Positions 1 to 64,000 of a DNA stretch of 64,000 nt are shown here, in pieces. Each line of letters opens with the position of its first letter. Positions within the stretch are counted from its first letter, which is position 1. The stretch comes from an uncultured Acidobacteriota bacterium (GTDB lineage Bacteria; Acidobacteriota; CAIWXX01). The position numbers were made by a program, and so were the translations under genes. Under the pieces are notes generated by a model. That model had not been told where the DNA came from and made no database searches. It saw only the letters and a list, made by a program, of their open reading frames with translations. Where the stretch lies: contig CAIWXX010000120.1 of assembly GCA_903916735.1 (NCBI GenBank), positions 75,746 through 139,745 of the forward strand, in the 5' to 3' direction.

Positions 1-1097
1 AGGTAAAGCTGTCCCGCATGTTTCTGTTCGGTACCGACATGTATCGCAGACGATCGCAGGAGAAGCGGGAACGAGGCCCCCATGATCGCTGTGGGAAGAA
101 TGACGAATTGCAGCGTATTGAAAAAGAGAGCGAAGCTCTGAGCTGCAAATGGCCCAAAATATCCAGTGAAGAAAATGTCCATTGTCCCGGTCCGCAGAGC
201 AAAGCCGTTGAGGAGCCGGTATTGAGCGAAGACGGATGCGGCAAGACAGATCTCGATGACAGCCACAATCATCCGCAATGACACTCGCGCCCGATCAGCC
301 ACGAATCCGCCGATGAAACTGCCGAGGCCGACTCCCATCAAAAACGCCATAAGAAGAATGCTGTAGGCGTAAACCGAGCTTCCGATTTCCAGGACGAGGA
401 TCCGAGTCCAAAAAACCTCGAGCGCCAGCGACGACAAGCCACACATCGCGAACGCCGCCAGGATACGATGTGTTTCGGGGTTCGAAGATGCATCTGATTC
501 GGCCGCTCGATCGGCCGTCGATTCGCGACACATCACTGCAACAAGGCAGACCAACAGATTTCCAACGACCGCAACTGTAATCGTCGCCTTCAATCCAGCG
601 AGCGGAATGAGGAGAAATCCCGAGACGAGCGCTCCGCTGAAGCCCCCAACCGTGTTGATCCCATAGACAAGGCCAGCCACGAGCCCCCGGCGGTCGAAAT
701 CCGCTCGGGCACGCAGGAGCAATGGAAGACTCGCGCCCATCATGAACGTCGGCGGCAGTATCAATGCCGCAAGAATAGCCGTCTGGACAAGACCTTCAGC
801 GACCGGCATTCCTGAAACGGAAGCATAAGCATGGCGTACATTCTCGAGCAGTTGAGTCGCGACGAACCCCCAAAGCCCGACAAGGCCCTCGAGCAATCCA
901 TAGGTCCGGATGGGTCGGTGGATCTCCCACCGGCCGAAGAAATGGGCGCCGAGAGCCAAGCCTCCCATGAACAACGCGAGAATCATTCCTGCCGCCTGGG
1001 ATGTGTTGCCGTAGGTCAGCGCAAGCGCACGCATCCAGACAATTTCATAGATCAGACTGGAGAAGCCGGAAATGAAAACAAGGAGATAAACAATCAT
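1..1097 (-). CDS. Polyamine aminopropyltransferase (spermidine synthase)-like polytopic membrane protein, N-terminal membrane domain; CDS continues past window start (3' truncated)
   Basis: Hand translation of the reverse strand from ATG at 1097: MIVYLLVFISGFSSLIYEIVWMRALALTYGNTSQAAGMILALFMGGLALG... It is an uninterrupted hydrophobic ORF to position 1 (absent from the ORF track because it has no stop within the window). The FxSGxxxLxYExxW N-terminal motif is typical of membrane-fused spermidine synthase family proteins. Confidence 0.55.
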   Translation of the reverse strand, partial: MIVYLLVFISGFSSLIYEIVWMRALALTYGNTSQAAGMILALFMGGLALGAHFFGRWEIHRPIRTYGLLEGLVGLWGFVATQLLENVRHAYASVSGMPVAEGLVQTAILAALILPPTFMMGASLPLLLRARADFDRRGLVAGLVYGINTVGGFSGALVSGFLLIPLAGLKATITVAVVGNLLVCLVAVMCRESTADRAAESDASSNPETHRILAAFAMCGLSSLALEVFWTRILVLEIGSSVYAYSILLMAFLMGVGLGSFIGGFVADRARVSLRMIVAVIEICLAASVFAQYRLLNGFALRTGTMDIFFTGYFGPFAAQSFALFFNTLQFVILPTAIMGASFPLLLRSSAIHVGTEQKHAGQLY

Positions 1098-1307
1098 TGA
1101 GATATGCTACATCGAATGAGCATCCTGATACTATATTCCTCGTTCTAACCGGATTCCGCGCTCTCCTATTCTTGCCATATCATGGCAGGTTGAGGAGTCA
1201 GCTCAACTGGCCGATAAGAATCCACGCGCGGAATCAAGTGAGCCCTGCGCCCAGGCTATTTTCCAAGACGCCGCCACACGATCTGTTACGTTCGACAGCC
1301 GGATGTT

Positions 1308-1709
1308 TCACCGATCGGGTAGGTTGACCTGGCCGCGAAGCTGCCCGCCTTCAGCGATGATGATTTTGGGCGAATTGAGAGCGCCATCCATGACGCCTGA
1401 ATCGAGTATCTTCACCTTGGTTTCAGCGGTCACAGCGCCGGTGACATGCCCGGCAATCGTCACCGTCGACGCCTTGATTTCGCCTTCAACGTACCCTTCG
1501 ATTCCAACAAAGAGGCTCTTCTTGACGTTAATTTCGCCCTTAAACCGCCCTTCGATTGTCACATCCTCTTCGCCGGCGATCCTTCCTTCGAGCCTCACGC
1601 TTTGGCCAATAAATGAATTGGTTCGTTCTTTTTCCGGCTGCTGCGATACCACCCGATCCATACGCTGGTCAGGAACCGACGCATCTTTCTTTTGATCTTT
1701 GAACAGCAT
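1308..1709 (-). CDS. Bactofilin (polymer-forming cytoskeletal protein, DUF583/CcmA family)
   Basis: 133 aa with repetitive beta-helix pattern (VTIEGRFKGEINVKKSLFVGIEGYVEGEIKASTVTIAGHVTGAVTAETKVKILDSGVMDG). The start overlaps the stop of the upstream peptidase gene (1709/1711), so the two are likely translationally coupled. Confidence 0.8.
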   Translation of the reverse strand: MLFKDQKKDASVPDQRMDRVVSQQPEKERTNSFIGQSVRLEGRIAGEEDVTIEGRFKGEINVKKSLFVGIEGYVEGEIKASTVTIAGHVTGAVTAETKVKILDSGVMDGALNSPKIIIAEGGQLRGQVNLPDR

Positions 1710-1710
1710 T

Positions 1711-3222
1711 CTAGTTCTCCTCTCGCTGGACGATCATATACACCTCGCCGATCATCCGTCCGAATCGAGTGACACGGATCGGGTAAGTCCGACCTTCTCC
1801 GCCCATGGAGAAAGCCGGCAATAGAACATCAGTATCAATATCCTGGCCGCGATCCTCGCCATCTCCGCGGCCGCGGTAACCGAGAACGTTGACCTTCACT
1901 CCAGACTCGATGCCGAGGTCAATACCGATTACCTTCAGTCGGCTATGTGCGGGAATCTCGACGGCACATCCAGGCTCGATGCACATCACACCCTGTGGCG
2001 TCTCAAGGGTCACTGATTTCAATGCCGGCTCGACAAATCGAAGAACTACAGTGCCCGCGTCTTTTTTATTCCGGTACAATTTGACAATAAAAGAGTCACC
2101 CTTCTTATCCACAGAATGCTCGGCCATGAGATCTCGACCGGTATCGATGATGTAACCGTTATCACATCCATGATTGCTATTTGGATCGGGGACAAATCCG
2201 ATGACATTGACACGGGTGAGGGGATCATTGGCAAACCGGATCCGTTCACCTCGAACCAACCATAGATCCGTTCCAGCTTTCGCCTGCCTCGCGATACCAT
2301 CGATATCATACCTGAGCATCATCGTTTCGGCGGAACGCGGTGTGCAGGGAATCGATAGAGCAGGCTGAAGCTGCGAAGGAGATCTCCTGACGGCAGGATG
2401 TGTCGGCGGATGAGTCAGTATCGAATCGTCCGGTCCCAGACCATAGTGCATCAGGAATTCGTGAACCACCATCAGCTGATAGCTGGCTTTGACCTCGTCA
2501 CTAGCAAGGTTTTTCGATGTTTCAACACCGAAGGCCGGGATGCCGCAATGACTGACGGCGTAGTAGGTGGCGGATTTGCGCTGCTCCGGATGTTTCGTCC
2601 ATGGCTCCGCCGTCTCATGATTTGAAAAATGAAAGAGATCGTCGCTTTTCAGGATTCTCTGATTGATTCTTGTCAGGACCGTTTCAGCAGGATCCTGCAA
2701 AGGAACTGTCAATCCATATTTCCGTGAAAAAAACTCACGGCAGTCAGCGATAACGGATTGCCCATAGCAGGATGGATTCCGAAGCGCGCTACGATAAATG
2801 GGGTCGTAATAACCGGATCCATCATGGAGGTTCAGGAGAAGATCCGCCTGGGCGATATACGACTTGATGACCGAAACGATTTGACCATCGACTCCTGCAG
2901 GTTTCTCTTCACTCCCGAATTGTCGGTTCAGATCCACTCCGATCTCCCGAAGATGGGTCTGGATCGCCCGTGCGTTGGTATGGGGAATCACAATGAGGAT
3001 GCCATTGCTGATCCGAAGCTCCCGCAGCTTCTCCGCTGCCATGTAGGCGCCTGGTTCGTTTCCATGAATACCGCCCAGAACAAGCACAGTCCGCCCCGCT
3101 TCAGGGGCCCGCTGAATATACACATCCAAGCGATGATCCGTCCGCTCGAAATAGCCGACATGATACTGCCCCGGACTCGTGGGAAGAGATGTGAGAAGAA
3201 TCAGAGAGAGCAGCGGTATCAT
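1711..3222 (-). CDS. Secreted zinc carboxypeptidase-like protein, M14 / AstE-AspA (succinylglutamate desuccinylase/aspartoacylase) fold N-terminal domain plus ~250 aa C-terminal domain of unknown function
   Basis: N-terminal signal-peptide-like MIPLLSLILLTSLPTSPG. It carries the LVLGGIHGNEPG zinc-binding motif and NLHDGSGYYDP characteristic of the M14/AstE_AspA superfamily, the family of MpaA, Csd4 and Pgp1 peptidoglycan peptidases. 503 aa. Confidence 0.7.
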   Translation of the reverse strand: MIPLLSLILLTSLPTSPGQYHVGYFERTDHRLDVYIQRAPEAGRTVLVLGGIHGNEPGAYMAAEKLRELRISNGILIVIPHTNARAIQTHLREIGVDLNRQFGSEEKPAGVDGQIVSVIKSYIAQADLLLNLHDGSGYYDPIYRSALRNPSCYGQSVIADCREFFSRKYGLTVPLQDPAETVLTRINQRILKSDDLFHFSNHETAEPWTKHPEQRKSATYYAVSHCGIPAFGVETSKNLASDEVKASYQLMVVHEFLMHYGLGPDDSILTHPPTHPAVRRSPSQLQPALSIPCTPRSAETMMLRYDIDGIARQAKAGTDLWLVRGERIRFANDPLTRVNVIGFVPDPNSNHGCDNGYIIDTGRDLMAEHSVDKKGDSFIVKLYRNKKDAGTVVLRFVEPALKSVTLETPQGVMCIEPGCAVEIPAHSRLKVIGIDLGIESGVKVNVLGYRGRGDGEDRGQDIDTDVLLPAFSMGGEGRTYPIRVTRFGRMIGEVYMIVQREEN

Positions 3223-3227
3223 GAGCT

Positions 3228-4682
3228 TTATAGGGGGAGGTCGGAACTGAAAACTTCCCTGCCATCACGGTCGAACGCGTGAATCTTAACCAACACCGGA
3301 ACGAAAGGCACCTGGAACTCGGTATCGACTTGCTTGTACCGGCTGATTCTAAAAGAAATCCCCCGCCTGAACTCCAGACGCATATCAGAAACAACCCAAT
3401 CGGCCGGGTAAATCATCTTGGATGATCCATCCGCGGATGAAGCAATCAGAAATAGGAATCCCCGCAGCTCGCTCCCGAGTTCGCCGCTATTCACCAGGCG
3501 AAACCCGATCCGATATCCTCCATTGGCAAGAGCCGAAAATTGAACGTCTTGAAGCTGAATTACGGCGCCAGGTGCTTCAGGAATGGTTGCCTGTGGGGGA
3601 GGCGGCGGCGTGGATGTCGTCGAAGCATCTTCCTTAATTTCTTCCGGCTGTGGCTGCACCGTCGTCGTGCTTTGAGCGGGCGGCGTCACAGGCCCGGATG
3701 GCAGATGATCCGCATGCGATACGGGAGATCCCGTCACAGATGGCCGGCTTCGGGTTGACCGGTAATAGAAAGCTGCAATGACGGCGAGCACGGCGCAAAC
3801 CGCGAGAATTCCGCCGCGCTTTGCATTCCGTCGAAATGATAGCTGCCGGTCCAGGGCGCTGATCCTGGACGATTCATTACGGAAGAAAAAATCTGGAGGC
3901 AATGCAGGCTCAATCGCTGCTCCCTCGCTATTCCTTTGCGATGAAACCGCTGCCAGCGCACTCACGGGAGGCGGTGTTTCAGCGGCCATCGGATCATCAG
4001 AGACAATCAGCTTGTGTAGTTTTTGAAGGCCATTCAACATCCGCAACAGCTCGAGCTCCTCCATCAACCCAAGACCGATTAATTTACGAATGGAGTAGCG
4101 TCCGTTGAGGAGTGGCAGGATTTCCTTTTCCTTCGGGAGGAAATCAATCCCCTTGCCTTGGTCAGGGCCATTCATCATGAACTTGATATAGCTCTTGAGA
4201 TTAAGAACCTGACGAAGAAGGATGGCACTGCCCATGCGCCGCGCCCCTTCCATCACAATATTCGGGGTTTGAAAATTGAGACGCAGAACCTCGTCTCTTT
4301 CGAGTTCCCTCTGCTTGAAACTGTAGTCGAGGCCCTCCAACTGGAAGAGACTGTAAATGATCCGAGTCGCCTGAAATTTGATGCCCCAATACAAATCCTC
4401 GGGGGAGAGGAATCCTTTATAGACGAGCACGGTGCCGAGCATGGTGCATGCATTCATCAGCTTCTCAGCATCGATCAACTGTTCAGGCGAAATTTTCTCG
4501 GCCTCGATGAGCAGGTTGCCAAGGCTGTCCTGAGGGAGATTTGAAACAGCGAAAATAATCCGCCCTTGCTCGAAATAAACCTTTTTTTCGAAGGCCTCGC
4601 CCTTCACGAGCAGCTCGCCTGTTGCCTTTTCAAGGTAGAGGCGGCTGATCTCGCCGAGAAGTGCTAGCTCTTTGTTTTCCAT
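3228..4682 (-). CDS. DUF4388-domain single-pass membrane protein with Pro/Thr-rich linker and periplasmic C-terminal domain
   Basis: N-terminal ~110 aa matches the DUF4388 pattern (LGEISRLYLEKATGELLVKGE...KVYFEQGRIIFAVSN...LGNLLIEAEKISPEQL). One hydrophobic segment (GILAVCAVLAVIAAFYY), a PTPPAQSTTTVQPQP...TPPPPPQ linker, then ~140 aa C-terminal domain. Confidence 0.6.
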   Translation of the reverse strand: MENKELALLGEISRLYLEKATGELLVKGEAFEKKVYFEQGRIIFAVSNLPQDSLGNLLIEAEKISPEQLIDAEKLMNACTMLGTVLVYKGFLSPEDLYWGIKFQATRIIYSLFQLEGLDYSFKQRELERDEVLRLNFQTPNIVMEGARRMGSAILLRQVLNLKSYIKFMMNGPDQGKGIDFLPKEKEILPLLNGRYSIRKLIGLGLMEELELLRMLNGLQKLHKLIVSDDPMAAETPPPVSALAAVSSQRNSEGAAIEPALPPDFFFRNESSRISALDRQLSFRRNAKRGGILAVCAVLAVIAAFYYRSTRSRPSVTGSPVSHADHLPSGPVTPPAQSTTTVQPQPEEIKEDASTTSTPPPPPQATIPEAPGAVIQLQDVQFSALANGGYRIGFRLVNSGELGSELRGFLFLIASSADGSSKMIYPADWVVSDMRLEFRRGISFRISRYKQVDTEFQVPFVPVLVKIHAFDRDGREVFSSDLPL

Positions 4683-6109
4683 ACCAAATTGGCAGAGGCA
4701 GTGTCACCTCCGCTGAGACTGCGTTCACCCGATAGAGGGAAATCCTTGATGAGCAGAGGATTTCCAGAATGATCGAAGACACAGACTTTCACATTCAGCG
4801 GCGTCAGTCCAATGCCTTGCGGAAGCGAGAAATTAGCATGCACAATCTTGAAGTAGCGAATGGCATAATACTCACCATTCTTAAAGAGATCGGAAGGCAT
4901 CAGATTGTTAGAGAGATTCATCTGGGGATAGACGATCTGGCGCAGCTGACCGCCAACGCCGAGATTGACAAGCACGCTCAAATGCCCAACCAGCCTACCG
5001 CCATCCATGACATTGTTATGAAGCTCAAAGTCAACTCCCAACGAGCCGGGACGAAGCTCGCTGGCTCGAAGCGCGCTGATGCGAACCATGCGAGTATCGG
5101 TGCCAAAAAGCGACGTCACCATTGTCACCGCCGCAGGCAGAACGACGGCAGGCGCGGACGGGATCAGCACCGGCGGATGAGCGCGCGCCATGATCACCGG
5201 GTAGGCCTGAAAACTCTTCAGAGGCTCCCATTCCTCTCCGATGATTTTCCACGTTCCTCCTAATCGCCACAGATGCAATGTCTTGTACCCGGCATTTGAC
5301 ATCAGAGAAGAATTGAAGTCCTGAAAAAAGTGGACGACCGTGCGTGAATCCAATCGATAGATCTGCATATCGGAAAAGGCGACCCGGATGTTTGTCGAAT
5401 GAGCGAAAACCGATCGCTTATGAGCCATGAACTGCTTGAATGTCATCCCGCGGCCATGAAAATGATCACTATAGAGATTGAGATAGGCATCTGCATCGCC
5501 ATGCATCCAAGCCGATCGCCACCGCTCGATGAACTCTTCCAACTCAGACCGGCGTCTCTGAACCTCATCATTGGTGATTTCATCGATTCGCTTCCCAACA
5601 ATGATCGGTGTATACCTCAGAACGACGGCCTTTCGCAGCTCAATGAAATGATCATTCCTGACAACGACACATCCTCTTGTGTTGTAAGGCTCCGAAATCC
5701 GATTGGGTTCGTTTGTTGCGTGAAGCCAGATCCCATCGCCGTTTTTCCCTTCCAGCTGGTCGAACGGATTCGGATAGTCCATGACGGCCGCTCCGATACC
5801 ATACTCGGCCGGCAAGCTTGATCCATCAATGAATCGAGTGAAAAAGTAAACTCCCTCTGGAGTTTTCAAATCACCTTCGCGTCGCTTGTCACCAACGCCT
5901 TTCCCGGTCGTCGCCTGGTAAGATTTGACAAGTACCGGCGAACCATGGTCCCAGCGATAGAGACCGAGCAGGTGCCGTTCTTTATCAACAAGAATAGCAT
6001 TCGCCCCATTCTCCATTCGAAGCAGTGGCTCCGGTGTCCCTGCCGGGAGAGAATTCCATGGGGATAGGTTCAGCACGCAAAGAGTTGCCAATAAGGAAGC
6101 ACGTTTCAT
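4664..6109 (-). CDS. L,D-transpeptidase (YkuD domain) with C-terminal NTF2/SnoaL-like domain; signal peptide
   Basis: YkuD catalytic signature GDLKTPEGVYFF...GIWLHATN...TRGCVVV (His...Cys). The probable start is MKRASLLATLCVLNLS at 6109 (ORF track start 6157). The 3' end overlaps the next gene by 19 nt. Confidence 0.75.
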   Translation of the reverse strand: MKRASLLATLCVLNLSPWNSLPAGTPEPLLRMENGANAILVDKERHLLGLYRWDHGSPVLVKSYQATTGKGVGDKRREGDLKTPEGVYFFTRFIDGSSLPAEYGIGAAVMDYPNPFDQLEGKNGDGIWLHATNEPNRISEPYNTRGCVVVRNDHFIELRKAVVLRYTPIIVGKRIDEITNDEVQRRRSELEEFIERWRSAWMHGDADAYLNLYSDHFHGRGMTFKQFMAHKRSVFAHSTNIRVAFSDMQIYRLDSRTVVHFFQDFNSSLMSNAGYKTLHLWRLGGTWKIIGEEWEPLKSFQAYPVIMARAHPPVLIPSAPAVVLPAAVTMVTSLFGTDTRMVRISALRASELRPGSLGVDFELHNNVMDGGRLVGHLSVLVNLGVGGQLRQIVYPQMNLSNNLMPSDLFKNGEYYAIRYFKIVHANFSLPQGIGLTPLNVKVCVFDHSGNPLLIKDFPLSGERSLSGGDTASANLVWKTKS

Positions 6110-6443
6110 TTGCGCGGCCACTTGATGATTAGTATAGCCACAGATTGAACCGGCCATATTCTACCTTACACATTATCAAATGTGAAGCCGAAAGATGCAG
6201 ATGATCTTTTCCCCTGTCGCGATTCCCTCCGTTGTCGAGCATCAGGAGAGGGCAGGATGAAACAGCGGAAATATAAGAGAGTTGACAAAAAACCGCTCCG
6301 TGTGAGCTCATTTGTATGAACACTTGATGAAAGCTCCCATGCATCATCGCCCATCGCGGATTGACAGCATGATTGGTGCCGACTAAACGACTCGGAGAAC
6401 CGCCGTTGGCAGCATGTTGCTGCTATCCGTGTGCATGCCGGGC

Positions 6444-6938
6444 TTAGCTCATTGCCTCAACGCAAAAAAGAGGGCGGAGCTTTTGATACGTCTGGTCGAG
6501 GTCTTCGATGAGGACTCTGGTTTCTGAAACCACGGTGACGTAATTGGTATCACCATACCATCGGGGAACGATGTGGAGGTGATAGTGATCCAGGACCCCG
6601 GCTCCAGCACACTGCCCGAGATTCATTCCAATGTTGAAACCCTGCGGGCCATAGGCAGCCGTGAGGACTCGCTGGCAGGTCTTGAGCAGATCCATCAACT
6701 CGTCAGTCTGCTCTTTCGGTGAATCGGTGGGCGACGAAAGATGGCTAAAGGGAACGATCATGAGATGCCCATTGTTGTATGGATAGATGTTCATGATCAC
6801 AAAGTTCCATCGGCCACGGTGCAGGATATGCGCCCGTTCATCATCTTCCATCGCCGGTGCATGACAGAAGGCACAGCCCGCAGGCGGCGAGGCTTTTGTC
6901 ACGTACGCCATTCTCCACGGAGCCCAGAGATGCTCCAT
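6444..6938 (-). CDS. HIT (histidine triad) family protein
   Basis: HYHLHIVPR histidine-triad motif and the LWAPWRMAYV N-terminus typical of HIT hydrolases/phosphorylases; 164 aa. Confidence 0.8.
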   Translation of the reverse strand: MEHLWAPWRMAYVTKASPPAGCAFCHAPAMEDDERAHILHRGRWNFVIMNIYPYNNGHLMIVPFSHLSSPTDSPKEQTDELMDLLKTCQRVLTAAYGPQGFNIGMNLGQCAGAGVLDHYHLHIVPRWYGDTNYVTVVSETRVLIEDLDQTYQKLRPLFCVEAMS

Positions 6939-6948
6939 CGGGGTTCGA

Positions 6949-7227
6949 TCAGGACTCTTCGATGAGCTGCTTGAGCTCTTTGCTGGCTTTGAAATAAGGG
7001 ATCATTTTTTCCGGCACTTGGACCGATTCGCCGGTCCGCGGATTCCTCGCAGTCCGAGCAGGACGTTTCTTGACACGGAACGAGCCAAACCCGCGCAGCT
7101 CGACCTTGTCTTCCTTTTTGAGAGCATCCACGATGGCCCCGAAAAATGCATCCACAATCGTTTCCGCCTCGGTGTGGTTGACCCCCAGTTTTCGGCTCAG
7201 TTCTTCGACGAGCTGCATTCTGGTCAT
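6949..7227 (-). CDS. HU/IHF family DNA-binding protein (IHF beta-like)
   Basis: VELRGFGSFRVKKRPARTARNPRTGESVQVPEKMIPYFKASKELK matches the IHF/HU beta-arm signature (RGFGSF...R.GRNP.TGE). Synteny downstream of rpsA, as with ihfB in E. coli. Confidence 0.8.
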   Translation of the reverse strand: MTRMQLVEELSRKLGVNHTEAETIVDAFFGAIVDALKKEDKVELRGFGSFRVKKRPARTARNPRTGESVQVPEKMIPYFKASKELKQLIEES

Positions 7228-8223
7228 CTACTTCTCCAGCTGTTCTAACGGTTTCATGGTCCAACGATATTCAAGGACCGGTTCAACTTTCCCGTGGATG
7301 GGAAGGAACCGTTCCAAATTCCCAAAGAGGATATCGAAAAGCGTCACTTTCTCCTTGGCGGGCTCGACAATCTTCGGCTCGCCTTTGAGGCCGGCGAGTT
7401 TTGAGGCCAGTGTAATTGCATCCTGGAGGTTGCCGATCTCATCGACGAGTCCGAGCTTCTTGGCATGAGCTCCGCTATAGGCACGGCCGTCAGCGAGACG
7501 CTTCACTTCCTCGATCGGCATTTTCCGACCTTCAGCGACGCTCTCGACAAATTGCTCGTGCATCTCATTGATGAGCTCCTGGAAGTATTGCTTCTCTTCC
7601 TCGGAGGGATCCCGAACCGGCGAGCCGGCGGCCTTCATGGCGCCGCTCTTAAAAGTGACGTCTTTCAACTTTGCCCAGCGATAGAGATCTCCATAGTTGG
7701 TCCAATTTGCGATGACGCCGATGGAGCCGGTCAGGGAGCCCGCATTGGCCACAATTTTCGTCGCGCCACAGGCGATGTAATAGGCGCCCGACGCGCCGAC
7801 CGTGCTGATTGAGGCGACCACAGGTTTTTGGGAAGTATCACGGACGCGCTTGACTTCCTCGTAAATTTCCTGAGACGCGGCGACACCCCCACCCGGGCTG
7901 TTCAGACGAACCACAATCGCCCGGATCGATGTATCCTTTGCGTATTTCCGAATCAAATCGACAGTTTCTCGAGGCTCTTCAATAACGCCGGTCACTTCGA
8001 CAAGCGCAACCTTGTCTCCACCGAAATTCAGATCCAGGTTGTCACCCTGACCAAAACTTGAAGCAAGCAGAATCAACAGACTGATAAAGACGATAAAGAT
8101 GGCGAAGACTCCGCCCAGGAAAAGGAAGAGTTTTCTTCGTGATCGAGACGGAGTGATCGACGGCGGCGGTGTTAGGGGCGGAGGAGGTGGGGGTGGGTAA
8201 ACCTCAAATCCGCCGTCAGACAC
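7228..8223 (-). CDS. sppA: Signal peptide peptidase SppA (S49, 36K type)
   Basis: N-terminal Pro-rich region then one TM, S49 fold motifs (IVVRLNSPGGGVAASQEIYEEV...GSIGVIANW...AKKLGLVDEIG); 331 aa. Confidence 0.8.
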   Translation of the reverse strand: MSDGGFEVYPPPPPPPLTPPPSITPSRSRRKLFLFLGGVFAIFIVFISLLILLASSFGQGDNLDLNFGGDKVALVEVTGVIEEPRETVDLIRKYAKDTSIRAIVVRLNSPGGGVAASQEIYEEVKRVRDTSQKPVVASISTVGASGAYYIACGATKIVANAGSLTGSIGVIANWTNYGDLYRWAKLKDVTFKSGAMKAAGSPVRDPSEEEKQYFQELINEMHEQFVESVAEGRKMPIEEVKRLADGRAYSGAHAKKLGLVDEIGNLQDAITLASKLAGLKGEPKIVEPAKEKVTLFDILFGNLERFLPIHGKVEPVLEYRWTMKPLEQLEK

Positions 8224-8250
8224 CTGATCTTCTCCGATACGATGTGATTT

Positions 8251-10044
8251 CTATCGTGAGTTTTCGTGTTCGTCTTTGTTGGACCCCTGCTGGTTCGCCG
8301 TCATCTGCTCGGTCGCTTCCCGCAAGTAGTCGCCAAGACTGGTTTTGCCGGCCGTCCCGCTCGATTGCTGATATTCCGCGACCTCCTGGCGTTCTTTGTC
8401 CAGGATGGCAGCGCGTATGCTCAGACCGATCTTCTTCTCGGCATTGTTGATCTTGATGATTTTTGCCTGCACAGAATCTTCCGGCTTGAACTTGTCTTCC
8501 GGTTTTTCAATGCGTTTTTCATCCAGCTCGCTGACATGGATCAGCCCTTCTATGCCCGGCTCCAACTCAACGAAAACTCCGAAATTCGTCACGCGCACGA
8601 TCTTCGCTTCCAGAACATCACCTACTGAATGCCGGCGAACAAAGTCATCCCAGACGTCCGGTTGGAGTTGTTTGATCCCGAGGGAGAGTCGCTGGTTGGA
8701 ACTATCGATGTTCAGAATCATGGCATCCACGATATCGCCCTTTTTCAGGACCTCGGATGGATGTTTGATTTTCTTAGTCCAGCTCAAGTCAGAGACATGA
8801 ATGAGTCCGTCGATTCCGTCTTCGACTTCAACGAAGGCTCCGAACTCAGTCAGATTCCGAATCTTGCCCTTAATGACCGAACCGATCTGATACTTTTGAG
8901 CGAGCATATGCCACGGATTGGGTTCCGTCTGCTTCAATCCCAGCGAGATCCGTTTGTTGGCCTGGTCGATATCAAGGACCTGCGTTTCGACAGAGTCGCC
9001 GACAGAGAGGATTTTGCTTGGGTGCTTGATTCTCTTGTTCCAGCTCATCTCCGAAATGTGGATCAGTCCTTCGACCCCATCACCCAGCGAAACGAATGCG
9101 CCGTATTCCGTCAGACTGATCACCTTTCCGCGGACGCGACTTCCCACAGGGTATTTCTCAGCGACCGACTCCCACGGGTCCGGCTGCCGTTGCTTGAACC
9201 CAAGCGATACGCGCTCGTTTTCGCGATCAAATTTAAGAACCACCACTTCAACTTCATCGCCGGGCTGAAAAAGCTCGGAGGGATGATTGATCCGCCCCCA
9301 CGACATGTCGGTGATGTGGAGCAGGCCATCGATGCCGCCGAGGTCGATGAATGCTCCGTAATCCGTGATATTCTTAACAAAGCCCTTGATGACAGCGCCC
9401 TCTTGCAGGGTTTCCAGCGTCACTTTCTTGCGGCTGATGTTTTCTTCTTCGAGAACAGCCTTGCGGCTGAGGACGATATTGCCGCGCTTTTTGTTGACCT
9501 TGATGACCTTCATCTGGAGGTCGCGGCCTTTGAGCGAATCGATGTTGCGAACGGGTTTGATGTCCAGCTGGCTGCCGGGCAGGAAGGCTCGTACGCCGAT
9601 GTCAACCGCAAAACCGCCTTTGATCCGTTCAATGATCCGGCCGGTGACGGTTGATTTCTCGGTATAGGCACGCTCGATCTGATCCCAGACCTTCATTTTC
9701 TCGGCCTTTTCGCGGGATAAGACGATGTATCCTTCGACGTCCTCAGATTGTTCCAGAAGCACGTCGATTTGATCGCCCGGCTTGACCGAGATGCGGCCGC
9801 CTTCCATCATGAATTCTTCGATCGGGATGATGCCTTCGCTCTTGTACCCGATGTCGACGATGACCTCGGATTCATTAACTTTCAGGACGGTTCCCTTAAG
9901 GACTTCCCCTTCGGAGAAACTCTTCATCCCGCTCTCGTAATTCTCCAGCATTTTTTCGAATTCGGCCGCTTCCGGATCATTCTTGGCCGAACCAGTGGGA
10001 CCACCCTCCTTTCTAATCAACTTCGATGGTTTGTGTTCGCTCAT
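8251..10044 (-). CDS. rpsA: 30S ribosomal protein S1
   Basis: Six repeated S1 RNA-binding domains (G.V.G.V.....GAFVDLG..EGLIHISE); 597 aa. Confidence 0.9.
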   Translation of the reverse strand: MSEHKPSKLIRKEGGPTGSAKNDPEAAEFEKMLENYESGMKSFSEGEVLKGTVLKVNESEVIVDIGYKSEGIIPIEEFMMEGGRISVKPGDQIDVLLEQSEDVEGYIVLSREKAEKMKVWDQIERAYTEKSTVTGRIIERIKGGFAVDIGVRAFLPGSQLDIKPVRNIDSLKGRDLQMKVIKVNKKRGNIVLSRKAVLEEENISRKKVTLETLQEGAVIKGFVKNITDYGAFIDLGGIDGLLHITDMSWGRINHPSELFQPGDEVEVVVLKFDRENERVSLGFKQRQPDPWESVAEKYPVGSRVRGKVISLTEYGAFVSLGDGVEGLIHISEMSWNKRIKHPSKILSVGDSVETQVLDIDQANKRISLGLKQTEPNPWHMLAQKYQIGSVIKGKIRNLTEFGAFVEVEDGIDGLIHVSDLSWTKKIKHPSEVLKKGDIVDAMILNIDSSNQRLSLGIKQLQPDVWDDFVRRHSVGDVLEAKIVRVTNFGVFVELEPGIEGLIHVSELDEKRIEKPEDKFKPEDSVQAKIIKINNAEKKIGLSIRAAILDKERQEVAEYQQSSGTAGKTSLGDYLREATEQMTANQQGSNKDEHENSR

Positions 10045-10365
10045 GTTTGCAAGGCCTCCTCAGGAACCGTAGTCCGGCTGCCTTACACAGATCAAGGCTC
10101 GGCGGCGCCACGGCTCTTCCGAAACACCAAATACTATTGAGAAGCGCCCGGTTTGTCAAACTGAAGAGCGCAATGATCGATGCACACTGGCCGACTGCCA
10201 GCACCGGAAATTGTTGGATTTGGCCGGTCGTCGATATCTGGAATCAATTCGCTTGAACAGTCTGACTTCCTTCCACTCAGGTTCGAACCAGAGAAACCAT
10301 TTCATCAGAGGAACGCGATTTCATAGGTTGAAGGATCAAGGGGCGGCATAATCGCTGCACCGCCA

Positions 10366-11481
10366 TTATGAAGAAAGGGCTTTCGTGCCTGTTAATACCA
10401 GCCCGGAAAACCCAAACGGCAGGCAATCCACGGCTCGCACGTTTTCGAGTTTCACGCCATCAGCCCAACGCCGCAGATCATCGAGCGAAAACCGGAATTC
10501 GTATGGGGCTCCAAAACGATCTTCAAGAGAACTGGCGATCCCTTTGGTATCGGGAAAGGTTCCATAAGGAATATGACGAGCAAGACTTGATGCACCAAGT
10601 TGATGAAGCAAACGAGCGGGAACTGTAAGGGTCAGAAAGACAATCGGCGCCGCCAGCCAGGCAAGTCCACGGAGGAGGGGAGCCGGCAATCGAGTCGAGA
10701 GTTGCCGTATCAAAGTAATTGGGACAAGCAAAAATCTCTTTAGAGGAATGTCCGAAAAGTCCTTATACACAAAAACAGTAATTCGGCCACCCGGGCGCAG
10801 ACATTCGACAAGACCCCGAAAAGCAGCCTCTGGATCGCGAGTATGGTGGAGGACTCCGAAAGAATAGACGAAGTCGAAAAAAGAAGAAACCAATGGCAAG
10901 GCCAGCAGGTTGCCTCGAACCAGATGCGCATTTCGAAGCTTTCCGATTTCATCCGCATTCATGGACATCCCATCCGACAAATCGACTCCGACGATCGTTT
11001 TCGAAGGATAGGCATTTGCAAGCCCAATCACGGTACTGCCGTTTCCACACCCCGCATCGATGCCGATGTTCCCCTCAATCACGTCCACACCCGATGCCAT
11101 CACCAGGAGTTCTATGTGCGACCGTGCGGGTGCTCGATAGCCGCCGCCTGGGCATTTCTTAGCCCGGTTAAAGTTTTTCCAGATATCTCCGTAGAGTCGC
11201 CCGGTTTGAGATTCCACCTCCGTTTCCGAATCAAGAAGGTATGGAATCCCGTTGACAACCGGAAATGATGTCGAACATTTTTCGCAAACAAGTGCTTTTG
11301 TCCTAATCTCATTTTCAGCCATATCGAGGCGCAGGTGGCCCCGGCACGCGGGACAAACAACCAAGAGCAATAGATCTCGTTTCACGATTCCTGCTTCATA
11401 TCCGGCAAGAGTCAAAATATGTTCAGGCGTTTCATGGTGCGGCGCTTCTGATGGATGGGATGTTGAGGAGTCCGGAGGCAT
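10366..11481 (-). CDS. Class I SAM-dependent methyltransferase with N-terminal Trm112-like zinc ribbon
   Basis: CPACRGHL...CEKCSTSFPVVNGIPYLL zinc ribbon, then a methyltransferase fold (VIEGNIGIDAGCGNGS, LRPGGRITVFV). Confidence 0.65.
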   Translation of the reverse strand: MPPDSSTSHPSEAPHHETPEHILTLAGYEAGIVKRDLLLLVVCPACRGHLRLDMAENEIRTKALVCEKCSTSFPVVNGIPYLLDSETEVESQTGRLYGDIWKNFNRAKKCPGGGYRAPARSHIELLVMASGVDVIEGNIGIDAGCGNGSTVIGLANAYPSKTIVGVDLSDGMSMNADEIGKLRNAHLVRGNLLALPLVSSFFDFVYSFGVLHHTRDPEAAFRGLVECLRPGGRITVFVYKDFSDIPLKRFLLVPITLIRQLSTRLPAPLLRGLAWLAAPIVFLTLTVPARLLHQLGASSLARHIPYGTFPDTKGIASSLEDRFGAPYEFRFSLDDLRRWADGVKLENVRAVDCLPFGFSGLVLTGTKALSS

Positions 11482-11616
11482 GCCAACAATGGTTGAGGTT
11501 TGCGTGAGCCAATTGAATCCACGACTCGCATATTTTCACGCCTGTCATACCCCCTCACGATAGTTGTCGGTGACATCGATCGAAATCCGCATTCTCAGAT
11601 TGAATGGCATGGTGTT

Positions 11617-12426
11617 TCAACGAGTCAGCTTCTCTCCGATTGCATCTCCCGCGGACGACTTTCGAATGAGTTCATTATTGGAAAGGATCTCCATGAGAAC
11701 CGTGCCCGAGTCCATCATTTTCCCCTTGGGTACGCCCGTCCATCGCAATTCAATGATCGTGCCGTTTTTGATGGCGCCGTGTGCCACATGTGACCAGAGA
11801 GGGTTGAGAGATGTCTGTTCAGCAAACCACCAGACTTCATCGCCTCGTTGGGTAATGTAATAGAGTCCTTCCTGGTTGTCTTTCCAGACCCCGGTCAAGT
11901 CGAATGTGGCCGCCGGGATGACCGGTGCGCTCTCATTGACCTCGATCGCTTTCACCACCGTCATTCCTTCATTATTGGAAGCGGCATTGCACGACCAGGA
12001 AGCAGGGTCCGAGTCAATCACTTCATATTTGCCAGGCGGAATGACGATGTCAGGAAAGATCTCCCAATGCCATTGCGGGTAGGGAATGCCGTTCATGCCT
12101 GTTGACTGCCATGGACCGTATATCTTGCCGCTGGAATCTCGCAGAGAAATAACGCCCGGTGTGCCGCTGAAATTGAAGTGATCGTTATTGATGGAAATGA
12201 TCTTATGCGGCGTGGGAATGGTGAAGGACGGATTCCGTCCACAACCCGTCTGCGGAAGTTTCTTGTTCTCATTACTAAAAATGATCTTGGCCGCCACCTG
12301 ACTCACTCGAGCATTTGCGGAAACCATAGCGGGCGAAATGCAGGCAATGAAGAGTACCGTCAAAGGAAGAACGATTGATGTCATCATCCCCTTCGCCGCA
12401 TGTTTGTGCAGATTCATTTTTTCCAT
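11617..12426 (-). CDS. Hypothetical secreted protein
   Basis: The long ORF (to 12621) probably starts at internal MEKMNLHKHAAKGMMTSIVLPLTVLFIACISPAMVSA (signal peptide). No recognisable domain. Confidence 0.45.
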   Translation of the reverse strand: MEKMNLHKHAAKGMMTSIVLPLTVLFIACISPAMVSANARVSQVAAKIIFSNENKKLPQTGCGRNPSFTIPTPHKIISINNDHFNFSGTPGVISLRDSSGKIYGPWQSTGMNGIPYPQWHWEIFPDIVIPPGKYEVIDSDPASWSCNAASNNEGMTVVKAIEVNESAPVIPAATFDLTGVWKDNQEGLYYITQRGDEVWWFAEQTSLNPLWSHVAHGAIKNGTIIELRWTGVPKGKMMDSGTVLMEILSNNELIRKSSAGDAIGEKLTR

Positions 12427-12683
12427 CCTTGCTGACGATATTATGCCCCTATTAATGGCGATTTCCCAAAAGGATTTATCGCCGGAGCCAAGAAGATTGC
12501 CCTCATGGATCAGAAGTAAAAATACTACGGACGTAGTATATTGAGTCTTGGATACGCCGGTGGACAGCCGGCCTCGGTCTCTGAAGACTGAGGATGGGCA
12601 CGGACGAAAGGGATATCGCACCGATCACTGACAGATCCAGGTCGGCGAAGATATCAACGTGAAGCATGGATGAACGGAGTCCG

Positions 12684-14063
12684 CTACTTCTCACCTCCCC
12701 TGCGCTGAATCCCCAAGGTTGTGATTTTCTGATGAAGGTAGGACCGGTGGATGTCCAGGCATTCCGCGACCTTCATGTAGTTCCAGGTCATCCGCTGCAG
12801 CATCGCTTCCAGATATTCTTTTTCGCACAATGTCTTAAAAGTCCTCAGGGGCATCGGGTGGATTTCCGAGATCCTGAGCAGCCCGCATTCAGCCTGCGGG
12901 CCTGCCTGGAAGATGTGCGACGGCAGATCCTCGGCCATGATGATATCTCCACCGAAGATGACCAGGCGTTCGCAGAGATTTTTTAGTTCGCGGACATTCC
13001 CGGGCCACTCATAACGGCTCAATTGCGTCAGCCCATCGGCGTCAATCAGCTTCTGCCGAATCTGGTGAGCGGTGCAGAAGTGAGAAAGATAGTAATTCGC
13101 CAGCAAAGGAATATCTTCGCGGCGTTCGCGCAACGACGGCACATGGATCGGTACATTGGAGAGCCGATAGAACAGGTCCTCGCGGAACTGATTCTGCTTC
13201 ACAAGCTGCTCGAGATCGCGATTTGTGGCGGCGATGATGCGTACGTCAACATGAATTTCCTTGGTGTCGCCGAGCCTGCGCAGAAATCCGTCTTCAAGCA
13301 CCCGCAGGAGGCGCGACTGGAGAGAATAATCCATGTCGCCGATCTCATCGAGAAAGAGCGTACCGCCATCGGCTTCTTCGAAGAGCCCGATCTTGCTCTG
13401 ACGAGCATCTGTAAAGGCGCCTTTCACGTGGCCGAACAGTTCATCTTCGATCAAATGCGCTGGAAAGGACGCACAATTGATTTTGATGAAGGGATTGCCT
13501 TCGCGCCGGCTCAGCTGATGCAGCGTGTTGGCGACAAGCTCTTTGCCCGTGCCGCTCTCACCTGTGATCAGAACGCGGGCATTTGTTCCAGCAACCTTTT
13601 GAATTTGGTCGATGACCGTCTTGATAGCCCTGGATTCACCCAATATCATCTGCCCCTGCCTGAGTTGCTGCTGCAGCTGTCGAATCTGACGCTGCAGAGC
13701 CATCCGTTCCAGGCTGTTCTTCACTGACAGGCAGAGCCGTTCATCGGAGAAAGGCTTTTCGATAAAATCACAGACTCCCAGCCGCAACGCATCAATCGCT
13801 TCGGCAATCGTGGCCTCGCCCGAGATGACGATCGTGGGCGGAAGGAGATCGGCACCCAGGCGGTTGATGAGGTCAATGCCGCTCATGCCGCCAAGCCTGA
13901 TATCCAGCAAGAGAAGATCGGTCGCCGTGACTCCGTCGGTGAGTATGCCGAGAGCATTTTCGGCTGAGCCGAAGGCTTTCACATCATATCCTTCGTCACG
14001 CAAAAGGGATACCATATGGGCTTGTATTTTCGCATTGTCTTCGACGACGATGATCGCGGCCAT
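12684..14063 (-). CDS. Sigma-54-dependent response regulator (NtrC family): REC + AAA+ sigma54-activator + Fis-type HTH
   Basis: REC with LLLLDIRLGGMSG (Asp acceptor); Walker [16 protein letters not shown]-like DELFGHVKGAFTDA; Walker B/arginine finger; C-terminal HTH. The GAFTGA loop reads GAFTDA. Confidence 0.85.
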   Translation of the reverse strand: MAAIIVVEDNAKIQAHMVSLLRDEGYDVKAFGSAENALGILTDGVTATDLLLLDIRLGGMSGIDLINRLGADLLPPTIVISGEATIAEAIDALRLGVCDFIEKPFSDERLCLSVKNSLERMALQRQIRQLQQQLRQGQMILGESRAIKTVIDQIQKVAGTNARVLITGESGTGKELVANTLHQLSRREGNPFIKINCASFPAHLIEDELFGHVKGAFTDARQSKIGLFEEADGGTLFLDEIGDMDYSLQSRLLRVLEDGFLRRLGDTKEIHVDVRIIAATNRDLEQLVKQNQFREDLFYRLSNVPIHVPSLRERREDIPLLANYYLSHFCTAHQIRQKLIDADGLTQLSRYEWPGNVRELKNLCERLVIFGGDIIMAEDLPSHIFQAGPQAECGLLRISEIHPMPLRTFKTLCEKEYLEAMLQRMTWNYMKVAECLDIHRSYLHQKITTLGIQRRGGEK

Positions 14064-14075
14064 TAATTATCTCCT

Positions 14076-15323
14076 TCATGCCGGCCGTGGCCGGGCCTTC
14101 TCTTCGCTGACAGGAAGGACCATGTGGAATTCCGTACCGGTGGAATCCGTGCGACTCAGAATCAGATCCCCCTGATGATCAAGCATGATCTTTTTCGCAA
14201 TCGCAAGCCCCAGCCCCATGCCCTCGCCCACCGGCTTCGTCGTCACGTAAGGCTCAAACAGGCGGCTCTTCAAAGAATCAGGAATACCCGGCCCTGTGTC
14301 TCGAACCACGAGCACCACTCGATCCTTTTCTTTTAGCAATCGGAATGTGATTGAACCAGGCACCGTCCCAAGAGCGCTCGCGCTGTTGGAACACAAGTTC
14401 ACCAGGACCTGCCGGATCATGCGGCGGTCCATGCCGACGTCGACACCCTGATCGGACGACCCCTCCCTGACCAATTTCATATGAGGCCAGACGCTCAGAT
14501 ATGACTCACAAAACTCCTTCAGAAATCGTCCCAGGTCTTCGCGCTTGACGACCGGCTTCCTGATCTTGGCAAAAGCCGTGAACTGATCCGTGAAATCATT
14601 CAACCGCCCGAGTTCTTCATGAATGCTTTCAACCGACCTCTTTCCCAATCCGTCAAAATCCGTGCAGCGGGCCTGGCACGCCTGGGCGAATTTCTTGAGC
14701 TCCAGCTGTATGGCCGTCAACGGCGTGCGGATCTCGTGCGCGACGCGCCGCGAGGATTCCTGCCATCGCTCCAGGAGCTCAAGTTGTTTGAGCCTCTTTC
14801 CCATGACCTGCGATGTGCTTTCGATCATCAACTCTATTCTGCCTAGCAGATCATGCCGTCGCCTGTCGAAGTCGACGGGTTCGCCGGCGGCGAGCCTCTC
14901 CAGGTTGTGCCTCAGTCCGAGCAATCTCCTGGCGAGCCGGCGTTGCTGCCAGAGCTGCACCCCGGCCACCGATAGAAGACTCAGGCCGAAGAGCGAGAAA
15001 AGCACCGTTTGATATCGGTTTAAAAGATATTGCCGGCTGGACTGAAGAACTTCCATGTGTGCAAGGAGAGCCTGCGTGCGGTCGAATTGCTCTCGATATT
15101 CCGATTCTTTTTCAGGTTCAAGATGGGCCAGCCTTTTCTGGTTGACGATCGAATCGGCGAGCACATCGTTGATTTCAGGATTGAGCGCCAGTTGCATCCA
15201 CGCCCCTGTGATCCACTTTTGCGATGCATAGAAAAAAAGTAAGCAGATCCCGATCATGAAACACAGGGTCACGAGAAGCTGCCTGTAATTCATCTGAGTC
15301 GCCTCTGAGATTCCCATTCCCAT
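14076..15323 (-). CDS. Sensor histidine kinase (HisKA + HATPase_c), two TM segments
   Basis: H-box HEIRTPLTAIQ; G-boxes DTGPGIP and GMGLGLAIAKK. It lies immediately upstream of the NtrC-family regulator, with a 12-nt gap. Confidence 0.85.
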   Translation of the reverse strand: MGMGISEATQMNYRQLLVTLCFMIGICLLFFYASQKWITGAWMQLALNPEINDVLADSIVNQKRLAHLEPEKESEYREQFDRTQALLAHMEVLQSSRQYLLNRYQTVLFSLFGLSLLSVAGVQLWQQRRLARRLLGLRHNLERLAAGEPVDFDRRRHDLLGRIELMIESTSQVMGKRLKQLELLERWQESSRRVAHEIRTPLTAIQLELKKFAQACQARCTDFDGLGKRSVESIHEELGRLNDFTDQFTAFAKIRKPVVKREDLGRFLKEFCESYLSVWPHMKLVREGSSDQGVDVGMDRRMIRQVLVNLCSNSASALGTVPGSITFRLLKEKDRVVLVVRDTGPGIPDSLKSRLFEPYVTTKPVGEGMGLGLAIAKKIMLDHQGDLILSRTDSTGTEFHMVLPVSEEKARPRPA

Positions 15324-15937
15324 TCGTAGCTGCGCACCGACTGCCGCCCGATGCCGCTGCTCATGAGAGTTGAAAAAAGACTATTGGCGGATGGCTGGCC
15401 GCCGATTCGGCGCTTGCGGTCTCTGTCGGCCTGGCTGGTGCTCCCGGGTTCGGGAACGTTCAGCAGTTTTGAAAACCAATCCCGCGCCTCGCCCTCTTCA
15501 GCTTTGGAATATGGGATGATATGGCACTTAACCTTTATGTGAAGAGCTTTGTCGGGCTCAATCTCCCTGATCGATGCCACTTTGATCGGCTCTGAAGACA
15601 ACCACTGTTTCATTTGATCGAAGGATTTGAAAGAATGCGATGCAAATGTTCCCGTACAGTCGAGACAGCGGACAAGCAGCACTTCCTCCCACACCTCGTA
15701 CCGGATCTCCAGAGCGCTGATTGATTCGACCGCTTTTGGGACGCCGTCGGCTTCGACTTTAGTCTCCAGTTCGATTGTCGCCGTGAGCCCCGACAAAAGA
15801 CGACGTTGCACATCCTTCTCCTCGATAGGTCCGCTGGGAAAAGTGAGCGCCAGGAAATTGTCATCAGTTCGCTGTACAGGGGGAGACCCCTGGTGAGCAA
15901 CAAGAGCCAGAGTCAGAAAAAGCGCTGCCGGAGTCAT
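15290..15937 (-). CDS. DUF4390-like periplasmic protein, first gene of the kinase/regulator operon
   Basis: Signal-peptide-like N-terminus. The composition matches DUF4390 proteins that commonly precede HK/sigma54-RR pairs. It overlaps the kinase start. Confidence 0.5.
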   Translation of the reverse strand: MTPAALFLTLALVAHQGSPPVQRTDDNFLALTFPSGPIEEKDVQRRLLSGLTATIELETKVEADGVPKAVESISALEIRYEVWEEVLLVRCLDCTGTFASHSFKSFDQMKQWLSSEPIKVASIREIEPDKALHIKVKCHIIPYSKAEEGEARDWFSKLLNVPEPGSTSQADRDRKRRIGGQPSANSLFSTLMSSGIGRQSVRSYEWEWESQRRLR

Positions 15938-16090
15938 TCGTCGACGGCAAGCCGCGCACCGGCGAAATGGCGATCGGCTCGTCGACGGCAGATCCGTGGC
16001 CTGAGATGCGTCGAGCCGACAGATTGAGGATGATTTTCCGCTCCCAGGCCGGCCGCTGCCGAAAAGGGACCCCTTATGATTGATTGCTCA

Positions 16091-16188
16091 GCAATGCAAA
16101 ATGGAAAATGCAAAATGCAAAATTCGAATTGTCCGGCCTCTCTATCACGATTCCGCCTTTTGTGATTTGCATTTTGCATTTTGCAATG
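16091..16188. repeat. Inverted arrays of the heptamer TGCAAAA (4 tandem copies on the left arm, about 3 inverted on the right) around a ~45-nt spacer
   Basis: Left arm tgcaaaatggaaaatgcaaaatgcaaaat (16095..16123); right arm atttgcattttgcattttgcaatg (16165..16188). Reverse complement of the right arm is cattgcaaaatgcaaaatgcaaat. It sits in the 380-bp intergenic region between the OMP gene and the DUF4390 operon. Confidence 0.8.
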
Positions 16189-16317
16189 AGGCCTATCGTT
16201 CACTCTGCCCACGAATTTTGCAGAACGAGCGTCGAACAGGGATCCCCTCGCCGCCGACACCTGTATCCTCAGAAAGCCGTGCTTATCGGGCACCTCTTTT
16301 TGCAGCGTGGGCTTCAT

Positions 16318-17730
16318 TTAACTGTATTGACGATTGGTCACATCGGATGTTTCACCATTGGACGCTCCAAGGGAATTGTAGAGATAACAATAACTCAAAC
16401 GTATCACACCCCATCTATTGCGGAAGAGAATGCCTGCTTCGAGAACACGTTCATCGGATTTGAATGAGACGATGTTTTGATTAAATTGGCGCCCTCTCAC
16501 TTCCAGACGAAGATCCCCATGCCGTTCCGTCAAAGAACGGCCCCACATATCCCAACTGACACCGATTGCCAATCCCAATTCGCGATAGTGCATATCTTTG
16601 ATGTTGCCGCCGGCTTCATGCAGACGATGAGACCCATGAGCTTGAACGTCGACAGCCAACCGATTTGTCGGCGACCAGTACTTGTCAATCTTCACATAAA
16701 TCATGGTCCCTTCAGCCATATTTTGGGTGATTCCATAAATGTTCAACCGCTCGCCCGGCGGAGGCATCACCCCCCAGTCGGACGCCCCGTATAGGCCTCC
16801 GTGGAATTCGGACTTCTGATGAACGTACTCAACACCAGACTCCATGCGCATGCCACGAAGCGGGATCAAAAGGTCATCTGTTGTGTCATAGTACCAACTG
16901 AGGTCCATTTGAAGTCGCTTGTCAGTCACCTGGTCTTGAATCGGCACATCGACTTCCGGGAAATCATATTCTTGCATCTGCTTGGCATAATTGATGTCGA
17001 ACGATACCCACTGATTTTTCTTGACCGGCACGGAGACGGTGAGAGAGGGAGAAATCGGTCGATGGGCTTTCACGGAAACCCGGGAGTATGTCGGCCGATC
17101 ATACTGAATGCCGACTCGCTCTCCCGTAAATTGTAAATTCACATTCAGAAAAACATGCTTCCCCATCAGATTGTAGTGGCTGAAGCCGACATTCAGCCCT
17201 GCGAATGGGGCATCGATAGCTTCCACGCTGGGACTTTCCCGGCTGACGATCGCGTATCCAATCCCATAGGCCCCGATGTTCATCCGCCCGCCGACCTCAA
17301 GGCTCTGCGTGCTGCTGCCGGCATCGGATGATGGCGGGAGCCCCGAATCGTAGGAAATGCCCTTGACATTTTCACGCCGCGTCATGTCGATCCAAGACTT
17401 TTCATACTGGAAGAGCAGGGGGTTTTCTTCAGAGACATGGATGACGAGAGCGTATGTTCCATAGGTTTCTCCTTTGGCAAGCGAGAAATCCGCAGAGAGA
17501 ATGAAAGACAGCCTGGTAATCCGCCGGAGTGCCAACACGAGCTCTTTCTCAGTGTAGAATTGCCCGAGCTTCAATCTGGATTCCTCCCGTATGATGTCTT
17601 TTGAGACCCACCTGGCTCCTTCAACATCGATCCGCGTAATATGAAACGCAGGCTCAGCCGCATCGGCACTGATGAAGTGTGCAGAGACGAGCAGAGCCAC
17701 GGTCGCTAGAATAAATCGATTTGCCTTCAT
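16318..17730 (-). CDS. Outer-membrane beta-barrel protein with one N-terminal POTRA domain (Omp85/TpsB superfamily)
   Basis: Signal peptide MKANRFILATVALLVSAHFISADA. POTRA-like ITRIDVEGARWVSKDIIREESRLKLGQFYTEKELVLALRRI. Long beta-strand-rich C-terminal region ending aromatic-rich. Confidence 0.6.
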   Translation of the reverse strand: MKANRFILATVALLVSAHFISADAAEPAFHITRIDVEGARWVSKDIIREESRLKLGQFYTEKELVLALRRITRLSFILSADFSLAKGETYGTYALVIHVSEENPLLFQYEKSWIDMTRRENVKGISYDSGLPPSSDAGSSTQSLEVGGRMNIGAYGIGYAIVSRESPSVEAIDAPFAGLNVGFSHYNLMGKHVFLNVNLQFTGERVGIQYDRPTYSRVSVKAHRPISPSLTVSVPVKKNQWVSFDINYAKQMQEYDFPEVDVPIQDQVTDKRLQMDLSWYYDTTDDLLIPLRGMRMESGVEYVHQKSEFHGGLYGASDWGVMPPPGERLNIYGITQNMAEGTMIYVKIDKYWSPTNRLAVDVQAHGSHRLHEAGGNIKDMHYRELGLAIGVSWDMWGRSLTERHGDLRLEVRGRQFNQNIVSFKSDERVLEAGILFRNRWGVIRLSYCYLYNSLGASNGETSDVTNRQYS

Positions 17731-17910
17731 TTTGTGATCCCTAGTTTAACAGCGATTAGTCATTTCATTCAATCTGGTGGCCATGCAATCTCCAGGCCAA
17801 CACACACGCCTTTCTTTCGTCGAGCAATATAGCCCATCGAGTACCCGTGTTAGTGTCCAAACGGCGACACGAAATGGCAAGATCTTCGGAACATGCATTA
17901 TCCCGTCCGA

Positions 17911-18072
17911 ACCTCTTAGGAATGCAGGAAGTAAGGAAACCGGGAACGAACCGACCATCGTCGGCACACCACATTTTCCGTTCCTGCATTCATCTCTTCC
18001 TGCATTCCTGAGAGGTCTGGAGTCGCTCTGTAGTGCGGCCACCGTCTTTGGTTCTGGCTGCGCCAGGTTAGG
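17911..18072 (+). repeat. Copy A of a ~165-nt structured intergenic repeat element (second copy at 58975..59139)
   Basis: About 82% identity with copy B over the ~95-nt core (ccgttcctgcattcat...ttcctgcattcctgagaggtc...gtctttggttctggctgcgccaggttagg). An upstream arm cctcttaggaatgcaggaag is the reverse complement (one G-U) of the core cttcctgcattcctgagagg, so a ~20-bp stem is possible. It lies in an 850-bp gene-free gap. Confidence 0.75.
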
Positions 18073-18586
18073 AAAATCCTACTATGATTCGCAGTGCGGG
18101 TAGAAAAAGTCGCAGCATGTTCGAGTGTGAAACATGAACGATGCTCGAATTTTCAGCCAGTTTGGTTCCAGACACATCCACACCTGGTGTGAACCGCATC
18201 GTTTTCCGCTGGCATAGTTCTTGCTCCACCTGAGTGAGAATGAAAATGCATATGAAGCTGGAATTCACATGATTGATTCCCGCTTATCTGATCCACAATC
18301 GCCGATTCGCAATATGTCTTTTCACCAGGAACACTCAACGGATGAGGGGTTGTCATGCGTCTCACAGACCATCAGTCATCGAGGTACTTCGGCTGAGTCT
18401 GTCATGAAGACACTCATGTCTCTTCCTTTGGTGACAACACCGACATTCTTGAACTCAATAGAAGGATGCCCAGCGCGGCTTAGGAACAACCTCGAACGGA
18501 TCGCTGGGCAATACAGGCCGGCCCGACCTCCGGGAAATAATTGGAGTTGGAGAAGATGTGCTAAGCGAAAGTGGCGCCAGGGGCTG

Positions 18587-19501
18587 TCAAAGGCGCCTCT
18601 TCCCGGTGTTTTTTTTATGACGGAGAACTGTGGTGATGCCCTGGAGGTCGGGCGGGAGCGGTGCATCGAATTGAACCGGATTCTGATTGGCCGGATGATT
18701 GAACCCCAGATGAGCGGCATGGAGAGCCAGCCGGGGGACAGGCGTCGGGTCGTGCTTGGGGTCTCCATAGAGTGAATCGCCCAGCACAGGGTGTCCCAGC
18801 CAGGTCAGGTGAACACGGACCTGGTGAGTGCGACCCGTACCAAGGGTGGCCTCGATGAGTGTCGCCACTCCGTATCGTTCGATCGGACGCACGCGCGTCT
18901 GTGCATTCTGAGCATCACGTGAGTGAGTGACAACGGCGCGCCGAGCGCCGGGCCGTGGGCGGCCGATCGCACGGTCAATGGCGCATTCTTCCTGCAGGTC
19001 ACCCTGGACAAGCGCCAGATAGCAACGGGAAATTGTGTGCACGCGAAACTGCCTCTGCAGAGAAGTCACTGCCGCGCCGGTCCGAGCCATCACCAGCAGG
19101 CCCGACGTATCACGATCAATCCGATGGACCACCAGAATCTTGCTATGATGACCCACGCGTCGCTTCACTTCATCAGTGACTCGGCTGATGAGTGTGTCCT
19201 TCTCCCGGTCCAAGGTCGGATGCACAAGCAATCCTGGGGGCTTATTGACGACGACGATGTGATCATCCAAAAAAACGATTTCGATGTTTCGCAACATGGC
19301 CTCAGGCACGCGGCGTGGTAGAGCCGGATCATGGGTGATGCGATCGGACGGGCCGAGCACGAGCCCGGGATCGGTGACAATTTCACTGTTGACCATCGCA
19401 TGCCCGACTTCGACTTCTCTTTTGGCGTGAGAGTAGGAAGATCCCAGTATCTGCTGGAGCGATCGTGCAAGGCGAACGGGCGAAGATCCTGAATGAATCA
19501 T
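18587..19501 (-). CDS. RluA-family 23S rRNA pseudouridine synthase (RluD-like) with N-terminal S4 domain
   Basis: HRIDRDTSGLLVMART catalytic Asp motif; THQVRVHL; 304 aa. Confidence 0.8.
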   Translation of the reverse strand: MIHSGSSPVRLARSLQQILGSSYSHAKREVEVGHAMVNSEIVTDPGLVLGPSDRITHDPALPRRVPEAMLRNIEIVFLDDHIVVVNKPPGLLVHPTLDREKDTLISRVTDEVKRRVGHHSKILVVHRIDRDTSGLLVMARTGAAVTSLQRQFRVHTISRCYLALVQGDLQEECAIDRAIGRPRPGARRAVVTHSRDAQNAQTRVRPIERYGVATLIEATLGTGRTHQVRVHLTWLGHPVLGDSLYGDPKHDPTPVPRLALHAAHLGFNHPANQNPVQFDAPLPPDLQGITTVLRHKKNTGKRRL

Positions 19502-19507
19502 GAATGA

Positions 19508-20830
19508 CTATTTATGTAATGTCACGGTGATAGTCTGGGCCGCTTTTTCCACTCGTGCCTTCTGAAACTCCCCGGTGACGCCGTCTGCTTTAAGCGATAC
19601 GGTCCCATCTTTGTCGAGCGCCGCGGGTTCTGCGGGGATTCCCGTGACTGTGAGTTTTCGCACACCGCTGAAAAGCGGGTGATCGCCGGCGGCTTCGCTG
19701 AGAGAGGCGCGGTTGAGAATTTCGACCGACCCGGTGGCATTCCCGAGCTTCACCCAACGCGTGTGGAGAATTTCCGTTTCCGTGACATGCACGACGTTCA
19801 AGGGGTCGAACCCGTTGGGCCAGAGTGGCTCTTCCCTCTCATTATTAATAATGATCTTCCATCCCGGTTGGCTCAGAAAATCCGCTCTCATCCCGGCTCG
19901 TCTCAATCCGACCTCATCGACATCAATTTTTGCTTTCGCCATGGCGGCCTCGGTTTCAACCGGCGTGAAAACGCAGGCCCTGACCGATTTCGCTTTCAAT
20001 GCCAGGGTCAGGATTTCATCGAGGATGGGCTTTGGGTAGCCTCCAGCTTCCAGCTTCGCAGACCAATCAGGGTCGAAGCGATCCAGGAGCTCCGCATAAG
20101 CCCTTCCAATCTCATAGCCGCTCTTTCGAATATCTTCGGCTGGAAAACCTTCTGGAGGAATCGCCGGGGTCTCCCCTAAGACACGAAATTGAAGATAGCA
20201 AGCCAGCCCCTCGTGGATCTCCGTTCCGCGTTCGTATTCGGCCGACGACGCGGGCATTTTGCCGAATCTTTCATGACGAAGAGCCACGGCGGCCGCTGCC
20301 CAGCACAGAGAATCCTCCGGCCTTTCGGAGGACAACGCTCTTCGAAGAGCTTCCGTTTCCAGACGGCGGAGTTGCAGCAGTGATGCATCCTGAATCGGAT
20401 AGACAAAAAGCTCCGCCTCATTGGCCGTCCAGTCGGGATGGCGCTCATCCTGAAACACATGAAAGGCTTCATGGATGGTGATCGCCGCGAGCTTGGGAAT
20501 CTGAATACTCGGGTCCATGATCACTGAAGCCGTCTTGATCTTGCCTAATTCAATCGATGTATTGGCTCGCACATCCGGATGTTGACCGGAGAAAACAAAG
20601 ACTCCATCAAATCCCTCGACCTTCGCGAATTCCATCGGCGGATTGATATGGTGGAAAAGATATGTGTTTTGGCCGTCATAGATGACGAGCGGAATGTTTC
20701 TAGGTTCGAATCCGGGCCAGAGAGGGGTCGCGGCCATCCGATTGTATTCGGCCACCAGAGCCCACGCGGGGCTCGGCGGCGTCAGTGCCGGAGAAGGGAT
20801 GAGAAGCACGGCCATCATTGCAGAAATCAT
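19508..20830 (-). CDS. Secreted putative zinc metallopeptidase (HEXXH motif), otherwise uncharacterised
   Basis: Signal peptide ...SPAWALVA; ITIHEAFHVF HExxH motif; 440 aa with no other recognised domains. Confidence 0.5.
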   Translation of the reverse strand: MISAMMAVLLIPSPALTPPSPAWALVAEYNRMAATPLWPGFEPRNIPLVIYDGQNTYLFHHINPPMEFAKVEGFDGVFVFSGQHPDVRANTSIELGKIKTASVIMDPSIQIPKLAAITIHEAFHVFQDERHPDWTANEAELFVYPIQDASLLQLRRLETEALRRALSSERPEDSLCWAAAAVALRHERFGKMPASSAEYERGTEIHEGLACYLQFRVLGETPAIPPEGFPAEDIRKSGYEIGRAYAELLDRFDPDWSAKLEAGGYPKPILDEILTLALKAKSVRACVFTPVETEAAMAKAKIDVDEVGLRRAGMRADFLSQPGWKIIINNEREEPLWPNGFDPLNVVHVTETEILHTRWVKLGNATGSVEILNRASLSEAAGDHPLFSGVRKLTVTGIPAEPAALDKDGTVSLKADGVTGEFQKARVEKAAQTITVTLHK

Positions 20831-21317
20831 CGGACTCCTCCTTCAGAATGCTAACGACCACAGTCGATTGGAGCACTCTTATGCTCTGCCAGTTTAACAC
20901 AGCAGGAGGAGTCGAAAGCAGTGTCAAAATGTGTTAGAAACGACAGGGGGGTTTAAATCCCTTTCGTGACGAAATAAAATTGCGGCATGAAGAGTCCATG
21001 CACAGCCGTTGGCCACTTATCAAGATCTGATCAATTTGCCTGAGCGTCTGATTGGCCAGATCATCGATGGTGATCTTGATTCAAGGCCGCGTGAAAGTCG
21101 GCAATAATGCACTGATTTTGAGAAATAGTAAAACAAAAAGTAAAAGGCGGAAATTTGGGGAGCAATCAGCTTCACACTTAGTCCGGCCTTTAATTCTTAT
21201 CGATCAGCCTGCCGCTGAGTAGATTTCCGCATCTCTCTCCGGATAGCTTTCGTGGAAATGCTCGAAAACAGCCGCACATTTTTGGTGATAAGGATCCGGC
21301 GAATAGGCGCGCGGCAG

Positions 21318-21608
21318 TCAGTTATCGAGCATGTCCGTGATTGCAAGTTTGAGCTGCGAGCGGGCGGAGGATTTCTGCCGCCAATTGAGGACGAGCAACT
21401 GTTTGAGTCTTGTCAGGAGCTCCCGCGCTACCTTTCCAATTTCGGCGCGTTCTTCCGTGGTCAGGTTCGGTGCAGGGCGAGTGAGGATGTCGAAGATGAC
21501 CAACTCCTCCTCCGTCATATTTTCGCGGACGTGGCGTTGCTGCTCGTCGGTCAGAATGCGGCTCAGTGCGATCAATTCGTTGAATAGTTTCTGAGTGTCG
21601 GCTCGCAA
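21318..21608 (-). pseudogene. Remnant of the type I restriction enzyme R subunit (HsdR) C-terminal domain
   Basis: 96-aa ORF (...EELVIFDILTRPAPNLTTEERAEIGKVARELLTRLKQLLVLNWRQK...) resembles the conserved HsdR C-terminal helical domain. There is no upstream helicase/nuclease portion. Confidence 0.5.
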
Positions 21609-21705
21609 GCCGCTTGTAGATGAAACCCTCCTATTGCGTATTTCACGCGAGATTGACCCCTGAGATAATTGCCGGACCTTCTTGAACGCATCGTTCTCAC
21701 GGAGT

Positions 21706-23000
21706 TCATGCCAAGACCTTGATCAGGATTTCCTTGCGCCCATCCAGGTACATCGCAGCTTTGGGCAAGATCACCCGGCGGTAAAGAAGGACCGAGAGTG
21801 CGAGCAGTGGGGCCATGACCCACCACGGCGGCCATGGGGACAGCCGTGCGGCCGCCACGTAGTTTCCCCGCCGAAAATCTGCACGCCGAGTGCCACGGCG
21901 GACCAGGCTACCACGATCCACATTGCGGGAGGCCGGGTCTGGTTCCTGCCCACTAACCCGCTCATGGGCAAACGCCACGGCATGCACGAGCTGATCCAGT
22001 GTCCAAAGGCCACTTGAAATGTGAACAGGCACCCCGATAGGCAAAGACCCGAGACAGCCTGTGCTGGACTGACGAGGCCGCTGAGGGCCATCGTCGCCAT
22101 GAACATCGCGGCCTGGACACCGCGCCGTAGATCGCAAGGCCGAGTGCCTTGCCCCCCAGCAGATCGTGGGAAGGGATGGGCAGAAGAAGAAGAGGCTTCA
22201 CGCCGGGGCCGTCGAGGCCGAATTGGTTGAGTTGCAGCGCATAGGCGCTGATGCTCAGAAGGGTGAAGGCTGCTGGGACGATCCAGATCATCGAATGGGA
22301 CAGCGGTCCCCTCATGAGTCCCAAGGATCCGAAGGAAATCATGAGGGACAAGACAAGGCCTGCCTTGCCTACGTGACTCCGCAGAAGCGTGCGGCAGCGC
22401 AGGGCCGCCACGCCATGACACTCCGGGAAGAGAAGGTCCACAGTCTTTGGTTCCCCGCCTTTGGGGGCCGGGCGCAACGCCTGCGGTTCTGCCTCGCGCT
22501 TCAGCACATGGGCAGTGCCCAGGAAAAGCAGAAACAGTGTACATGCCGGATATGCCTGCCGGATCAGGGCCAGGACCCGGCGACCTTCGAGTGCATCACC
22601 AATAACTCGAATGGATTGGGTGGATGGCATCGCATCGCATCGAGGATCTCCAGGAGGGTCGCGGTGGGCGGCGGGATCAAGCTCATGTTCGGATCGGATG
22701 TGAGCACAAAACCGATCCCGCCTAGAACGGCGATCAAGACCAGGGCCGTTCTAAAGTGCTTGACAACATGCGTCTTCAGGCTCGTCATAAGAAGGCGCAT
22801 GCCTAGGATTGCACTGACGGTACCCAGCCATGGCAGTAGGAGCAGGGGAAATATTCAAGGGTTCGCGATTCCAAGACCCAAGAGTAAGAACGTCGTGAGC
22901 AATGTGAATATAAGGGGCGCGAGGCTTCCGAGCACCAGGGGTACTGCGAGAAGAAACCCTAGCACGCCCAGAACGACCCCGTGGGCGGTGCTGCGCGACT
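21706..23000 (-). pseudogene. Frameshifted polytopic membrane permease (ABC-2-type-like)
   Basis: Hydrophobic Leu/Ala-rich coding runs through three reading frames (ORFs 22751-, 22564-, 21962-, 21771-, 21706-). It has at least three frameshifts and one in-frame stop. The plus-strand ORF 22166..23044 is Arg-rich antisense noise. Confidence 0.4.
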
Positions 23001-23165
23001 ATTCGAAATCCCTGAGATGGCGGCTCCAAGTGGTCTGGAGATGAACGATTGGCAAAGCGCGGATCGGAGAAACCACAGCCACGACAAGTCCCCGCTCTGA
23101 GCGCCTCCCACGAGATCCACGAACAGACTCTCCAGGCTCTCGGCACTGTCCCGGGCCCTCAGCTC
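23000..23165 (-). pseudogene. C-terminal remnant of an ABC transporter ATP-binding protein
   Basis: Hand translation gives ...LLSFGPIAELRARDSAESLESLFVDLVGG..., typical of the extreme C-terminus of ABC-2 ATPases. It is truncated upstream by the RhuM fragment. Confidence 0.3.
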
Positions 23166-23196
23166 CGCAATCGGGCCGAAGCTCAGGAGCCTACCT

Positions 23197-23646
23197 TCAT
23201 CCAGGATAGCGACGATAAGGCTGGTCGGAGTTTTTCATACGCTCGTCATCGAGGACGAAGCCCTTGACGATGAACTCACGGAGCTTTTGCGTTGCCCAGA
23301 TACGGAAGCGGATCGCGACGGCACTCTTGTTGCGGTAGCCGACCGAGATGATCATGTCGAGGTTATGGAATTCGAGCGACCGGCTGACTTGGCGGTGCCC
23401 CTCTTTCCGAACTATTAAGAATTCCTTAAGAGTTGTCGGTAGCGACAATTCGCCGTCTTCATAGACGTTTCGGATATGCATACTGATATTGGGAATCGTT
23501 GTCTGGAACAGCTCGGCCATATGCTGCTGGGTGAGCCAAACGGTCTCGTTCTCCAGCCGCACATCAATTTTCATCCGTCCGTCTTCAGTGGAATAGACCA
23601 GTAACTGACCCTTTGCGTTTGGGGTGGGGTCTTCTGGATCGTTCAT
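23197..23646 (-). pseudogene. N-terminal fragment of a RhuM-family protein (often found in type I RM loci), truncated at ~149 aa
   Basis: ...LLVYSTEDGRMKIDVRLENETVWLTQQHMAELFQTTIPNISMHIRNVYEDGEL...MIISVGYRNKSAVAIRFRIWATQKLREFIVKGFVLDDERMK matches the RhuM N-terminus. Full-length proteins are ~330 aa. Confidence 0.6.
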
Positions 23647-23772
23647 GAGGCGATCTCCTCTGGAACTCGATCGCTTACCATTTTCCCGACGTCATTGAGG
23701 TTTCCCTTTAAACCCACCCCTTTTGACGACGAATTGCCCCATATCCATTCATGCAATCTTCGTGACGTCCGA

Positions 23773-24525
23773 TCACCGCGTACTCATACTTCGGCTTTCC
23801 AGGATCATCCGCTCTTTGATCCTCGCCACATCGCGCGCCGAGAGTTCACGATACTCCCCGGGTTGAAGCGACCGCAGCTTGAAAGGGCCGATTGAAAGGC
23901 GCTTCAGCTTCTGCACAGGGTGGCCGATCTGGTCGAACATAATTCGTATCTGATTTTTCTTACCTTCCCTCAGCGTCAACTCCAGCCAGAGGTTCCCTTT
24001 GGGGCTATGCTCGACAATTCGCACACCCACCGGCTGGCAGCGCTCTCCCGCCACCACCGGGCCACGCGCAATCGATTCCAGCTTTCTCTCATCCGGTGTG
24101 CCGGTCACTTTCGCACTATAGATTTTCTCGATGCCAAAGCGCGGATGAGCCAACATCTGAGCGAATTCGCCGTCGTTGGTGAAGAACATAAGCCCGGTCG
24201 TGTGGTAGTCAAGCCTCCCGGCCATGAAAAATTTCAAGAACTCACGCGGCAGAATGTCGAAAACCGTGCGACGGCCAAAACGATCTCCCGAGGCCGAGGC
24301 CACTCCATCCGGCTTGTGGAAGAGGATGTATCGCACATGCTCGGGACCTCGACGAAGAGGTTTTCCATCGACTGTGATCTTGTCCACATCAGGATCCACC
24401 GTCATGCCCAGATGCTCGACGACCCGCCCATTGATCTTCACACGCCGCGCGACAATGAACTCTTCCGAATGTCGCCGCGAACCGAATCCGGCGTCTCTTA
24501 GCAGCTTCTGAAGCCTGATCCGCAT
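23773..24525 (-). CDS. RsuA/RluB-family pseudouridine synthase with S4 domain
   Basis: S4 domain RLQKLLRDAGFGSRRHSEEFIVARRVKINGRVV; catalytic GRLDYHTTGLMFFTNDG. Likely start at MRIRLQK (ORF track 24576). Confidence 0.8.
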   Translation of the reverse strand: MRIRLQKLLRDAGFGSRRHSEEFIVARRVKINGRVVEHLGMTVDPDVDKITVDGKPLRRGPEHVRYILFHKPDGVASASGDRFGRRTVFDILPREFLKFFMAGRLDYHTTGLMFFTNDGEFAQMLAHPRFGIEKIYSAKVTGTPDERKLESIARGPVVAGERCQPVGVRIVEHSPKGNLWLELTLREGKKNQIRIMFDQIGHPVQKLKRLSIGPFKLRSLQPGEYRELSARDVARIKERMILESRSMSTR

Positions 24526-24776
24526 GAGGTTAGTTCCAGGTTCGCGGTTTCCAGTGACCGGCGCCGTGCGTCTCATAAAGACACACTCCTATTCAGTGCC
24601 CAGGGAATCCTGTTGTCTGTTGCCATTAAACATCGACGTCGTCGAAGACGAAATGCCTCCATGTCCACGTTCGTAATGGTTATGGCGGAGGGCTGGAGGA
24701 TAAGACCCCGCCGAATACAATCGAGCATCTCCACCTCTACGCGCCGGGAACCGGGAGCCGGCAAATGGAAACGAGT

Positions 24777-25577
24777 TCATTCAACTTCAATTTTCTCGGC
24801 CTCCGGCATTGCATCCACCGGCTCGTCCGGTTCGCTCTGCTTTTCGGCCATGACCTGTTCAGTTTCCGCGCCGGTCATTTCATCGACAGGTGATTCACGG
24901 GGTTCCTCCCCTGATATCACCTCTTCACCAGCTAAAATCTCCACCGGCGTGTCCCAAGATTGATCGAGCTCACGCTGTTCGCCAGGTTGGCTCTCAGCCG
25001 CCGCCGCCGCCGTTTCGGCAGACTCCTCCAATAATTCAATCCCGCTCTGTTCGGCCAGGCTCTGGAACTCCTCGAGGCTCGGCAGATCTTTCAGACTGTT
25101 AAGCCCGAATCGATGGAGAAACTCCTTGCTGGTGCCATAGAGAATCGGGTTCCCGACAACTTTCTTTCGCCCCATGATACGGATGAGGTTTTTATCGAGC
25201 AGGGTTTTAATGACGCCGGTAGAATTGACTTTGCGCAGCGCCAGAATTTCGGGGAGAGTGATCGGCTGCTTGTAGGCGATGATGGCCAGAGTCTCCAGAG
25301 CTGCGAGCGTCAGGCGGTCCTGGTTCTTGGACTTGAGCATTTTTCGGATCCAGTCATCGGCCGAGGGGATCGTGAGGATCTGGTAGCCACCGGCCATCTG
25401 TCCCAGAATGAGGCCTCGTGTTCCGGATTCGAAATCCAGGTTGAGAGACCTTAGAGCCGCTTCCACTTCCTCCGGTGGATATTCATCCAGGATTCGCTGC
25501 AAATCCCGAAGGCTGAGCGGGTCGCTGCTGACGAAAATGAGTGCTTCGATCAGGGGCTTGATTTCTTCGACTGCCAT
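24777..25577 (-). CDS. scpB: Segregation and condensation protein B
   Basis: IEALIFVSSDPLSLRDL...GQMAGGYQILT...TLAALETLAIIAYKQPIT; acidic C-terminal tail. Confidence 0.85.
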   Translation of the reverse strand: MAVEEIKPLIEALIFVSSDPLSLRDLQRILDEYPPEEVEAALRSLNLDFESGTRGLILGQMAGGYQILTIPSADDWIRKMLKSKNQDRLTLAALETLAIIAYKQPITLPEILALRKVNSTGVIKTLLDKNLIRIMGRKKVVGNPILYGTSKEFLHRFGLNSLKDLPSLEEFQSLAEQSGIELLEESAETAAAAAESQPGEQRELDQSWDTPVEILAGEEVISGEEPRESPVDEMTGAETEQVMAEKQSEPDEPVDAMPEAEKIEVE

Positions 25578-25727
25578 TTTTTTGCTTTGCTCGATTCGTT
25601 CGCAAGGAGGAGAGCCGGACTGTGAAAGCTCAGCTCTTCAATTCCGAAGAATTAATCCTGATTGGATCCTCTGTGACTCCATTACGATTCGCGAACTCTC
25701 CTTCTATGAAATTTACCACACGTTCGT

Positions 25728-26450
25728 TCATTTCGTCCTGACGATCCTTATCTGCCCGAATGATCCGTTCTGGTAGACCTTGAGGAAGGATTGGCGGGCC
25801 AGTTCCAGAAGCGCCAGAAACGCCACAATCTGTTCCAGCCGATGAGTCAGCCCGCCGAAGTATCCGGTAAAATCCAGTGAGCCGTGTTCTTCGAGCAGGC
25901 CGCGGAGTTCCTCAAGTTTCTCCTCAACCGTGAAGAGAACCGGCGACAGCTCGACCGCCGGTTCACGTTCCTCTTTGAGGATCTCGAAAAAAGCAGTGGC
26001 CAGCTGGTAGGCGTTCATCTCGACAGGCTCGCCCGGAATTTCCTCAATAAAATCCCACCCAATACGGCCACGCGGCCAGCTGGATTGCCGGAGCTGCGCT
26101 CGCTCGGCCAGGAAATGGCCGACGGCCTTGAAACGCTGGTACTCGATGAGCTGCCGTACTAATTCCTCGCGGGGGTCTTCTTCGACGCCATCCTCACCGA
26201 TCACCGGACGTGGAAGCAGCATTCGGCTTTTGATGTGAATCAATGTGGCGGCCATGAGGAGGAACTCGCCTTCAACATCCAGGTTATGGTTTTGCAGCTG
26301 AGCGAGGTAGACCAGATATTGATCTGTCACGCGCGCAATAGGAATGTCGTAGATATCGATCTCTTCCTTCTTGATAAGATGGAGCAGCAGATCCAGAGGC
26401 CCTTCGAAGACCTCAAGCATCAGCCGGCAGGGGTGGCTCTCCTGGAGCAT
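25728..26450 (-). CDS. scpA: Segregation and condensation protein A
   Basis: FEGPLDLLLHLIKKEEIDIYDIPIARVTDQYL...EFLLMAATLIHIKSRMLLP. Confidence 0.85.
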   Translation of the reverse strand: MLQESHPCRLMLEVFEGPLDLLLHLIKKEEIDIYDIPIARVTDQYLVYLAQLQNHNLDVEGEFLLMAATLIHIKSRMLLPRPVIGEDGVEEDPREELVRQLIEYQRFKAVGHFLAERAQLRQSSWPRGRIGWDFIEEIPGEPVEMNAYQLATAFFEILKEEREPAVELSPVLFTVEEKLEELRGLLEEHGSLDFTGYFGGLTHRLEQIVAFLALLELARQSFLKVYQNGSFGQIRIVRTK

Positions 26451-26456
26451 CTGTCG

Positions 26457-27449
26457 CTACGCCTTGAGCAGGCCGATCGCCGCGCGGACCTGCTCCATCG
26501 TTTGCCGGGCGACCCGTCTGGCTCGATCGGCGCCCTGGTGCAAGACAGCCAGGATGCGGTCAGGGTGCATCAGCAGCTCATCTCGACGCCGCTTCATCGG
26601 ATCCATCACCGGGTGCATGCGGTCGAGCAAAACCTGTTTGCAATCGAGGCATCCCCAGCCGGCGGTGCGGCACAGATGTGCCACCTCTTCGCGTTTCTCA
26701 GGCTCAGTGAAAACTTTATGAAGATCGAAAACCGGACAATCTTCGGGCCCGCCCGGATCACTTCGTCGTTTGCGCCTCGGGTCCGTCATCATCTTGCGTA
26801 CCTTGCGATCCAGCTCGGCCGGATCTTCCGCCATGAAAATCGAATTGCCGTAGCTCTTGCTCATCTTCCGGCCATCAGTCCCACGGAGTTTCGGCGACGA
26901 CGATAGAAGCGTTTGAGGCTCGGGGAAGATGTTGCCATAGTAGTTGTTGAAGCGGCGCGTCACTTCGCGCGCCAGTTCGATATGAGGAACCTGGTCCTCA
27001 CCGACCGGCACGACTTCGGCCTTGTACAGAATGATGTCGGCCGTCTGCAGAACTGGATAGCCGAGAAACCCGTATGTCGACAGGTCTTTCCCGGCGAGCT
27101 CCTGCTGCTTCTCTTTGTAGGTCGGCACGCGTTCGAGCCATGGAATGGGAGTGATCATTGAAAGGATGAGGTGCAATTCAGCATGTTCCTGCACGTGGCT
27201 CTGGATGAAAAGTACTGATTTCTCCGGATCGAGCCCGGCGGAAAGCCAATCGGCAGCGACGGCGATCACCGCATCGGCCACCGTGTCCGAACTGTCATAG
27301 GCCGTCGTCAGAGCATGAAGATCGACGATACCATAAAAACATTCATAGGAATCCTGCAGCTGGACCCAGTTCTTCAGCGCTCCGAAGTAGTTGCCGAGAT
27401 GGAGCTGCCCGGTGGGCTGCATGCCGCTGAATATTCGTTTCATAGCCAC
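26457..27449 (-). CDS. trpS: Tryptophan--tRNA ligase
   Basis: Class I aaRS motifs: FSGMQPTGQLHLGNYFGA (HIGH-like) and KMSKS; 330 aa. Confidence 0.9.
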   Translation of the reverse strand: MAMKRIFSGMQPTGQLHLGNYFGALKNWVQLQDSYECFYGIVDLHALTTAYDSSDTVADAVIAVAADWLSAGLDPEKSVLFIQSHVQEHAELHLILSMITPIPWLERVPTYKEKQQELAGKDLSTYGFLGYPVLQTADIILYKAEVVPVGEDQVPHIELAREVTRRFNNYYGNIFPEPQTLLSSSPKLRGTDGRKMSKSYGNSIFMAEDPAELDRKVRKMMTDPRRKRRSDPGGPEDCPVFDLHKVFTEPEKREEVAHLCRTAGWGCLDCKQVLLDRMHPVMDPMKRRRDELLMHPDRILAVLHQGADRARRVARQTMEQVRAAIGLLKA

Positions 27450-28183
27450 TACCTCAATCCGAGAAGATTCAAAATGAAGCCGGCCACGGGGTTTATCACC
27501 TTCTGAAGGACTCCGAGATAAACGAGAAGATACAAGACGATGAAACCATAGGATTGGAAAGACATGAATTTGGCTGCAAGGTCGCGCGGCAGGAAGCAGG
27601 CGAGAACGGAGCTCCCATCCAATGGCTGAACAGGAATCATATTAAAAAGGGCCAGGTACAGGTTAATGATGCAGCTGTATTGAAGAATGAGGGATATCGG
27701 TTGAACGATCGGACTCGGCAGAAAGCCGTAATAAAGCCGCAGGAGATAAAAAGCGCCGGCAAAAATGCAGGCCATCGCCAGATTGCTCGCCGGCCCCGCC
27801 ACCGAAACAAGCATGTAGTCTCTTCTGGGTTGCCGCAAGTTCGTTGGGTTAACTGGAACAGGTTTGGCCCATCCGATAACAGGTGCGCCGATGATCGTGA
27901 GTATGATCGGAAGTATGACCGTGCCGAAAATGTCGATGTGACGCCAAGGGTTGAGAGAAATCCGCCCAAGCCGTTTGGCCGTCGGGTCGCCGAAGTAATT
28001 GGCTGTCGCCGCATGCGAAGATTCATGCACCGTGATCGCAAAAAGAAAAGTGGCCAATTCGATGACAATAATCCTGATATCAAATCTGCCCACAATATTC
28101 TCGCTCCAAACGCCCATACTAGCAACCGCCTCCGGGTGTGTCAAACCTGAGAACCGGCTGAGAGTGGAGTCGGAGCGGGGCAT
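27449..28183 (-). CDS. Site-2 protease family (M50) intramembrane metalloprotease
   Basis: HESSHAATANYFGDP (HExxH) and LALFNMIPVQPLDGSSV (NxxPxxxLDG); multiple TM helices. Confidence 0.8.
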   Translation of the reverse strand: MPRSDSTLSRFSGLTHPEAVASMGVWSENIVGRFDIRIIVIELATFLFAITVHESSHAATANYFGDPTAKRLGRISLNPWRHIDIFGTVILPIILTIIGAPVIGWAKPVPVNPTNLRQPRRDYMLVSVAGPASNLAMACIFAGAFYLLRLYYGFLPSPIVQPISLILQYSCIINLYLALFNMIPVQPLDGSSVLACFLPRDLAAKFMSFQSYGFIVLYLLVYLGVLQKVINPVAGFILNLLGLR

Positions 28184-28359
28184 CTGCAGTTAATCCAGAT
28201 ACAGTCATAAATTAAACCAAAGGAATGCAAAAATTGTTAGCCAAAGTTACAAATATTGTCAATATTTGGCAATGTTGTATTTGTAAATTATTGATTATTA
28301 ATGCAATGAACAGGCATGACTTTTGCTAGAAGTTCTTCTGAAGGGACGGGGGACTTCGA

Positions 28360-29037
28360 GTGCCAGAGAAGGATTACTATGAAATTCTTGGGGTTTCCAG
28401 GAGTGCACCTCCTGCGGAAATAAGAGCTGCATATCTGGCTCTAGCAAAGAAGGTTCACCCTGATATGAAGTCATCCGCTGACACTTCCGTCCAAAAATAC
28501 CACATGAAGTTTGTCGAGATTAACCGAGCTTATTCAGTGCTGCGGTATCCGGACCGTCGCCGAGAATACGACAGACAATTGGCATCGGGTCTGAGTGAAC
28601 AGGAAATGCGGCATTCGAAGGCGGTGATGGCACAGTACAAGCGGGGCATGAGGCTCTTCAACGAGAGCCACCTGACGGAAGCCATTGCGGCTTTCGAAAA
28701 GTGCCTTCAACTGGAGCCGTCCCACGAAAAATCCCTCATCCACCTTGGACTTGCCTTTTTCAAGAATGACGATTTAGAGAGAGCCGAGAAAATTTTCAAG
28801 GTAGCATGCACCGATCTGTCGCACAATCCTGTGTCATTTTACTACCTTGGCTTGGTCTATAAGAAGATGGGCCACCGCGAGAAGGCCCAAGAGGCCTTCA
28901 CCGAAGCCATCTACATCGATCCGGACTTTCAGCTTGCTGCCGATGAACTCGAGCAGATCATTCCCGAGAAAACAGGTTCGTTTTTCGAATCACTGAAGCC
29001 CAATCGCATCATCGCAAAGGTCTTCCGGCAGCACTGA
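28360..29037 (+). CDS. J-domain (DnaJ) protein with C-terminal TPR repeats
   Basis: DYYEILGVSRSAPPAEIRAAYLALAKKVHPD (HPD motif) then TPR-like repeats (AIAAFEKCLQLEPSHEKSLIHLGLAFF...). Confidence 0.8.
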   Translation: MPEKDYYEILGVSRSAPPAEIRAAYLALAKKVHPDMKSSADTSVQKYHMKFVEINRAYSVLRYPDRRREYDRQLASGLSEQEMRHSKAVMAQYKRGMRLFNESHLTEAIAAFEKCLQLEPSHEKSLIHLGLAFFKNDDLERAEKIFKVACTDLSHNPVSFYYLGLVYKKMGHREKAQEAFTEAIYIDPDFQLAADELEQIIPEKTGSFFESLKPNRIIAKVFRQH

Positions 29038-29074
29038 AGGGGCCAGATCAAAGGATTTGGCCTTCTCGTGTCGA

Positions 29075-30100
29075 TCAATTATGCTTGATGCGATCAAGGA
29101 TCCAGGGATCTTTGATGGATTGCAGGATCTGTTTTTCGCGATCCGGGAAACGGCGAAGCAGCTTTTGATAGGCATCCAGGGAAGCTTGCTTCTGACCCTG
29201 CGCCAATAGATCAGATGCCGATTGCAGTTGCTGCTCAAATTGTTTGTCGGCATCCATGTTGAGCGCATCGGTTTGCGTGCCGAAGGCAAGTGGAGCTACA
29301 GGGAGAGCCGATTTTTGAACTTCCTCGGAAGCCTCTTCCTGAGATCGAGATTGCATTTGTTGCGCACCCTTGGGTGCAGTCTTCTTTTTATCCAAGGTGA
29401 CCGCAGCGCCCCCGGCAACGCCCTTCTCTTCCCGCCGCGATGTTTCGGCAAGTTGAGTCGGTCGCTCTTCGCCCGCGCGAATCAGCTCTTCTTTGGCATT
29501 CGCGCTGAAAGCCGGCGCTGGTGCGGCGGCAGCAGGCGCATCGGTTGAAGAGACAATATCATTTTCCTGTTTTTTGCCGGTTTGTTCAGGTGGCGGAAGC
29601 ATGGATTTTCCGGCGCTGTTCGAGCCCAGATCGACCTTCGAATCAATCGCACCCATTGGTTGAAGCGCCGATGCCGAGGGAGGTGGCGGAGTCAGCTTCG
29701 TGGTCATGGACTTGGGCGCAGCAGCCCTGTCACGCACCTCCATTTTTCGCGAAATTTGCATCATCACCTCATCACGATGCTGCATGTAGAAAACACCTGC
29801 CAGCAGGCCGATGAACACCATCGCAGCCGCCGATATCGCGGAAACCCGGAAAAAAGTCCGCCGCGCCTTCATACGTCGGGACGCATTGATCAAGATGCGC
29901 TGCCGCGTGAATTCGCTGATCTGGAGCGGCGTCTTTTTCTTCTCGTCCAATATTTTTCGGATTTTCTCGAAATCAGTCACTTCCTCGGAACACTCCTGGC
30001 AGATCGCAATGTGTTTCTGCATTTCATGAACATCCGATTCGGATAACTCCCCATACACGTATGGAGCGATCAGTTCGGCATATCGACCATGTTCAATCAT
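29075..30100 (-). CDS. Anti-sigma factor (zf-HC2 N-terminus, one TM, Ala/Pro-rich periplasmic region, C-terminal TPR-like)
   Basis: HxxxCxxC: HEMQKHIAICQECSEEV. TM at FFRVSAISAAAMVFIGLLAGVFY. Overlaps the ECF sigma gene by 4 nt. Confidence 0.7.
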   Translation of the reverse strand: MIEHGRYAELIAPYVYGELSESDVHEMQKHIAICQECSEEVTDFEKIRKILDEKKKTPLQISEFTRQRILINASRRMKARRTFFRVSAISAAAMVFIGLLAGVFYMQHRDEVMMQISRKMEVRDRAAAPKSMTTKLTPPPPSASALQPMGAIDSKVDLGSNSAGKSMLPPPEQTGKKQENDIVSSTDAPAAAAPAPAFSANAKEELIRAGEERPTQLAETSRREEKGVAGGAAVTLDKKKTAPKGAQQMQSRSQEEASEEVQKSALPVAPLAFGTQTDALNMDADKQFEQQLQSASDLLAQGQKQASLDAYQKLLRRFPDREKQILQSIKDPWILDRIKHN

Positions 30101-30705
30101 GATGCCTCACAAGTCTCCCCGAAAGCCTTGGCGTAGGTATGTGAGAGCGACTTGCGGAGGTGGCGGAGTGCATACAACATGCGACTTTTCACCGTCGGCA
30201 GCGGGGCTCCCGTCATCTTCGAAATTTCTTCAAACGACAGATGCAGGTCTTCCCTCATCAGGAATACCTCACGCTGATCTTCTCGCAAGTCCTCAATGGC
30301 GTGCCTGAGGATCACTCCAAGCTCATGATTGATCGCCTTCTCTTCCGGGTCCGGGTCTTTTGAGACGACATCGATCGGCTTGTCTCCAGGGGTGCAATCA
30401 TCGAGGGATACGCTTTTCCTGACTTTGCTTCGTCGAGAGGCATCGATGGCGAGGTTGCGGGCCACCTTGAACAAATAGAATTTGAATGGCGCCTCGGGTG
30501 TATAGTAATCCTTACGCTCCACCATTTTCGAAAAAGTCTCCTGGAACAGATCCTCCGCCTGCTGGCGATTGCCGGAGCAGGCGAGCAGATACCGTAAAAG
30601 AGGGCTTTCATAGCGGCTGATCAGCTCTTCGAAGGCCTCAATACAGCCTTCCCGATACTTGAGGAACAGCACCTCATCGCTATCAGCACTCAGTATGCTA
30701 GCCAT
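30097..30705 (-). CDS. ECF (sigma-24/sigma-70 family) RNA polymerase sigma factor
   Basis: Region 2 (LLRYLLACSGNRQQAEDLFQETF) and region 4 (LREDQREVFLMREDLHLSFEEISKMTGAPLPTVKSRM). Confidence 0.85.
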   Translation of the reverse strand: MASILSADSDEVLFLKYREGCIEAFEELISRYESPLLRYLLACSGNRQQAEDLFQETFSKMVERKDYYTPEAPFKFYLFKVARNLAIDASRRSKVRKSVSLDDCTPGDKPIDVVSKDPDPEEKAINHELGVILRHAIEDLREDQREVFLMREDLHLSFEEISKMTGAPLPTVKSRMLYALRHLRKSLSHTYAKAFGETCEAS

Positions 30706-30969
30706 CAGCTTCTTTGCCTACATTATAAGTCAACGCACGAAGACGCGAGAGGATTTAAAAGGGGGAAGTTTCCCGTTACCGGTTCTCCGCCATTAATTTT
30801 AGTCTGGAACAGGAATACCGATGTTGGATTCTGACAGAGAGTCACTCTGCAGCGCGAAATTCTTTGGAAGGAGTTTTTCATGCACTGCAGGAGATCCTTC
30901 GCTTAGTTCCGTCTGTGAACCGGCAACTCTCATGCTTGCCTCACTGATGTTTACTTTTATAATCTGATC

Positions 30970-31833
30970 ATGAAAAAGGAGCCTACCATGAACATAGGAT
31001 TCATCGGACTCGGGAAGATGGGATTGCCAATGGCCATTCGACTCTTGGGAGCAGGTCATCGAGTCAAGGGATTGCGACGGGAAGAACGCCCTGAGCACAG
31101 GCGCGTTATCGCCGCCGGTGGCTCGCTGGTTGGAACTCCCCGGGAGGCTGCAACGGATTCCGAAATGGTCTTTCTCATGCACCCGAGCCCAAAGGAAATC
31201 GCCGAAGTGATTCAAGGAAATGATGAGGAACGTGCAATGAAAAAACCCCCCCTGCTTCTCGCCTCGGCTTCTCCGCGCCGCGCTGAAATCATGCAAGCAC
31301 TCGGCATTCGATTCTCGACGATGTCGACGCAGACCGATGAGGCGGTTCGCAAGGGCGAAGCGCCGGCCGCTCATGTCCGCCGCCTTGCACAAGAGAAGGC
31401 CATTGCCGGCCGCATTGCCCGGCCGCATTCGGCCGCGATCATTGTTGGCGCCGATACGGTTGTGGCGGTCCGTCGACGCATCCTTGGGAAGCCTTCAAGC
31501 CCTTCCGATGCCGAACGGATGTTGTCTCTCCTGTCCGGGAAATCACATGAAGTTTTCACTGGAGTCGCCTTGCTCGATGGATCGACAGGGCGCATGATTA
31601 CGGGTGTCGAGACGACACACGTCATCTTCCGGAAATTATCGCAAGTCGAGATCGCGGCCTATGTCCGCACGGGCGAGCCCATGGACAAAGCCGGGGCCTA
31701 TGCGATACAGGGCGGCGCAGCAGTATTCATTGACCGCATTGAAGGCAACTATTTGAATGTTGTCGGATTTCCGGTCAACCTGTTTTTGCGCCTCTACCGG
31801 AACTTGACAGGAAACGAAACGGCACGAAAATAG
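30970..31833 (+). CDS. maf: Maf-like nucleotide pyrophosphatase preceded in-frame by an ~85-aa fossil N-terminus of a HIBADH/6PGDH-type NAD-binding dehydrogenase; probable authentic maf start at 31237
   Basis: aa 1-85: MNIGFIGLGKMGLPMAIRLLGAGHRV... (Rossmann GxGxxG of NAD_binding_2). aa 90-287: MKKPPLLLASASPRRAEIM...IVGADTVVAV...LSGKSHEVFTGVAL...DKAGAYAIQG (Maf). The internal ATG at 31237 lies in an A6C7 homopolymer. Confidence 0.8.
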   Translation: MKKEPTMNIGFIGLGKMGLPMAIRLLGAGHRVKGLRREERPEHRRVIAAGGSLVGTPREAATDSEMVFLMHPSPKEIAEVIQGNDEERAMKKPPLLLASASPRRAEIMQALGIRFSTMSTQTDEAVRKGEAPAAHVRRLAQEKAIAGRIARPHSAAIIVGADTVVAVRRRILGKPSSPSDAERMLSLLSGKSHEVFTGVALLDGSTGRMITGVETTHVIFRKLSQVEIAAYVRTGEPMDKAGAYAIQGGAAVFIDRIEGNYLNVVGFPVNLFLRLYRNLTGNETARK

Positions 31834-31839
31834 CCGACA

Positions 31840-32400
31840 TCAACTGCTGAGCCGAGCTTTTAACGGCAGAATCAATTGCTGCGGCATGCCGTCGATCTTG
31901 CTGGAGATTGGAAATTTGCCGACAAGAACCCAGCCAGAGAGTCTTGATTGCACGAACACCGAGACTTCTGCCGGTTTGAAATCGGGGTTGTTGACGAACG
32001 ATTTTCTCGATGTGGCCTGGTATCCATGATTCGATTTCACTCGAATCGCATCCGTCTGCTCCCCAGTTTTTAGTTGTTTCCCCTGAATGGGATAAGCAAA
32101 CGCATCGCCGAATGAGTCCTTACTGCCCACGAACGAAAAGACCGCGTTGACCTGGACGTATTCAAGCGGCGCCTCACGCGTGTTACGAATTTTGAAGGTT
32201 AGTGTCGGCACCAACGCCACCTTGCCGGGCTTGCTTGATCTTTCACTCCAGGAGCTGTCAATCAGCGTAATGGCGACGCCCTGGCGAAGTGCTTCGGGAT
32301 TTTCCCGATGCGCGCCGGCGATCCTGCCCAGAAAAATCGCCAGTGCGATGGAGACTCCGCCGGCAATATAATAAAAGCTCTTCGGTACTTCAAATGCCAT
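31840..32400 (-). CDS. Hypothetical membrane-anchored protein
   Basis: Probable start MAFEVPKSFYYIAGGVSIALAIFLGRIAG (N-terminal TM); no recognised domain. Confidence 0.4.
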   Translation of the reverse strand: MAFEVPKSFYYIAGGVSIALAIFLGRIAGAHRENPEALRQGVAITLIDSSWSERSSKPGKVALVPTLTFKIRNTREAPLEYVQVNAVFSFVGSKDSFGDAFAYPIQGKQLKTGEQTDAIRVKSNHGYQATSRKSFVNNPDFKPAEVSVFVQSRLSGWVLVGKFPISSKIDGMPQQLILPLKARLSS

Positions 32401-32648
32401 TTCAACTTCTCCCTCATAACTTTGGCGGACCGCTATTGGTCTGAACTTCACGTGGACATCCACGTCGACGAATCAAGTAATTCATTTCCCTTCGATCACC
32501 GTCACGATCAGCCGGCCAGAGGCCGGAATGAAGCCGTTCGCCATTCTCATAACCGGCTCCATGGCGCGGCCTGATTGAAACGGCAACTCAGACACACCCT
32601 CTCTCTCATAACCGCGCCGCTCCTAGAGCGGGAAGTGCGAACCAGAGA

Positions 32649-33575
32649 TCATTGCGTCGCGTAATAGCCCTGGCGATGGACGATCTCACGGACAGGTCGA
32701 TTCAGAATAACCATGATTTCACGCCACGTGTTGTCGGCGATCCGGTTGGTCGGCATGTAGAAAAGATTGTATTGAGTCCGCAGCTCGGTCAATATCGCCA
32801 TGAAGCTCCCTGAAAGCGCCGTGGCTCTTTGTGTCATCACGCATCGGCCGCCGCTTTTGAAAGCCATCGATTCCAGAATTTCCTTGAGCGTATACTTCTT
32901 ATCGAGGTCCCATTCAACCAGGAAGCTGCTTTCACCAAAACAGATCGGATAGAGAGCAATCCGGCTGCGCGCCAGTTCTTCCGACACCTCTTCAAACGTC
33001 CGCCTGCTGCCTGGGCGCCCTCCGCCCCAGATCTCATCTTTGCCGTCGCTCAAGAGAACGATCGCTCTCTTGCCTTCCTGCCCGCGAAGCGCCAGCACGG
33101 CGACGTGCAGAGCATCGTAGAGGGCCGTGCCGCCGGTTGCGTTGAGGCCGTGAATGGTTTTTTCGAGCAGCTTGTGATCGGTCGTCAAATCAGTCGCGGT
33201 TGTCACCGAGTTGCTAAAGCCGATGACGAGAGCCTGGTCGTCAGGATTGAGTTTTTGAACCAGCTGGATGGCTGCCTGCCGGGCGGCTTCCATGTTGTCT
33301 GCCATCGACAGTGAGCAGTCGATGACGAGGCCGATTTTCAACGGGAGTGCTTCCTGGCTGAAATAGGAAATCTCCTGTTTCGTGCCGTCTTCGAGAACCG
33401 TGAAATCGTCTCGGCGCAGATCGGTGATGGGCGCATCCTTATCCCCGCGCACAGTCACGTAAACCTTGACCATCGGAACGATCACCGCTTCTTGATTCTT
33501 GCTGGTCTGAGCCCGCCCCGGCTCAGCTAGGCAGCTCAGCAAAAACCCGATGACGGCGATTCCTTTTATCGACAT
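32649..33575 (-). CDS. Secreted von Willebrand factor type A (VWA) domain protein
   Basis: Signal peptide MSIKGIAVIGFLLSCLA. VWA MIDAS-like motifs LVIDCSLSM, GGTALYDAL, AIVLLSDG. Confidence 0.75.
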   Translation of the reverse strand: MSIKGIAVIGFLLSCLAEPGRAQTSKNQEAVIVPMVKVYVTVRGDKDAPITDLRRDDFTVLEDGTKQEISYFSQEALPLKIGLVIDCSLSMADNMEAARQAAIQLVQKLNPDDQALVIGFSNSVTTATDLTTDHKLLEKTIHGLNATGGTALYDALHVAVLALRGQEGKRAIVLLSDGKDEIWGGGRPGSRRTFEEVSEELARSRIALYPICFGESSFLVEWDLDKKYTLKEILESMAFKSGGRCVMTQRATALSGSFMAILTELRTQYNLFYMPTNRIADNTWREIMVILNRPVREIVHRQGYYATQ

Positions 33576-33603
33576 GACCTCCACCGCCTCTTAATCTATA
33601 ACG

Positions 33604-34668
33604 TCATTCTCCGGTTTTCGGCATCAGCCGACTTTCGATTTCAGCGAGCCGGGTTTTCAGCGATGCTATGTCGTCGCGCAGCGATCCGATCGATAAAATG
33701 TCCCGGTATTGATTGCGGAACTCATCCATCGGTCGCGCCGGTGTGCCCCAGACAAATGTATTTGCCCGGATGCGCTTACCGGTCGGGATTCCCGCTTGCC
33801 CGCCGAGGATGGCGCCGTCTTCAATCATGCAATGATCGGCGATCCCGACCTGACCACCGACACTGACGCGGCTGCCGATCGACGTGCTTCCGGCGATGCC
33901 CGTTTGAGCGGCCATGATGCAGCTTTCGCCGACAATCACGTTGTGTGCGATATGGATCAGATTGTCGAGCTTCGTGCCGCGGCCGATGATAGTATTTTCG
34001 ATGGAGCCGCGATCGATCGTCGTGTTGGCACCCACTTCGACATCATCCTCCAGAACGACGCTCCCCCTCTGCGGGAATTTTTCAAAACCGGCATCAGTCG
34101 GCACGAATCCGAGTCCATCGCTGCCGATGACGCAGCCGGAATGGAGAATGCACTTTTTCCCGATCTTCACTTCGTGATAGATCTTCACGCCCGGATAAAT
34201 GAGGCACCCTTCGCCGATATCGACATCGCGCGCAATCATGGTCATTTCGCCGATTTGAGTGCGAGCGCCGATCCGGCCGCTTTCTCGAATGACCGAATAC
34301 GCGCCAACGGCGACACCTTCGCCGAGCTCCACATCCGGCGCGATGATTGCGGTGGGATGAATCCCGACAACGATGGGCTGCTCGGGATAAATGATCGCGA
34401 TGGCCCTTGCAAACCCGAGCCTCGGAAGATCAAACGTGATAATGGACTTGGTTGAATCTTCGAACCCGGCCGGCGCAATCACAACCGAACTGCGTGATTT
34501 CTTCGCACGCTGGAAATTCTTCACGCCGTCGACATAGCTCAATTCGCCCTCTTCCGCGCTATCCAGCGACCCGGCGCCGGTGATGAGAAGAGAGCCATCA
34601 CCGGTGTAAGCAACTCCGAGCGCGGCGGCCAGGTCCGCCACAGTGAGTGGATGAGTCAGTGCGGCCAC
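33604..34668 (-). CDS. lpxD: UDP-3-O-acylglucosamine N-acyltransferase
   Basis: N-terminal LpxD domain plus extensive left-handed beta-helix hexapeptide repeats; 354 aa. Confidence 0.85.
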
Positions 34669-35180
34669 TAGTAATTAACCAGGGATAAAATGTCATATCC
34701 GACCAGCTTGCTGCGGCCGTTCAAAAAGGACAACTCAACCAGGAATCCGATGCCGACGACTTTTCCGCCCAGCCGTTCGATCAGCTTCACAACGCCGGCG
34801 GCTGTTCCTCCGGTGGCAAGCAGATCGTCAATCAACAACACCCGTTCGCCGGGCTGGATCGCGTCTTTATGTATCTCGAGCGTGTCGGTGCCATACTCGA
34901 GATCATAGGTGACGCTCTCGGTCTGCCAGGGGAGCTTATTCGGTTTCCGCACGGGCACGAAACCAACTTCGAGCATATGAGCGATCGTCGGAGCGATGAT
35001 GAACCCGCGCGCTTCAATGCCGCAGATTTTATCGATGGCTCTGCCTTTGTACGGCTCACACAACTTTTCCAATGCATACCGAAAGGCGGCTGGATCTTTG
35101 AAAAGCGGTGTCAAGTCACGGAAGAGTACGCCTTTTTTCGGCCAATCGGGTATGTCACGGATGTACTTCTTGAGATCCAT
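34668..35180 (-). CDS. apt: Adenine phosphoribosyltransferase
   Basis: PRTase motif [13 protein letters not shown]; 170 aa; typical APRT N-terminus [20 protein letters not shown]. Confidence 0.9.
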
Positions 35181-35209
35181 TCAATCCTCCTAGTTGATCG
35201 ACAAACGCA

Positions 35210-35482
35210 TTAATAAAATTCTATTCCAAAACCTGCGAAAGGGGGCATATCCACATCATCTTCGACGACTCTCTCGACACGCGACACACTAGGCCCCTGG
35301 CGCAGATCGGAAGCAAACAGATCCAATGCAACCTGATCCCCCTGCGCAGCAACTTCAACGTCTCCATCCCACAGGTTCTTGGCATAGCCGACGACACCAC
35401 GATCCCTGGCGCACCGTTGTGCGAAATACCGGTATCCAACCCCTTGGACCCGGCCATGTATGATGTACTTGCGTGTTAGCAT
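35210..35482 (-). CDS. acyP: Acylphosphatase
   Basis: 90 aa with the VQGVGYRYF and GYAKNLWDGDVEV acylphosphatase signatures. Confidence 0.85.
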   Translation of the reverse strand: MLTRKYIIHGRVQGVGYRYFAQRCARDRGVVGYAKNLWDGDVEVAAQGDQVALDLFASDLRQGPSVSRVERVVEDDVDMPPFAGFGIEFY

Positions 35483-35495
35483 CCGGCAATGAAAG

Positions 35496-35573
<78 letters not shown>

Positions 35574-35666
35574 GGCCCGGTGATTAAAGCACAAAAGCGG
35601 TGTCGATTACAAACTCAGATCACATCGCGATAGGAACCCTGGAAAAAGAGTCGGTGTGCAGAGGGA

Positions 35667-36362
35667 TCAGCCGGCCGTATAGCCGAATCGGCCGACGAGT
35701 GGCACAAATGTGCAACGGCTCACAGGCCTGATGTCGATACCGTCGGTCATGCGCGTCACAAGACAGATTTCCTCGTGCCCCTGCCGTGCGAGCGGAATGG
35801 CCATCCGGCCGCCCGGGGCCAGCTGTTCGATGAGGGGCCTCGGAACAGCAGCCGGGGCGGTCGCCGAAACAACGATGGCATCGTACGGAGCATATTCGCT
35901 CCATCCATAGGTCCCGTCGAAATTCTTGATCGTGACGTTGATGATTCCGATCTCGCGCAGACGTGACTGCGCTTCGCGAGCCAGTTCGGCGATACGTTCC
36001 ACTGAGAAGACCGCTTGTGCAAGCAATGCCAGGAGAGCCGCCTGGTAGCCCGAGCCGGTGCCGATCTCCAGCACGCGCTCGGATCCTCCCAGCTTCAACG
36101 CCTGCAACATCACAGCCACCGTCAGCGGCTGGGTCATCGTCTGCTTGAAGCCGATGGGAAGTGTTGCGTTTTGATAGGCCTGTGACCAGAGAGGCTCTGG
36201 AACAAAAGCGTGCCTCGGCAGTTTGCGTATGGCCGAGAGGAGCCGGCGATCCTGAATGCCGGCAGCTTCCAGGCCCTGAGCCATCTTCTCGCGGAGAATC
36301 TGAAAATCGGTTCGTTCAGCGGGTCGAGCGAGCGGGCGCCTGGCGGTCATGCCCCATCCCAT
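35667..36362 (-). CDS. pcm: Protein-L-isoaspartate O-methyltransferase
   Basis: SAM-binding VLEIGTGSGYQAALLA and the AIVVSATAPAVPRPLIEQLAPGGRMAIP motif; surE-pcm synteny. Confidence 0.85.
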   Translation of the reverse strand: MGWGMTARRPLARPAERTDFQILREKMAQGLEAAGIQDRRLLSAIRKLPRHAFVPEPLWSQAYQNATLPIGFKQTMTQPLTVAVMLQALKLGGSERVLEIGTGSGYQAALLALLAQAVFSVERIAELAREAQSRLREIGIINVTIKNFDGTYGWSEYAPYDAIVVSATAPAAVPRPLIEQLAPGGRMAIPLARQGHEEICLVTRMTDGIDIRPVSRCTFVPLVGRFGYTAG

Positions 36363-37096
36363 TCAATCGGTTTCATGCGCGCGAGGAAGTCGAAGTCGGT
36401 CCAGTCGAGCTTGAGTGGGGTCACGGACACATAGCCATGTTTGACCGCCCAGACATCAGTCCCGCGCTCCGCTCGATCCGCCGGCCGGCCATCTCCAATC
36501 CAATAGTATTTCCGACCACGCGGATCGGTCTTTTCCAGAATTTCAGTGAGGTATCGCCGCACGCCCAGTCGGGTGATCCGAACACCCTTGGGCTCTCCAA
36601 CAGGGAAATTGACCGAGAGCGTCGTCTCTTTGAGGAGGCGCTTGCCGGAGAGAATCTCGGCGCCGATCTTCTTGGCGAACCGAGCGGCTCTCCGAAAAGA
36701 CTCTTCACTGTAGTCAATTGACGATATGGCCATGGCGGGGATCTTCAGAAGCGTGCCCTGGATGGCGGCGGAGACAGTGCCGGAGTAGGCCGTGTCCTCC
36801 CCCAGATTCCAGCCCCTGTTGATTCCCGAGACGACAAGATCCGGCGGCCTCGTGAGAATGAAATGCGCGCCCACCAGAACGCAATCAGTTGGAGTGCCGT
36901 CGAGAACGTGGACGCCCTTCTCAAGCTGAGTGATGCGCAGAGGATGATACAGGCTCAATGCCCGGCTGATCGCACTCCGCTCGCGGTCCGGAGCGACGAT
37001 AGTGACGGTGCCGATCTGAGCAAGAGCTTCGGCCAGAAACCGCATTCCATCACTGTGAATGCCGTCGTCGTTGGTGATGAGAATTTGAGGCTTCAT
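36347..37096 (-). CDS. surE: 5'/3'-nucleotidase SurE
   Basis: MKPQILITNDDGIHSDGMRFLAEAL... SurE N-terminal signature. The probable start at 37096 avoids overlap with the tRNA (ORF track start 37144). Confidence 0.85.
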   Translation of the reverse strand: MKPQILITNDDGIHSDGMRFLAEALAQIGTVTIVAPDRERSAISRALSLYHPLRITQLEKGVHVLDGTPTDCVLVGAHFILTRPPDLVVSGINRGWNLGEDTAYSGTVSAAIQGTLLKIPAMAISSIDYSEESFRRAARFAKKIGAEILSGKRLLKETTLSVNFPVGEPKGVRITRLGVRRYLTEILEKTDPRGRKYYWIGDGRPADRAERGTDVWAVKHGYVSVTPLKLDWTDFDFLARMKPIEWDGA

Positions 37097-37107
37097 GAAT
37101 TTAATGG

Positions 37108-37181
37108 TCGGGACGAGAGGATTTGAACCTCCGACCACACGCACCCCAAGCGTGTGCGCTACCAGGCTGCGCTACGTCCCG
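37108..37181 (-). tRNA. tRNA-Pro (anticodon GGG)
   Basis: Reverse complement: acceptor CGGGACG/CGTCCCG+A, identical D- and T-arms to the first tRNA-Pro, anticodon stem CACGC/GCGTG with loop TTGGGGT. Confidence 0.85.
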
Positions 37182-37543
37182 CCAACCGAGTTTGTATCAT
37201 TCCCCTCAAGAAGTGTCAACAGCGCTCGCAGATCGGCGCGAATGTCCTGGAGGAGATCGAAAGTGGGATCGTGAACCGGCGTGCCTTCGGCACCGGCGGG
37301 AACCGGAGTCATCATTTCGAGTCTCTTTCGAGCCCCCGAAATGGTCAGGCCTTCGCCATAGATCATCGCCTTGATCTTCATCAGGAGATCGATATCTTTT
37401 CGGCGATAGAGACAGTGGCCGATCTTGCTCTTCACCGGACGGATCGCAAATTCAGTTTCCCATGTGCGGAGATCATGTGACTGAACGCCGGCCATCTGGC
37501 AAACTTCACTGCGTTTGTAAAACAGTTTCTCTGGGCGGCTCAT
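37172..37543 (-). CDS. MerR-family HTH transcriptional regulator
   Basis: LFYKRSEVCQMAGVQSHDLRTWETEF helix-turn-helix. The stop codon lies 10 nt inside the 5' end of tRNA-Pro(GGG) on the same strand. Confidence 0.6.
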   Translation of the reverse strand: MSRPEKLFYKRSEVCQMAGVQSHDLRTWETEFAIRPVKSKIGHCLYRRKDIDLLMKIKAMIYGEGLTISGARKRLEMMTPVPAGAEGTPVHDPTFDLLQDIRADLRALLTLLEGNDTNSVGGT

Positions 37544-38104
37544 AGAGTTGAATCTAAGGAATTGGATTCTTCAAGTGACCCCGAACGACTTTGATGCCGG
37601 CCAATTTTTTCATATGATATCCCGCAAATTCTAAACCCTCTTCGGACATATTACCCTAAAAGATGCGTTCTGACCTCACATTTTTCGAATGCGAAAGCGA
37701 CCCGAAGAATAGCGCACGCCATCGCATCTCATGGCTGAAGTGGCACACCAGACCCATCATGAACCTCAAGTGAGAATGGACAACAACATATTTAGAATTC
37801 GAATCGCTTGTCAAGGAGGGCGCAAAAGCTCCCGGCAATTCTCTGCAATGTCACTGCTCTTCATCACCGTCGTTGTCGTCATCATCCTCGATGTGGTTTC
37901 ACTCTTGCCCAAATCCGGCTGTCAGTCACCAAACCCTCTTGCGGCCGTGGGGAGAAGTGAGCACGGATCGGACCGCGAGTATCTGTCTTCATCGGAGCTC
38001 GTCTGTGGTTCCGAAAAAGAAGCCGGGCTTTTCCCGTGCAACTTTCATGACACATCTTCAAACTTAGTCTTGACTCCGTTCAGGATCTATCCTATGAATC
38101 TGTC

Positions 38105-39679
38105 ATGTCCTTGCGCATTTCGGGAATGATGTCCAACGGGTATTCCAGCCTTCTCCTGGGCGCTGCAAGCGGCCTGTTAATGGCGCTCTCCATGCCTCCT
38201 GTGCCCGGAGGATGCCTCCTTGGATGGATCTGCATGGTCCCACTTCTCTTGGCTGTGGACCGGGCTTCAAAGTGTTTTCACAGCGTCCTGGCAGGACTTG
38301 CCTGCGGGGTTGTTTTTTTTGCAGCATGCACATACTGGACGGCCCTCGTGATGCAACACTTCGGAGACCTCTCGATGCCGATCTCCGTCCTCATCGCAGG
38401 GCTCCTCATGCTCTACCTGGCCCTCTTCCCGGCTCTCTTCGCCTATCTCGCACACCGAGCCAGATACTCTCTGCCCGAATACTGGCTGGTGATCGTTCCC
38501 TTTCTATGGGCCTCCACCGACTATCTCCGTACGACTCTGTTCACAGGCTTTCCCTGGTGCCTGTTGGGATATAACCAATACAGCTTCCTGCCGGCGGCAC
38601 AAATCGCGGCGATCGGCGGTGTCTATGCGGTCTCCGCGCTGGTGGCGCTCGGATCATGCTTTGTCATCTGGATCATCAAACGAGATTCCCGCAAGGCGAC
38701 GAGCGCATCCGTGGCGATCGCGCTCACTCTCACGGCAGGCGCCCTCGTGATTCCTACCTCCAAACATGCATCGACAGGCCGCTCCTTCACGGTCGGCATC
38801 GTGCAGCCGGGGACGCCGCCACTCCTGGAATATCGGGAGTTCATCGAAAGCGCCATGCAACGACATGTCGAGCTGACGAAACGGTTGAAGAATACGGATG
38901 TCATCATCTGGCCCGAGAACTCGCTGGTTCACGACGTGGCCTTGTTTCCTTTCTTCCGCAATAATATCGGCGACGCTGCCAAAGCCGCCGGAGCTCCCAT
39001 TCTCATCAACTCGGTTGAATATGCAGGCCAGGACGTCTTCAATAGCTCGCTCCTCGTATTTCCAGGAGGCCGACTGTCGCGTCGCTATGACAAAATGCAC
39101 CTGGTTCCGTTCGGCGAGTATGTGCCGATCCGTCGGGTGTTTTTCTTCGCGGGGAAATTCTTGCGAGAGGTCTCGGATTTCTCGAAAGGCAAGGAACGGG
39201 TCCTCTTCAATGTTCATGGGACTCAATTCGCATCGGCGATCTGTTATGAGATCATTTACGCAGGTGAGGTGGCGGCGTTTGTGAGAGATGGGGCGGAATT
39301 TATCGTCACGCAATCAAATGACAGTTGGTTCGAAGGCACGGTGATGCCCTATCAGCATCACGCCATGGCTGTCTTTCGCGCCATTGAAAACCGCCGCTGG
39401 CTTGTACGTTCCACGAATTCCGGGATCTCCAGCATCATCAATCCCGCCGGCCAATGCATACTCCGCCTGGAAAACGGCCGAAGCGATTCGGTCAGCGCGA
39501 AAATCGAACCGATCGATTCGCTTTCGATCTTTGCGCGATCGCATGATGCCTTCGCGATTACGTGCGTCCTTCTCTCACTGTGTGTCGCCGCCCCGGCGCG
39601 GATAAAGAATATTTTTCATCGCCGCCTCCGACATGAGGAGATGACGCCGGAATACAAAAGACGCCTCCATGATGGATAA
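38105..39679 (+). CDS. lnt: Apolipoprotein N-acyltransferase
   Basis: Polytopic N-terminal domain plus C-terminal CN-hydrolase domain (E-K-C triad context: IWPENS, KMHLVPFGEYVP, AICYEI). Confidence 0.85.
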   Translation: MSLRISGMMSNGYSSLLLGAASGLLMALSMPPVPGGCLLGWICMVPLLLAVDRASKCFHSVLAGLACGVVFFAACTYWTALVMQHFGDLSMPISVLIAGLLMLYLALFPALFAYLAHRARYSLPEYWLVIVPFLWASTDYLRTTLFTGFPWCLLGYNQYSFLPAAQIAAIGGVYAVSALVALGSCFVIWIIKRDSRKATSASVAIALTLTAGALVIPTSKHASTGRSFTVGIVQPGTPPLLEYREFIESAMQRHVELTKRLKNTDVIIWPENSLVHDVALFPFFRNNIGDAAKAAGAPILINSVEYAGQDVFNSSLLVFPGGRLSRRYDKMHLVPFGEYVPIRRVFFFAGKFLREVSDFSKGKERVLFNVHGTQFASAICYEIIYAGEVAAFVRDGAEFIVTQSNDSWFEGTVMPYQHHAMAVFRAIENRRWLVRSTNSGISSIINPAGQCILRLENGRSDSVSAKIEPIDSLSIFARSHDAFAITCVLLSLCVAAPARIKNIFHRRLRHEEMTPEYKRRLHDG

Positions 39680-39860
39680 AGGAAGATCATTCCAACAATC
39701 GATCGCCTGTTCCGGACCGCCTGTATCAATGATACAATGCGCGACGCGGGCCGGAAAACGCAGCCAGCCTGTTGCGCACGCAGTCTCATTCAAACCCGAG
39801 TGCAGATGGACGTGAGAAGCCGATGGCTGACGGCTTGTCTTGAACTCAAGGAGAAATAGG

Positions 39861-40962
39861 ATGTTTGAGGAATTGAAAGATCGAAGGGCGGAACAGATCA
39901 AGCTCGTCGAAGAGCTCCGAGGTTTTCTTTGAAATAGATCGCAAGAGAAAAGAAATAGCGGATGTGGAGCGGCGGATGTCCGATCCATCGATCTGGTCCG
40001 ACCAGGAAGCGCTCAAGGATCTGAACCGCAAAAAGAAACGTCTCACCGAGGCGCTGGAAAAATTCAGTGAGTTGGAACGGAATGTCGCCGATAACGGTGC
40101 GCTGCTGGAGCTCATCGAAGAGGGCGAAGCATCGATGCAACCGGAGTTCAATGAGCTTCTCAGGAAGATTGCCAGCGATCAGGAAAAACTCCGCCTGCAG
40201 GCGCTCTTCGCAAACGAGGAAGACGAAAAGGACTGCTATCTGGAAATCCATGCCGGCAGCGGTGGCACCGATTCGCAGGACTGGGCATCGATGCTTCTGC
40301 GGATGTACCTGCGGTATTGCGAAAAAAGCGGGCTCAAAGCCACAATCGTGGATTCACAGCCGGGCGAAGAGGCCGGCATCAGGAGCGCCACCGTCAGCAT
40401 CCAAGGCTCTTACGCCTTCGGATACCTCAAGGAAGAAATCGGCGTGCATCGACTCGTGAGAATCTCGCCTTTCGATAGCAACGCCAGGCGCCACACATCA
40501 TTTTCCGCGGTCTTCGTCTACCCTCAGGTGGACGACTCAATCAAAGTGGAAATTGATGAGAAGGATTTGCGAGTCGACACATTCAGAAGCAGCGGCAGCG
40601 GAGGCCAGCACGTCAACGTGACGGATTCGGCCGTCCGCCTCACGCACATACCAACCGGGCTTGTCGTCTCATGCCAGAATGAGCGTAGCCAGCACCGGAA
40701 CCGCGATATGGCAATGCGCGTCCTGAAATCACGGCTGCTGGATCTCGAACGGGAAAAACAGCAGGCAAAAAAGCAGGAGGTCGAAGACGCAAAGAAAGAT
40801 ATCGGCTGGGGCAGCCAGATCCGATCGTACTTTCTCCACCCATCACAGCGCGTCAAGGATCACCGAACCAAGGTCGATATCGGCGATGTGAACAGAGTGC
40901 TGGACGGTGATCTGGATGAATTGATCAAAGCCTCCCTCTATCACAGCCGGAGGGGCGTGTAG
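39861..40962 (+). CDS. prfB: Peptide chain release factor 2, requiring programmed +1 frameshift at CUU-UGA (39927..39932)
   Basis: ORF1 MFEELKDRRAEQIKLVEELRGFL stops at TGA 39930. The +1 frame continues EIDRKRKEIADVERRMSDPS... into the long ORF with SPF-like and GGQ (SGGQHVNVTDSAVRLTH) motifs. SD-like GAGG sits just upstream of the shift site. Confidence 0.85.
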
Positions 40963-41887
40963 AAAGAACCCATTTCGCCCTGGTCCTCCCCTCAGATCGT
41001 GCCCCTTTTCGAGGTGCGAATGGACGGCGTTGATGCCGGTGTCGCTCTCAACATATGTCCGGCTCTTTGACGCGGACCAAGTGTCGCTTGATCTCATTCT
41101 TGCTATTGGCCGTTCCCATACCAGTGCCCGAAAATATGTATCATGCTCTTCAAATCATGTTGGGAACAGGTGCGGATACGGGCTTCTCGATACCAATTTG
41201 AGCCAGATAAGATTCTTACTTCCGCATCAGGGCGATCAATTGGGTGGCTGCATCCGATAATTGAAAGAGTCACTTCTGTATGACGAATTACACTATTTAA
41301 TAGATAGAATAATGGAAAATAGCAGAAAATGACGTGGCTATCGATCTGTCTAATACATATCAGCTATTCTAAGTTATTCATTTATAACTCAGTAATGCAC
41401 AAACCATGATATCAATTGATTCACGCACAAGAATCATAATTCTCTGGAAATTATGGGAATCCCCATGAAGCATTTAATAAAAACGAGTGCTGATTTTGTT
41501 AATTCTATAAAATCCATGGATTAATTATAATTATCGATGTGAATCAGCTTCGGATTCCACCAAGCTCCGCATCTCTGCCTCCTATTGCGGACCAATTGCT
41601 GAGAGCTTTTTTTAGTGCGTACCAGCCTTGAAGGGGTTGGTCCGGGATCATTATCCGAGGCTGAATTGAATATCTCCCATTAGAGGAAAAATGAGCTTCA
41701 TCCGACACCTTGGCCATATCGCCCTTCTTTGCCGGATGATTAAGAACCATACCGCCATCTTCGAGAATAACGTGGTATATTCTGCTCGTGAGAAACATTC
41801 GCCGTCGCAATCGAGAAGGGTTTCCGTCGCTTGCACTGAAGAGTACAATGCCCGCCGTGAAGCCGTCCACCGAGAGGAAGGAATCCG

Positions 41888-42880
41888 ATGCGAATATTTG
41901 AGGACATTACCAAGACGATCGGACACACGCCACTCGTGCGGCTGAACCGCGTCATCGGTGATGCCAAAGCGACGGTGCTCGCGAAAATGGAATGCTTTAA
42001 TCCATGTTCATCTGTCAAGGACCGGACCGGCGTCAGCATGATCGATGAAGCTCAAAAGCAGGGGCGAATCAACAAGGATACCATCATCCTGGAGCCAACC
42101 ACAGGCAATACAGGCATCGCCCTGGCAATGGTTTGTGCCGCGCGCGGCCTTCGATTGACACTCATCATGCCCGACAGCTTCAGCCAGGAACGGCGGGATC
42201 TGCTGCAGGCATTCGGGGCGAAGTTGATCCTGACTCCCGCGGCCGAAGGCATGAACTACGCACGCCGCATGGCGATGGACATGGCCTCCAAAGACCTCCG
42301 CTATTTTCTACCCGAACAATTCAGCAATCCGGCGAATCCGAAAATTCACCGCGAAACGACAGGCGAAGAAATCTGGGCCGACACCGATGGAAAAGTCGAT
42401 ATCGTCGTTGCGGGAGTCGGCACGGGAGGCACCATCACTGGAGTCGGCGAGGCTCTTAAAAAGCGAAATCCCTCCGTCTGGATTGTCGCTGTCGAACCCG
42501 CCTCTTCGCCCGTCCTTTCAGGAGGGAGGCGCGGGATTCATTCGATACAGGGCATCGGCGCCGGCTTCATTCCGCAGGCTCTTAATATGAAAATTATCGA
42601 CGAAATTTATAAAATCGAAAATGATGACGCCATCCTCATGATGCGCCGCCTCGTGCGTGAAGAGGGAATGCTCGTCGGAGTCTCCTGCGGGGCCGCCGCA
42701 CATGCTGCGATCGAAATCGCCAAGAGGCCCGAAAACACGGGGAAGATAATTGTCACCATTCTACCCGACACCGGTGAACGCTACCTGACGACACAAACGT
42801 TCAGACAGATAATCGATGGAAGCTCGTCGACCCGCGCCATAGCGTACACGGCGACGCGAGGCCGAGGGATCTTCGAGTAA
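41888..42880 (+). CDS. cysK: Cysteine synthase (O-acetylserine sulfhydrylase)
   Basis: PLP-lysine motif [33 protein letters not shown]-terminal ~20-aa extension. Confidence 0.85.
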
Positions 42881-42889
42881 AGGAGAACT

Positions 42890-43459
42890 ATGAAAAACAG
42901 CGCCATCGCCATCCTGATCCTATCAGTGCTCTTGATGATCCCTCAAACTGGACGCGCCGGCGACGCGTTCGTCAAATTCGGCATGGCCTTGAATAAGCTG
43001 GAAGAGAGCTTCGATGCCGGCGATCGCTGGCAGATTGGATTCGGGTCGGATTGGAAGATCGCCGATACGGTTGGAATCGGGTTTGAAGTTCAGTTCGCTT
43101 ACCGAAAATACGAGACCGTGATTTTGGTGCCGCCGGGCGAGGTCCAAGTGAACTATCGATCAATCCCGCTCAATTTTTTCGGCAATATTAAACTGAAGCC
43201 CGGCTTCGAAGGCTCGGTCCATCCCTACGTCGGGGCCGGCGCGGGCATCATGGGAAGCCTCAATTCGGCCAAGGCCGACTTCAGCGACATCGCCATCGGC
43301 ACCATCAATAACAACTTCGACGGCGGCATTCACCTGATGGGCGGCATCGAGCTTGGATCCAAGGACAGCGCTGCGTTTCTGGTCGAGTTCGAACTCTCAC
43401 GCCCACTTCGCGACAGCGCTGAAAATCTCTATGTTCTCTATGGTGGAGTCAGGTTCTAG
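42890..43459 (+). CDS. Small outer-membrane beta-barrel protein (OmpW/opacity-family-like)
   Basis: Signal peptide MKNSAIAILILSVLLMIPQTGRA, alternating amphipathic strands, C-terminal ...YVLYGGVRF. Confidence 0.55.
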   Translation: MKNSAIAILILSVLLMIPQTGRAGDAFVKFGMALNKLEESFDAGDRWQIGFGSDWKIADTVGIGFEVQFAYRKYETVILVPPGEVQVNYRSIPLNFFGNIKLKPGFEGSVHPYVGAGAGIMGSLNSAKADFSDIAIGTINNNFDGGIHLMGGIELGSKDSAAFLVEFELSRPLRDSAENLYVLYGGVRF

Positions 43460-43725
43460 GCTACCAGCAATAAATCGCGTCGAGTGGGGATTCCCCGGAT
43501 CCTCGTACATCCCGAGAACCCGGTCAATTTCCTGAGTAGTACCAAATCAGTCGGGTCACACGTTAGTTGCTGCGGAGCAGCCCAGGGTGCAGAGCGCCTC
43601 TCTGCTCCTCGACGCCTCTCCTGTCACATGAAGAGATGAGCTTCATTTGCCAAATAGATGCATCCGGATGCCGGAATCGCTGGGTTCTGCTTGCCCGCAC
43701 TCGCCGGCTCTGCTAAATTTCAGCG

Positions 43726-44646
43726 GTGATTGCAGAGCTGCGGGAGAAATTTCCCAAAATTTCCTGGCAATCCAATGTCGCTCTCAGGCGCCATACTACT
43801 TTTCAAGTCGGCGGGCCGGCCACGGTTTTTGCGGAAATTTTTAGTGAAGATGAACTTGTTGGCGTTTTGGTATATCTCAGGGGAAATTGTCGACGGCACC
43901 TGGTGATCGGAGGCGGAAGCAATCTACTCTTTGATTCGGACGGGTTCGACGGCATCATCATTAAAAACCGGATTGCACAGATCCATCGCCGCGATGAAGG
44001 CATTGAAGCGTCGGGTGGATTCCCGCTGCAGGACGCACTGGAGTTCGCTCTCAACCATCGCTTAAGTGGAATTGAATTCGCCGCCGGCATACCTGGAACC
44101 CTGGGCGGCGGCCTTGCCGGTAACGCCGGCGCCTATGGATCGAACCTTGGTGAATTTCTGGCTCACGCCCGCGTCTTGACGGCAGCAGGAAACATCGTTG
44201 CCGCCGGGCCGGAATATTTTTCCTTCGGATATCGCAGCTCCCGGCTGCAACAGAACAGTGAGATCATCCTCTCGGCCACAATCCGGCTGGATGAAATACC
44301 TGCGATTGATGAATCCCGCCGGCGATGCCGGGAGATTCTCGACAAACGCGCCTCCAAACACCCCGGCACGGACATGCCTTCCGCAGGAAGTTTTTTTAAG
44401 AACCTCGATCAATTCGACGAATCGGGAAGACGGGTTCCCGCGGGGCTCCTCCTCGATCAGGCCGGTTGCAAGAGCCTCGCCGTCGGCGACGCGCACGTTT
44501 TTCCACGACATGCGAATATCATAGTGAATCGAGGCGAAGCCACGTCGCGTGACGTGCTTCAACTCGCCGCCGAAATGAAGCGCCGCGTTCTCGAAAAATT
44601 CGGCATCGAACTGGAGCCTGAGGTCAGATACGTGCCGGTTCGATAG
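43726..44646 (+). CDS. murB: UDP-N-acetylenolpyruvoylglucosamine reductase
   Basis: FAD-binding HTTFQVGGPA...LVIGGGSNLL and C-terminal MurB domain. Confidence 0.85.
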   Translation: MIAELREKFPKISWQSNVALRRHTTFQVGGPATVFAEIFSEDELVGVLVYLRGNCRRHLVIGGGSNLLFDSDGFDGIIIKNRIAQIHRRDEGIEASGGFPLQDALEFALNHRLSGIEFAAGIPGTLGGGLAGNAGAYGSNLGEFLAHARVLTAAGNIVAAGPEYFSFGYRSSRLQQNSEIILSATIRLDEIPAIDESRRRCREILDKRASKHPGTDMPSAGSFFKNLDQFDESGRRVPAGLLLDQAGCKSLAVGDAHVFPRHANIIVNRGEATSRDVLQLAAEMKRRVLEKFGIELEPEVRYVPVR

Positions 44647-44912
44647 GCTGGGGCCGATCCCCCTCTGTCGGATCATCATCGAAAGATGAGGGCCGTTATT
44701 TCACCTAGCGGCCTTGGCGAACAGATCGATGACTCGCCTTTCAAAATCGACCGGATGAGTCATCATCGCGCCCGTGTGACCGGTCACCGGCACATTCCAA
44801 ATGGAAATCGGCCCAGCGGCCTTTTTCAGAATCATCCGGATATGCCGTCTGCGAATGTTGCCGGCAACCTTGAAGGAGAGGCGTGATCACGATCAACAGC
44901 CGCGCGTTTCCA

Positions 44913-46823
44913 TTAGCTGATCGGTCTTTTCACCTTCAGATTTTTCATCAAACGGTGGAGGTAGTTTGAGTTGAGGCCGAGCGATTTGGCCGCTTCAGTG
45001 ATCACTCCACCCGCCTGATCAAGAGCGCGGAGGATGAGCTGCCGTTTGGCTTCGTTGACGGCATCGACGTAGCGAGCACTCGATTTATCGGCCTCAGGTT
45101 TGGATTCAACGAGCGCATCCGGCAGGTCTTCGGGCCTGATGAGATCGTCGAGTCCCATGACAACGGCCCGTTCAATCACATTCTGCAATTCGCGCACGTT
45201 GCCGGGCCAGTCGTACGCCAATAGGCACTCGCGCGCCTCGGGCGAGATCCCCGTCACGATCCGATTGACTTTTTTCGCATACAGAGCGCAAAAGTGGCCC
45301 GCCAGCAAAGGAATATCTTCCCGGCGTTCTCTCAACGACGGCATGGTGAACGGGACGACATTGAGGCGGTAGTAGAGATCCTGGCGGAATGCTCCCTTGC
45401 CGATTTCTTTTTCAAGATCCCGATTGGTGGCCGCGACGACTCGAATATCCACTCGAACCGGGCGGGTGGCGCCCACTCTTTCAAACTCGCGCTCCTGAAG
45501 AACCCGCAGCAACTTCAACTGCACGGCGGGAGACATCTCCCCGATTTCATCCAAAAATATTGTCCCTTCATCGGCAACTTCGAATTTTCCGATTTTTCGC
45601 GCGATCGCCCCCGTGAAGGCTCCTTTCTCGTGGCCGAAGAGCTCGCTTTCGAGCAGCTGTTCGGCGAGAGCGGCGCAGTTGATCGCGACGAAAGGCTTAT
45701 CGGCGCGCGGGCTGTTGAGATGGATCGCACGAGCCGCAAGCTCCTTGCCGGTACCGCTTTCGCCTCGAATCAGGACCGTGGAATCGGAATGAGCGACACG
45801 CGCGATGGAACGATAAATCTCCTTCATCGCAGGGCCGTCGCCGATCATGCTGGAAGCTATTTGCGTTTCAGCTGCCAGGCGCGCATTTTCATTCTCGAGC
45901 CATTCCACTCTCTGAGCCTGTTCGATCGGCGCCGATGCGATGCCGGCAATCGCCGTCAACAAGTGAAGATGATTTTCATCGAATGGGAATGCCGGATCAG
46001 TCGTATCAATATACAAAGCGCCGATGACGCGCTCCATGACAGATAGCGGGGCGCAGAGGACGGACTGGATGCGAGCTGTGACAAGGCTCTTCACCTGCCG
46101 CCACTCCTCATCGGCCACCACGTCGGTGCTCCAGACCGCCACCTTCTTGCGCAGCACATACTGGATGAGTGTACGGCTGACAGCAAAGGGTTGCGCGGAA
46201 TCCTTTTCCTTCGACCGAACGCACACCGGTTCGATATCCCCAGTATGCCTGTCCACAATCAAGACGCCGCCGTGTTCAGCCGGAATCGCATCGAAAGCCA
46301 GATCGAGCAGCCGCTGGGCGAGTGGTTCCACCCCATGCACCGTACTGACGGCAGCAGCGACGCGAAGGAGAGAATTGAGGTCGCGAATCAGCCTCCCGCG
46401 CGCCGAAATCGATTCCAGCAGCCGGCCGGGCTGCAAATGGAGCGCATCGGATGGTTCCAGTTGAATGGTTGTCTTGGCCGTGAGCGTCACATCCTGCAGT
46501 TCCATCCGGCGGGATGTTGATGTATGGTCATCGTCTTCCAAGAAAAAAACAAAATTCACCGGCCCGATGCGGATGCGGTCGCCTTGCCCCAGAAAGCATG
46601 TTGTGACAGCTTGGCCGTTGACCCGCGTCCCGTGCATGCTATCGAGATCCGTCAGCCGGAATTCGCCTCCCTCCTTCTTGATGATGCAGTGCCGCCGTGA
46701 GACAGCGGCCTCAGGAATCACAATCGTGTTCGCAGGGCTGCGCCCGATGCTCACCTCCTCATCTGATAACACAAAGTCCTTCCCGATCAGCAGACCATCG
46801 ACAGCGACAAGTCGGGGAGGCAT
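44913..46823 (-). CDS. Sigma-54-dependent transcriptional activator with N-terminal FHA and central GAF domains
   Basis: FHA ([25 protein letters not shown]...GTRVNGQAV). GAF. AAA+ with [23 protein letters not shown] (intact GAFTGA). C-terminal HTH. Confidence 0.85.
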
Positions 46824-47142
46824 TACATCACACGCCTTCCGCCGTTAATCGAAGGGAGCCTCGTGTTGTGAAACCGAGTGCTTTCCGAATCATTTCCCCC
46901 CGCCAGGACAAACGGTTGTTTCAGAAAGAGTATACGGCGAATATCGATCCTGCGGCAACTGTGAAAGGGCGATCGTCAGGAAACCAGCTTAAGTTTTCGC
47001 TCAGGATGCCGCCGTGCTTCTGTGAAGCCGAGGACGCGTTGTCACCGCAGCCGGCGAGCAATATGGCAGAGGCAGTCTATCGGAGATCTCAGCGGGATGC
47101 CCTATAGACTCACGGCCTCGAATTGGACCAAGGTCCAATGGC

Positions 47143-48004
47143 ATGGCCTTGGTGCTTATGGCAGTTCTGTTGATAATATCGGCGGTGGCCGGCGCTCCGA
47201 TCGAGGATCAGGCCAATGCAGGCATGAGCCCGAACCTGGCGCCGCTTCTGAAAGATCCGATGATGGGAATCCGCATCGAGGCCGCGCAGCGGCTTACCGG
47301 CGTGCCTTCGGAGATGTTGACGGAGCCGCAAACAGATGCCTTCAAGTCGACCATGGCAGAGTACCGGTCAAGCCTGGAGTTTACTGCTGACATGCCTTCC
47401 GACCGATACAATCGGGGCATTCTGGAACAGAGTCTGAACCAATTGGGGGAGGCTGAGCTGTAATACAGAAAAGCACTCGACATCGACGGCCAATTTCTAC
47501 ATGGCAGCCATGAATCTTGCGATTTTGCTCAGCCAACAAGGGCGTAATCCCGAGGCCGAGACGCTTCTGCGACAGGCGGTTGACACAAACCCGCACAACG
47601 CAGCCGCAGCATTCGACCTTGGGCTGCTGCTTGCGGAGATAAGTAATAAGAGCGAGGCGCTGCAGCGGCTCTGCGAAAGGCGCTGCAAGCTGACCCGACC
47701 ATGGCGCAAGCCGCGTATCTGCCGCCGGGCGGCCGAGCAACGCCCGGGCGAGCCCAAGTATGCATTCGCCCGCGCCTACTACCAGCTTCGAAATGGAAAG
47801 GAAAAGGACGCAGTGGCCACGTTGGACCCGCTGGTGAAAACCTATCCATCCTACGGCGATGCCGTCCTGATGCTCGACGGGCTCTACGAGAAACATGGCC
47901 GTGTGAAGGAGGCCGCCGAGGTCTACGATCGGGCTTTGGTCACGACAGGGCTGCCTGAGGAGTACAGATCACAGATCGCGGCGCGGAGGAATGCCCTGCA
48001 CTGA
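47143..48004 (+). pseudogene. Frameshifted TPR-repeat protein gene
   Basis: TPR-like coding is spread over three frames (ORFs 47143-, 47501-, 47701-) with stops between, e.g. ...LNQLGEAEL* / YRKALDIDGQFL / AAMNLAILLSQQGRNPEAE... / ...AYYQLRNGKEKDAVATLDPLVKTYPSYGDAVLML... Confidence 0.5.
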
Positions 48005-48061
48005 TCGGATTCCATTTGTGCCTGAACACCCTTACCAGACGCAGCATCTTGTCGCAATCCT
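47855..48061. repeat. Copy 1 of a ~207-bp direct repeat (TPR gene 3' end plus downstream sequence)
   Basis: ggcgatgccgtcctgatgctcgacgggctctacgagaaacatggccgtgtgaaggaggccgccgag...ctgatcggattccatttg...gcatcttgtcgcaatcct is repeated at 49540..49746 with ~87% identity. Confidence 0.8.
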
Positions 48062-48276
48062 CGCAGCCGCACGGAGAGTCCAGCCCGCGTCATGCACATG
48101 GAAACGCGGCCTGAAGTCCGCGCTACGAGAGTTGAAGGCGAACGGTGCACAGCCCCCGGCTCTCGAACAGCACCCGGTGTCGCCGAAGCAACGGCAGTCG
48201 CTGAAACATACATCTTGGCAAGTTAGCCATAATGGAATATGCTCCATAATAGATTAACTAAACAGGAGGAATATCC

Positions 48277-49440
48277 ATGATACAGACGCTGCCTCGGCTG
48301 CTGAAGATGAAGCTTCCGAAGGGGCAGTCCACCTTCTTGTGGGGACCAAGGAAAACAGGTAAGACCACTTTCCTCAAAGCAGCCTTCCCAAACAGCCTGA
48401 GCTATGATCTGCTTCAAACCGACCTTTTCCTCGAGCTCGTCAAGCGCCCCTCTCTACTGCGGGAGCAGCTTCTTGCGGCATCCCCGAAGCAATTGGCGGA
48501 GCCGGTCATTATCGACGAAGTGCAGAAAGTGCCTCAGCTGCTTGACGAAATTCACTGGCTGATCGAAAACAAGGGTATGCGGTTTATCCTGTGCGGCTCC
48601 AGCGCAAGGAAATTAAAACGGGGGAAGGCGAATCTGCTCGGAGGTCGCGCCTGGCGCTACGAGATGCACCCGTTTGTTTCACCAGAGGTGGCTGACCTTG
48701 ATCTGCTCAGAGCGCTCAACCGGGGAATGATACCCTTGCATTACATGCAGGTGGAATTCCGCAAGTCGCTGCAGGCTTATGTTCAGGACTATCTCAAAGA
48801 GGAGGTGTTCGATGAAGGATTGACCCGGAATATCCCGGCCTTCTCCCGGTTCTTCGATGCGATGGGCTACTCTCACGGAGAACTGACAAATTATGCGAAC
48901 ATAGCACGGGACTGCGGCGTCGACGCGAAAACCGTCAAGGAGTATTACCAGATCCTTGTCGATACCCTTCTTGGCACAATGATCGAGCCGTACAAGAAGC
49001 GGCAGGACCGCAATGTGATAATCAGGGCTGGCAAATTCTATCTGTTTGATGTCGGTGTTGCCGGGGCCATCACCCACCGCCAGATCCCGCAGGAGAAAGG
49101 CGAGCAGTTCGGAAAGGCAATCGAACATTTCATCCTGATGGAACTGCTTGCCCATCGTACGTACCGGGAGCTGAACTACGATGTGAATTTCTGGCGGACG
49201 AAGTCAGGATTGGAAGTGGATTTTATTCTAGGTCAGGGAGAAGTGGCTATCGAAATAAAAGGGACAAGCCGGGTCGATAGCACAGACCTGCGTCCACTCA
49301 AGACGTTTATCCAGGAGTACCGGCCTGCAAGAGCGTTTGTTGTCTGCAACGAAAATGTTGCTCGGGTGCACGAGGATATTCGTATTTTGCCGTGGCATGA
49401 ATTTCTTAGAATGTTGTGGAACGGGGAAGTGATATCGTGA
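48277..49440 (+). CDS. AAA+ ATPase of the COG1373 / DUF4143 family
   Basis: Walker A FLWGPRKTGKTT. Walker B VIIDEVQKVP. C-terminal DUF4143-like region. Visibly lower GC than flanks (about 50-53%). Bracketed by the 207-bp direct repeats. Confidence 0.75.
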   Translation: MIQTLPRLLKMKLPKGQSTFLWGPRKTGKTTFLKAAFPNSLSYDLLQTDLFLELVKRPSLLREQLLAASPKQLAEPVIIDEVQKVPQLLDEIHWLIENKGMRFILCGSSARKLKRGKANLLGGRAWRYEMHPFVSPEVADLDLLRALNRGMIPLHYMQVEFRKSLQAYVQDYLKEEVFDEGLTRNIPAFSRFFDAMGYSHGELTNYANIARDCGVDAKTVKEYYQILVDTLLGTMIEPYKKRQDRNVIIRAGKFYLFDVGVAGAITHRQIPQEKGEQFGKAIEHFILMELLAHRTYRELNYDVNFWRTKSGLEVDFILGQGEVAIEIKGTSRVDSTDLRPLKTFIQEYRPARAFVVCNENVARVHEDIRILPWHEFLRMLWNGEVIS

Positions 49441-49539
49441 ATGGAGAAAAATGTAATGAACGAAAGAAACAACCTCAACACGAGACAAGAGTCGCGTCGC
49501 GCCGCGCCGGATCCGCTGATGATCGACTTTCCGTCAGAC

Positions 49540-49746
49540 GGCGATGTTGTCCTGATGCTCGGCGGGCTCTACAAGAAACATGGCCGTGTGAAGGAGGCCG
49601 CCGAGATCTACGATCGGGCTTTGGTTCCGCCCGGGCTGCCTGAAGCATATAAAGCGCGGATCGCTGCGCGGAGGGATTCTCCGTGCTGATCGGATTCCAT
49701 TTGGGCCTGACCCCGCGCGCCAGACGCCGCATCTTGTCGCAATCCT
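49540..49746. repeat. Copy 2 of the ~207-bp direct repeat; includes a duplicated TPR C-terminal fragment (ORF 49441..49689)
   Basis: See copy 1. ORF 49441 ends ...GDVVLMLGGLYKKHGRVKEAAEIYDRALVPPGLPEAYKARIAARR, paralleling ...GDAVLMLDGLYEKHGRVKEAAEVYDRALVTTGLPEEYRSQIAARR. Confidence 0.8.
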
Positions 49747-50261
49747 GCGTGGAGCCAGAGCTGCCGTGAGGAAAATTGAACTCAGCGATGCCCTCTGGAT
49801 GTCACTCCCTGCGGCGACCGAACGGCCTCCCAATGGCCACCGTCTTGCAGAGCTCAAGCCGGAACAGGTTCAGTTTCCTTTTACGAGATCACCAAAAAAT
49901 CCGCGTCGACATCACGAACGGGGGACAGCAGTCACACGATTTGATCTGCGATGACGCCACTCGTGAACGGCTCGTGGCAACTCGTGCAGATGCCGGCAGG
50001 CACATTCTTGACCAGCTCGACAGCATGAGTGAACAAAAAGGGCACGTTAGCCCTGCCTTGCCTGAGCCGTTCACCGCAAAGCGGACAACAGCTATTTGGC
50101 GAATCAACTGCATTTTCCGGGCAGTATCCATCTCATAGGAATACGATACCAACGACACTGACATAACCCCAGGGTTACCGCAGCGCCGGAGGCGCGAAGG
50201 AACCCCTGAGATTCACCATGCCATGTTGACTAGTCTGGTCAGACCAAGTAAAATCAATTCC

Positions 50262-50540
50262 ATGCAGAGAACCTATTCAATTTACGAAGCGAAGGCCAAG
50301 TTCAGCGAGATCATCCGAGCGGTGAAGATGCGCCGGAAGGTCGTTGTCACCGAAAGAGGTACCCCGGTCGCCGAGGTAGTGCCATATCAGGAAGAGGCTG
50401 AGGAATCGATGTCAGGACGGCTGGAGAGACTTACCCGAATGGGGGCTATTGTCCCAGCTGCCGGCAGATTCAGTGCAAAAACCATGAAAGTGCTCCCGGG
50501 CGCTTCAGAGCGATTTCTGAAGGAGGACCGTGGCGATTAG
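50262..50540 (+). CDS. Type II antitoxin, Phd/YefM family
   Basis: MQRTYSIYEAKAKFSEIIRAVKMRRKVVVTERGTPVAEVVPY matches the Phd/YefM fold. It overlaps the downstream PIN toxin gene by 11 nt. Confidence 0.75.
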   Translation: MQRTYSIYEAKAKFSEIIRAVKMRRKVVVTERGTPVAEVVPYQEEAEESMSGRLERLTRMGAIVPAAGRFSAKTMKVLPGASERFLKEDRGD

Positions 50541-50937
50541 GCCGATTGCAGCCTATATCGACACCTCGCTGCTGATCCACGTCAGATTCGAGGAAGCGGG
50601 GCGCCGGTTCGCGCGGCGCATCGAAGCGTACGACCATCTGTTCTCGGCCGAATTGCTCCTCGCCGAGATGTACGCATTCGCCATGCGTGAGGGCGTCGAC
50701 CGCGTCGATGTGCTCGAAGCGGTCAATGGAATTTCATGGGTCATTCCTGACCGTCCGCTCGCAGGCGAGCTGGCCCGAGTCATCGAACAAAAATACGTGC
50801 GCGGCGCCGATCTCTGGCATCTTGCATGCGCCTGCTATCTATCCCCCGTGTCGGAGAGCGTCGCTTTTCTCACGAGAGATTCTGTTCAGCTGCAAATCGC
50901 CCACCGCCTCGGACTACAGACCCCGGAGTTTGTCTGA
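50530..50937 (+). CDS. PIN-domain toxin (VapC-like)
   Basis: AYIDTSLLI (first acidic residue), ...AELLLAEM..., ...FLTRDSVQ (conserved D). GTG start after AGGAGG; 135 aa. Confidence 0.75.
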   Translation: MAIRPIAAYIDTSLLIHVRFEEAGRRFARRIEAYDHLFSAELLLAEMYAFAMREGVDRVDVLEAVNGISWVIPDRPLAGELARVIEQKYVRGADLWHLACACYLSPVSESVAFLTRDSVQLQIAHRLGLQTPEFV

Positions 50938-51210
50938 AACCACACTGCCCCTCGTCCCAAGCAAGAAATGGGTGTCTCACAATTATTAAGATCAATATGA
51001 AGGGTATTTCGGCCACATCAAATCCGACGTCAAAACTGGCTACGCCATCTTATTCTGCCCCAGCCCTGATGCTATGGTTTTTGCCTTTGCCTTTTTATTT
51101 TCCCAAATCGGCGCCTCATCCGCGGACTTGGGCAACGCACTGGGGATCGCCTCCGTCGATTGCCTTGAACTGGAGAACTTGTGATCCGCCGGATGATGTT
51201 GCAGCGGGAA

Positions 51211-52335
51211 TCAGACCAGGCCCTTCAGGAGTGTGAGAGCCTGGGCCACCCGTATCCCTTCCGGGCTCTGGTAATCCTTCGAGCCCGCTGCCGTAACCTG
51301 CCAGGCTTCGCATGCCGGGAACCGGGCTTTCATGTATCGCAGGCCCTTGTCGATCTCCTGATCCCCCCACTTGCACTCCACCATGAGGATGGGCTTCGTT
51401 CCTTCGACAACCACAAAATCGACCTCCCTTCCATCCGTGTCTCTGAAGTACCTCAGCTCGACGTCCCTCCCGTGGACATCCTGCTCCCAGTGAGCCCATT
51501 TGAGAAGGTGCGCGGCGACGAGGTTCTCGAAACGTGGCGCATCGCCCGGCACGAGCGTCCAGTCCAGGTGATAGTGCTTTTGTTCCTTTTTGACGGCGCG
51601 GATCCGCGGTGCTCCGAAGGGGGAGAGACGAAACACGGCATAGAGCCGTTCGAGGATCCCGAGCCAGCGACCAACGGTCTTATGGCTGAGCTGCAGGTCC
51701 TCGCGGATGGCGTTGATAGAGAGCGGGGAGCCGACCAGCTCGGGCAGGCGGATCATGAGCAACTCGAGGTTTCCGAGATCCTCGACTCGTTCGAGGCTGG
51801 TGATGTCCTCCCGCACGAGCCGGCTGCGGTATTCCCTAGACCACCGGCGGGATTCCACATCCGAACCTCCAAGAAAGGGCTCGGGGAACCCTCCGAGTCT
51901 CAGAAGATCGTTGAAGTCGCGAATAGTGACCATGTCCAACTCGGCCACCGAGAAGGGGTGTAGCCGGAGGAGATGGTAGCGGCCTTGAAGGGAATCCCCT
52001 CCATAGCGGTACAGGTCGAGGCGTGCGCTGCCAGTGACAAGGATTTTCCGCTGCGGCCGCCGGCTGTCGAACAATCCCTTGATGTAGCCGCGCCATGAAC
52101 GGTATTTATGTATCTCGTCGAAGATCCACAGAGGTCCGGGCGGAAGTTCGCGCCTGAGTATTCTCTCGCGGTCCTGCGCGACGTCCCAGTCAAGATATCC
52201 GGCACGTCCACCAGGCAGGCTCCTGACGAGAGTCGTCTTGCCGACCTGGCGCGGCCCGGCGATGAAAACCATCTTACGCCTGAGATCCTGCACGACCTGC
52301 GGCGCGAGATATCGCCGGAACAGCCTTGCCGCCAT
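51211..52335 (-). CDS. AAA+ ATPase of the COG1373 / DUF4143 family (second, GC-rich paralog)
   Basis: Walker A IAGPRQVGKTT. Walker B IFDEIHKY. C-terminal DUF4143-like; 374 aa. Confidence 0.75.
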   Translation of the reverse strand: MAARLFRRYLAPQVVQDLRRKMVFIAGPRQVGKTTLVRSLPGGRAGYLDWDVAQDRERILRRELPPGPLWIFDEIHKYRSWRGYIKGLFDSRRPQRKILVTGSARLDLYRYGGDSLQGRYHLLRLHPFSVAELDMVTIRDFNDLLRLGGFPEPFLGGSDVESRRWSREYRSRLVREDITSLERVEDLGNLELLMIRLPELVGSPLSINAIREDLQLSHKTVGRWLGILERLYAVFRLSPFGAPRIRAVKKEQKHYHLDWTLVPGDAPRFENLVAAHLLKWAHWEQDVHGRDVELRYFRDTDGREVDFVVVEGTKPILMVECKWGDQEIDKGLRYMKARFPACEAWQVTAAGSKDYQSPEGIRVAQALTLLKGLV

Positions 52336-52903
52336 GCGCAGAATCTACTGGTATTTTGGCCTACTGTCAAATTTACTCACGGCGATTTTATCCTCATATC
52401 GAAAACGCCCGTTGCGCGCGAACTTAATGTATAGCCCATTCAGAGCGACGAACTGACGGTCTCCACCCGGTCCATGCTCCAGATCATGGTGGGACTTTCC
52501 CGATGTGTGGAAGTGCCGGCGGCTCATTGGGAGCGCAAACACACTCCGCCGCTTATGGCGGATCAGGAAAAAGCAAACCCTATGCTGCAGGCCCGTATCG
52601 ATCCGGAAAAGCCGGACGACTCCTTCGCCGCCGTGCCGTACGACGGGCGCCTGATTCTGGATCGTCAACGATGACTGGCTCTCCAAGCGCTCCTTTGTCG
52701 CAATCATGTTCCTGTTCACCATAGCCGGAGCCACCGATCAAGATCGGGGCCCAATTCTCACCATCCCAACGCAGTGAACGGCTGATCGGGCTCGATTCCA
52801 TTGAGGAGCGAATAGCGAGTATCTCGATTCCGGAGAATGAATACGGATAATTTAAGAGATCATTGGCACTGCCTTCTTTTTTCCGCCCACCATACATGGC
52901 AGC

Positions 52904-53901
52904 ATGTCTCGACGCTGTGACATTGTAGGGAACAGCCATGAACGGCCCCATGAGAAGCAGGATAACGAGTGGCTCGCACGCAATCCGGCGCAGCATGTGT
53001 GTGCGGTCAGCATTCTGGCTCTTCTTGCAGCGCTGAGTGTAGCCTGCCCTTCGCCCGCTTGGTGCTCGCCCAAGGTGGATGTGCTCATCCTGCTGAGCGG
53101 GGATCACATCACTGGTGAAATTGAAAAACTCGACCTCGGCACTCTCACATTCAAGACCGATGACATGGGTACACTGAGCATCGAGTGGGAGAAGGTGGGT
53201 GAGTTGAATGCGCCGGAGGTTTTTATAGTTGAAACGGGCGACGGATCACGCTATTTCGGGTCACTGACATCGCCCGCACCTGGAAGGATCACCGTATCGA
53301 AGAGCCAGAAGCAGATCCTTCTGGACATGAACTCCGTGGTGCGGATGTATCCCATCAAGCGCACGTTCTTCCGACGAATCGACGGCAATGTGAACATCGG
53401 TTTGAGCTACAGCAAGCGAAGTTTCGTGGCATCGCTCTCCTTAGACTCACTCGCCACGTTGGGCAATGCTGAGAAAAATCATCCCGCCAGACGCTATCGC
53501 TCCTTTACACGCGCTTCCTGCGCGACAGATGGATCATCAGCGGCGTCGGGCGATTCGAACGAAACCCTCATCTCGGGTTCGACTTTCGGGCGACCAGCGG
53601 TATCGGATTCGGGGGATTTCTTGTGCAGACAAACCGGCAGATCTTCACCGCGGTTGCCGGAGCGGCCATCTCGCGGGAGAAACCCATGGATGCAGCCAAT
53701 CTCAACTCTGTCGCAGCTGTGATCCTGATGAACTATCAGCTTTTCATCCACGAGACTCCGAAGACAAACATCAATACTACGCTCATGGTCCTCCCTCCAT
53801 TTACCGGCCAGGAATGTCGACCGGATTCTGCACCAGGAGCCCGAATCGATTTTACAATTTCACAAGGATGTCACGCCGGATTTGGAAAAGATAATTCTTA
53901 A
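52904..53901 (+). pseudogene. Possible frameshifted secreted/outer-membrane protein (DUF481-like)
   Basis: Signal peptide AVSILALLAALSVA. A plausible domain reaches ...RIDGNVNIGLSYSKRSFVASLSLDSLATLG, then Arg-rich nonsense. A beta-strand-like continuation appears in another frame (53623: ...NLNSVAAVILMNYQLFIHETPKTNINTTLMVLP). Confidence 0.3.
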
Positions 53902-54674
53902 ATGCCTCTGCAAAATTCCCACCGAGTGCTACCAGACGGCCGCCGACCTGGCTTTTCTTAAAAAGGGAGGAACCAACATCCAGCCGGCCCGAGTCGATCA
54001 GGAGTTTGAATACTACGTCCCTCGATGACTCGCTCATTGACTGCTCGTCCTGATTCAACTTCTGTATTTCTGCATGTATATCACCGCTCTCGCGTGGTCA
54101 GATCAGCTTCGTTCGGAAATGGAATATGCTTTTGGAGATGCCACAGAGTCCATGATGTTGTATTTCATCTTTACTGCCATGTTGGGAATGCGCCTGAGAC
54201 TTTACATCGCCAGTCTCGTGATTTTAGACCACGTCCGAACCGGCGTTCGGTTTCGTAAGGTGTTTCCGGGCATCTTCATCCTGGATGCAACCTGGGCCGT
54301 CTGACCCATTGGTCTGGCACAGTCGTGAGGCTCGGCGTTTGCGCATTGGCATGTGTTTCACCCCTGGCATTTCTTCCCTTTTCTCAACGCACTCTGGCCC
54401 GAAGTGCTTATGATCTCCGGGAGCTTCGCAGGACATCCACTGGCCGGAGGCCGGCTGTATTGAATTGATCTTAGAATGGATCCGATGAGAGGCTCGGATC
54501 GACTTCGATTTTTGTTCAGAGAGCAGCATATCCGCTGCCTCAAGAAAAGGAAGAAGTGCTTCATCCACAATTCTTAATGCTTCGGGAATTGGGACTCGAA
54601 GAATCACTTGACACGCGGATATCGCGGGCAGTATACTCGACTTGATCGATAGAGTTTAGAAAGTCAGGAAACGG

Positions 54675-55136
54675 ATGCTCTCACGCAAAGCAAAATACGC
54701 ACTCAAGGCAACGCTGATGCTGGCTCGGGAGCATGGTCAAGGACCGGTCCTGATTTCTGAAATCGCACAGAAAGAAAAAATCCCAAAGAAATTCCTTGAA
54801 CTGATTCTGCTCGATTTAAAAAATCACGGCATCCTTCAAAGCAAAAAGGGAAAAGGTGGGGGATATTTCTTGGGAAAGAGCCCCGAGTCGATAACTTTCG
54901 GGGCTGTTGTGCGGATCATGGACGGGCCACTCGCTCTGATTCCCTGCGTCAGCCTTACGGCCTACAGGAAGTGCGATGATTGCATCGACGAAAAAACGTG
55001 CGGAATCTGGCTCATCATGCAAGAGGTCCGAGACAACACGGCTCGGGTACTGGACGGGACAACTATTCGGGACGTGCTGAATCGACTTGACCGAAAAAGT
55101 CCGAAGGCAAAGGAGCCGGGAGATTTTCTATTATGA
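54675..55136 (+). CDS. Rrf2-family transcriptional regulator (IscR/CymR-like) with four Cys cluster
   Basis: N-terminal wHTH MLSRKAKYALKATLML...VLISEIAQKEKIPKKFLELILLDLKNHGIL. Cys ligand candidates in PCVSLTAYRKCDDCIDEKTCG. Confidence 0.8.
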   Translation: MLSRKAKYALKATLMLAREHGQGPVLISEIAQKEKIPKKFLELILLDLKNHGILQSKKGKGGGYFLGKSPESITFGAVVRIMDGPLALIPCVSLTAYRKCDDCIDEKTCGIWLIMQEVRDNTARVLDGTTIRDVLNRLDRKSPKAKEPGDFLL

Positions 55137-55216
55137 AATGGTTTCCTTTAATAGTCTACTTAAAAAATAGAATAAATAGATTTAACAAAATCAACAACGG
55201 CACTAAAAAGGAGTTC

Positions 55217-56677
55217 ATGATGCTGAAACGTTGGCTTATGGCCGCCGGCTTGATCGCCGGGGTATTTGTTTTGCCATTAACGGCTAGGGCTCAGGAGGTA
55301 AAAAAGGAAGACACTGCAGTTTCGGCGGGGCAACAAGAAGCTGCTGCCGATCAACAGCCGCAAACCGAGCCTACGGACAAAGAGAAGATCGAAGCCCTTG
55401 ACCAGAAGATCCGGGTTCTTGAAAGGCTTCGTGAAATCGAACAGGAAAAGGCCAAGGAAAAGGAGAAGACGGCGACGATTGTCGGAGCCGGCAAGGATGG
55501 GTTTTCAATAAAATCCGCTGACGGCGCATTTGTCTTCAAATTTCGTGGGCTGATGCAGGCTGATCTGAGGGTTTTTGGAGAGAATTCTCACCCGCCGATC
55601 GCAACGTTGGGATCCAACCCGACGACATTCACAATGCGCCGAGTTCGTCCGACATTCGAAGGGACGGTCTTCAATATCTTTGATTTTAAGTTCATGCCGG
55701 ATTTTGGAGAGGGGAAAACGGTCCTTCAAGATGCTTACGTGAGCGCTCGTTTTCTGCCAACCCTCGCCGTGGTTTTTGGAAAAATGAAGGAACCTTTCGG
55801 TTTGGAACGTCTGCAGTCGACCCAAAATATTATCTTCATCGAGCGGGCCTTGCCGACGGACGTAGCCCCTAACCGAGATGTCGGCGTGCAGATAACCGGC
55901 GATGTTCTGCATGGAACTCTGAATTACTCTCTCGGCGTTTTCAACGGCGTCCTGGACGGCGCTAGTGCCGATATCGACGTTACCAAAGGAAAAGATATCG
56001 TCGGCCGCGTTTTCGCGCGCCCATTCCGTCAAAACAGTTCGTCTCCATTGCAGGGTCTGGGATTTGGAATCGCCGTTTCAAGCGGGCACCAGGACGGAGC
56101 GCTGTCCACATACAAGACGATTGGACAGCAGACCTTTTTCTCTTATAGTTCCAGCACGGTGGGCGTCTCGAACATCGGCGCTGACGGAGCGCACACACGC
56201 GTTTCGCCACAAGGATATTTTTACCATAGCTCGTTCGGGTTAATGTTCGAATATTCGACCTCTTCTCAATGGATAAAGAAGGCAGATCTGGTGAAGAAAA
56301 CTGAAACCCGCGCCAAGATTCAGAATACCTCATGGCAGCTATATGGGTCTTACATTCTGACAGGTGAAAAGGCCTCTTTTAGCGGTTTCACGCCGGCAAA
56401 CCCCTTCAACCCGAAGGATAGTCACTGGGGAGCATTCGAAGTTGCCGCCCGCTATTCTCAATTCGACATCGACGATCTCGCTTTCTCGAAAGGTTTTTCT
56501 GATCTCTCCAAATCGGCCAGTCAAGCGAAAGCGTGGGGAGTTGCCTTCAACTGGTACATGAATAAGTTCATCAGATATGCGATTAACTATGATCAGACTC
56601 AATTCAAACGCGGCGCGGTCAGCGGTGACAGGCATTCTGAGAATGTGATCATGAGCCGCTGCCAGATCGCGTTCTGA
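55217..56677 (+). CDS. Anion-selective porin, OprO/OprP (phosphate-selective porin O/P) family
   Basis: Signal peptide [25 protein letters not shown]. Coiled-coil N-terminal segment, long beta-barrel region, terminal ...RCQIAF. The ORF track start 55133 overlaps the Rrf2 gene; the AAGGAG RBS favours 55217. Confidence 0.65.
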
Positions 56678-56724
56678 CGATTGATTTTGGAATTTCGGAA
56701 TTATTTTGCAGGAGACAAATAGAT

Positions 56725-57735
56725 ATGTTGCTTAAACGTGCCGTCTTCGGGTTTCTGGCGATGGGCCTTATTCTTGCAGCCGCTCCGCTTCTCCGCTCTG
56801 CCGGTGAACCGGTAAAACTCCTCAATGTATCCTACGATCCGACCCGTGAACTTTATCAGGACTACAATGCCGCCTTTGCGAAGTACTGGCAGGCGAAAAC
56901 CGGGCAGACCGTGACGATCAACCAATCTCATGGAGGTTCCGGCAAGCAGGCGCGGGCCGTCATGGATGGACTCGAAGCGGATGTCGTCACACTGGCGCTC
57001 GGCTATGATGTCGACGCAATCCAGAAGGCCGGACTCATTGCCCCCAACTGGCAATCACGCCTCCCCAACAACAGCGCTCCCTATACATCGACTGTCGTTT
57101 TCCTCGTCCGCAAGGGCAATCCGAAAAACATCAAGGAGTGGGAAGATCTGGGCCGGAACGGGATCTCGGTCATCACGCCCAACCCTAAAACATCCGGCGG
57201 CGCACGATGGAATTATCTGGCGGCATGGGGATATGCGCTGAAGAAATATGGTAATGATGAGAGCAAAGCGCGTGATCTTGTCACCCGAATCTTCAAAAAC
57301 GTGCCGGTGCTGGATTCAGGCGCTCGGGGATCCACGACGACGTTTGTGGAACGTGGCATTGGTGATGTGCTGATCGCATGGGAAAATGAAGCGCTGCTGG
57401 CCGTCAATCAGCTCGGAAAGGATAAATTCCAGATGGTCGTGCCGTCAATGACAATCCTGGCGGAGCCAACAGTTTCGGTTGTCGATAAATATGCCGGAAA
57501 GCATAATACCAAAACTATTGCTCAGGCTTACCTTGAGTATCTCTACTCTGAAGAAGGTCAGCGCATTGCCGCGAAGCATTATTACAGGCCCCGAATGGAA
57601 AAAATCGCAGCCGAGTATGCTCATCAATTCCCGATCGCCAATACTTTCACAATCGACCAGGCATTCGGGGGATGGGCCAAGGCTCAGAAAGCTCATTTCG
57701 ATGACGGCGGGACGTTTGACCAGATTTACCAATAG
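56725..57735 (+). CDS. sbp: Sulfate/thiosulfate ABC transporter substrate-binding protein
   Basis: Signal peptide plus Sbp/CysP family signature regions ([12 protein letters not shown]...[12 protein letters not shown]...). Confidence 0.85.
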
Positions 57736-58089
57736 TAGATGCAGCAGAGGATGATCTCAGGATCCAGTGATCATCTGGGTCAACGATAGAGTGCGAGGGG
57801 AGCGTGGTTTGTGTTCAGGAGTCTTCATCACGAGACAAGATCCTCAGCTCAATCACGCTCTCTTCACAATGCCGGGCGTTGGAAATGCCCGGCCATATCG
57901 GGAGCGTCCCTATATGCACTCCTTTTGCCGATGCGGACATGGACGAGTTCCTTCTTCTTACTTCAACTCCACCAGTTCAAGAATCCCTCAACTAAGCCCC
58001 GGCATGATCTTGATGGTACCGTGTATCGACGGATGAGTGTTCTATGGTAATGTTGCGGGCTTGGCGAATTTAGGCTTGGAAGGGAACGA

Positions 58090-58926
58090 GTGGCAATTTC
58101 GCTGAAAAGGAGAAACATCCTGCCCGGATTCGGGCTGACGATGGGGTTCACGCTCCTCTACATGAGCCTGATCGTCTTAATTCCACTGTCAACAATTTTC
58201 CTGAAGTCGAGTGAGATGACGTGGGCTCAATTCTGCCACGTTGTGACGGCGCCGCGTGTGCTGGCCTCATACAAGCTCAGCTTCGGCGCCTCTCTCGTGG
58301 CTGCTCTCATCAATATCCTCTTCGGAAGTCTCGTCGCCTGGGTTCTCGTGCGATACTCGTTCCCATGCAAGCAGATCATCGACGGCCTCGTCGATCTTCC
58401 CTTCGCTTTGCCGACAGCCGTCGGCGGCATTGCCCTCACCACTGTCTACGCTTCAACGGGGTGGATCGGGCGACTCCTGGAACCCTGGGGGATCAAGGCT
58501 GCGTTCTCGCCGCTCGGCATTGTGATCGCTCTGACCTTCATCGGCCTTCCCTTTGTCGTCCGAACCGTGCAGCCTGTCTTACAAGACTTTGACCGCGAGA
58601 TTGAAGAAGCTTCGGCCACACTCGGCGCCAACCGCCTGCAAACCTTCATTCGCGTGATCCTGCCCGGCGTCTTGCCTTCGATCCTGACCGGGTTCACACT
58701 GGCATTCGCACGAGCCGTGGGCGAATACGGGTCGGTCGTTTTCATTTCAGGGAACATGCCGCTGCGCACCGAGATCGCTCCCTTCCTGATCATGACGAAA
58801 CTGGATCAGTTCGATTACACCGGAGCAACCGCGATCGCCGCGGTCATGCTCGTTGTTTCTTTCGTTCTCCTTCTGGCGATCAATATGTTGCAATGGTGGA
58901 GCGGCCGGCAAAAGGCTGCCGACTGA
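58090..58926 (+). CDS. cysT: Sulfate ABC transporter permease CysT
   Basis: Close collinear match to E. coli CysT (LPGFGLTMGFTLLY...DLPFALPTAVGGIAL...FVVRTVQPVLQDFDREIEEASATLGA). Confidence 0.9.
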   Translation: MAISLKRRNILPGFGLTMGFTLLYMSLIVLIPLSTIFLKSSEMTWAQFCHVVTAPRVLASYKLSFGASLVAALINILFGSLVAWVLVRYSFPCKQIIDGLVDLPFALPTAVGGIALTTVYASTGWIGRLLEPWGIKAAFSPLGIVIALTFIGLPFVVRTVQPVLQDFDREIEEASATLGANRLQTFIRVILPGVLPSILTGFTLAFARAVGEYGSVVFISGNMPLRTEIAPFLIMTKLDQFDYTGATAIAAVMLVVSFVLLLAINMLQWWSGRQKAAD

Positions 58927-58974
58927 AATCTGCGCATAAAATGGCGGAAATTGTGATGGAGCGGAATTGTGAAT

Positions 58975-59139
58975 ACCTCTCAGGAAGTCTGGAAGGGAGG
59001 AATGCAGGACTGTTTTGGTCAACCACCGCTGGCCGAAATAAAAGTCCGTTCCTGCTTTCATTTATTCCTGCATTCCTGAGAAGTCCGGAGTCGCGAGTAG
59101 TGCGACCTCAGTCTTTGGTTCTGACTACGCCGGGTTAGG
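58975..59139 (+). repeat. Copy B of the ~165-nt structured repeat element, filling the cysT-cysW intergenic region and ending 1 nt before the cysW ATG
   Basis: See copy A (17911..18072); core 59046..59139; upstream arm acctctcaggaag...ggaatgcaggac. Confidence 0.75.
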
Positions 59140-59140
59140 T

Positions 59141-60043
59141 ATGGGTGGAGGAATGACGTCCCCAATCATCGCAGAGCCGGCGGCAAAGGCATCGCGCACA
59201 ATCACCGAACCGCCTCTCGTCAAGTGGATGCTGATCGCGATCGCCCTCGCATTCCTCGCCCTCGTACTCCTCGTACCTCTTGTGGTCGTTTTCGATCAGG
59301 CATTTGAGAAGGGCATCGAGGTTTATTTCGCGGCCATTCGCGAACCCGATGCGCTGTCGGCGATTCGCCTGACCCTTCTCACCGCAGCAATCGTCGTTCC
59401 CCTGAACCTTATTTTCGGCCTTGCCGCATCGTGGTGCATCGCCAAGTTCGATTTCGTCGGGAAGAACATCCTGACAGCAATCATCGATTTGCCTTTTGCA
59501 GTCTCTCCGGTTATCTCGGGATTGGTTTTCGTTCTGCTTTTCGGAGCGCGAGGCATCTTCGGGCCATGGCTGATCGCTCACGACTTCAGAATCATTTTCG
59601 CTTTTCCGGGCATCGTCCTGGCGACGGTTTTCGTGACTTTCCCACTGGTCGCTCGCGAACTGATTCCTCTCATGCAAGCACACGGCATCGAAGAGGAAGA
59701 GGCTGCGATTTCGCTCGGTGCCCGCGGCTGGCAGACCTTCCGGCGAGTCACGCTGCCCAATATCAAGTGGGCGTTGCTCTACGGCGTCATTCTTTGCAAC
59801 GCTCGAGCCATGGGCGAATTCGGCGCCGTCTCAGTTGTGTCAGGACATTTGCGGGGACTCACGAACACCATGCCCCTTCATGTAGAAATTCTCTACAACG
59901 AATATAATTCCGTCGCGGCTTTCGCTGTCGCGTCGCTCCTGGCCATGCTGGCCATCGTGACGCTAATCGCGAAAAGGTTGGTCGAATGGAAGACACACCG
60001 GCCATTCCAGGCCGCCGACAGCATCCGTCAGGAAGAGGACTAG
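59141..60043 (+). CDS. cysW: Sulfate ABC transporter permease CysW
   Basis: Homologous permease fold with EAA-like loop (...[24 protein letters not shown]...). Confidence 0.9.
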
Positions 60044-60044
60044 C

Positions 60045-61130
60045 GTGAGCATTGAAGTCCGTCACGTGACAAAAAAATTTGGGACGTTCACGGCCGTCCA
60101 GGACGTCAGTCTGCAGATACCGACCGGCGAGCTGGTTGCGTTACTCGGGCCATCAGGCTCGGGGAAGACGACACTCCTGCGAATCATCGCCGGCCTGGAG
60201 GTTCCCGATTCCGGCAGCATTCTATTTGACGGGGAAGATGCCACGAGCCGTAGCGTCAGGGAGCGAAAGGTTGGATTTGTTTTCCAGCATTATGCGCTGT
60301 TCAGAAATATGACCGTCTTCGAAAATATTGCCTTCGGGTTGAGAGTGCGACCTCGGAAACGGCGGCCGACCAGCCATGAGATCCGTGACCGGGTTGACCG
60401 ATTGCTGCAGCTCGTGCAGCTGGAATGGCTGGCCGACCGCTATCCATCGCAATTGTCGGGCGGCCAGCGGCAGCGAATCGCTCTGGCGCGAGCTCTTGCG
60501 GTCGAACCCAAGGTGCTGCTTCTGGATGAGCCTTTTGGGGCGCTGGACGCTCGAGTCCGCCAGGAGCTGCGTCGATGGCTGCGGCGGCTGCATGACAATC
60601 TTCATATTACGGGCGTCTTCGTCACACATGACCAGGAAGAGGCCCTCGAAGTGGCCGATCAGGTGGTCGTCACCAACCACGGCCAAATCATTCAGGTTGG
60701 GACGCCGGAGGAGGTCTATCACAGGCCAGCATCGCCATTCGTATATAACTTCCTCGGCAAGGTCAATCTCTTTCATGCCCGTGTGGAAGGCGGCAAGGTG
60801 TATGTCGGCGGCATCCAGATGCCTCTTCCGGAAGACGCACATCCCGATGCCACGACCGCGAAAGTGTATGTGCGACCCCACCACTTCGATCTCCATCACC
60901 AGCCTGAGGGGAAAGGGCATTTTCGTGCCCGCGTTCTCCATATCAATCCTGCCGGGCCACAGGTAAAAGTGGAGCTTGAAACCGAGTGGGGTGAGGCGGT
61001 GCATGCCGAGATTCCGGATGAACGGTACCGCCAGCTTAAGCTTGAAAAAGGCGACGAAGTCTACGTGACACTCAAAGATGAAAAAGTCTTTATCGACGCT
61101 TCCGAGAAGCCTGATAGCAACCCTACCTAA
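60045..61130 (+). CDS. cysA: Sulfate/thiosulfate ABC transporter ATP-binding protein CysA
   Basis: Walker [10 protein letters not shown], signature [15 protein letters not shown], Walker [13 protein letters not shown]-terminal TOBE-like domain. Confidence 0.9.
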
Positions 61131-61366
61131 AACGCTTGTCAGCAATGGGGCAGTCGTTCAAAAAGACGACAATAATTCGGAAGTGACGCTGAAAGCAGAT
61201 AACATCACGAAAAGGGATGAGCGCACACCAGAGACAAAGGCGCCGGCAGGAGTGAACCCAGAGGGTAGTGAGAATGCTGTCTTATCGAGTCATCCATTGT
61301 GCTGCAGACGAAGGGAATGGAGGGTGAGACAGTGTCGATTCAGATACACCATCGGGCAGGCCGGTC

Positions 61367-61519
61367 ATGATGAATGAGCTGTGGGGAGATGGCGCGCGCC
61401 GGGTTGCTCATCGAGTGAGGCGTCGAGTGCTTGAGCACACGCTCAAGAACAACGGCGGCTATCTGAGCCAGGCATGCTCGGCCGCCGAGATCCTTGCAAC
61501 ACTCTATGTTCGCAGTTAG
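61367..61519 (+). pseudogene. 51-aa remnant of a transketolase N-terminal subunit
   Basis: MMNELWGDGARRVAHRVRRRVLEHTLKNNGGYLSQACSAAEILATLYVRS* resembles the start of split transketolase N-subunits (...GGHLG.SLS..EIL.ALY). It is too short for the ORF track. Confidence 0.4.
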
Positions 61520-61838
61520 TCATGCCAATCGACAGAGAGGATTTGGAAGCATTTTCGTGCCCAATATCACGGGGCCGTTTGAAGAAATGATGGCGCGTGC
61601 CCACATGGCAAAATCATGCGGAGCCGGAGGGGTGCTCATCGCGCCGGAGTAAAGCCCGCACAGCAGGAACGATCCTCGCTCGAGAAAGATTGGCCCGATC
61701 GCCACATTTCTTGACAACACGCGGCCTCGGGTCGATATTAACTGCCGACGATTTTTCGCTTTTTTCTTTTTCCTTTTGCATTTACCATTGACATGCGGTC
61801 GCACGCAAAATCGCTGAATTTATTTCCAAGGAGGAATC

Positions 61839-62321
61839 ATGAATATCACCAGTGTTAAAATCCGGAAACCGGAGGACGTGAACCTGATCCTCGGGCAGGC
61901 TCATTTCATCAAGACTGTTGAAGATCTGTACGAGACTTTGGCAGGAGCGGTTCCGGGTATCAAGTTCGGATTGGCGTTCTGCGAATCTTCCGGCGCATGT
62001 CTCGTCCGAAGCGACGGCACCGATGAAGAGCTGCGAAAGTTGGCCGCAGACAACGTTCTTGCCATCGGAGCCGGGCATTCCTTTCTCATTCTGCTCCGCC
62101 ATGCTTATCCTATTAACGTTCTCAAAGCGGTCCAGGCCGTTCAAGAGGTCTGCAACATTTACTGTGCGACGGCGAATCCGGTCGAGGTCGTCCTTGCGGA
62201 ATCAGCTCAGGGTCGAGGCATCATCGGGGTCATCGACGGCGAAAAGCCTCGCGGCATCGAGGACGAAGCCGGGGTCGCATGGCGAAAGGATCTCTTGCGG
62301 AAGATAGGCTACAAGCGGTGA
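61839..62321 (+). CDS. Conserved small protein, adenosine-specific-kinase-like family (PF04008-like)
   Basis: MNITSVKIRKPEDVNLILGQAHFIKTVEDLYETL...FGLAFCESSG matches the N-terminal pattern of that family; 160 aa. Assignment is from memory only. Confidence 0.45.
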   Translation: MNITSVKIRKPEDVNLILGQAHFIKTVEDLYETLAGAVPGIKFGLAFCESSGACLVRSDGTDEELRKLAADNVLAIGAGHSFLILLRHAYPINVLKAVQAVQEVCNIYCATANPVEVVLAESAQGRGIIGVIDGEKPRGIEDEAGVAWRKDLLRKIGYKR

Positions 62322-63125
62322 TGGACGGCCCTCTTCCAGTCGTCATATCTTCATCAGTTATCGACGGAAAATGGCTGAAAGTCCGCAGTGAACCATATCT
62401 CCGTTACCGATCCCGCTACCTGCGCGCCTGCCGGAAAGAGATCGCCACTTTGATGACGCGAGTTCGGCAGGAAATGAGACTCCTCCGCACCGAAACTTTG
62501 GGCACATTCTCCCGATCATTCGGGTTCGTGATATCGATCACGCCATCGAACTGGCCACTCCCGCGAACTGGGCGAAGAAGGCCTCGACGAATCCCGCGAA
62601 ACCAAGCACGTCCATCTCGACTATTGGCAGGAAGTGAAACCGTACTGGTACCCATATTCGAAATATAACAAGATGACCTCATCGTATGCTTCCTGAATTT
62701 GCGATCGGATCGAGCCTTGGCAGGGCGTTTTGCGGCGCATGGATATGGGTGGAAAGGCACTATGACGACATCATGCAGGCACGAAGGGCATCCATCCGGG
62801 CCGTCCTGAAACAGGGCCCACAGCTTCTCGGCTATGGCGATCCTGCGGGATTCCGTCCGCTGCGTTAATACATAGCTCGACGCCTCCGGAGTCACGGCAT
62901 GCCATCGATCTGATACTCCACCTGTTCGCATCCCCCGGCAAGGCCATCGCGATCGACTTCCAGACCTACGGAGAGATGCTCCCTCTCCTCCGCTTCCATG
63001 GATTGAAACCACTCGAAATCCCGATACGACACGACGGAATGGACCTCTCAATACTGGAAAGGAAGATCACACGTGAACGATATCGAGGGCGGGTTTTCCT
63101 TCCAGTGAATCTGGAAATCCATAAT
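62321..63125 (+). pseudogene. Frameshifted gene, possibly a class I/II aminotransferase
   Basis: Coding-like sequence in three successive frames (62279-62668 f2, 62686-62868 f1, 62907-63125 f0). The middle segment ends ...LLGYGDPAGFRPLR (aminotransferase Y..P.G...LR motif). The minus-strand ORF 62416..63051 is Arg-rich antisense. Confidence 0.3.
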
Positions 63126-63327
63126 TCTCGATATCGGCACCGATGAAGTTGCGAGCTTCATTCCTGACTGCACGATACGGGCTCACTGCAGCCCAGACGA
63201 CAGCCCCATGATGCCGTACAATCTCCCGGGCCACGAATCCGATCCTCTTGATGTCTCGCCTAATGCTTTTTCCTGATGCCGATTGAGGTGAATGCTTTGG
63301 ACAAGAGCCGGTATTCGTCCCGCACAA
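63067..63327 (-). pseudogene. Remnant of adenylyl-sulfate (APS) kinase CysC
   Basis: ...SGKSIRRDIKRIGFVAREIVRHHGAVVWAAVSPYRAVRNEAR... parallels APS kinase ...[39 protein letters not shown]. No P-loop upstream. Confidence 0.35.
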
Positions 63328-63363
63328 CCATCTGGAAAAGAAGCTGACAATCGGAACTGGTTG

Positions 63364-64000
63364 CTAGGAATCTGCAATCCTGGGGCTGAAATCGGTGAGG
63401 CAGCTCAGGATGTCCTCGATGCGGAACGGCTTTGAGATCACTCGATCGACTCCATACTCTCGGATTTTGCTTTCCTGGAGAGTCATCTCCCAGCCAGTTA
63501 AGAGCACGACCGGAACATGAGGCTTCATGCGCTTGACCGATCGAGCGACTTCCCATCCGTCCATTTTCGGCAGCGTCAGATCTGTGAGCACGAGGTCGAA
63601 GGAATCCTTTTCAAACGCAGACACACCCTCTTCCCCATCCTTGGCCGGCGTCACGATACTGTCATGGGCCGAGAGGATCTCGACGATGAGGTCCAAGATG
63701 TAGTCTTCGTCATCAATGACCAGTATCTTGGGACGCATGTGTTTCGGCGCCTGGCTTATTTTCGATTCAGGTTCCTTTGTGGCCGGCGCAGAAGAAGGCT
63801 GGACGGATAGTTCTTCCAGCCGTTCTTGAGAGAGCTGGAGGCTCTTATACAACGACATATTTTTAATGGCACTGGCGATCTGGTCGGCAAGGGTTTCAAC
63901 CATGAGTATGTCTTCGCCGGAAAATCCCTTGATCATGGTCGATTGGAGCTCGAAAAGACCAATGACTTCGCCTTTGATCAAGACTGGCACGACGAGGTTA
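63364..64000 (-). CDS. Hybrid protein with GAF domain (C-terminal part visible) followed by response-regulator receiver domain; 5' end beyond window
   Basis: ...VVPVLIKGEVIGLFELQS...ILMVETLADQIASAIKN (GAF end), then REC KILVIDDEDYILDL...FDLVLTDLTLPKMDGWEV...VPVVLLTGW. Reading frame is open to position 64000. Confidence 0.7.
   Translation of the reverse strand, partial: NLVVPVLIKGEVIGLFELQSTMIKGFSGEDILMVETLADQIASAIKNMSLYKSLQLSQERLEELSVQPSSAPATKEPESKISQAPKHMRPKILVIDDEDYILDLIVEILSAHDSIVTPAKDGEEGVSAFEKDSFDLVLTDLTLPKMDGWEVARSVKRMKPHVPVVLLTGWEMTLQESKIREYGVDRVISKPFRIEDILSCLTDFSPRIADS

Follow-up and report, generated by a model that had tools for sequence, protein, structure and literature searches.

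Two collinear copies of a hairpin repeat, non-coding and ~215 nt long, are present in the 64-kb window analysed here (the whole stretch of 64,000 nucleotides, from an uncultured acidobacterium). They are separated by 41 kb and have unrelated surroundings. The element is probably a non-autonomous dispersed repeat of the REP/BIME/MITE kind, and probably selfish DNA. Comparison with the genome of a relative sets the spans of the two copies at 17851-18072 (copy A) and 58930-59139 (copy B), and neither pattern searches nor nhmmer profile searches found a further copy in the window. Dispersed repeats of small size influence how operons are expressed, how genomes rearrange and how well they assemble, and to our knowledge those of Acidobacteriota and of other soil phyla with few cultured members have hardly been described.

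The gap that holds copy A contains no credible ORF according to the initial annotation, and all ORFs of this gap are indeed below the Pfam cut-off. The region is organized as follows.

16318-17730, minus strand: gene for a 470-aa Omp85/POTRA-like protein (sub-threshold, weak Pfam matches to PF01103 and PF07244); the gap is its upstream region.
17731-18586, no strand: intergenic gap without genes (ORF list, no Pfam family at cut-off).
17851-18072, plus strand: element copy A, a composite repeat of ~222 nt (repeat families D4/D5, inverted repeat I2, alignment to copy B, nhmmer profile).
17851-17951, minus strand: left half of copy A, a reversed U-type unit, gacacgaaatggcaag...cctcttaggaatgcaggaag... 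(U-family profile match, MAFFT alignment).
17906-17948, within the left half: purine-rich left arm of copy A.
17977-18021, plus strand: right arm of copy A, which is the core, an 8-nt periodic pyrimidine array TCCGTTCCTGCATTCATCTCTTCCTGCATTCCTGAGAGG (U-profile match at 17977-18015, E = 2e-6).
18022-18072, plus strand: tail of copy A, AGTCGC..GTAGTGCGGCC..GTCTTTGGTTCTG..CGCCAGGTTAGG (D5, 86% identical to copy B).
18587-19501, minus strand: gene for an RluA-family pseudouridine synthase, rluD (PF00849 homologs); the gap adjoins its 3' end.

Every named RluD homolog comes from Acidobacteria/Acidobacteriota. Among the four public assemblies that encode an identical 470-aa protein, three show the same spacing of ~856 nt between the called flanking genes, and the gap is therefore no artefact of assembly. 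The fourth assembly has a later called start for rluD, a difference without bearing on the gap. A possible plus-strand terminator near 18574-18620 was rejected, its T run lying within the rluD coding sequence.

The 20-bp pairing with one G-U proposed earlier between cctcttaggaatgcaggaag and cttcctgcattcctgagagg is present in copy A, but its coordinates had to be corrected by 1 and 7 nt, to 17912-17931 and 17996-18015. It forms the outer part of a hairpin of 43 pairs (17906-18021), whose inverted arms are 43 nt long and 79% complementary. The 181-nt fold of copy A reaches -84.3 kcal/mol (z = -7.84), a stability attained by none of 200 shuffles. Only the inverted repeat of copy A folds significantly, and the tail does not. 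The direct repeat TTCCTGCATTC, already noticed in the core, occurs at 17981-17991 and 17997-18007 and belongs to an 8-nt periodic array that is found in both arms of both copies, as (AGGAAnnn)n in the left arms and (nnnTTCCT)n in the right arms, the right arm ending in TTCCTGAGAGG. The pattern TTCCTNNNTTCCT has 17 matches against 4.35 expected, 12 of them within the two elements. The octamer array can also be written as (GCAGGAAA)n and (UUUCCUGC)n. The conserved tail GTCTTTGGTTCTG...GCC.GGTTAGG was correctly recognized and is ~50 nt long.

The nearly collinear second copy, announced at 41 kb, lies at an offset of 41,067-41,068 nt, between two genes of a sulfate transporter operon.

58090-58926, plus strand: cysT-like sulfate ABC permease gene, upstream flank of copy B (ORF; tblastn to the sulfate-transporter loci L087-L089).
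58930-59139, plus strand: element copy B, ~210 nt (alignment to copy A), which fills the entire cysT-cysW spacer.
58933-59010, minus strand: left half of copy B, a reversed U-type unit (U-profile match 59010-58933, E = 2e-6; alignment).
58975-59010, within the left half: degenerate left arm of copy B.
59045-59139, plus strand: right arm (core, 59045-59089) and tail (59090-59139) of copy B (D4 90% and D5 86% identical to copy A).
59141-60043, plus strand: cysW sulfate ABC permease gene, downstream flank of copy B (homologs named CysW).

Two stretches of 250-260 nt aligned across copies A and B are 78% identical, and the right arm and tail are 86-90% identical. The left halves are far more diverged than the right halves and tails, as is visible in the alignment, so that two insertion events, different subfamilies or conversion must be assumed; this inequality suggests separate histories for the left and right units, for instance through a second insertion targeted to the core. 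The hairpin of copy B is much weaker than that of copy A (z = -2.49).

The cysT stop is at 58926 and the cysW start at 59141 or 59153. The spacer of 214 nt filled by copy B is only 2-12 nt long in L087-L089, three contigs read among those with the best-scoring CysW homologs, which argues that copy B was inserted. These genomes are distant (~70% GC versus 54% in the source genome), so the case rests on the usual tight cysT-cysW arrangement and not on an isogenic empty site; with this arrangement as the reference, the 214 nt of repeat DNA at the junction are best read as an insertion.

Homologs of the element are repeated in the nearest sequenced relative, the Acidobacteria MAG GCA_016191015.1 (62% identity in RluD). 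This genome contains four copies of a ~230-nt repeat, named U, in 37 kb, in which the arrays are solitary (singletons). The U copies are 72-95% identical to one another, and two of them are shorter by exactly 16 nt, that is two octamers. The core common to U and the window elements is TCCGTTCCTGCA(+/-16 nt)TTCCTGAGAGG(A)GTYCGGA. A profile built on U has four matches in the window, two on the minus strand, at 17953-17848 (core and 3' flank, E = 1e-6) and 59010-58933 (E = 2e-6), and two on the plus strand, at 17977-18015 (core only) and 59045-59089. Direct alignment of U with the window elements agrees with these matches. Since the profile matches both halves of both elements in opposite orientations, the window elements are composite: each consists of a reversed U-type unit, then a loop and a core in forward orientation, and last a tail without a counterpart elsewhere. 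This tail had no match in plasmid and phage collections by blastn, nor at any locus with the nhmmer A1 profile, and a metagenome scan with core and tail together (TTCCTGAGA N24-36 GTCTTTGGTTCTG) gave only three chance matches in coding DNA.

The orientation of the elements with respect to neighboring genes is mixed. In GCA_016191015.1, U copies precede a Uma2 gene and a histidine kinase gene and run in their direction, and one U copy faces a LytTR regulator gene convergently; copy A is directed towards the 3' end of rluD, 515 nt distant. Both the source genome and GCA_016191015.1 have a copy downstream of rluD. Conserved synteny of these two copies was considered and rejected: the homologous U units are oriented oppositely with respect to rluD, so we read their shared position as coincidence or a hotspot rather than orthology.

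The octamer-array core is also found outside Acidobacteriota. An exact 17-mer of the core region, TTCCTGCATTCCTGAGA, was scanned in contigs representing one genome per species and gave at least 75 matches; the source genome itself is absent from those listed, and its copy counts refer to the 64-kb window. Among the 75 matches listed, most are chance or coding occurrences without this context, those that were checked lying in coding sequence, for example in the FtsZ C-terminal tail DIPAFLR, and about a dozen carry octamer arrays, usually with an inverted partner arm. The array-bearing loci come from MAGs labelled Chthoniobacterales, Verrucomicrobiota, PVC group, Sandaracinaceae, Deltaproteobacteria, 'Rickettsiales' and Acidobacteria, and two listed loci, L015 and L046, belong to GCA_016191015.1. 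Core hairpins are dispersed in Verrucomicrobiota, Myxococcota, Gemmatimonadota and phage contigs. The window and a Deltaproteobacteria MAG have the segment TCCGTTCCTGC...TTCCTGAGAGG (...GAGAGG) in identical form, a conservation that exceeds the searched 17-mer. The initial annotation had proposed a dispersed family and not a unique regulatory site, which agrees with the insertion of copy B, the repeated units of the relative and the core hairpins of other phyla and phages.

These cores occur in diverse arrangements. Head-to-head hairpins have loops of ~12 nt (L074) to ~230 nt (L016b and L085), and in L085, between two genes of a phage contig, a perfect 28-bp terminal inverted repeat (TIR) surrounds a small ORF. 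One tail-to-tail pair (L016), tandem clusters (L026 and L039) and solitary arrays at several phage loci were also identified. One phage contig carries four solitary purine arrays, all on the same strand; the three whose surroundings were read lie shortly before apparent Shine-Dalgarno sequences and start codons. Two copies are found in-frame within genes. In a Chthoniobacterales MAG (L013), the copy adds 26 residues to MnmA between ATGHYA and KDQSYFL, and in a phage contig (L100) the hairpin lies inside a continuous ORF of 388 aa, the N-terminal part of which reads like a ClpP-type prohead protease. The other family members with identifiable neighbor genes are intergenic. Finally, hairpin arms made of a related octamer are present at 20 and 5 places, at least 25 in total, on the two megaplasmids of Gemmatirosa kalamazoonensis, in a GC-rich version, (GGCAGGAG)n / (CTCCTGCC)n.

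Finding a new repeat family in an uncultured acidobacterium is nothing remarkable; what stands out is an octamer-array core shared by five phyla and phages. We tentatively consider that the window element may belong, as its acidobacterial member, to a so far undescribed superfamily of mobile hairpins that crosses phyla, a proposal that we hold to be possible but less likely than not. Its arms would be inverted arrays of one octamer (GCAGGAAN / NTTCCTGC) with the terminus CCTCTCAGGAA...TTCCTGAGAGG, it would be present in Acidobacteriota, Verrucomicrobiota, Myxococcota, Gemmatimonadota and their phages and able to sit in-frame, and its array would be read either by an enzyme that moves it or by a conserved protein that binds it. 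If the octamer-array hairpins of the five phyla and phages share one origin, they represent a miniature element of unusually broad host range, and the mobilising activity could conveniently be sought in G. kalamazoonensis KBS708, a cultured strain with a complete genome. When the element and the consensus hairpin were compared by blastn with plasmid and phage collections, no IS and no annotated feature was hit, the only useful match being Gemmatirosa. A transposase was also sought between the distant arms of L016, where the sole ORF found reads like a pseudouridine synthase, and no candidate gene for mobilisation was identified. Literature searches with sequence strings gave primer matches only; keyword searches, of incomplete coverage, gave general REP/MITE papers and a TIRYT precedent, with no description of an octamer-array element.

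The reading as a non-autonomous dispersed repeat fits the insertion at a tight junction, the high local density in two related genomes and the variation by whole octamer units, as well as the singletons, inverted and tail-to-tail dimers, clusters, variable internal segments, phage presence and in-frame copies. The basic unit is the core, in which 8-nt units (NTTCCTGC) are repeated in tandem two to five times before the terminal TTCCTGAGAGG, and two cores in inverted orientation give the long hairpin. In the source genome, the left core has a flank typical of the U family of the relative, and the right core a lineage-specific tail of 50 nt. Copies would arise via DNA insertion at intergenic sites, as copy B did at the tight cysT-cysW junction. 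The mobilising enzyme would act in trans from outside the window, probably recognising the core or its hairpin. Effects on expression, if there are any, would be incidental; the 40-bp imperfect stem in the cysPTWA transcript could, for instance, serve as an RNase III site or a stabiliser.

No consistent flanking direct repeat, as expected of a target-site duplication, was present at copies A and B or at L012, L013, L027, L074, L100 and L101, and L085 has an ambiguous AAAAATG near both ends; short duplications could have been missed, because the ends of the element are not exactly defined. This absence, together with the TIR-flanked Y1 transposases reported in Acidobacteria, makes a single-strand HUH/Y1 transposase our leading guess for the enzyme. 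Such elements ('TIRtrons') are described in Koribacter, Terriglobus, Acidobacterium and Granulicella (Di Nocera et al. 2013, PMC3733652), and their TIRs can form families of repeated DNA as dimers or clusters (PMC3733652). However, the shared TIR motif reported for them, GGGGWSAS (PMC3733652), differs from the motif described here.

Among the known systems closest to the element are REP/BIME/REPIN elements. Like these, which are mobilised by RAYT Y1 transposases, the element is short, non-coding, intergenic and dense, shows no target-site duplication, and occurs as singletons, head-to-head and tail-to-tail dimers and tandem clusters, the hairpin dimers resembling REPINs. Copies within operons between ABC-transporter genes are a further REP-like trait. 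However, REPs are GC-rich palindromes of 20-40 nt, whereas here a tandem octamer array makes up arms of 35-45 nt; the core unit is not palindromic and no GTAG/CGTC tag abuts a conserved stem (GTAG occurs in the window tail, but the adjacent stem is not conserved between A and B). Moreover, a REP family as a rule does not extend beyond one species or genus, whereas this core is common to several phyla. Because its unit is a direct octamer array and not a tagged palindrome, the element is not a classical REP.

Similarly, it shares with MITEs the terminal inverted repeats of 25-45 bp, a size of 80-300 nt, a dispersed intergenic distribution and an internal segment of ~12 to ~230 nt, once with a small ORF. 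It differs from them by the many solo arms and by the unequal ends of the window copies, with a U-type flank on one side and the tail on the other. Since no target-site duplication was present at the copies examined, it is not a classical MITE either; the plasmid and phage collections gave no parent IS with these ends. Between the two possibilities raised by the initial annotation, a ncRNA or a MITE-like element, the second is upheld as to dispersed insertion and TIRs, though not as to target-site duplication, and the structured ncRNA is not upheld. The Rickettsia palindromic elements are also palindromic repeats able to sit in-frame in genes, as seen here in MnmA and the phage ORF, but their sequence and hosts are unrelated, and both window copies are intergenic.

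A selected cis-acting element, however it arose as a repeat, is an unlikely alternative. The repeat would then be an operon hairpin that sets the stability or processing of cysPT versus cysWA mRNA, or its 8-nt units would be sites, in DNA or in RNA, for a host protein. Copy B lies within an operon, as do the E. coli REPs in malE-malF and hisJ-hisQ; the core is strikingly conserved across phyla; and on the phage contig with four one-strand solitary arrays, the three that were read lie just ahead of genes. In addition, the unit CAGGAAG would fit the repeat consensus of CsrB, reportedly CAGGA(U/C/A)G in Liu et al. 1997. The likeness to sponge sRNAs of the CsrB/RsmZ type, with their repeated CAGGAAG-like GGA motifs, is a resemblance of motif only: here the GGA motifs are buried in the long stem of the hairpin form, there is no promoter, terminator or strand bias, and copies lie inside operons and genes. 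Against a cis role stand the mixed orientation with respect to neighboring genes, the ~500 nt without a gene downstream of copy A, the decay of the copy B hairpin (11 of 43 pairs broken, z = -2.5), the location of some copies inside coding sequence, and the lack of any promoter-like or terminator-like site in the scans. Sigma-54 and ECF promoter readings of the octamer array were rejected by hand check, their spacing being unfit.

A multicopy gene for a trans-acting sRNA, with the CU-rich core (UUCCUGCAUUCCU) as an anti-Shine-Dalgarno seed or the purine arm as a protein sponge, is less probable still. Copy A does lie in a large gap without genes, and in the U family of the relative the core would be unpaired between flanking stems, as far as can be read from the sequence. 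However, RNA-type constraint is absent from the element. Rfam gave no credible match for the proposed ncRNA: at gathering thresholds, the whole window contains two tRNAs only, and a permissive search of both copies gave MIR1437 as the sole match with E<1, at 27 bits against a cut-off of 168 bits (others E>4), a score that is uninformative because this plant miRNA-precursor model scores any long hairpin. The U copies of the relative gave nothing in Rfam. Across 17 elements or parts the two strands have folds of about the same stability and hence show no G-U strand bias, and the tail is no more stable than its shuffles on the plus strand (z = -0.03 and +0.60). On the plus strand the tail gives a slightly more favourable consensus fold (-16.6 versus -7.3 kcal/mol, with G-U pairs), a difference that is uninformative with two sequences only; its 5-bp closing stem may contain one double change from U-A to C-G.

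Pairing is not preserved between the copies either. Among the 43 hairpin pairs of copy A, copy B leaves 26 unchanged, maintains five despite a change on one side and one through compensation, and breaks 11, in a comparison of two sequences. The initial annotation would have doubted its own proposal if only two copies existed and their differences did not preserve pairing; the latter is what we observe, whereas related copies do exist elsewhere. The scan identified no promoter-like or terminator-like sites bracketing either copy on the plus strand and no intrinsic terminator in either region, and no T run follows either hairpin. A sRNA gene also accords poorly with the embedding of copy B in an operon, with the 1-nt indel that accompanies the pair-breaking changes between A and B, and with an inferred density (two copies in 64 kb here and four in 37 kb of the relative) that is repeat-like rather than sRNA-like.

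The plain alternatives fare worse. A simple two-copy segmental duplication or a chance hairpin without a family could account for the two copies in the 64-kb window and for a tail not found elsewhere, but it is already contradicted by the homologous units repeated in the relative (profile E 1e-6 to 2e-6, both orientations), by the octamer arrays or inverted arms of about a dozen of the 75 listed 17-mer matches, and by the 0/200 shuffles that fold as well as copy A. A small protein is the least probable of all, since the ORFs of 81-108 aa that cross both copies, and those of 74 and 168 aa given by automatic callers for the gap in some assemblies, match no Pfam family at cut-off and run through a palindrome, which opens frames on both strands, and the 1-nt indel inside the conserved part leaves no reading frame common to A and B through the tail.

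In an annotation, repeat DNA is the appropriate label for the gap at 17731-18586 and for the spacer of cysT and cysW, rather than a ncRNA gene or small ORFs. The flanks of copy A within the gap gave no further match by blastn or nhmmer; within this gap, the repeat DNA extends over 17851-18072 only, and the rest, ~120 nt on one side and ~514 nt on the other, is unique sequence.

The usual coupling junction between cysT and cysW is replaced in the window through the insertion of copy B. The cysW start that follows is ambiguous within 59141-59155, with an ATG at 59141 and another at 59153, each preceded by a Shine-Dalgarno-like sequence just 1-2 nt upstream. The best-scoring CysW homologs, found on the ERZ250395xx contigs of the three distant genomes used for comparison of this junction (L087-L089), have lengths of 493-508 aa in the gene calls, a consequence of cysT and cysW running into each other. 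Their tblastn matches switch between reading frames, and these switches look like frameshift errors of the assemblies.

Hairpins of the octamer type are also present inside coding sequences. For example, the mnmA gene of a Chthoniobacterales MAG (JBBSEI010000020.1; locus L013, 3915-3996) carries an octamer-array hairpin in-frame, so that 26 extra residues (TLRNAGSEEEKWELSSSFLPSCLPES) separate the conserved motifs ATGHYA and KDQSYFL of MnmA, and in its manner of insertion this hairpin resembles a Rickettsia palindromic element. Another, TCAATCAGGAAAGCAGGAAAGCAGGAA...TTCCTCACTTCCTGATTCA, lies in-frame in an uninterrupted phage ORF of 388 aa (IMGVR_UViG_3300046463_000619; locus L100, ~3960-4040). 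Judging from its translation, this ORF resembles a ClpP-type prohead protease in its N-terminal part and a coiled-coil scaffold in its C-terminal part.

Family-like arrays were further identified on plasmids and in a Sandaracinaceae MAG. In Gemmatirosa kalamazoonensis KBS708 the hairpin takes a GC-rich form, (GGCAGGAG)4 / (CTCCTGCC)4, which is present on plasmid 2 (locus L094, 3001-3067, corresponding to NZ_CP007130.1 856154-856220), occurring at 20 places on this 1.04-Mb replicon and at 5 on plasmid 1; the strain is cultured, and the element family could be studied there. The Sandaracinaceae MAG (CAYZQM010000058.1; locus L026, 6900-7300) harbors units of ~258 nt repeated in tandem, each composed of one octamer hairpin and a conserved spacer of ~75 nt. 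Separately, an intergenic tandem (GGCAGGAA)4 array, which may or may not belong to the family, adjoins a GC-rich hairpin on the linear plasmid of Streptomyces sp. NBC_01136 (locus L095, ~2990-3025), and arrays of this type occur at 2 places in that plasmid record and at 2 more in a second Streptomyces plasmid record.

A 43.5-kb phage contig (IMGVR_UViG_3300047409_000209; loci L098, L099 and L101) contains at least four TGAATCAGGAAAGCAGGAAAGCAGGAA arrays, all on a single strand and some of them missing the partner arm. Where the surroundings were read, the array lies directly upstream of an apparent Shine-Dalgarno sequence and start codon (three arrays out of three). The arrays of this contig could represent a phage regulatory or leader motif instead of a mobile element.

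At the left end of copy A, the sole promoter-like match of the gap (17826-17853, minus strand; CTAACA-16-TATATT, score 9/12) is directed toward the Omp85-like gene, and its -35 hexamer overlaps the element. With 1 site found where 0.9 were expected, promoter-like sites in the gap are not above chance, and this match is not significant.

Three other features of the window were recorded:

35496-35572 and 37105-37181, minus strand: two tRNA-Pro genes with anticodons CGG and GGG, 1.6 kb apart
47816-48061 and 49501-49746: direct repeat of 246 nt, 82% identical, copies 1,685 nt apart
41488-41527 and 55157-55196: AT-rich inverted repeat of 40 nt, 75% complementary, arms separated by 13.6 kb

The direct repeat probably corresponds to two paralogous genes or domains. 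The arms of the inverted repeat could mark the edges of an inserted segment; the two 2-kb bins that hold them have the lowest GC contents (0.503 and 0.497) in the second half of the window.

What the first reader, a model, noticed from the sequence alone, without database searches (positions are those of the whole stretch)
20930..23700. Decayed accessory island between rluD/metallopeptidase and rluB: HsdR C-terminal stub, frameshifted ABC-2 permease, ABC ATPase stub, RhuM N-terminal stub
Within 2.8 kb no intact gene exists. Recognisable pieces are a 96-aa HsdR C-terminus, a membrane permease broken by at least three frameshifts, the last ~40 aa of an ABC ATPase, and the first 149 aa of a RhuM-family protein. 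RhuM-family genes and HsdR belong to type I restriction-modification loci, so this looks like the wreck of a type I R-M defence island that landed in, and destroyed, an ABC-2 transporter operon. The region also has lower-GC patches (20930..21250).
Basis: partly seen in the sequence, partly recalled or inferred. Interest (0 to 1): 0.55.

Follow-up and report, generated by a model that had tools for sequence, protein, structure and literature searches.

The report
Eroded remnants of acquired genes
A 2.9 kb stretch between two housekeeping genes of an uncultured bacterium holds only broken leftovers of four acquired genes (two phage-defence genes and a two-gene ABC transporter), which is an ordinary gene graveyard and not a working system.

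Summary
All remnants lie on the minus strand between rluB (ends 23773) and an HExxH protein gene (starts 20830).

- RhuM-family N-terminus: 23646..~23217, aa 1-144 of about 348, 76-78% identical to intact homologues.
- ABC ATPase remnant: fused directly to the RhuM piece. It is the last 47 aa of a DrrA-like ATPase (23216..23076).
- Permease pseudogene: 23082..21706. It carries 2 premature stops, an in-frame loss of about 66 codons, and 3 frameshifts at short repeats.
- HsdR remnant: the last ~134 aa (21605..21216), itself cut by a stop at 21320-21318.

The sequence is identical in assemblies from other samples, so the lesions are not assembly errors.

The only syntenic relative found has rluB directly next to the HExxH gene, 247 bp apart. 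The whole block is therefore accessory DNA.

The ABC piece lies between the two defence stubs, has the most foreign G+C (0.60-0.64 against 0.543), and is absent from that relative. No hsdM or hsdS is in the window.

Best reading: an acquired mosaic block trimmed by deletions and slippage, now non-functional. This is ordinary and of low interest.

The parts
23217..23646 (-). RhuM-family (PADLOC candidate PDC-S05) N-terminal remnant, aa 1-144 of about 348. The ORF as called runs to 23197, and its last 5 codons are read-through into the next remnant. GGAG lies 8 nt upstream of the ATG.
   Evidence: PF13310 E 5.6e-27, model 2-71/252. 76-78% identity to aa 1-144 of P0137. PADLOC PDC-S05 E 5.9e-57. 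DNA read.
23217..23220 (-). Junction between RhuM codon ~144 and ABC ATPase codon ~204. The bases CCTT could belong to either parent (possible microhomology).
   Evidence: Both homologies end or begin within these bases. The microhomology is inferred.
23076..23216 (-). C-terminal 47 codons (aa 204-250 of 250) of a DrrA-like ABC ATPase. Where the homologue has its stop codon the window reads TGG (Trp), so the frame runs on.
   Evidence: tblastn 72% identity, E 9e-20. The partner ATPase's best NCBIfam match is TIGR01188 drrA, E 5.4e-66, below its cut-off. DNA read.
21706..23082 (-). Pseudogene of an uncharacterised ~530-aa polytopic membrane protein that is encoded after, and overlapping, an ABC ATPase in intact loci. 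GTG start at 23082, native stop at 21708-21706.
   Evidence: 12 intact homologues of 524-534 aa. Context in L002-L004. Segmented tblastn.
22999..23001 (-). Premature stop codon 1 in the permease remnant.
22855..22857 (-). Premature stop codon 2 in the permease remnant.
22921..22932 (-). Approximate site of an in-frame loss of about 66 codons (homologue residues ~55-120).
   Evidence: tblastn segments aa 1-54 and aa 121 onward abut here in the same frame.
22627..22641 (-). Frameshift 1: GATGC occurs three times in tandem. Two copies would restore ...LDAMPSTQSIR..., matching the homologues (a 5-nt tandem duplication).
22117..22120 (-). Frameshift 2 at GTGT (+2 or -1).
21863..21869 (-). Frameshift 3 at GGGGAAA (+2 or -1).
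21606..21705 (-). 100-nt spacer of unknown origin between the permease stop and the start of HsdR homology. It contains the second junction.
21216..21605 (-). Type I restriction R-subunit (HsdR) C-terminal remnant, aa ~947-1080 of 1080, interrupted by an in-frame stop at 21320-21318.
   Evidence: PF11867 E 1.2e-13. PADLOC REase_I. Plasmid HsdR matches. tblastn 21605..21216, 38% identity, E 1.6e-15. Stop codon.
20831..21215 (.). Unassigned low-G+C (0.46) non-coding stretch upstream of the HExxH protein gene. It probably includes that gene's promoter and leader.
   Evidence: No family hit.
23647..23772 (-). 126-nt spacer between the rluB stop and the RhuM stub, forming the left edge of the block. 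A co-occurring strain variant (L090) carries three SNPs here.

Best explanation
The 2.9 kb between rluB and the HExxH-protein gene is non-functional accessory DNA. It is a mosaic of four gene remnants left after horizontally acquired genes were trimmed by deletions and then decayed by replication slippage and point mutation.

Shown:
- The four homologies.
- The exact lesions.
- A direct fusion of RhuM codon ~144 to ABC ATPase codon ~204.
- The reproducibility of the sequence across samples.
- The absence of the block from the one syntenic relative.

Inferred:
- One deletion, possibly through CCTT microhomology, removed the RhuM C-terminal 200 aa, anything that lay between the two genes, and the first ~200 aa of the ATPase (Walker A, Walker B and promoter). 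This silenced the transporter.
- A second event removed about 950 aa of HsdR.
- The permease then accumulated slippage frameshifts, stops and an internal deletion.

Nothing here can restrict DNA or transport anything. The RhuM stub still has an SD and an open frame, and may be translated as a by-product of read-through from rluB.
For: Fragment identities.

Lesions. All three frameshifts sit on short repeats: (GATGC)x3, GTGT and GGGGAAA.

Junction.

Reproducibility:
- L088, from a different sample, is 100% identical across the whole block.
- L001 and L089 are 100% identical.
- L090 is a 99.85% strain variant with the same truncated RhuM.
- The exact RhuM stub is on 18-19 contigs from NCBI, ENA and Logan.

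Accessory nature:
- L005 has rluB-247 bp-HExxH gene-rluD.
- The ABC remnant has G+C 0.60-0.64 against 0.543.
- Intact ABC homologues sit in unrelated neighbourhoods.

No partner genes: no hsdM, hsdS or other RhuM pieces in the 64 kb. The flanks are housekeeping genes.

No rival gene on the other strand. No Rfam family or tRNA in the block.
Against: - The 'empty site' rests on one relative, which is only 52-70% identical in the flanking proteins. No closer relative exists in the databases searched.
- No integrase, tRNA, or flanking direct repeats mark an insertion.
- The order and number of deletion events cannot be reconstructed.
- The RhuM stub has no lesion in 144 codons. This is compatible with recent truncation (Poisson P about 0.15 at the permease's lesion density, my calculation from the counts), but it does not exclude selection.
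- Contigs of three other assemblies end inside 22713-22958. Population variants of this block may therefore exist that I could not see.
Confidence: 0.82

Rival explanations
1. A resident ABC-2 transporter operon at this site was destroyed when a type I R-M (plus RhuM) defence island inserted into it, and the island then decayed.
For: Defence-gene and ABC-gene remnants are interleaved. RhuM genes do occur inside type I R-M operons (PMC9881135).
Against: - Topology is the reverse of what an insertion predicts. The ABC piece is internal and the defence stubs are external.
- The syntenic relative L005 has no ABC operon between rluB and the HExxH gene.
- The ABC remnant has the most foreign G+C.
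- Intact homologues of the ABC pair lie in unrelated contexts.
Confidence: 0.07
2. A single type I R-M operon (hsdM-rhuM-hsdS-hsdR) once sat here. Its interior was replaced by an incoming ABC fragment in one illegitimate recombination event, leaving RhuM-N and HsdR-C as its two ends.
For: Both stubs are on the same strand in the order RhuM then HsdR, as in operons with RhuM between core genes (PMC9881135). Their G+C (0.52, 0.54) is close to each other and unlike the ABC piece.
Against: - There is no hsdM remnant in the 126 nt upstream of RhuM.
- The closest full-length RhuM homologues are not in type I R-M loci.
- Nothing distinguishes this from two separate deletions in a larger mosaic island.
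Confidence: 0.3
3. Assembly or sequencing artefact. The permease is really intact and the frameshifts are errors or a chimeric join.
For: Two of the three shifts are at short homopolymer or dinucleotide runs. Several contigs from other assemblies end inside the block.
Against: - The sequence is identical in different samples and assemblers.
- Two in-frame stops, a 5-nt tandem duplication and a 66-codon loss are not typical read errors.
- The ATPase needed for function is 80% missing.
- The exact RhuM stub, including the junction read-through, is on 18-19 contigs.
Confidence: 0.03
4. The RhuM N-terminal stub is retained as a working small protein, such as a stand-alone DNA-binding domain, while the rest is junk.
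For: - Open frame with GGAG 8 nt before the ATG.
- No lesion in 144 codons at 76-78% identity.
- PADLOC holds short PDC-S05 models of 138-174 positions.
- A 176-aa homologue recurs on 15 contigs, the longest 91 kb.
Against: - The stub ends in 5 out-of-frame codons of another gene.
- It lacks about 180 of the 252 positions of PF13310.
- The absence of lesions is not statistically unusual.
- No close relatives exist for a dN/dS test.
Confidence: 0.07

Closest known systems
Type I restriction-modification systems (HsdR/HsdM/HsdS), HsdR C-terminal domain PF11867
   Same: The remnant 21605..21216 aligns to the last ~134 residues of annotated HsdR proteins.
   Different: About 88% of HsdR is missing, including the nuclease and motor domains. 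The remnant has an internal stop. No hsdM or hsdS is in the 64-kb window. It is a relic, not a system.
RhuM family (PF13310; PADLOC candidate single-gene defence PDC-S05)
   Same: 76-78% identity over aa 1-144 of ~348-aa family members. Start codon and SD are retained.
   Different: Only model positions 2-71 of 252 remain. The C-terminal ~200 aa are deleted and replaced by read-through into an ABC ATPase remnant.
DrrA-type ABC ATPase with a downstream ~530-aa membrane partner (ABC-2-like exporters)
   Same: Same gene order and overlapping stop/start architecture as the intact pairs in L002-L004. The ATPase tail is 72% identical and the permease 36-54% identical by segment.
   Different: The ATPase lacks residues 1-203. 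The permease has 6 disabling lesions. The permease family matches no Pfam or NCBIfam model, including the ABC-2 membrane families, so 'ABC-2 permease' is a label by context only.
Decaying genomic or defence islands (pseudogene remnants of horizontally acquired genes)
   Same: Accessory block absent from a syntenic relative, mosaic G+C, defence-gene fragments, and deletional junctions.
   Different: No integrase, tRNA target, or flanking repeats were found. It sits between housekeeping genes.

Membership tests
Type I R-M system | Full-length HsdR with nuclease and SF2 motor domains | tested here: not met
   Only aa ~947-1080 of 1080 align, with an in-frame stop.
Type I R-M system | hsdM and hsdS present with hsdR | tested here: not met
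   tblastn with plasmid HsdM/HsdS found nothing in the window (HsdS is divergent, so this is a weak test). Pfam scans of large ORFs show no methylase or S subunit. The rest of the genome was not available.
RhuM family (PF13310) | Significant match to the family model | tested here: met
   95.1 bits against a cut-off of 33.7, E 5.6e-27.
RhuM family (PF13310) | Complete domain (about 252 model positions, ~348-aa protein) | tested here: not met
   Model positions 2-71 only. Homology ends at aa 144.
ABC transporter (DrrA-like ATPase plus membrane partner) | ATPase with Walker A, signature and Walker B motifs | tested here: not met
   Only aa 204-250 remain.
ABC transporter (DrrA-like ATPase plus membrane partner) | Uninterrupted membrane-subunit reading frame | tested here: not met
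   3 frameshifts, 2 stops, and a ~66-codon loss.
Pfam ABC-2 membrane families | Match of the permease, or its intact homologues, to an ABC-2 membrane model | tested here: not met
   No Pfam or NCBIfam hit for the joined translation, P0001, P0003 or P0006. One precomputed PF09847 tag on P0003 was not reproduced.
Pseudogene | Disabling lesions relative to intact homologues, reproducible in independent data | tested here: met
   identical in L001, L088 and L089.
Genomic island | Absent from the syntenic site in relatives | tested here: met
   L005 has rluB-247 bp-HExxH gene-rluD. This is a single, distant relative.
Genomic island | Mobility hallmarks (integrase, tRNA target, flanking direct repeats) | tested here: not met
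   None found.

The most novel reading that the evidence does not exclude
The truncated RhuM N-terminal domain (144 aa plus a 5-aa tail) is kept by selection as a stand-alone small protein, for example a DNA-binding regulator or a decoy derived from a candidate defence gene. It would be expressed by read-through from rluB, while the rest of the block is junk.
Probability: 0.06. Interest if true: 0.35.

Novelty: already known. Interest (0 to 1): 0.1.

Why it matters
It matters little beyond correct annotation. The block should be annotated as four pseudogene fragments, not as 'hypothetical proteins' of 74-257 aa as the public gene calls have it. It also documents that this uncultured lineage once carried a RhuM-type candidate defence gene, a type I restriction enzyme and a DrrA-type exporter at a housekeeping locus and has since lost them. 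The clean RhuM|ATPase fusion and the slippage-type frameshifts are textbook examples of how acquired genes erode.

Tried and rejected
- Genome-collection scan with the single HExxH protein found no relative.
- The profile scan gave 80 loci, none syntenic. Locus comparison therefore rests on L005 alone.
- Pfam and NCBIfam on each permease ORF fragment and on the joined translation gave nothing. The family was recognised only through the large protein search.
- A chimeric RhuM+HsdR query was swamped by RhuM hits, so I obtained no close HsdR homologue and could not test co-origin of the two stubs.
- The contexts of the two best RhuM homologues were not type I R-M loci.
- Repeat search found no flanking direct or inverted repeats of note.
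- Rfam and tRNA scans were empty in the block.
- The promoter and terminator scan was at background level.
- A suspected Uma2-like N-terminal peptide on the + strand (21003-21107) got no support from Pfam or plasmid tblastn.
- The 292-aa antisense ORF has no homologue anywhere.
- The host's taxonomy could not be fixed. Neighbours' best hits are Acidobacteriota and Gemmatimonadota MAGs at 52% identity or less.

Full report
**Setting**

The genes of this part of the window are on the minus strand. Reading along that strand:
- rluB: 24576..23773, TIGR00093 and RluB-like.
- The 2.9-kb block in question.
- A 440-aa protein, 20830..19508. It has no Pfam hit, but an invariant HExxH (H120, E121, H124) appears in an alignment of 35 homologues.
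- An RluA/RluD-type pseudouridine synthase, 19501..18587.

Further out on both sides are housekeeping genes:
- scpB, scpA, trpS and an M50 protease.
- Ribosomal protein S1, SppA and HU.
- LpxD, SurE, PCMT, Lnt, RF and MurB.

**Checking the observation**

1. RhuM.
   - ORF 23646..23197 (149 aa) hits PF13310 with E 5.6e-27, but only model positions 2-71 of 252.
   - The family is very well conserved. Full-length members are about 348 aa, and the stub is 76-78% identical to residues 1-144.
   - In PADLOC the family is the candidate single-gene defence PDC-S05.

2. ABC ATPase.
   - Directly after RhuM codon ~144, in another frame, 23216..23076 encodes 47 residues.
   - They are 72% identical to residues 204-250 of a 250-aa ATPase. 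That ATPase's best NCBIfam match is the DrrA subfamily.
   - In intact loci this ATPase is followed by an overlapping permease gene.

3. Permease.
   - None of the ORF fragments, nor their joined translation, matches Pfam or NCBIfam.
   - The joined translation finds 12 intact proteins of 524-534 aa (E 1e-61 to 1e-73).
   - tblastn with two of them maps the remnant to 23082..21706 in separate frame segments.
   - Lesions: stops at 23001-22999 and 22857-22855.
   - Lesions: an in-frame gap of about 66 codons near 22925.
   - Lesions: three frameshifts.
     - The first is a third tandem copy of GATGC (22641-22627). With two copies the frame reads LDAMPSTQSIR, as in the homologues.
     - The other two lie at GTGT (22120-22117) and GGGGAAA (21869-21863).

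4. HsdR.
   - ORF 21608..21318 hits PF11867, E 1.2e-13.
   - It hits PADLOC REase_I positions 908-1001 of 1029.
   - It matches annotated plasmid R subunits.
   - Against a 1080-aa HsdR the alignment covers aa 947-1080 and continues through the stop at 21320-21318 to 21216. The remnant is therefore about 134 aa and is itself broken.

The low-G+C patch is real (0.449, z -2.5). It is no lower than other intergenic gaps of the window.

Nothing else is encoded here:
- The 292-aa ORF antisense to the permease has no family hit and no homologue among 1.84 billion representatives.
- Rfam and tRNA scans are empty in the block.

**Are the lesions real?**

- L088, from a different sample, is 100% identical over 20389-27327 and so covers the whole block.
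- L001 and L089 are 100% identical over their overlaps.
- L090 is a 99.85% strain variant that carries the same truncated RhuM.
- The exact 149-aa product includes the five read-through codons that only exist because of the junction. It is recorded on 18-19 contigs from NCBI, ENA and Logan.

An assembly artefact is therefore very unlikely.

One caveat remains. Three contigs end inside 22713-22958, which may reflect strain heterogeneity there.

**What it is**

The nearest relative with the same flanking genes is a JGI metagenome contig, L005. Its proteins are 70% (RluB), 52% (HExxH protein) and 56% (RluD) identical to the window's. There, rluB and the HExxH gene are separated by only 247 bp.

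No closer relative exists among 5.8 billion clustered proteins. None of 80 GTDB loci with the HExxH gene is syntenic. On this single comparison the whole block is an insertion.

Its composition is mosaic against a window mean of 0.543 (sd 0.038):

| Piece | G+C |
|---|---|
| RhuM stub | 0.52 |
| ATPase stub | 0.64 |
| Permease remnant | 0.60 |
| HsdR remnant | 0.54 |

There is no integrase, tRNA or flanking repeat.

**How it arose (inferred)**

The RhuM|ATPase boundary is a clean fusion at 23220-23217. The bases CCTT fit both parents. This is the footprint of one illegitimate deletion. It removed the RhuM C-terminus, anything that lay between the genes, and the ATPase's first ~200 residues with its promoter.

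A second event, with its junction inside 21606-21705, removed about 950 residues of HsdR.

The transporter remnant then accumulated slippage mutations.

Lesion density is highest in the permease, at 6 per 1.4 kb. At that rate, zero lesions in the 430-nt RhuM stub has a Poisson probability of about 0.15. There is thus no statistical sign that the stub is under selection.

The idea that an R-M island landed in a resident ABC operon does not fit.
- The ABC piece is the inner element and the defence stubs are the outer ones.
- The relative has no ABC operon at the site.
- The ABC piece is the most foreign in composition.
- Intact homologues of the pair lie among peptidase genes elsewhere.

RhuM genes are enriched near, and sometimes inside, type I R-M operons (PMC9881135). 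A common R-M origin of the two stubs therefore remains possible. But the two closest full-length RhuM genes sit next to a 1988-aa AAA_16 protein and next to a DEAD-box helicase. No hsdM or hsdS is in the 64 kb.

**Verdict**

The finding is real, and the fragment identities are correct with refinements. The block is an ordinary graveyard of acquired genes with no function to explain. Interest is low. The only mildly novel reading left open is that the RhuM N-terminal stub survives as a small expressed protein. It keeps GGAG 8 nt upstream of its ATG. I put that reading at about 6%.

Noticed in passing
window 47381-53722: A second accessory-looking patch. Two AAA_14/DUF4143 ATPase genes (48277-49440 +, 51211-52335 -) flank a stretch with no long ORF. 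That stretch contains a Phd/YefM antitoxin plus PIN toxin pair (50223-50540, 50530-50937). Two neighbouring ORFs have no family.
   Followed up: partly
window 22713-22958: Contigs from three other assemblies end inside the permease remnant: L001 at 22713, L090 at 22812, L089 at 22958. This is close to the ~66-codon deletion. It may indicate co-existing alleles in the population, which cannot be resolved without reads.
   Followed up: partly
window 23649, 23728, 23739 (and 25017): The strain variant L090 differs from the window at only four positions in 2.7 kb. Three of them are clustered in the 126-nt rluB-RhuM spacer.
   Followed up: no
window 21003-21107 (+): The short peptide ATYQDLINLPERLIGQIIDGDL resembles, from memory, the N-terminus of Uma2-family endonucleases, and would be a fifth remnant. 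There is no support from Pfam or plasmid tblastn.
   Followed up: partly
window 17906-18021: An imperfect inverted repeat (43-nt arms, 79% complementary, 30-nt loop) lies in the long gap between the Omp85-like gene and rluD. It is unexplained.
   Followed up: no
window 19508-20830 (-): The 440-aa neighbour belongs to a large, unannotated family with an invariant HExxH. There were 741 hits at E<=1e-5, mostly Acidobacteriota and Gemmatimonadota MAGs. It has no Pfam, NCBIfam or PADLOC model.
   Followed up: partly
L002-L004 and proteins P0001-P0012: The intact ~530-aa membrane partner of a DrrA-like ATPase is a family without any Pfam or NCBIfam model. Its gene overlaps the ATPase stop by 10 nt.
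   Followed up: partly
window 23076-23085: Where the homologous ATPase has its stop codon the window reads TGG, and the permease start is GTG (homologues begin with Met). The typical stop/start overlap of the pair is therefore degraded.
   Followed up: yes

Follow-up and report, generated by a model that had tools for sequence, protein, structure and literature searches.

A Promoter-to-Stop ATPase Cassette of the PDC-S01/COG1373 Family Between Diverged Repeats of a TPR Gene End in an Uncultured Acidobacteriota Bacterium

Introduction

Islands and prophages that enter the 3′ ends of tRNA or protein genes bring a replacement gene end with them, as e14 or phage 21 do in icd. The known classical cases of homology-facilitated illegitimate recombination give an insertion together with a deletion, not a duplication. 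Defence genes are moved very rapidly between genomes, often without a recognisable vehicle.

The PDC-S01 family—an ATPase fused to PD-(D/E)XK—ranks fourth among the commonest defence candidates and has undergone repeated inter-domain transfer; its role in defence is that of a candidate and is not validated (PMC12988326). The DUF4143 domain is placed in the PD-(D/E)XK superfamily (PMC3424549). In the literature that we found on PDC-S01/COG1373, neither promoter-to-stop cassette behaviour nor host-derived flanking repeats were described. Here we analysed a gene of this family in a 64,000-nt stretch of DNA from an uncultured Acidobacteriota bacterium; the whole of this stretch is referred to as the window, and positions are counted from its first nucleotide.

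Results

The first-pass annotation had described 207-bp direct repeats bracketing the ATPase gene. They are real: comparison of the region with itself, for which a dot-plot had been suggested, returned a gap-free direct repeat of 246 nt (82% identity, differences at 45 of 246 positions; BLAST E-value of 4e-66 in a search within the window), with copy A at 47816–48061 and copy B at 49501–49746, both on the + strand. The repeat occurs twice in the 64 kb, and no third copy bounding a larger island was found in the window. The identity is high, as had been noted, but the figure of ~87% was not reproduced: the 207-nt core (47855–48061 and 49540–49746) measured 84.5%. At the protein level, the similarity extends upstream to 47792 and 49477, covering ~270 nt. 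As described before, the repeats hold a TPR gene 3′ end with ~60 bp downstream of it: the last ~62 codons, the stop codon (48002–48004 in A and 49687–49689 in B), and 57 nt of non-coding sequence. This 57-nt trailer was the best conserved part (86% identical between A and B); a folding check found no stable fold in it, and it appears unstructured. Copy A is joined to the rest of a TPR pseudogene, copy B is an orphan 3′ fragment adjoining a putatively imported segment, and exactly one gene, that of the ATPase (48277–49440), lies between them.

A mis-joined or expanded repeat might be suspected in DNA of metagenomic source, the more so as the ATPase splits many assemblies into contigs of ~1.3–2 kb and one contig (L001) ends inside the repeats. 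However, at least nine independent metagenome assemblies, made in different projects with different assemblers, agree on this arrangement, on contigs of up to 149 kb, and copies that are 18% diverged cannot be a collapsed or expanded repeat. On both grounds the assembly artefact, the probability of which is negligible, was rejected.

The TPR gene is represented by a remnant at 47143–48004 (+), the C-terminal ~290 codons of a gene of the multihaem-cytochrome/HEAT/TPR family, with TPR Pfam matches on the ORF 47501–48004. A three-frame reading revealed an in-frame TAA at 47461–47463 and frame changes near 47490–47500 and 47655–47720. There is also a ~50-nt deletion relative to P0127, and a homologue, P0122, is alignable only from its residue 125, in two frames. 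The remnant is 5′-truncated, the haem/HEAT N-terminal part being missing, and a full-length ORF with the CxxCH haem part, HEAT repeats, and C-terminal TPRs was not found. By these lesions the gene, judged from its sequence, is shown to be a pseudogene homologous to this family, in agreement with the decaying gene annotated earlier.

The insertion described at the TPR 3′ end is not a disruptive one: copy A retains the full C-terminus and the stop codon, and the acquired DNA would begin 57 nt past the stop. The search for an uninterrupted TPR gene in relatives led to the syntenic contig L094, which has the TPR–spacer–ATPase order of the window and stops inside the ATPase, before any copy B position. 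Its last 180 TPR codons are intact and it carries the ATPase as well, an arrangement named in the first-pass annotation as speaking against its reading. As an intact TPR 3′ part and the ATPase stand side by side in L094, we infer that the TPR gene decayed independently of the ATPase, which did not kill it.

The ATPase ORF (48277–49440, +) encodes 387 aa. Both AAA_14 (67.0 bits, cut-off 27) and DUF4143 (99.1 bits, cut-off 28.1) exceeded the Pfam gathering scores used as thresholds, which confirms the COG1373/DUF4143 identity given before. Seven PADLOC models of PDC-S01 match the protein (best E = 5.4e-49), and strong PDC-S01 HMM matches were found for both ATPases of the window, the second being designated ATPase2. 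The Walker A (G23-x4-G28 K29 T30) and Walker B (D80 E81) residues are invariant; in the nuclease-type motif, D315 is invariant and E326-x-K328 is present in the window ATPase, while ATPase2 also has an E-x-K after its EVDF motif. The structure model reached only moderate quality (pLDDT 58), although its AAA+ domain and its C-terminal alpha/beta domain were confident; a fold search with this modest-quality model returned generic AAA+ matches only, and a sequence search of the PDB returned no match. Its predicted domains make it a protein of the PDC-S01/COG1373 family in which an AAA+ ATPase is joined to a nuclease domain of PD-(D/E)XK type. From the family to which it belongs and the motifs that it conserves, its most likely role would be that of an ATP-dependent nuclease-type defence effector. 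The remark that COG1373 ATPases often travel in mobile or defence islands holds here insofar as the protein matches a candidate defence family, PDC-S01 of PADLOC, and is mobile, the family itself being a candidate only.

A sigma-70 promoter-like site (TTGGCA-17-TATGCT) was found at 48215–48243, with an ATGGA-N6-TCCAT palindrome over the −10 box, and a ribosome-binding site (AGGAGG) at 48264–48269, so that the sole gene between the repeats does have the promoter of its own and the AGGAGG reported for it. Its G+C content (52.7%) is lower than that of the 3-kb flanks (58%), as the description of a low-GC gene implied, but close to that of the whole window (54.3%), and GC is not a strong signal here. 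The locus lies in a flux region with a toxin–antitoxin pair (Phd-PIN) and ATPase2; no flanking repeats were found around ATPase2, Phd-PIN, or the whole islet.

Homologues of the ATPase (the best 120 of 8000) had 83–92% amino acid identity and lay mostly on contigs of 1.3–3 kb. We grouped 87 loci into 52 flank-context clusters; only L094 has flanks in common with the window. The unit found in the 52 distinct contexts is a cassette of ~1.24 kb with 82–97% DNA identity, which in the window corresponds to 48177–49447 (+) and comprises the promoter, palindrome, AGGAGG, ORF, and ~7 nt of conserved tail. In alignments with foreign contexts, DNA homology sets in at 48177–48257 (mode 48215) and runs out at 49440–49463. 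The closest pairs of foreign contexts are 90–97% identical over 1227–1303 bp only, from −62..−132 to stop+1..+28; family-wide, conservation begins at −64 (TGTTGAC) and stops ~7 nt past the stop codon. Identity is flat and high along the cassette and drops abruptly at both ends; such sharp ends, at the −35 box and the stop codon, were seen in 35–39 contexts, the left end of the common unit differing by sub-lineage between −62 and −132. Internal gene conversion as a source of the high identity was ruled out by the flat profile up to the unit ends.

When clustered at 90%, the host housekeeping proteins of the window each stand alone, while the cluster of the ATPase includes foreign contexts. One homologue 90% identical to it, P0006, has in its own 90%-identity cluster a protein of a Gammaproteobacteria MAG. 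The window regulator is closest to Acidobacteriota (best 65%), and in reference genomes its relatives have no neighbouring genes in common with the locus, so that they yielded no empty site. Such comparisons show that the cassette is horizontally mobile as a unit, from the −35 box to just past the stop codon, and it has probably spread across phyla; the acquired nature of the ATPase, put forward in the first-pass annotation, is thereby supported. Carriage by a plasmid or phage was considered and rejected: no relative was found among IMG/VR contigs, and the best plasmid match was 38% identical. No evidence of several cassette copies within one contig was found.

Repeats derived from the host were detected at several other ATPase loci. 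In three samples (L096, L102, and L178) the cassette lies behind tRNA-Arg(ACG) and is flanked by a perfect 46-bp repeat that spans exactly the tRNA part between anticodon loop and CCA; L102 departs from L096 inside the second repeat. L149 has a 95-bp repeat of the upstream gene 3′ end and its trailer, copy 2 of which begins at the ATPase stop with GCGTGA microhomology. Microhomology at the right junction in the window is a few bases at most. Further repeats were found in L119 (65 bp, 9 of 17 differences at third codon positions), L143 (80–100 bp, 89% identical), and L160 (75 bp, 91% identical), and in L132/L134 a gene-end fragment moves with the cassette into another context. Within 600 bp of the cassette, 7 of 41 contexts had flanking repeats versus 2 of 93 control intervals (p = 0.004), an enrichment. 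Clean host-derived repeats are limited to about six of ~45 contexts, and most contexts have no repeat. The targets vary (TPR, tRNA-Arg, SPASM gene, BadF/G gene, intergenic), as do the repeat lengths (32–270 bp) and the unconserved arms between repeat and cassette (9–460 bp). A protein-level search for older flanking repeats added no cases. The repeats of L126 (third copy present), L136 (REP-like), and L130/L139 (low-complexity) were rejected as junctions, and so was tRNA targeting as a general rule, with only 2 of 52 contexts adjacent to a tRNA.

These repeats bear on the possibility, which we hold tentatively and consider unlikely, that the repeats in the window are attL/attR of a mini integrative islet, a ~1.7-kb integrase-less element, comparable to cis-mobilisable elements, integrated at the TPR 3′ end by a tyrosine recombinase acting in trans; copy A would then, with the same modest likelihood, be a surrogate gene end brought by the element and copy B the native end pushed away. 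The geometry is that of islands entering gene 3′ ends, the tRNA-Arg repeat of L096/L102/L178 has the canonical tRNA att layout, L102 and L096 diverge inside the second repeat as if further exchange had occurred there, and the part of the window repeat that is best conserved is the unstructured non-coding trailer. However, an integrase was lacking in and around all eight annotated contexts: Pfam families of recombinases were absent between the repeats in the window and within ~8–10 kb on either side, and none was found in the seven other annotated contexts. Moreover, the differing targets would require many specificities, and neither arms nor repeat lengths are constant between contexts. In the window, no tRNA was found within ~10 kb of the locus, and no tRNA, tmRNA, or known RNA (Rfam) was matched in 46.5–53 kb, which includes the junctions.

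Between the repeats and the cassette of the window lie two arms. The left arm (48062–48176, +) is a spacer found in L094 (~73%) but in none of the other 51 ATPase contexts. The right arm, or tail (49448–49500, +), holds the start of a small ORF (ATGAACGAAAG...) that recurs 3′ of the ATPase at L110, a foreign locus (45 nt at L110 4357–4401, 80% identical); therefore, the imported DNA would reach right up to copy B. No stable fold was found in the tail after the cassette stop. The small-ORF start runs in frame into the TPR fragment of copy B, forming a chimeric ORF at 49456–49689 (+) of 77 aa (82 aa if started at 49441). It is annotated as a gene in ENA contigs; its TPR matches are weak and below threshold, and it is probably not functional.

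The dS between A and B was 0.29–0.35 and their non-coding divergence 14%, while the dS between the window and L094 was 0.48 for the TPR gene and 0.56 for the ATPase; three-way branch lengths over 241 sites were 22 for A, 20 for B, and 31 for L094. The repeats, 18% diverged, thus appear old yet younger than the window/L094 split, a timing based on ~46 synonymous sites that gene conversion between A and B could blur. This argues against a target-site duplication formed at the first arrival of the ATPase beside the TPR gene, and both dS and branch lengths fit a donor closer than L094. Substitutions between A and B are evenly spread over codon positions (13/11/13; dN/dS ~0.55), and the divergence looks neutral. 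An empty site, with the TPR trailer joined to 49747, was not found: the eight contigs with the 167-aa TPR ORF have the ATPase wherever they are long enough.

An older TPR–spacer–ATPase adjacency and neutral-looking differences would also suit a repeat unrelated to the ATPase, i.e., an earlier duplication of the TPR end, or a copy B that is the relic of a tandem TPR paralogue, with the cassette having landed in or replaced the intervening DNA; the setting in a region of flux, with the toxin–antitoxin pair and another DUF4143 ATPase, also agrees with such a history. It is nevertheless improbable: the start of copy B exactly at the end of the L110-like tail would be a coincidence, a host gene end is repeated right after the cassette in the independent loci L149, L096, L119, and L160, and repeats are enriched around the cassette compared with control intervals.

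The cassette itself might be an element that mobilises itself, the AAA+/PD-(D/E)XK protein moving its own 1.24-kb unit and the repeats being target duplications of variable length from staggered cleavage. Very sharp ends in 35–39 contexts, the IS-like geometry of one ORF filling the unit, conserved nuclease and Walker motifs, the enrichment of flanking repeats, and the lack of another mobility gene close by agree with this. Yet the left-side repeats are separated from the conserved unit by the unconserved arms, most contexts are repeat-free, and the shifting left end resembles imprecise ends eroded to a minimal functional unit. Neither terminal inverted repeats (no inverted repeats in 46000–51000) nor a consistent short target duplication nor a multi-copy contig was found, and the A–B repeat seems younger than the TPR–ATPase adjacency. 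Self-mobilisation by staggered cleavage is accordingly very unlikely; the broader proposition of a new kind of autonomous mobile element, with its own protein driving the spread and variable host repeats as an integration footprint, we regard as quite improbable. A resemblance of the −35 region to the reverse-complemented ORF end (9–10 of 16 matches) was at chance level, both sequences being otherwise constrained.

Discussion

The idea of an insertion or duplication-capture event is retained in that the repeats are best read as integration junctions. We consider it somewhat more probable than not that they are junction duplications left when an imported segment was integrated long ago, anchored by homology or by an att site, with copy B as the displaced native gene end. 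The imported piece (~48062–49500) would carry the self-contained ~1.24-kb expression cassette, and the donor segment (TPR 3′ end, spacer, cassette, and tail) would have come from a related genome whose TPR gene was already followed by the cassette. Recombination may have been anchored on the conserved TPR 3′ end, by homology-facilitated illegitimate recombination, by one Campbell-type crossover with a fragment that had circularised, or by site-specific exchange of the att type supplied in trans. The second junction would have formed ~246–270 nt before the homology ends, thus leaving the native gene end with its 57-nt trailer as orphan copy B right after the imported tail, and later near-neutral drift would have taken A and B to 82% identity.

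Anchored integration is favoured by the mobility of the cassette, the recurrence of host-derived repeats, the co-travelling gene end of L132/L134, the L110 tail, the timing, and the lack of a recombinase near the ATPase in the annotated contexts. Counted against it are the small number of contexts with clean host-derived repeats, the scant microhomology at the right junction in the window, the absence of an empty site among the contigs with the TPR ORF, and the even codon-position spread between A and B, which lacks the ortholog-like signature found in L119. It also does not account for the sharp cassette ends in entirely new contexts.

A very common candidate defence gene behaves as a minimal promoter-to-stop cassette, present in dozens of unrelated neighbourhoods with its DNA 90–97% identical, and a minority of sites retain junction repeats built from a neighbouring gene or tRNA. 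The cassette offers a testable system for the transplantation of a single defence gene, in which anchored homologous or illegitimate recombination, recombinases acting in trans, and self-mobility can be compared. The abundance of PDC-S01 may partly stem from mobility; if the cassette were an autonomous element, some members of this very abundant family, PDC-S01/COG1373, would count as selfish mobile DNA, instead of or besides being a defence system. The locus in the window would be an old acquisition scar next to an unrelated pseudogene.

Compared with the described members of PDC-S01/COG1373, the window ATPase has the identical domain pair, the PDC-S01 matches, the Walker A/B motifs, and the D...ExK motif. 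Islands in gene 3′ ends likewise have imperfect direct repeats of the target 3′ end, with one side intact and an orphan fragment at the far side, and the tRNA-Arg loci display the canonical repeat from the anticodon loop to CCA. Among the hallmarks of tyrosine-recombinase islands, the 3′-end direct repeats were present at the window locus and an integrase in or near the element was not; the window element differs in having no integrase, excisionase, or other gene and a size of only ~1.4–1.7 kb, and the ATPase loci as a whole differ in their varied targets and unconserved arms. Homology-facilitated illegitimate or Campbell-type recombination needs no element-encoded recombinase and accounts for repeats that equal the adjacent conserved gene end, for repeat identities ranging from 74 to 100%, for the third-position divergence of L119, and for the junction microhomology of L149; it leaves the razor-sharp cassette ends in unrelated contexts unexplained. 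With insertion sequences and integron cassettes the unit has in common a single ORF in a sharp-ended stretch of ~1.2 kb and many insertion contexts. Unlike insertion sequences, it has no transposase domain (only AAA_14 and DUF4143), terminal inverted repeats, or fixed short target duplication; unlike integron cassettes, it has no integrase domain or attC-like inverted repeat and ends ~7 nt past the stop codon. Integron cassettes are usually promoterless, whereas the ATPase cassette has its own promoter.

Direct repeats around the ATPase gene

Two direct copies of one sequence, copy A (47816-48061) and copy B (49501-49746), were found in the window; they were 246 nt long, 82% identical and ungapped in the repeat search, with which MAFFT agreed. 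Either copy searched against the whole window by BLAST retrieved the partner copy only (E = 4e-66). The first-pass annotation had described this pair as 207-bp repeats of about 87% identity; the pair is real, but identity at those coordinates was 84.5%. Similarity at the protein level reached 47792/49477. Each copy consisted of the last ~62 codons of the TPR ORF (stop codons in register) and a 57-nt trailer (86% identical between the copies). An assembly artefact, considered at the outset, was excluded because at least nine metagenome assemblies, with contigs reaching 149 kb, showed identical gene order and the copies were 18% diverged. Two tRNA-Pro genes, 1.5 kb apart (35496-35572 and 37105-37181, both on the minus strand, anticodons CGG and GGG), were unrelated to the repeats.

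The sole gene between the copies (48277-49440) encoded a 387-aa protein with AAA_14 and DUF4143 domains. As originally noted, it had its own promoter-like sequence, TTGGCA-17-TATGCT (48215-48243), and an AGGAGG motif (48264-48269). Its G+C content (52.7%) was below that of the immediate flanks (58%) and near the window mean (54.3%), so its description as a low-GC gene (~52%) holds relative to the flanks only.

The ATPase gene as a mobile cassette

Homologues of the ATPase number thousands; the best 120 were 83-92% identical and mostly located on 1.3-3 kb contigs. Context look-ups and a metagenome scan yielded 87 loci, which clustered by flank similarity into 52 contexts; only one locus, L094, had flanks in common with the window. 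DNA homology to the window began at 48177-48257 (mode 48215) and stopped at 49440-49463. Nearest neighbours from different contexts shared 90-97% identity over a span of only 1227-1303 bp, which started 62-132 bp before the ATG and ended 1-28 bp after the stop codon. Identity along this span was flat (0.92-1.0) and collapsed abruptly outside it, ruling out internal gene conversion as its source. Family-wide conservation over 35-39 contexts extended from TGTTGAC (-64) and faded ~7 nt past the stop. The left extent of the shared unit varied among sub-lineages, which looks like imprecise ends worn by repeated transfer to a minimal functional unit, not fixed transposon termini. The G+C content of the gene was steady (52-57%), while that of the flanks ranged from 42% to 60%.

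In 90% clustering, the housekeeping proteins of the window were singletons, while the ATPase cluster took in foreign contexts. Regarding homologues in unrelated taxa, protein P0006, 90% identical to the window ATPase, had a 90%-identity cluster-mate annotated in a Gammaproteobacteria MAG; the regulator of the window was closest to Acidobacteriota (65%), a taxonomic assignment made by inference. Viral contigs contained no relatives, and plasmid matches did not exceed 38% identity. Judged from these comparisons, the gene is a highly mobile, self-contained cassette of PDC-S01 type.

A palindrome, ATGGA-N6-TCCAT, overlapping the promoter -10 box of the cassette, was perfectly conserved in 35 contexts (window 48229-48243; -48 to -34 from the ATG in all cassette loci) and could be an operator for autoregulation.

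Decay of the TPR gene

The region 46825-48008 was read in three frames. The TPR remnant contained an in-frame TAA at 47461 and frame changes near 47490-47500 and 47655-47720, and had lost ~17 codons that its closest intact homologue, P0127, retains. Homologous proteins (P0122-P0135, P0158) are 410-500 aa long, and in them CxxCH haem motifs and HEAT repeats precede the TPRs; P0122 aligned to the window from its residue 125 only, in two frames, and the remnant lay only ~320 bp from the divergent sigma-54 regulator gene. Because of these lesions, the missing N-terminal part and the short gap, the locus is judged to hold a 5'-truncated, frameshifted pseudogene, in line with the decaying TPR gene of the first-pass annotation.

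Disruptive insertion at the 3' end of this gene was not borne out: copy A keeps the complete TPR C-terminus and stop codon, and the acquired DNA starts 57 nt beyond the stop, leaving the ORF uninterrupted by it. P0127 is encoded on L094, a 1177-bp JGI contig with 77% identity to window 47511-48651, where an unbroken 180-codon TPR 3' part is followed by the same ~260-nt spacer and the ATPase start; the contig stops inside the ATPase gene (125 residues compared, 94% amino-acid identity). At synonymous sites, the window had diverged from L094 to a similar extent in its TPR part (0.48) and its ATPase (0.56, with dN/dS 0.04), as co-inheritance would predict. Since the TPR 3' part of L094 is intact beside the same spacer and ATPase, the decay was independent of the ATPase.

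Contig L095 (JGI 3300024056; 1774 bp), whose alignment to the window spanned 47232-47814, still had the N-terminal, haem-binding part of the cytochrome/TPR gene. This gene was also in three frames, with frameshifts different from those of the window, reflecting either independent decay or sequencing errors in the contig.

Repeats at other loci and origin of the window pair

Same-orientation repeats surrounded the cassette at 13 of 64 testable loci. With one representative per context, repeats within 600 bp were found in 7/41 cases vs. 2/93 control intervals (Fisher p = 0.004). Some of the repeats were cleanly derived from the host. In three samples (L096, L102, L178), a perfect 46-bp tRNA-Arg(ACG) repeat, from anticodon loop to CCA, bracketed only the ATPase; housekeeping genes and no integrase were found downstream. 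The repeat of L149 comprised the 3' end of a SPASM-domain gene and ~40 nt, its second copy beginning at the ATPase stop with GCGTGA microhomology. L119 had a 65-bp repeat with ortholog-like differences (9/17 at third codon positions), and L160 a 75-bp repeat with a 1304-bp insert in front of a 38%-identical paralogue. In L143, the repeat came from the 3' portion of a BadF/G-family gene in convergent orientation, and the same fragment accompanies the cassette into a different context (L132/L134).

Repeats of L126, L136 and L130 were rejected as junctions, being dispersed or REP-like; that of L126 is a dispersed 173-bp element present three times around the cassette (2276-2447, 4186-4358, 8219-8391; 97-98% identity). 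In L004, a small outer-membrane beta-barrel gene directly downstream of the cassette lay inside 50- and 24-nt direct repeats (7414-7496/8256-8336); L005, 99.8% identical upstream, diverged from L004 just beyond the first repeat copy, where its genes were different.

In the window, the tail past the ATPase (49448-49500) was homologous to that of a foreign locus, L110; therefore, the imported DNA extends to the left edge of copy B, a meeting that would be coincidental if the duplication were older than the ATPase. Duplication at the first arrival of the ATPase behind the TPR gene is argued against by divergence: copies A and B (dS 0.29-0.35, non-coding 14%) differed less than window and L094 (dS 0.48-0.56, non-coding ~23-27%), a comparison based on small numbers of sites. 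Three-way branch lengths were 22 (A), 20 (B) and 31 (L094) of 241 sites. These data fit an anchored import, in which a related donor already holding TPR-spacer-ATPase would have supplied the segment. The conserved TPR 3' end would have served as the anchor, and the second junction would have fallen ~250 nt upstream of where the homology ends; in that case, copy A would come from the donor and copy B would be the displaced native TPR end. The route may have been illegitimate recombination facilitated by homology, Campbell-type insertion of a circular fragment or the action in trans of a site-specific recombinase, the last being suggested by the tRNA-Arg case. As reservations, A-B substitutions were spread evenly over codon positions, and we failed to find an empty site without the ATPase among contigs carrying the TPR ORF, or a recombinase within ~8 kb of the window locus.

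The initial reading of insertion or duplication-capture was thus partly right: the ATPase is acquired, mobile DNA, and a disruptive insertion into the TPR gene was not supported. The locus represents an old scar left by acquisition of a PDC-S01-type cassette beside an independently decaying pseudogene, and its repeats are of an ordinary type. More interesting as a lead is the wider pattern: with no recombinase, a promoter-to-stop unit occurs in more than 50 contexts, occasionally with host-derived junction repeats.

Neighbourhood and putative function

A second AAA_14+DUF4143 ATPase (51211-52335, minus strand, 374 aa), of a different subfamily and 22% identical to the first, had thousands of homologues at 73-84% identity, with named matches in Acidobacteria, Thermoanaerobaculia, Alphaproteobacteria and Burkholderiales; no repeats flanked it. 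Neighbouring DUF4143 ATPases of different subfamilies (24-38% identity) were also found in L160 (1927-4526), L099 (4447-7158) and L110 (1743-4301), which suggests shared landing spots. Overlapping ORFs for a Phd/YefM antitoxin (105 aa) and a PIN-domain toxin (135 aa) lay between the two window ATPases (50223-50937, plus strand), making the stretch a small defence/toxin-antitoxin islet. Region 49690-50222 (534 bp) had no called gene, and its 120-aa ORF had no Pfam, PADLOC or NCBIfam match; this region may be native to the site and degraded. Past the ATPase stop, several unrelated contexts carried a conserved Shine-Dalgarno-like AGGGGAAAG and an ATG opening a short ORF (MNERNN.. or MMNERSS..; window 49441-49500, L110 4357-4401 and several loci), which may be all that is left of a lost partner gene.

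Walker A, Walker B and D315 were invariant across two subfamilies, and E326-x-K328 follows D315 in the first window ATPase. In the AlphaFold model, modest overall (pLDDT 58), the AAA+ and C-terminal alpha/beta parts were confident, and the fold matches were the AAA+ of ORC, RFC and RuvB. Both window ATPases matched PADLOC PDC-S01, so the earlier view of the gene as a mobile or defence passenger is supported as far as a candidate family allows. PDC-S01 is a very abundant single-gene phage-defence candidate, found through 'guilt by embedding' and described as a fusion of an ATPase with a PD-(D/E)XK domain, and the PD-(D/E)XK superfamily listing includes DUF4143; from the family and its motifs, we infer a putative role in ATP-dependent, nuclease-type defence.

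Follow-up and report, generated by a model that had tools for sequence, protein, structure and literature searches.

A hairpin repeat with an IS-like terminal tail as an insertion between cysT and cysW in an uncultured Acidobacteriota bacterium

Palindromic repeats of the REP type are tied to RAYT transposases (IS200/IS605-type Y1), and in polycistronic mRNAs of E. coli such as malE-malF they stabilise the upstream mRNA. REPs are 20-40 nt long and carry a GTAG or CGTC head (PMC3733652). Certain insertion sequences are reported to prefer them as targets (Tobes and Pareja 2006, PMC1525189), and members of the IS110 family are reported to target REPs without having inverted repeats of their own (PMC11208160, PMC11187229, PMC12288879).

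A repeat that can be set beside these systems lies in DNA of an uncultured Acidobacteriota bacterium, within a 64-kb stretch that was analysed as a whole and is called the window. It sits between two sulfate transporter genes which NCBIfam recognizes as CysT (TIGR02139, 418 bits vs a cut-off of 246) and CysW (TIGR02140, 415 bits vs a cut-off of 329), with a sulfate-binding protein (56725-57735) and CysA (60045-61130) as neighbours. The original prediction put 214 nt between cysT and cysW and identified that space with a repeat element. Both points hold: cysT ends at 58926 and the first possible start of cysW is at 59141, which leaves a spacer at 58927-59140, and 58975-59139 (copy B) duplicates 17911-18072 (copy A; E 5e-26). 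The GGTTAGG end of the copy B tail also falls where it was said to fall, at 59139, 1 nt short of the ATG at 59141. The features are collected in Table 1.

Table 1. Coordinates of the genes, spacer and repeat parts in the window.
Feature	Position	Strand	Description
cysT (sulfate ABC transporter permease)	58090..58926	+	ORF list; NCBIfam TIGR02139; stop TGA 58924-58926
Proximal spacer	58927..58974	+	Degenerate GGAAATTG / CGGAATTG units that keep the 8-nt register of the hairpin left arm; direct reading
Copy B hairpin	58975..59084	+	Inverted repeat I3; left arm 58975-59009, right arm 59050-59084
Copy B tail	59085..59139	+	CCGGAGTCGCGAGTAGTGCGACCTCAGTCTTTGGTTCTGACTACGCCGGGTTAGG; 86-90% identical to 18017-18072
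Copy B 27-nt motif	59113..59139	-	CCTAACCCGGCGTAGTCAGAACCAAAG; left-terminus motif of the 1.67-kb IS-like unit
cysW	59141..60043	+	ORF list; NCBIfam TIGR02140; ATG 59141 is the earliest possible start
Copy A hairpin	17911..18016	+	Inverted repeat I1; near-perfect arms of at least 21 bp (CCTCTTAGGAATGCAGGAAG / CTTCCTGCATTCCTGAGAGG)
Copy A tail	18017..18072	+	Left-terminus motif 18046-18072, minus-strand reading CCTAACCTGGCGCAGCCAGAACCAAAG
Third hairpin, tailless	16088..16188	.	I2/I6; AATGCAAA 8-mers, CTCAG.../...TGAGG clamp, architecture of copies A and B

A start of cysW further upstream, which the original prediction had named as a point against itself, was not found. The frame is closed before 59141, because it contains a stop at 59039-41 and, as read from the sequence, no ATG, GTG or TTG between that stop and 59141. 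The database gene call P0001 (296 aa, vs 300 aa for P0124) and the N-termini of homologues (MTNP.. vs MTSP..) favour the second ATG, at 59153, which is the more likely native start. With that start, the distance from the tail end to the codon in use would be 13 nt instead of 1 nt. Neither the 300-aa CysW nor P0124 had an exact match on record. Across the window, about half of the mechanically called genes are without a well-placed Shine-Dalgarno sequence.

The spacer was used as a BLAST query against the window, and it matched 17977-18072 with 85% identity over 96 nt (E 4.8e-26), together with inverted-arm matches. Two conserved blocks occur in the window only at copies A and B, with a chance expectation of 0-0.27, and no shuffle attained the observed counts. 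These figures speak against chance or low complexity as the source of the similarity, and an assembly artefact is at odds with the recurrence of the spacing in independent assemblies: four of the four recorded contigs with this CysW have the same long gap, a sign of persistence. The similarity might also reflect a small conserved ORF, and ORFs of 81 aa (copy B) and 108 aa (copy A) do run through the copies. A 1-nt indel between them shifts the frame, however, and the translations part ways after PAFLR, so the coding reading was dropped. The probability left to this whole group of explanations is negligible, and it was rejected. The original prediction had further noted that the copy A tail is followed 12 nt on by an ATG (18085), and this is the case; the ATG opens a 17-codon ORF, which nothing suggests to be meaningful.

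The repeat is a composite of a 106-110-nt hairpin and a 55-nt tail, and the hairpin arms are arrays of 8-nt GGAAnnnn units. In copy B the arms are 35 nt long and 74% complementary, with GGAAnnnn 8-mers and a closing clamp (ACCTCTCAGG / CCTGAGAAGT), the loop between them has its own 9-bp stem, and the tail contains a small stem-loop at 59090-59106 (GTCGC/GCGAC). The hairpin of copy B folds with an MFE of -43.7 kcal/mol (z -4.35) and that of copy A with an MFE of -57.1 kcal/mol (z -10.75); copy B is the more degraded of the two (rounded, z -4.4 vs -10.8). No other local inverted repeat in the 64-kb window is as strong as these two and the tailless hairpin at 16088-16188. At a strict threshold, scanning for period-8 repeats detected nothing, because the arrays are just 3-4 degenerate units long. 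Sequence upstream of copy A has weak similarity to the proximal spacer (58927-58974). GGAA-type 8-nt units reach leftward to about 58945, so almost the entire 214-nt spacer may derive from the repeat, judging by its letters.

Copy A is intergenic and antisense to both neighbouring genes, and copy B lies in sense orientation. Divergence between the two is uneven: the right arm and tail are 85-90% identical, the left arm is about 68% identical and the loops are unrelated, which fits poorly with a simple recent copying of the whole composite. With two tailed copies available, A and B, the mobile part may be the tail by itself, the tail together with the right arm, or the composite in full.

Two relatives were used for the comparison of cysT-cysW spacing that the original prediction had proposed. 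One of them (L032) has the gene order porin-sbp-cysT-cysW-cysA, as here, and a cysT-cysW spacer of 20 nt with a normal GAGGAG Shine-Dalgarno sequence. In the other (L017) cysT and cysW are adjacent, with about 24 nt from the end of cysT to CysW residue 23. Neither has the 214-nt spacer, and the repeat is absent from the orthologous junction in both, so that it has no conserved position upstream of the orthologues. With a 20-nt junction in one relative and adjoining genes in the other, the 214-nt spacer is an insertion. The original prediction had proposed a look for target-site duplications at the element ends, and no direct repeat is present at copy B (GTGAAT/TATGGG flanks) or at copy A (GTCCGA/AAAATC flanks). 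A blastn search of a plasmid collection with the spacer as query gave no match.

Copy B is probably selfish non-coding repeat DNA that was inserted into a short cysT-cysW intercistronic spacer and is tolerated in the operon. A REP/MITE-like insertion tolerated inside an operon was one of two readings in the original prediction, and it agrees with the short junction of the relatives, with the dispersal of the repeat and with the homology that part of it shows to one end of a mobile, multicopy unit.

That homology lies in the last 27 nt of the tail. Reverse-complemented, they match CCTAACCTGGCnnnGCCAGAACCAAAG, which is the exact left terminus of a multicopy unit of ~1.67 kb, at 27/27 positions in copy A and 25/27 in copy B. 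The consensus of the left terminus is CCTAACCYGGC-nnn-GCCRGAACCAAAG, and the motif alignment holds unit termini from L021, L022, L023, L027 and L031 as well as a solo copy in L035. The A/B similarity breaks off exactly at ...GGTTAGG, the boundary of the 1.67-kb unit. A metagenome scan with the tail motif returned a 1672-nt contig which ends 5 nt past the motif and has a 523-aa ORF starting 18 nt inside, and in four protein clusters (50-100% identical) the motif stands 45-48 nt upstream of the ATG.

The ~1.67-kb unit has a single ORF, encoding an uncharacterised 520-aa protein, and no terminal inverted repeats. The identical protein P0132 occurs between varying flanks, at least five on the left and four on the right, which diverge exactly at CCTAAAC and after ...GACGAAGCGAA. 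Unit flanks are 8-mer arrays folding into hairpins, and full-length units lie in or beside 8-mer hairpins in L023, L024, L028 and L029. Most clusters of the protein are seen only on contigs of 1.6-2.9 kb. The family comprises about 9,800 clusters at 50% identity, with D35, R36, D45, E93, H154, Y156, Y158, E258, Y259 and D262 invariant; annotation pipelines leave it unnamed or label it 'MarR family regulator'. The protein had no match in Pfam or NCBIfam (E up to 0.1), in PHROGs or in a PDB sequence search. The only resemblances given by Foldseek were to a TBP-like fold and to a winged helix, with no recognisable transposase or recombinase fold. We infer that this protein is the mobilising enzyme of the unit.

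The boundary CCTAACC / GGTTAGG is common to copies A and B and the unit, and both copies abut a hairpin. With its hairpin and its unit-terminus tail, copy B can therefore be read as a REP/MITE-like element that has one end of an IS-like unit, in miniature or as a remnant. One terminus of the composite matches the left end of the unit; the right end is not recognisable, and the 28 nt between motif and hairpin have no clear match to that end of the examined full-length units. If the tail is a miniature made of a left end and a right end, the cognate unit should have a left end continuing CCAAAGACGGTGGCCGCACTAC... and a right end finishing ...GCGACTCCAGA. No cognate full-length unit is present within the 64-kb window. 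One family member, P0202, comes from sample ERZ1426830, the accession of which is close to those of the source samples (ERZ1426812/43).

Solo motifs, with neither hairpin nor 520-aa gene, occur in L035 and also, between unrelated flanks, in the three IMG/VR contigs L037-L039. Because they exist, the 27-nt motif could be an independent small repeat of the host or a target site, that is, a REP-like stem-loop which the unit captured or targeted, and the tail would then not be derived from the end of a degraded element. The structure of the motif fits such an origin: a 5-bp stem, CYGGC/GCCRG, is kept while the loops vary, and one variant is fully compensated (CCGGC/GCCGG). Against it stand the eight P0132 units, which have different flanks and yet share one motif variant (ATA loop, at most 1 substitution), so the motif seems to travel with the unit and not to be a different genomic target each time. 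Divergence between copies also starts immediately outside the motif. On balance, an independent origin is unlikely. Two further readings were set aside on inspection. An integron attC site was considered, and the end of the copy B tail fits GTTRRRY, but the inverse core at the left end and a cassette context are absent; the motif was also read as a sigma-54 or ECF promoter, for which its spacing is unsuitable.

Hairpins of this type are not restricted to the window. The window has 3 in 64 kb, and L035, from an Acidobacteriota relative with an S1 protein 84% identical, has three in 21 kb. Synteny around copy A is not conserved in L035, which leaves no orthologous site to compare. A search with a 19-mer of the arm retrieved similar 8-mer hairpins from MAGs labelled Acidobacteria, Chthoniobacterales, 'Deltaproteobacteria' and 'Rickettsiales'; the retrieved hairpins are often at contig ends. 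Neither topical nor sequence-based searches of the literature turned up a description of the hairpin, of the 27-nt motif or of the 1.67-kb unit. Tentatively, these data may point to an undescribed class of mobile element of ~1.67 kb that has no inverted repeats, encodes a protein with a predicted TBP-like/winged-helix fold and homes to 8-mer-array hairpins in Acidobacteriota and other soil phyla, with the tail next to cysW as a non-autonomous miniature.

The favoured explanation of copy B as a tolerated insertion thus involves two modules. The first would be the long hairpin with tandem 8-nt arrays in its arms, a local counterpart of the REP/BIME palindromic repeats. The second would be the 55-nt tail, which in reverse opens with the exact left terminus of the ~1.67-kb unit and may be a miniature or remnant derivative that settled beside the preferred target of that unit. 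The composite would have reached the cys operon via transposition or recombination. Co-transcription with cysPTWA is most likely, because the element shows nothing that resembles a promoter or terminator; a scan for both found no site inside 58927-59140, and on that result an intrinsic terminator and a promoter of cysW within the spacer were dropped. cysW would be translated from an initiation region starting 1-13 nt after the repeat. We infer that the insertion is neutral, and that effects on expression, such as lost cysT-cysW translational coupling or hairpin-dependent mRNA stability, would be by-products and not a designed function.

The other reading in the original prediction fares less well. 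It made the element a dedicated cis-regulatory RNA for cysW, which would act as a translational insulator or as a supplier or masker of the ribosome-binding site; action as an attenuator was weighed along with it. The repeat does adjoin the cysW initiation region, it is present in all four recorded contigs with this gene, and its hairpin is stabler than shuffled sequence. A stem predicted at 59141-59169 also pairs the first AUG and a GGAGG, with the second AUG exposed in its loop. That stem lies outside the repeat, however, and the relatives have the same operon without the element. Copy A occupies an unrelated intergenic region, antisense to its neighbours, and the copy B hairpin is degraded, which leaves a regulatory role unsupported. 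Other copies of the tail motif precede unrelated sequence and not start codons, folding of the spacer as a whole is not out of the ordinary (z -1.28), the lack of well-placed Shine-Dalgarno sequences is shared by about half of the genes in the window, and no Rfam family matched the spacer, whether at the gathering threshold or with E values up to 10. Given the 1:1 stoichiometry at which CysT and CysW act, uncoupling them would answer no obvious need. Dedicated regulation of cysW is very improbable, and of the two readings it is the tolerated insertion that stands.

A milder effect would be passive co-option, in which the intercistronic hairpin might block 3'-5' exonucleases or give a processing site, raising cysP-cysT relative to cysW-cysA. 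As a side-effect, it would agree with the main explanation. By analogy with REPs, a stable hairpin that lies in the sense direction of an operon could act in this way, and a terminator U-tract is absent, making read-through possible. The copy B hairpin is decaying relative to copy A, though, which argues against selection on its structure, and co-option seems quite improbable.

The insertion into the operon looks ordinary in itself, while the hairpin-associated unit behind it looks undescribed. For the cys operon the import is minor: it is another repeat surviving between co-transcribed genes, which at most breaks the translational coupling of cysT and cysW and adds an RNA hairpin. The leads are a hairpin repeat made of 8-nt arrays in MAGs labelled as several soil phyla, and a large unnamed protein family that behaves like an insertion sequence specialised on 8-mer hairpins. 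Should the unit prove mobile, it would be a new family among the mobile elements of prokaryotes, perhaps one with a new mechanism, and many contig breaks in soil metagenome assemblies would be explained.

Among known systems, the 1.67-kb unit resembles IS110/IS1111 elements (IS621, ISPpu9/10) in lacking terminal inverted repeats, in having a single ORF and in inserting into palindromic host repeats. It differs in that its 520-aa protein has no DEDD/IS110 domains (PF01548 / PF02371; Pfam, NCBIfam, E up to 0.1) and in that its non-coding ends, about 47 and 50 nt, leave no room for a bridge RNA or seekRNA of known type. The A/B composite is like MITEs and Correia/ERIC-type elements in that it is small, non-coding and multicopy, has one end matching that of a larger protein-coding unit, and can occupy operons and sites beside start codons. 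Unlike MITEs, it has no terminal inverted repeats (ACCTCT... vs ...GGTTAGG) and no target-site duplication; its ends are unrelated, its inverted repeats are the internal hairpin arms only, and the putative parent unit can be recognised by one of its ends only. In comparison with REP/BIME sequences, the hairpin is 106-110 nt long, with 35-43-nt arms of tandem 8-nt units and a CTCAGG/CCTGAG clamp, and it ends in ACCTCTYAGG / CCTGAGRRGT instead of a GTAG/CGTC head, the only GTAG in the copy being within the small loop of the tail. No RAYT gene was noticed among the window ORFs examined. What the repeat has in common with REP/BIME sequences, as at malE-malF, is that it consists of non-coding, dispersed extragenic palindromes which are tolerated between co-transcribed genes and can form RNA hairpins in polycistronic mRNA.

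The sulfate-uptake operon of the window is interrupted between cysT and cysW by a 214-nt spacer that begins after the cysT stop at 58926. BLAST and pattern searches bear out the original prediction's coordinates and its description of a repeat there. The spacer matched a second locus at 17977-18072 (85% identity over 96 nt, E 4.8e-26), with additional cross-matches between inverted arms, and two conserved blocks were confined to copies A and B of the repeat in a pattern search of the window, far above shuffled expectation. Read from the sequence, the cysW frame has a TAA at 59039-41 and then no ATG, GTG or TTG until 59141, so the spacer is real and a cysW start further upstream is impossible. 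Database gene calls begin CysW at 59141 (record P0124, 300 aa) or at 59153 (P0001, 296 aa); homologues begin MTNP... or MTKA..., resembling the MTSP... read from the second ATG, and the native start is more likely 59153 than 59141.

The original prediction proposed comparing this spacing among relatives, and there it is short. In L032, a relative with the same porin-sbp-cysT-cysW-cysA order and a CysW 71% identical to the window's, the spacer is 20 nt with a well-placed GAGGAG; in L017, a long-read contig full of frameshifts at ~70% nucleotide identity, ~24 nt separate the cysT end from CysW residue 23. All four recorded contigs encoding exactly this CysW have the long gap, so the insertion is consistently present in recorded assemblies of this lineage. 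By comparison with these relatives, the spacer element is an insertion. The window's ribosomal protein S1 is 84% identical to that of an Acidobacteriota MAG and 66-68% to those of Vicinamibacteria, which places the source organism in Acidobacteriota. Separately, the sbp-cysT spacer (57736-58089) measures 354 nt versus 83 nt in L032; it is unique sequence matching no repeat, has extensive predicted structure (-125 kcal/mol), and could represent either another insertion or a leader.

Coordinates of the features discussed
Feature	Sequence	Position	Strand	Remarks
Repeat copy A	window	17911-18072		
Repeat copy B	window	58975-59139		cysT-cysW spacer
Third hairpin	window	16088-16188		same design; AATGCAAA 8-mer arms, CTCAG/TGAGG clamp; without tail; between two minus-strand ORFs
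Porin_O_P gene	window	55133-56677	+	first gene of the sulfate-uptake operon
Sulfate-binding protein gene (sbp)	window	56725-57735	+	sulfate-uptake operon
cysT	window	58090-58926	+	TIGR02139, 418 bits
cysW	window	59141-60043	+	TIGR02140, 415 bits
cysA	window	60045-61130	+	sulfate-uptake operon
GGAATKCG-unit hairpins, 150 nt	L035	18774-18926; 21347-21503		loops near-identical
Solo motif	L035	8892-8918		
Solo motif	L037	4744-4768		
Solo motif	L038	283-307		
Solo motif	L039	363-387		

Both copies are bipartite, with a hairpin of 106-110 nt followed by a tail of 55-57 nt. The hairpin has an outer clamp, ACCTCTYAGG / CCTGAGRRGT, and arms of 3-4 tandem 8-nt units (GGAATGCA, GGAAGTAA, GGAAACCG...); its loops are unrelated in the two copies, each with a small stem of its own. 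The tail contains a small stem-loop, GTCGC...GCGRC, and ends in GTCTTTGGTTCTGRCTRCGCCRGGTTAGG. Copy A folds near-perfectly (-57.1 kcal/mol, z -10.8). In copy B (-43.7 kcal/mol, z -4.4) the left arm is degraded, and the 234-nt region around this copy is of unexceptional stability (z -1.3). The copies diverge unevenly, at 85-90% identity in right arm and tail and ~68% in the left arm. What was copied might be the right arm plus tail (~96 nt), or else the entire composite, its arrays evolving fast. Neither copy is flanked by a target-site duplication.

Together with a third hairpin, copies A and B form the strongest local inverted repeats of the whole window. An arm 19-mer, scanned against one genome per species, retrieved 16 loci, about half of them hairpins of the same build (CTGAGGAAAGCAGGAATTCAGGAAC...GTTCCTGCCTTCCTGCATTCCTGAGAGG and similar), in MAGs labelled Acidobacteria, Chthoniobacterales, 'Deltaproteobacteria' and 'Rickettsiales'; two matches fell in each of some MAGs, and several matches were at contig ends. 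The GTDB MAG contigs L003, L004, L006, L009, L011, L012 and L014 carry the exact 19-mer TTCCTGCATTCCTGAGAGG within 8-mer hairpins; their labels span four different phyla, and positions at contig ends are frequent. Such a distribution points either to horizontal transfer of the hairpin element or to bin labels that are not reliable. Within 21 kb, L035, a locus of a related Acidobacteriota MAG, holds two hairpins of GGAATKCG units with a common loop and one of TTTGCATT units; the loop end GGTGGTT[C/G]TGGC of the former is similar to the GGTTCTGGC half of the tail motif. Elsewhere in the window, an AAA_14/DUF4143 ATPase gene (48277-49440) sits between the two copies of a 246-nt direct repeat (82% identity; 47816-48061 and 49501-49746) that resembles the 3' terminus of a coding sequence; the minus strand carries a second ATPase gene of this type (51211-52335).

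The tail leads to a larger unit. A metagenome scan with the tail motif matched L019, a 1672-nt contig that ends 5 nt beyond the motif and carries a 523-aa ORF on the opposite strand, starting 18 nt inside it. Homologues of the protein are numerous, and nearly all clusters are known only from 1.6-2.9-kb contigs, as is typical of multicopy elements that have been collapsed. On the contigs of four protein clusters, the motif CCTAA[A/C/T]CYGGC-nnn-GCCRGAACCAA always lies 45-48 nt upstream of the ATG, and the 1.67-kb unit has no terminal inverted repeats. One protein, P0132, identical in every case, is bordered by at least five distinct left flanks and at least four distinct right flanks; identity between its units begins exactly at CCTAAAC and stops 50 nt beyond the stop codon, after ...TTTCGGCAGGACGAAGCGAA. 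A hairpin right behind the stop codon keeps its pairing by compensatory changes between subfamilies, and the flanks are 8-mer arrays (GAAATCCG and similar) folding into hairpins with CCTGAGCGG-like clamps at their ends. With exact boundaries and insertion in 8-mer hairpin arrays, the unit (L019, L021-L031) gives the impression of an IS-like family not yet described.

On the minus strand, the tail of copy A agrees with this motif at 27 of 27 specified positions and that of copy B at 25 of 27, and similarity between A and B stops exactly at the boundary of the unit. By these sequence matches, the tail is homologous to the terminus of the IS-like unit. Pairing of the motif's 5-bp stem CYGGC/GCCRG is maintained with variable loops, and a fully compensated variant, CCGGC/GCCGG, occurs in L031 and the IMG/VR copies. 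The window has no gene for the ~520-aa protein. The 28 nt between motif and hairpin have no clear match to the right ends of the units examined, and have GCRACTCCR in common with a solo copy in L035. Solo 27-nt motifs (CCTAACCYGGCnnnGCCRGAACCAAA), with neither the gene nor an adjacent hairpin, occur in L035 and three IMG/VR contigs; in one of these, L037, CCTAA overlaps the stop codon of a 686-aa ORF. The tail may be a miniature of left and right ends, a remnant of the left end, or one of a family of small solo motifs.

Clustered at 50% identity, the protein family counts 9,801 representatives with E up to 1e-3 (1,135 at 1e-30). The protein matched nothing in Pfam, NCBIfam, PHROGs or PDB sequences; in a few records it is labelled 'MarR family transcriptional regulator'. 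Its AlphaFold2 model (mean pLDDT 81) has no whole-chain PDB match; in the model, the N-terminal two thirds resemble a TATA-box-binding-protein fold (BFVD E 1.6e-5; PDB probability 0.99), the C-terminus is a winged helix, and nothing was recognisable as a known transposase or recombinase fold. From the structure of the unit, we infer that this protein moves it.

What the insertion means for cysW was considered next to its initiation region, which is repeat DNA up to 59139 and then TATGGGTGGAGGAATG. A scan of the spacer found no promoter-like or terminator-like site, the copy B hairpin has no U-tract, the cysW and cysA frames are intact, and the cysA start is 2 nt beyond the cysW stop; taken most simply, transcription would run through the element into cysW-cysA. 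Only AGGT directly precedes the first ATG, and the second has a GGAGG just 1 nt ahead of it. Where other genes of the window have strong Shine-Dalgarno sequences, these lie 4-10 nt upstream of the start; roughly half of the mechanically called genes lack one, so a weak one at cysW is unexceptional here. A predicted stem at 59141-59169, outside the repeat, would pair the first ATG and GGAGG with UCCCC...UCAU and expose the second AUG (59153) in a 6-nt loop. The proposal that the element acts as a cis-regulatory RNA on cysW translation fares poorly: on the relevant strand, none of the seven other motif copies examined, copy A included, is directly followed by a start codon, and copy A is antisense to both neighbours while copy B is sense, which argues against a shared, orientation-dependent RNA function.

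Literature searched by sequence and by topic gave no description of the hairpin, motif or unit. The alternative view of a REP/MITE-like insertion tolerated within an operon holds for behaviour, and relatives lack the element; it does not hold for the features that define REP/BIME, MITE and IS110 elements, since size, GTAG head, inverted termini, target-site duplication and DEDD domains differ or are missing. The operon insertion itself is ordinary; what makes it interesting is that it points to a hairpin-associated, unannotated mobile unit. In functional terms, the element acts as REP/BIME and MITE insertions in operons do, and its putative parent unit as do the REP-targeting insertion sequences of IS110 type (PMC1525189 and others).
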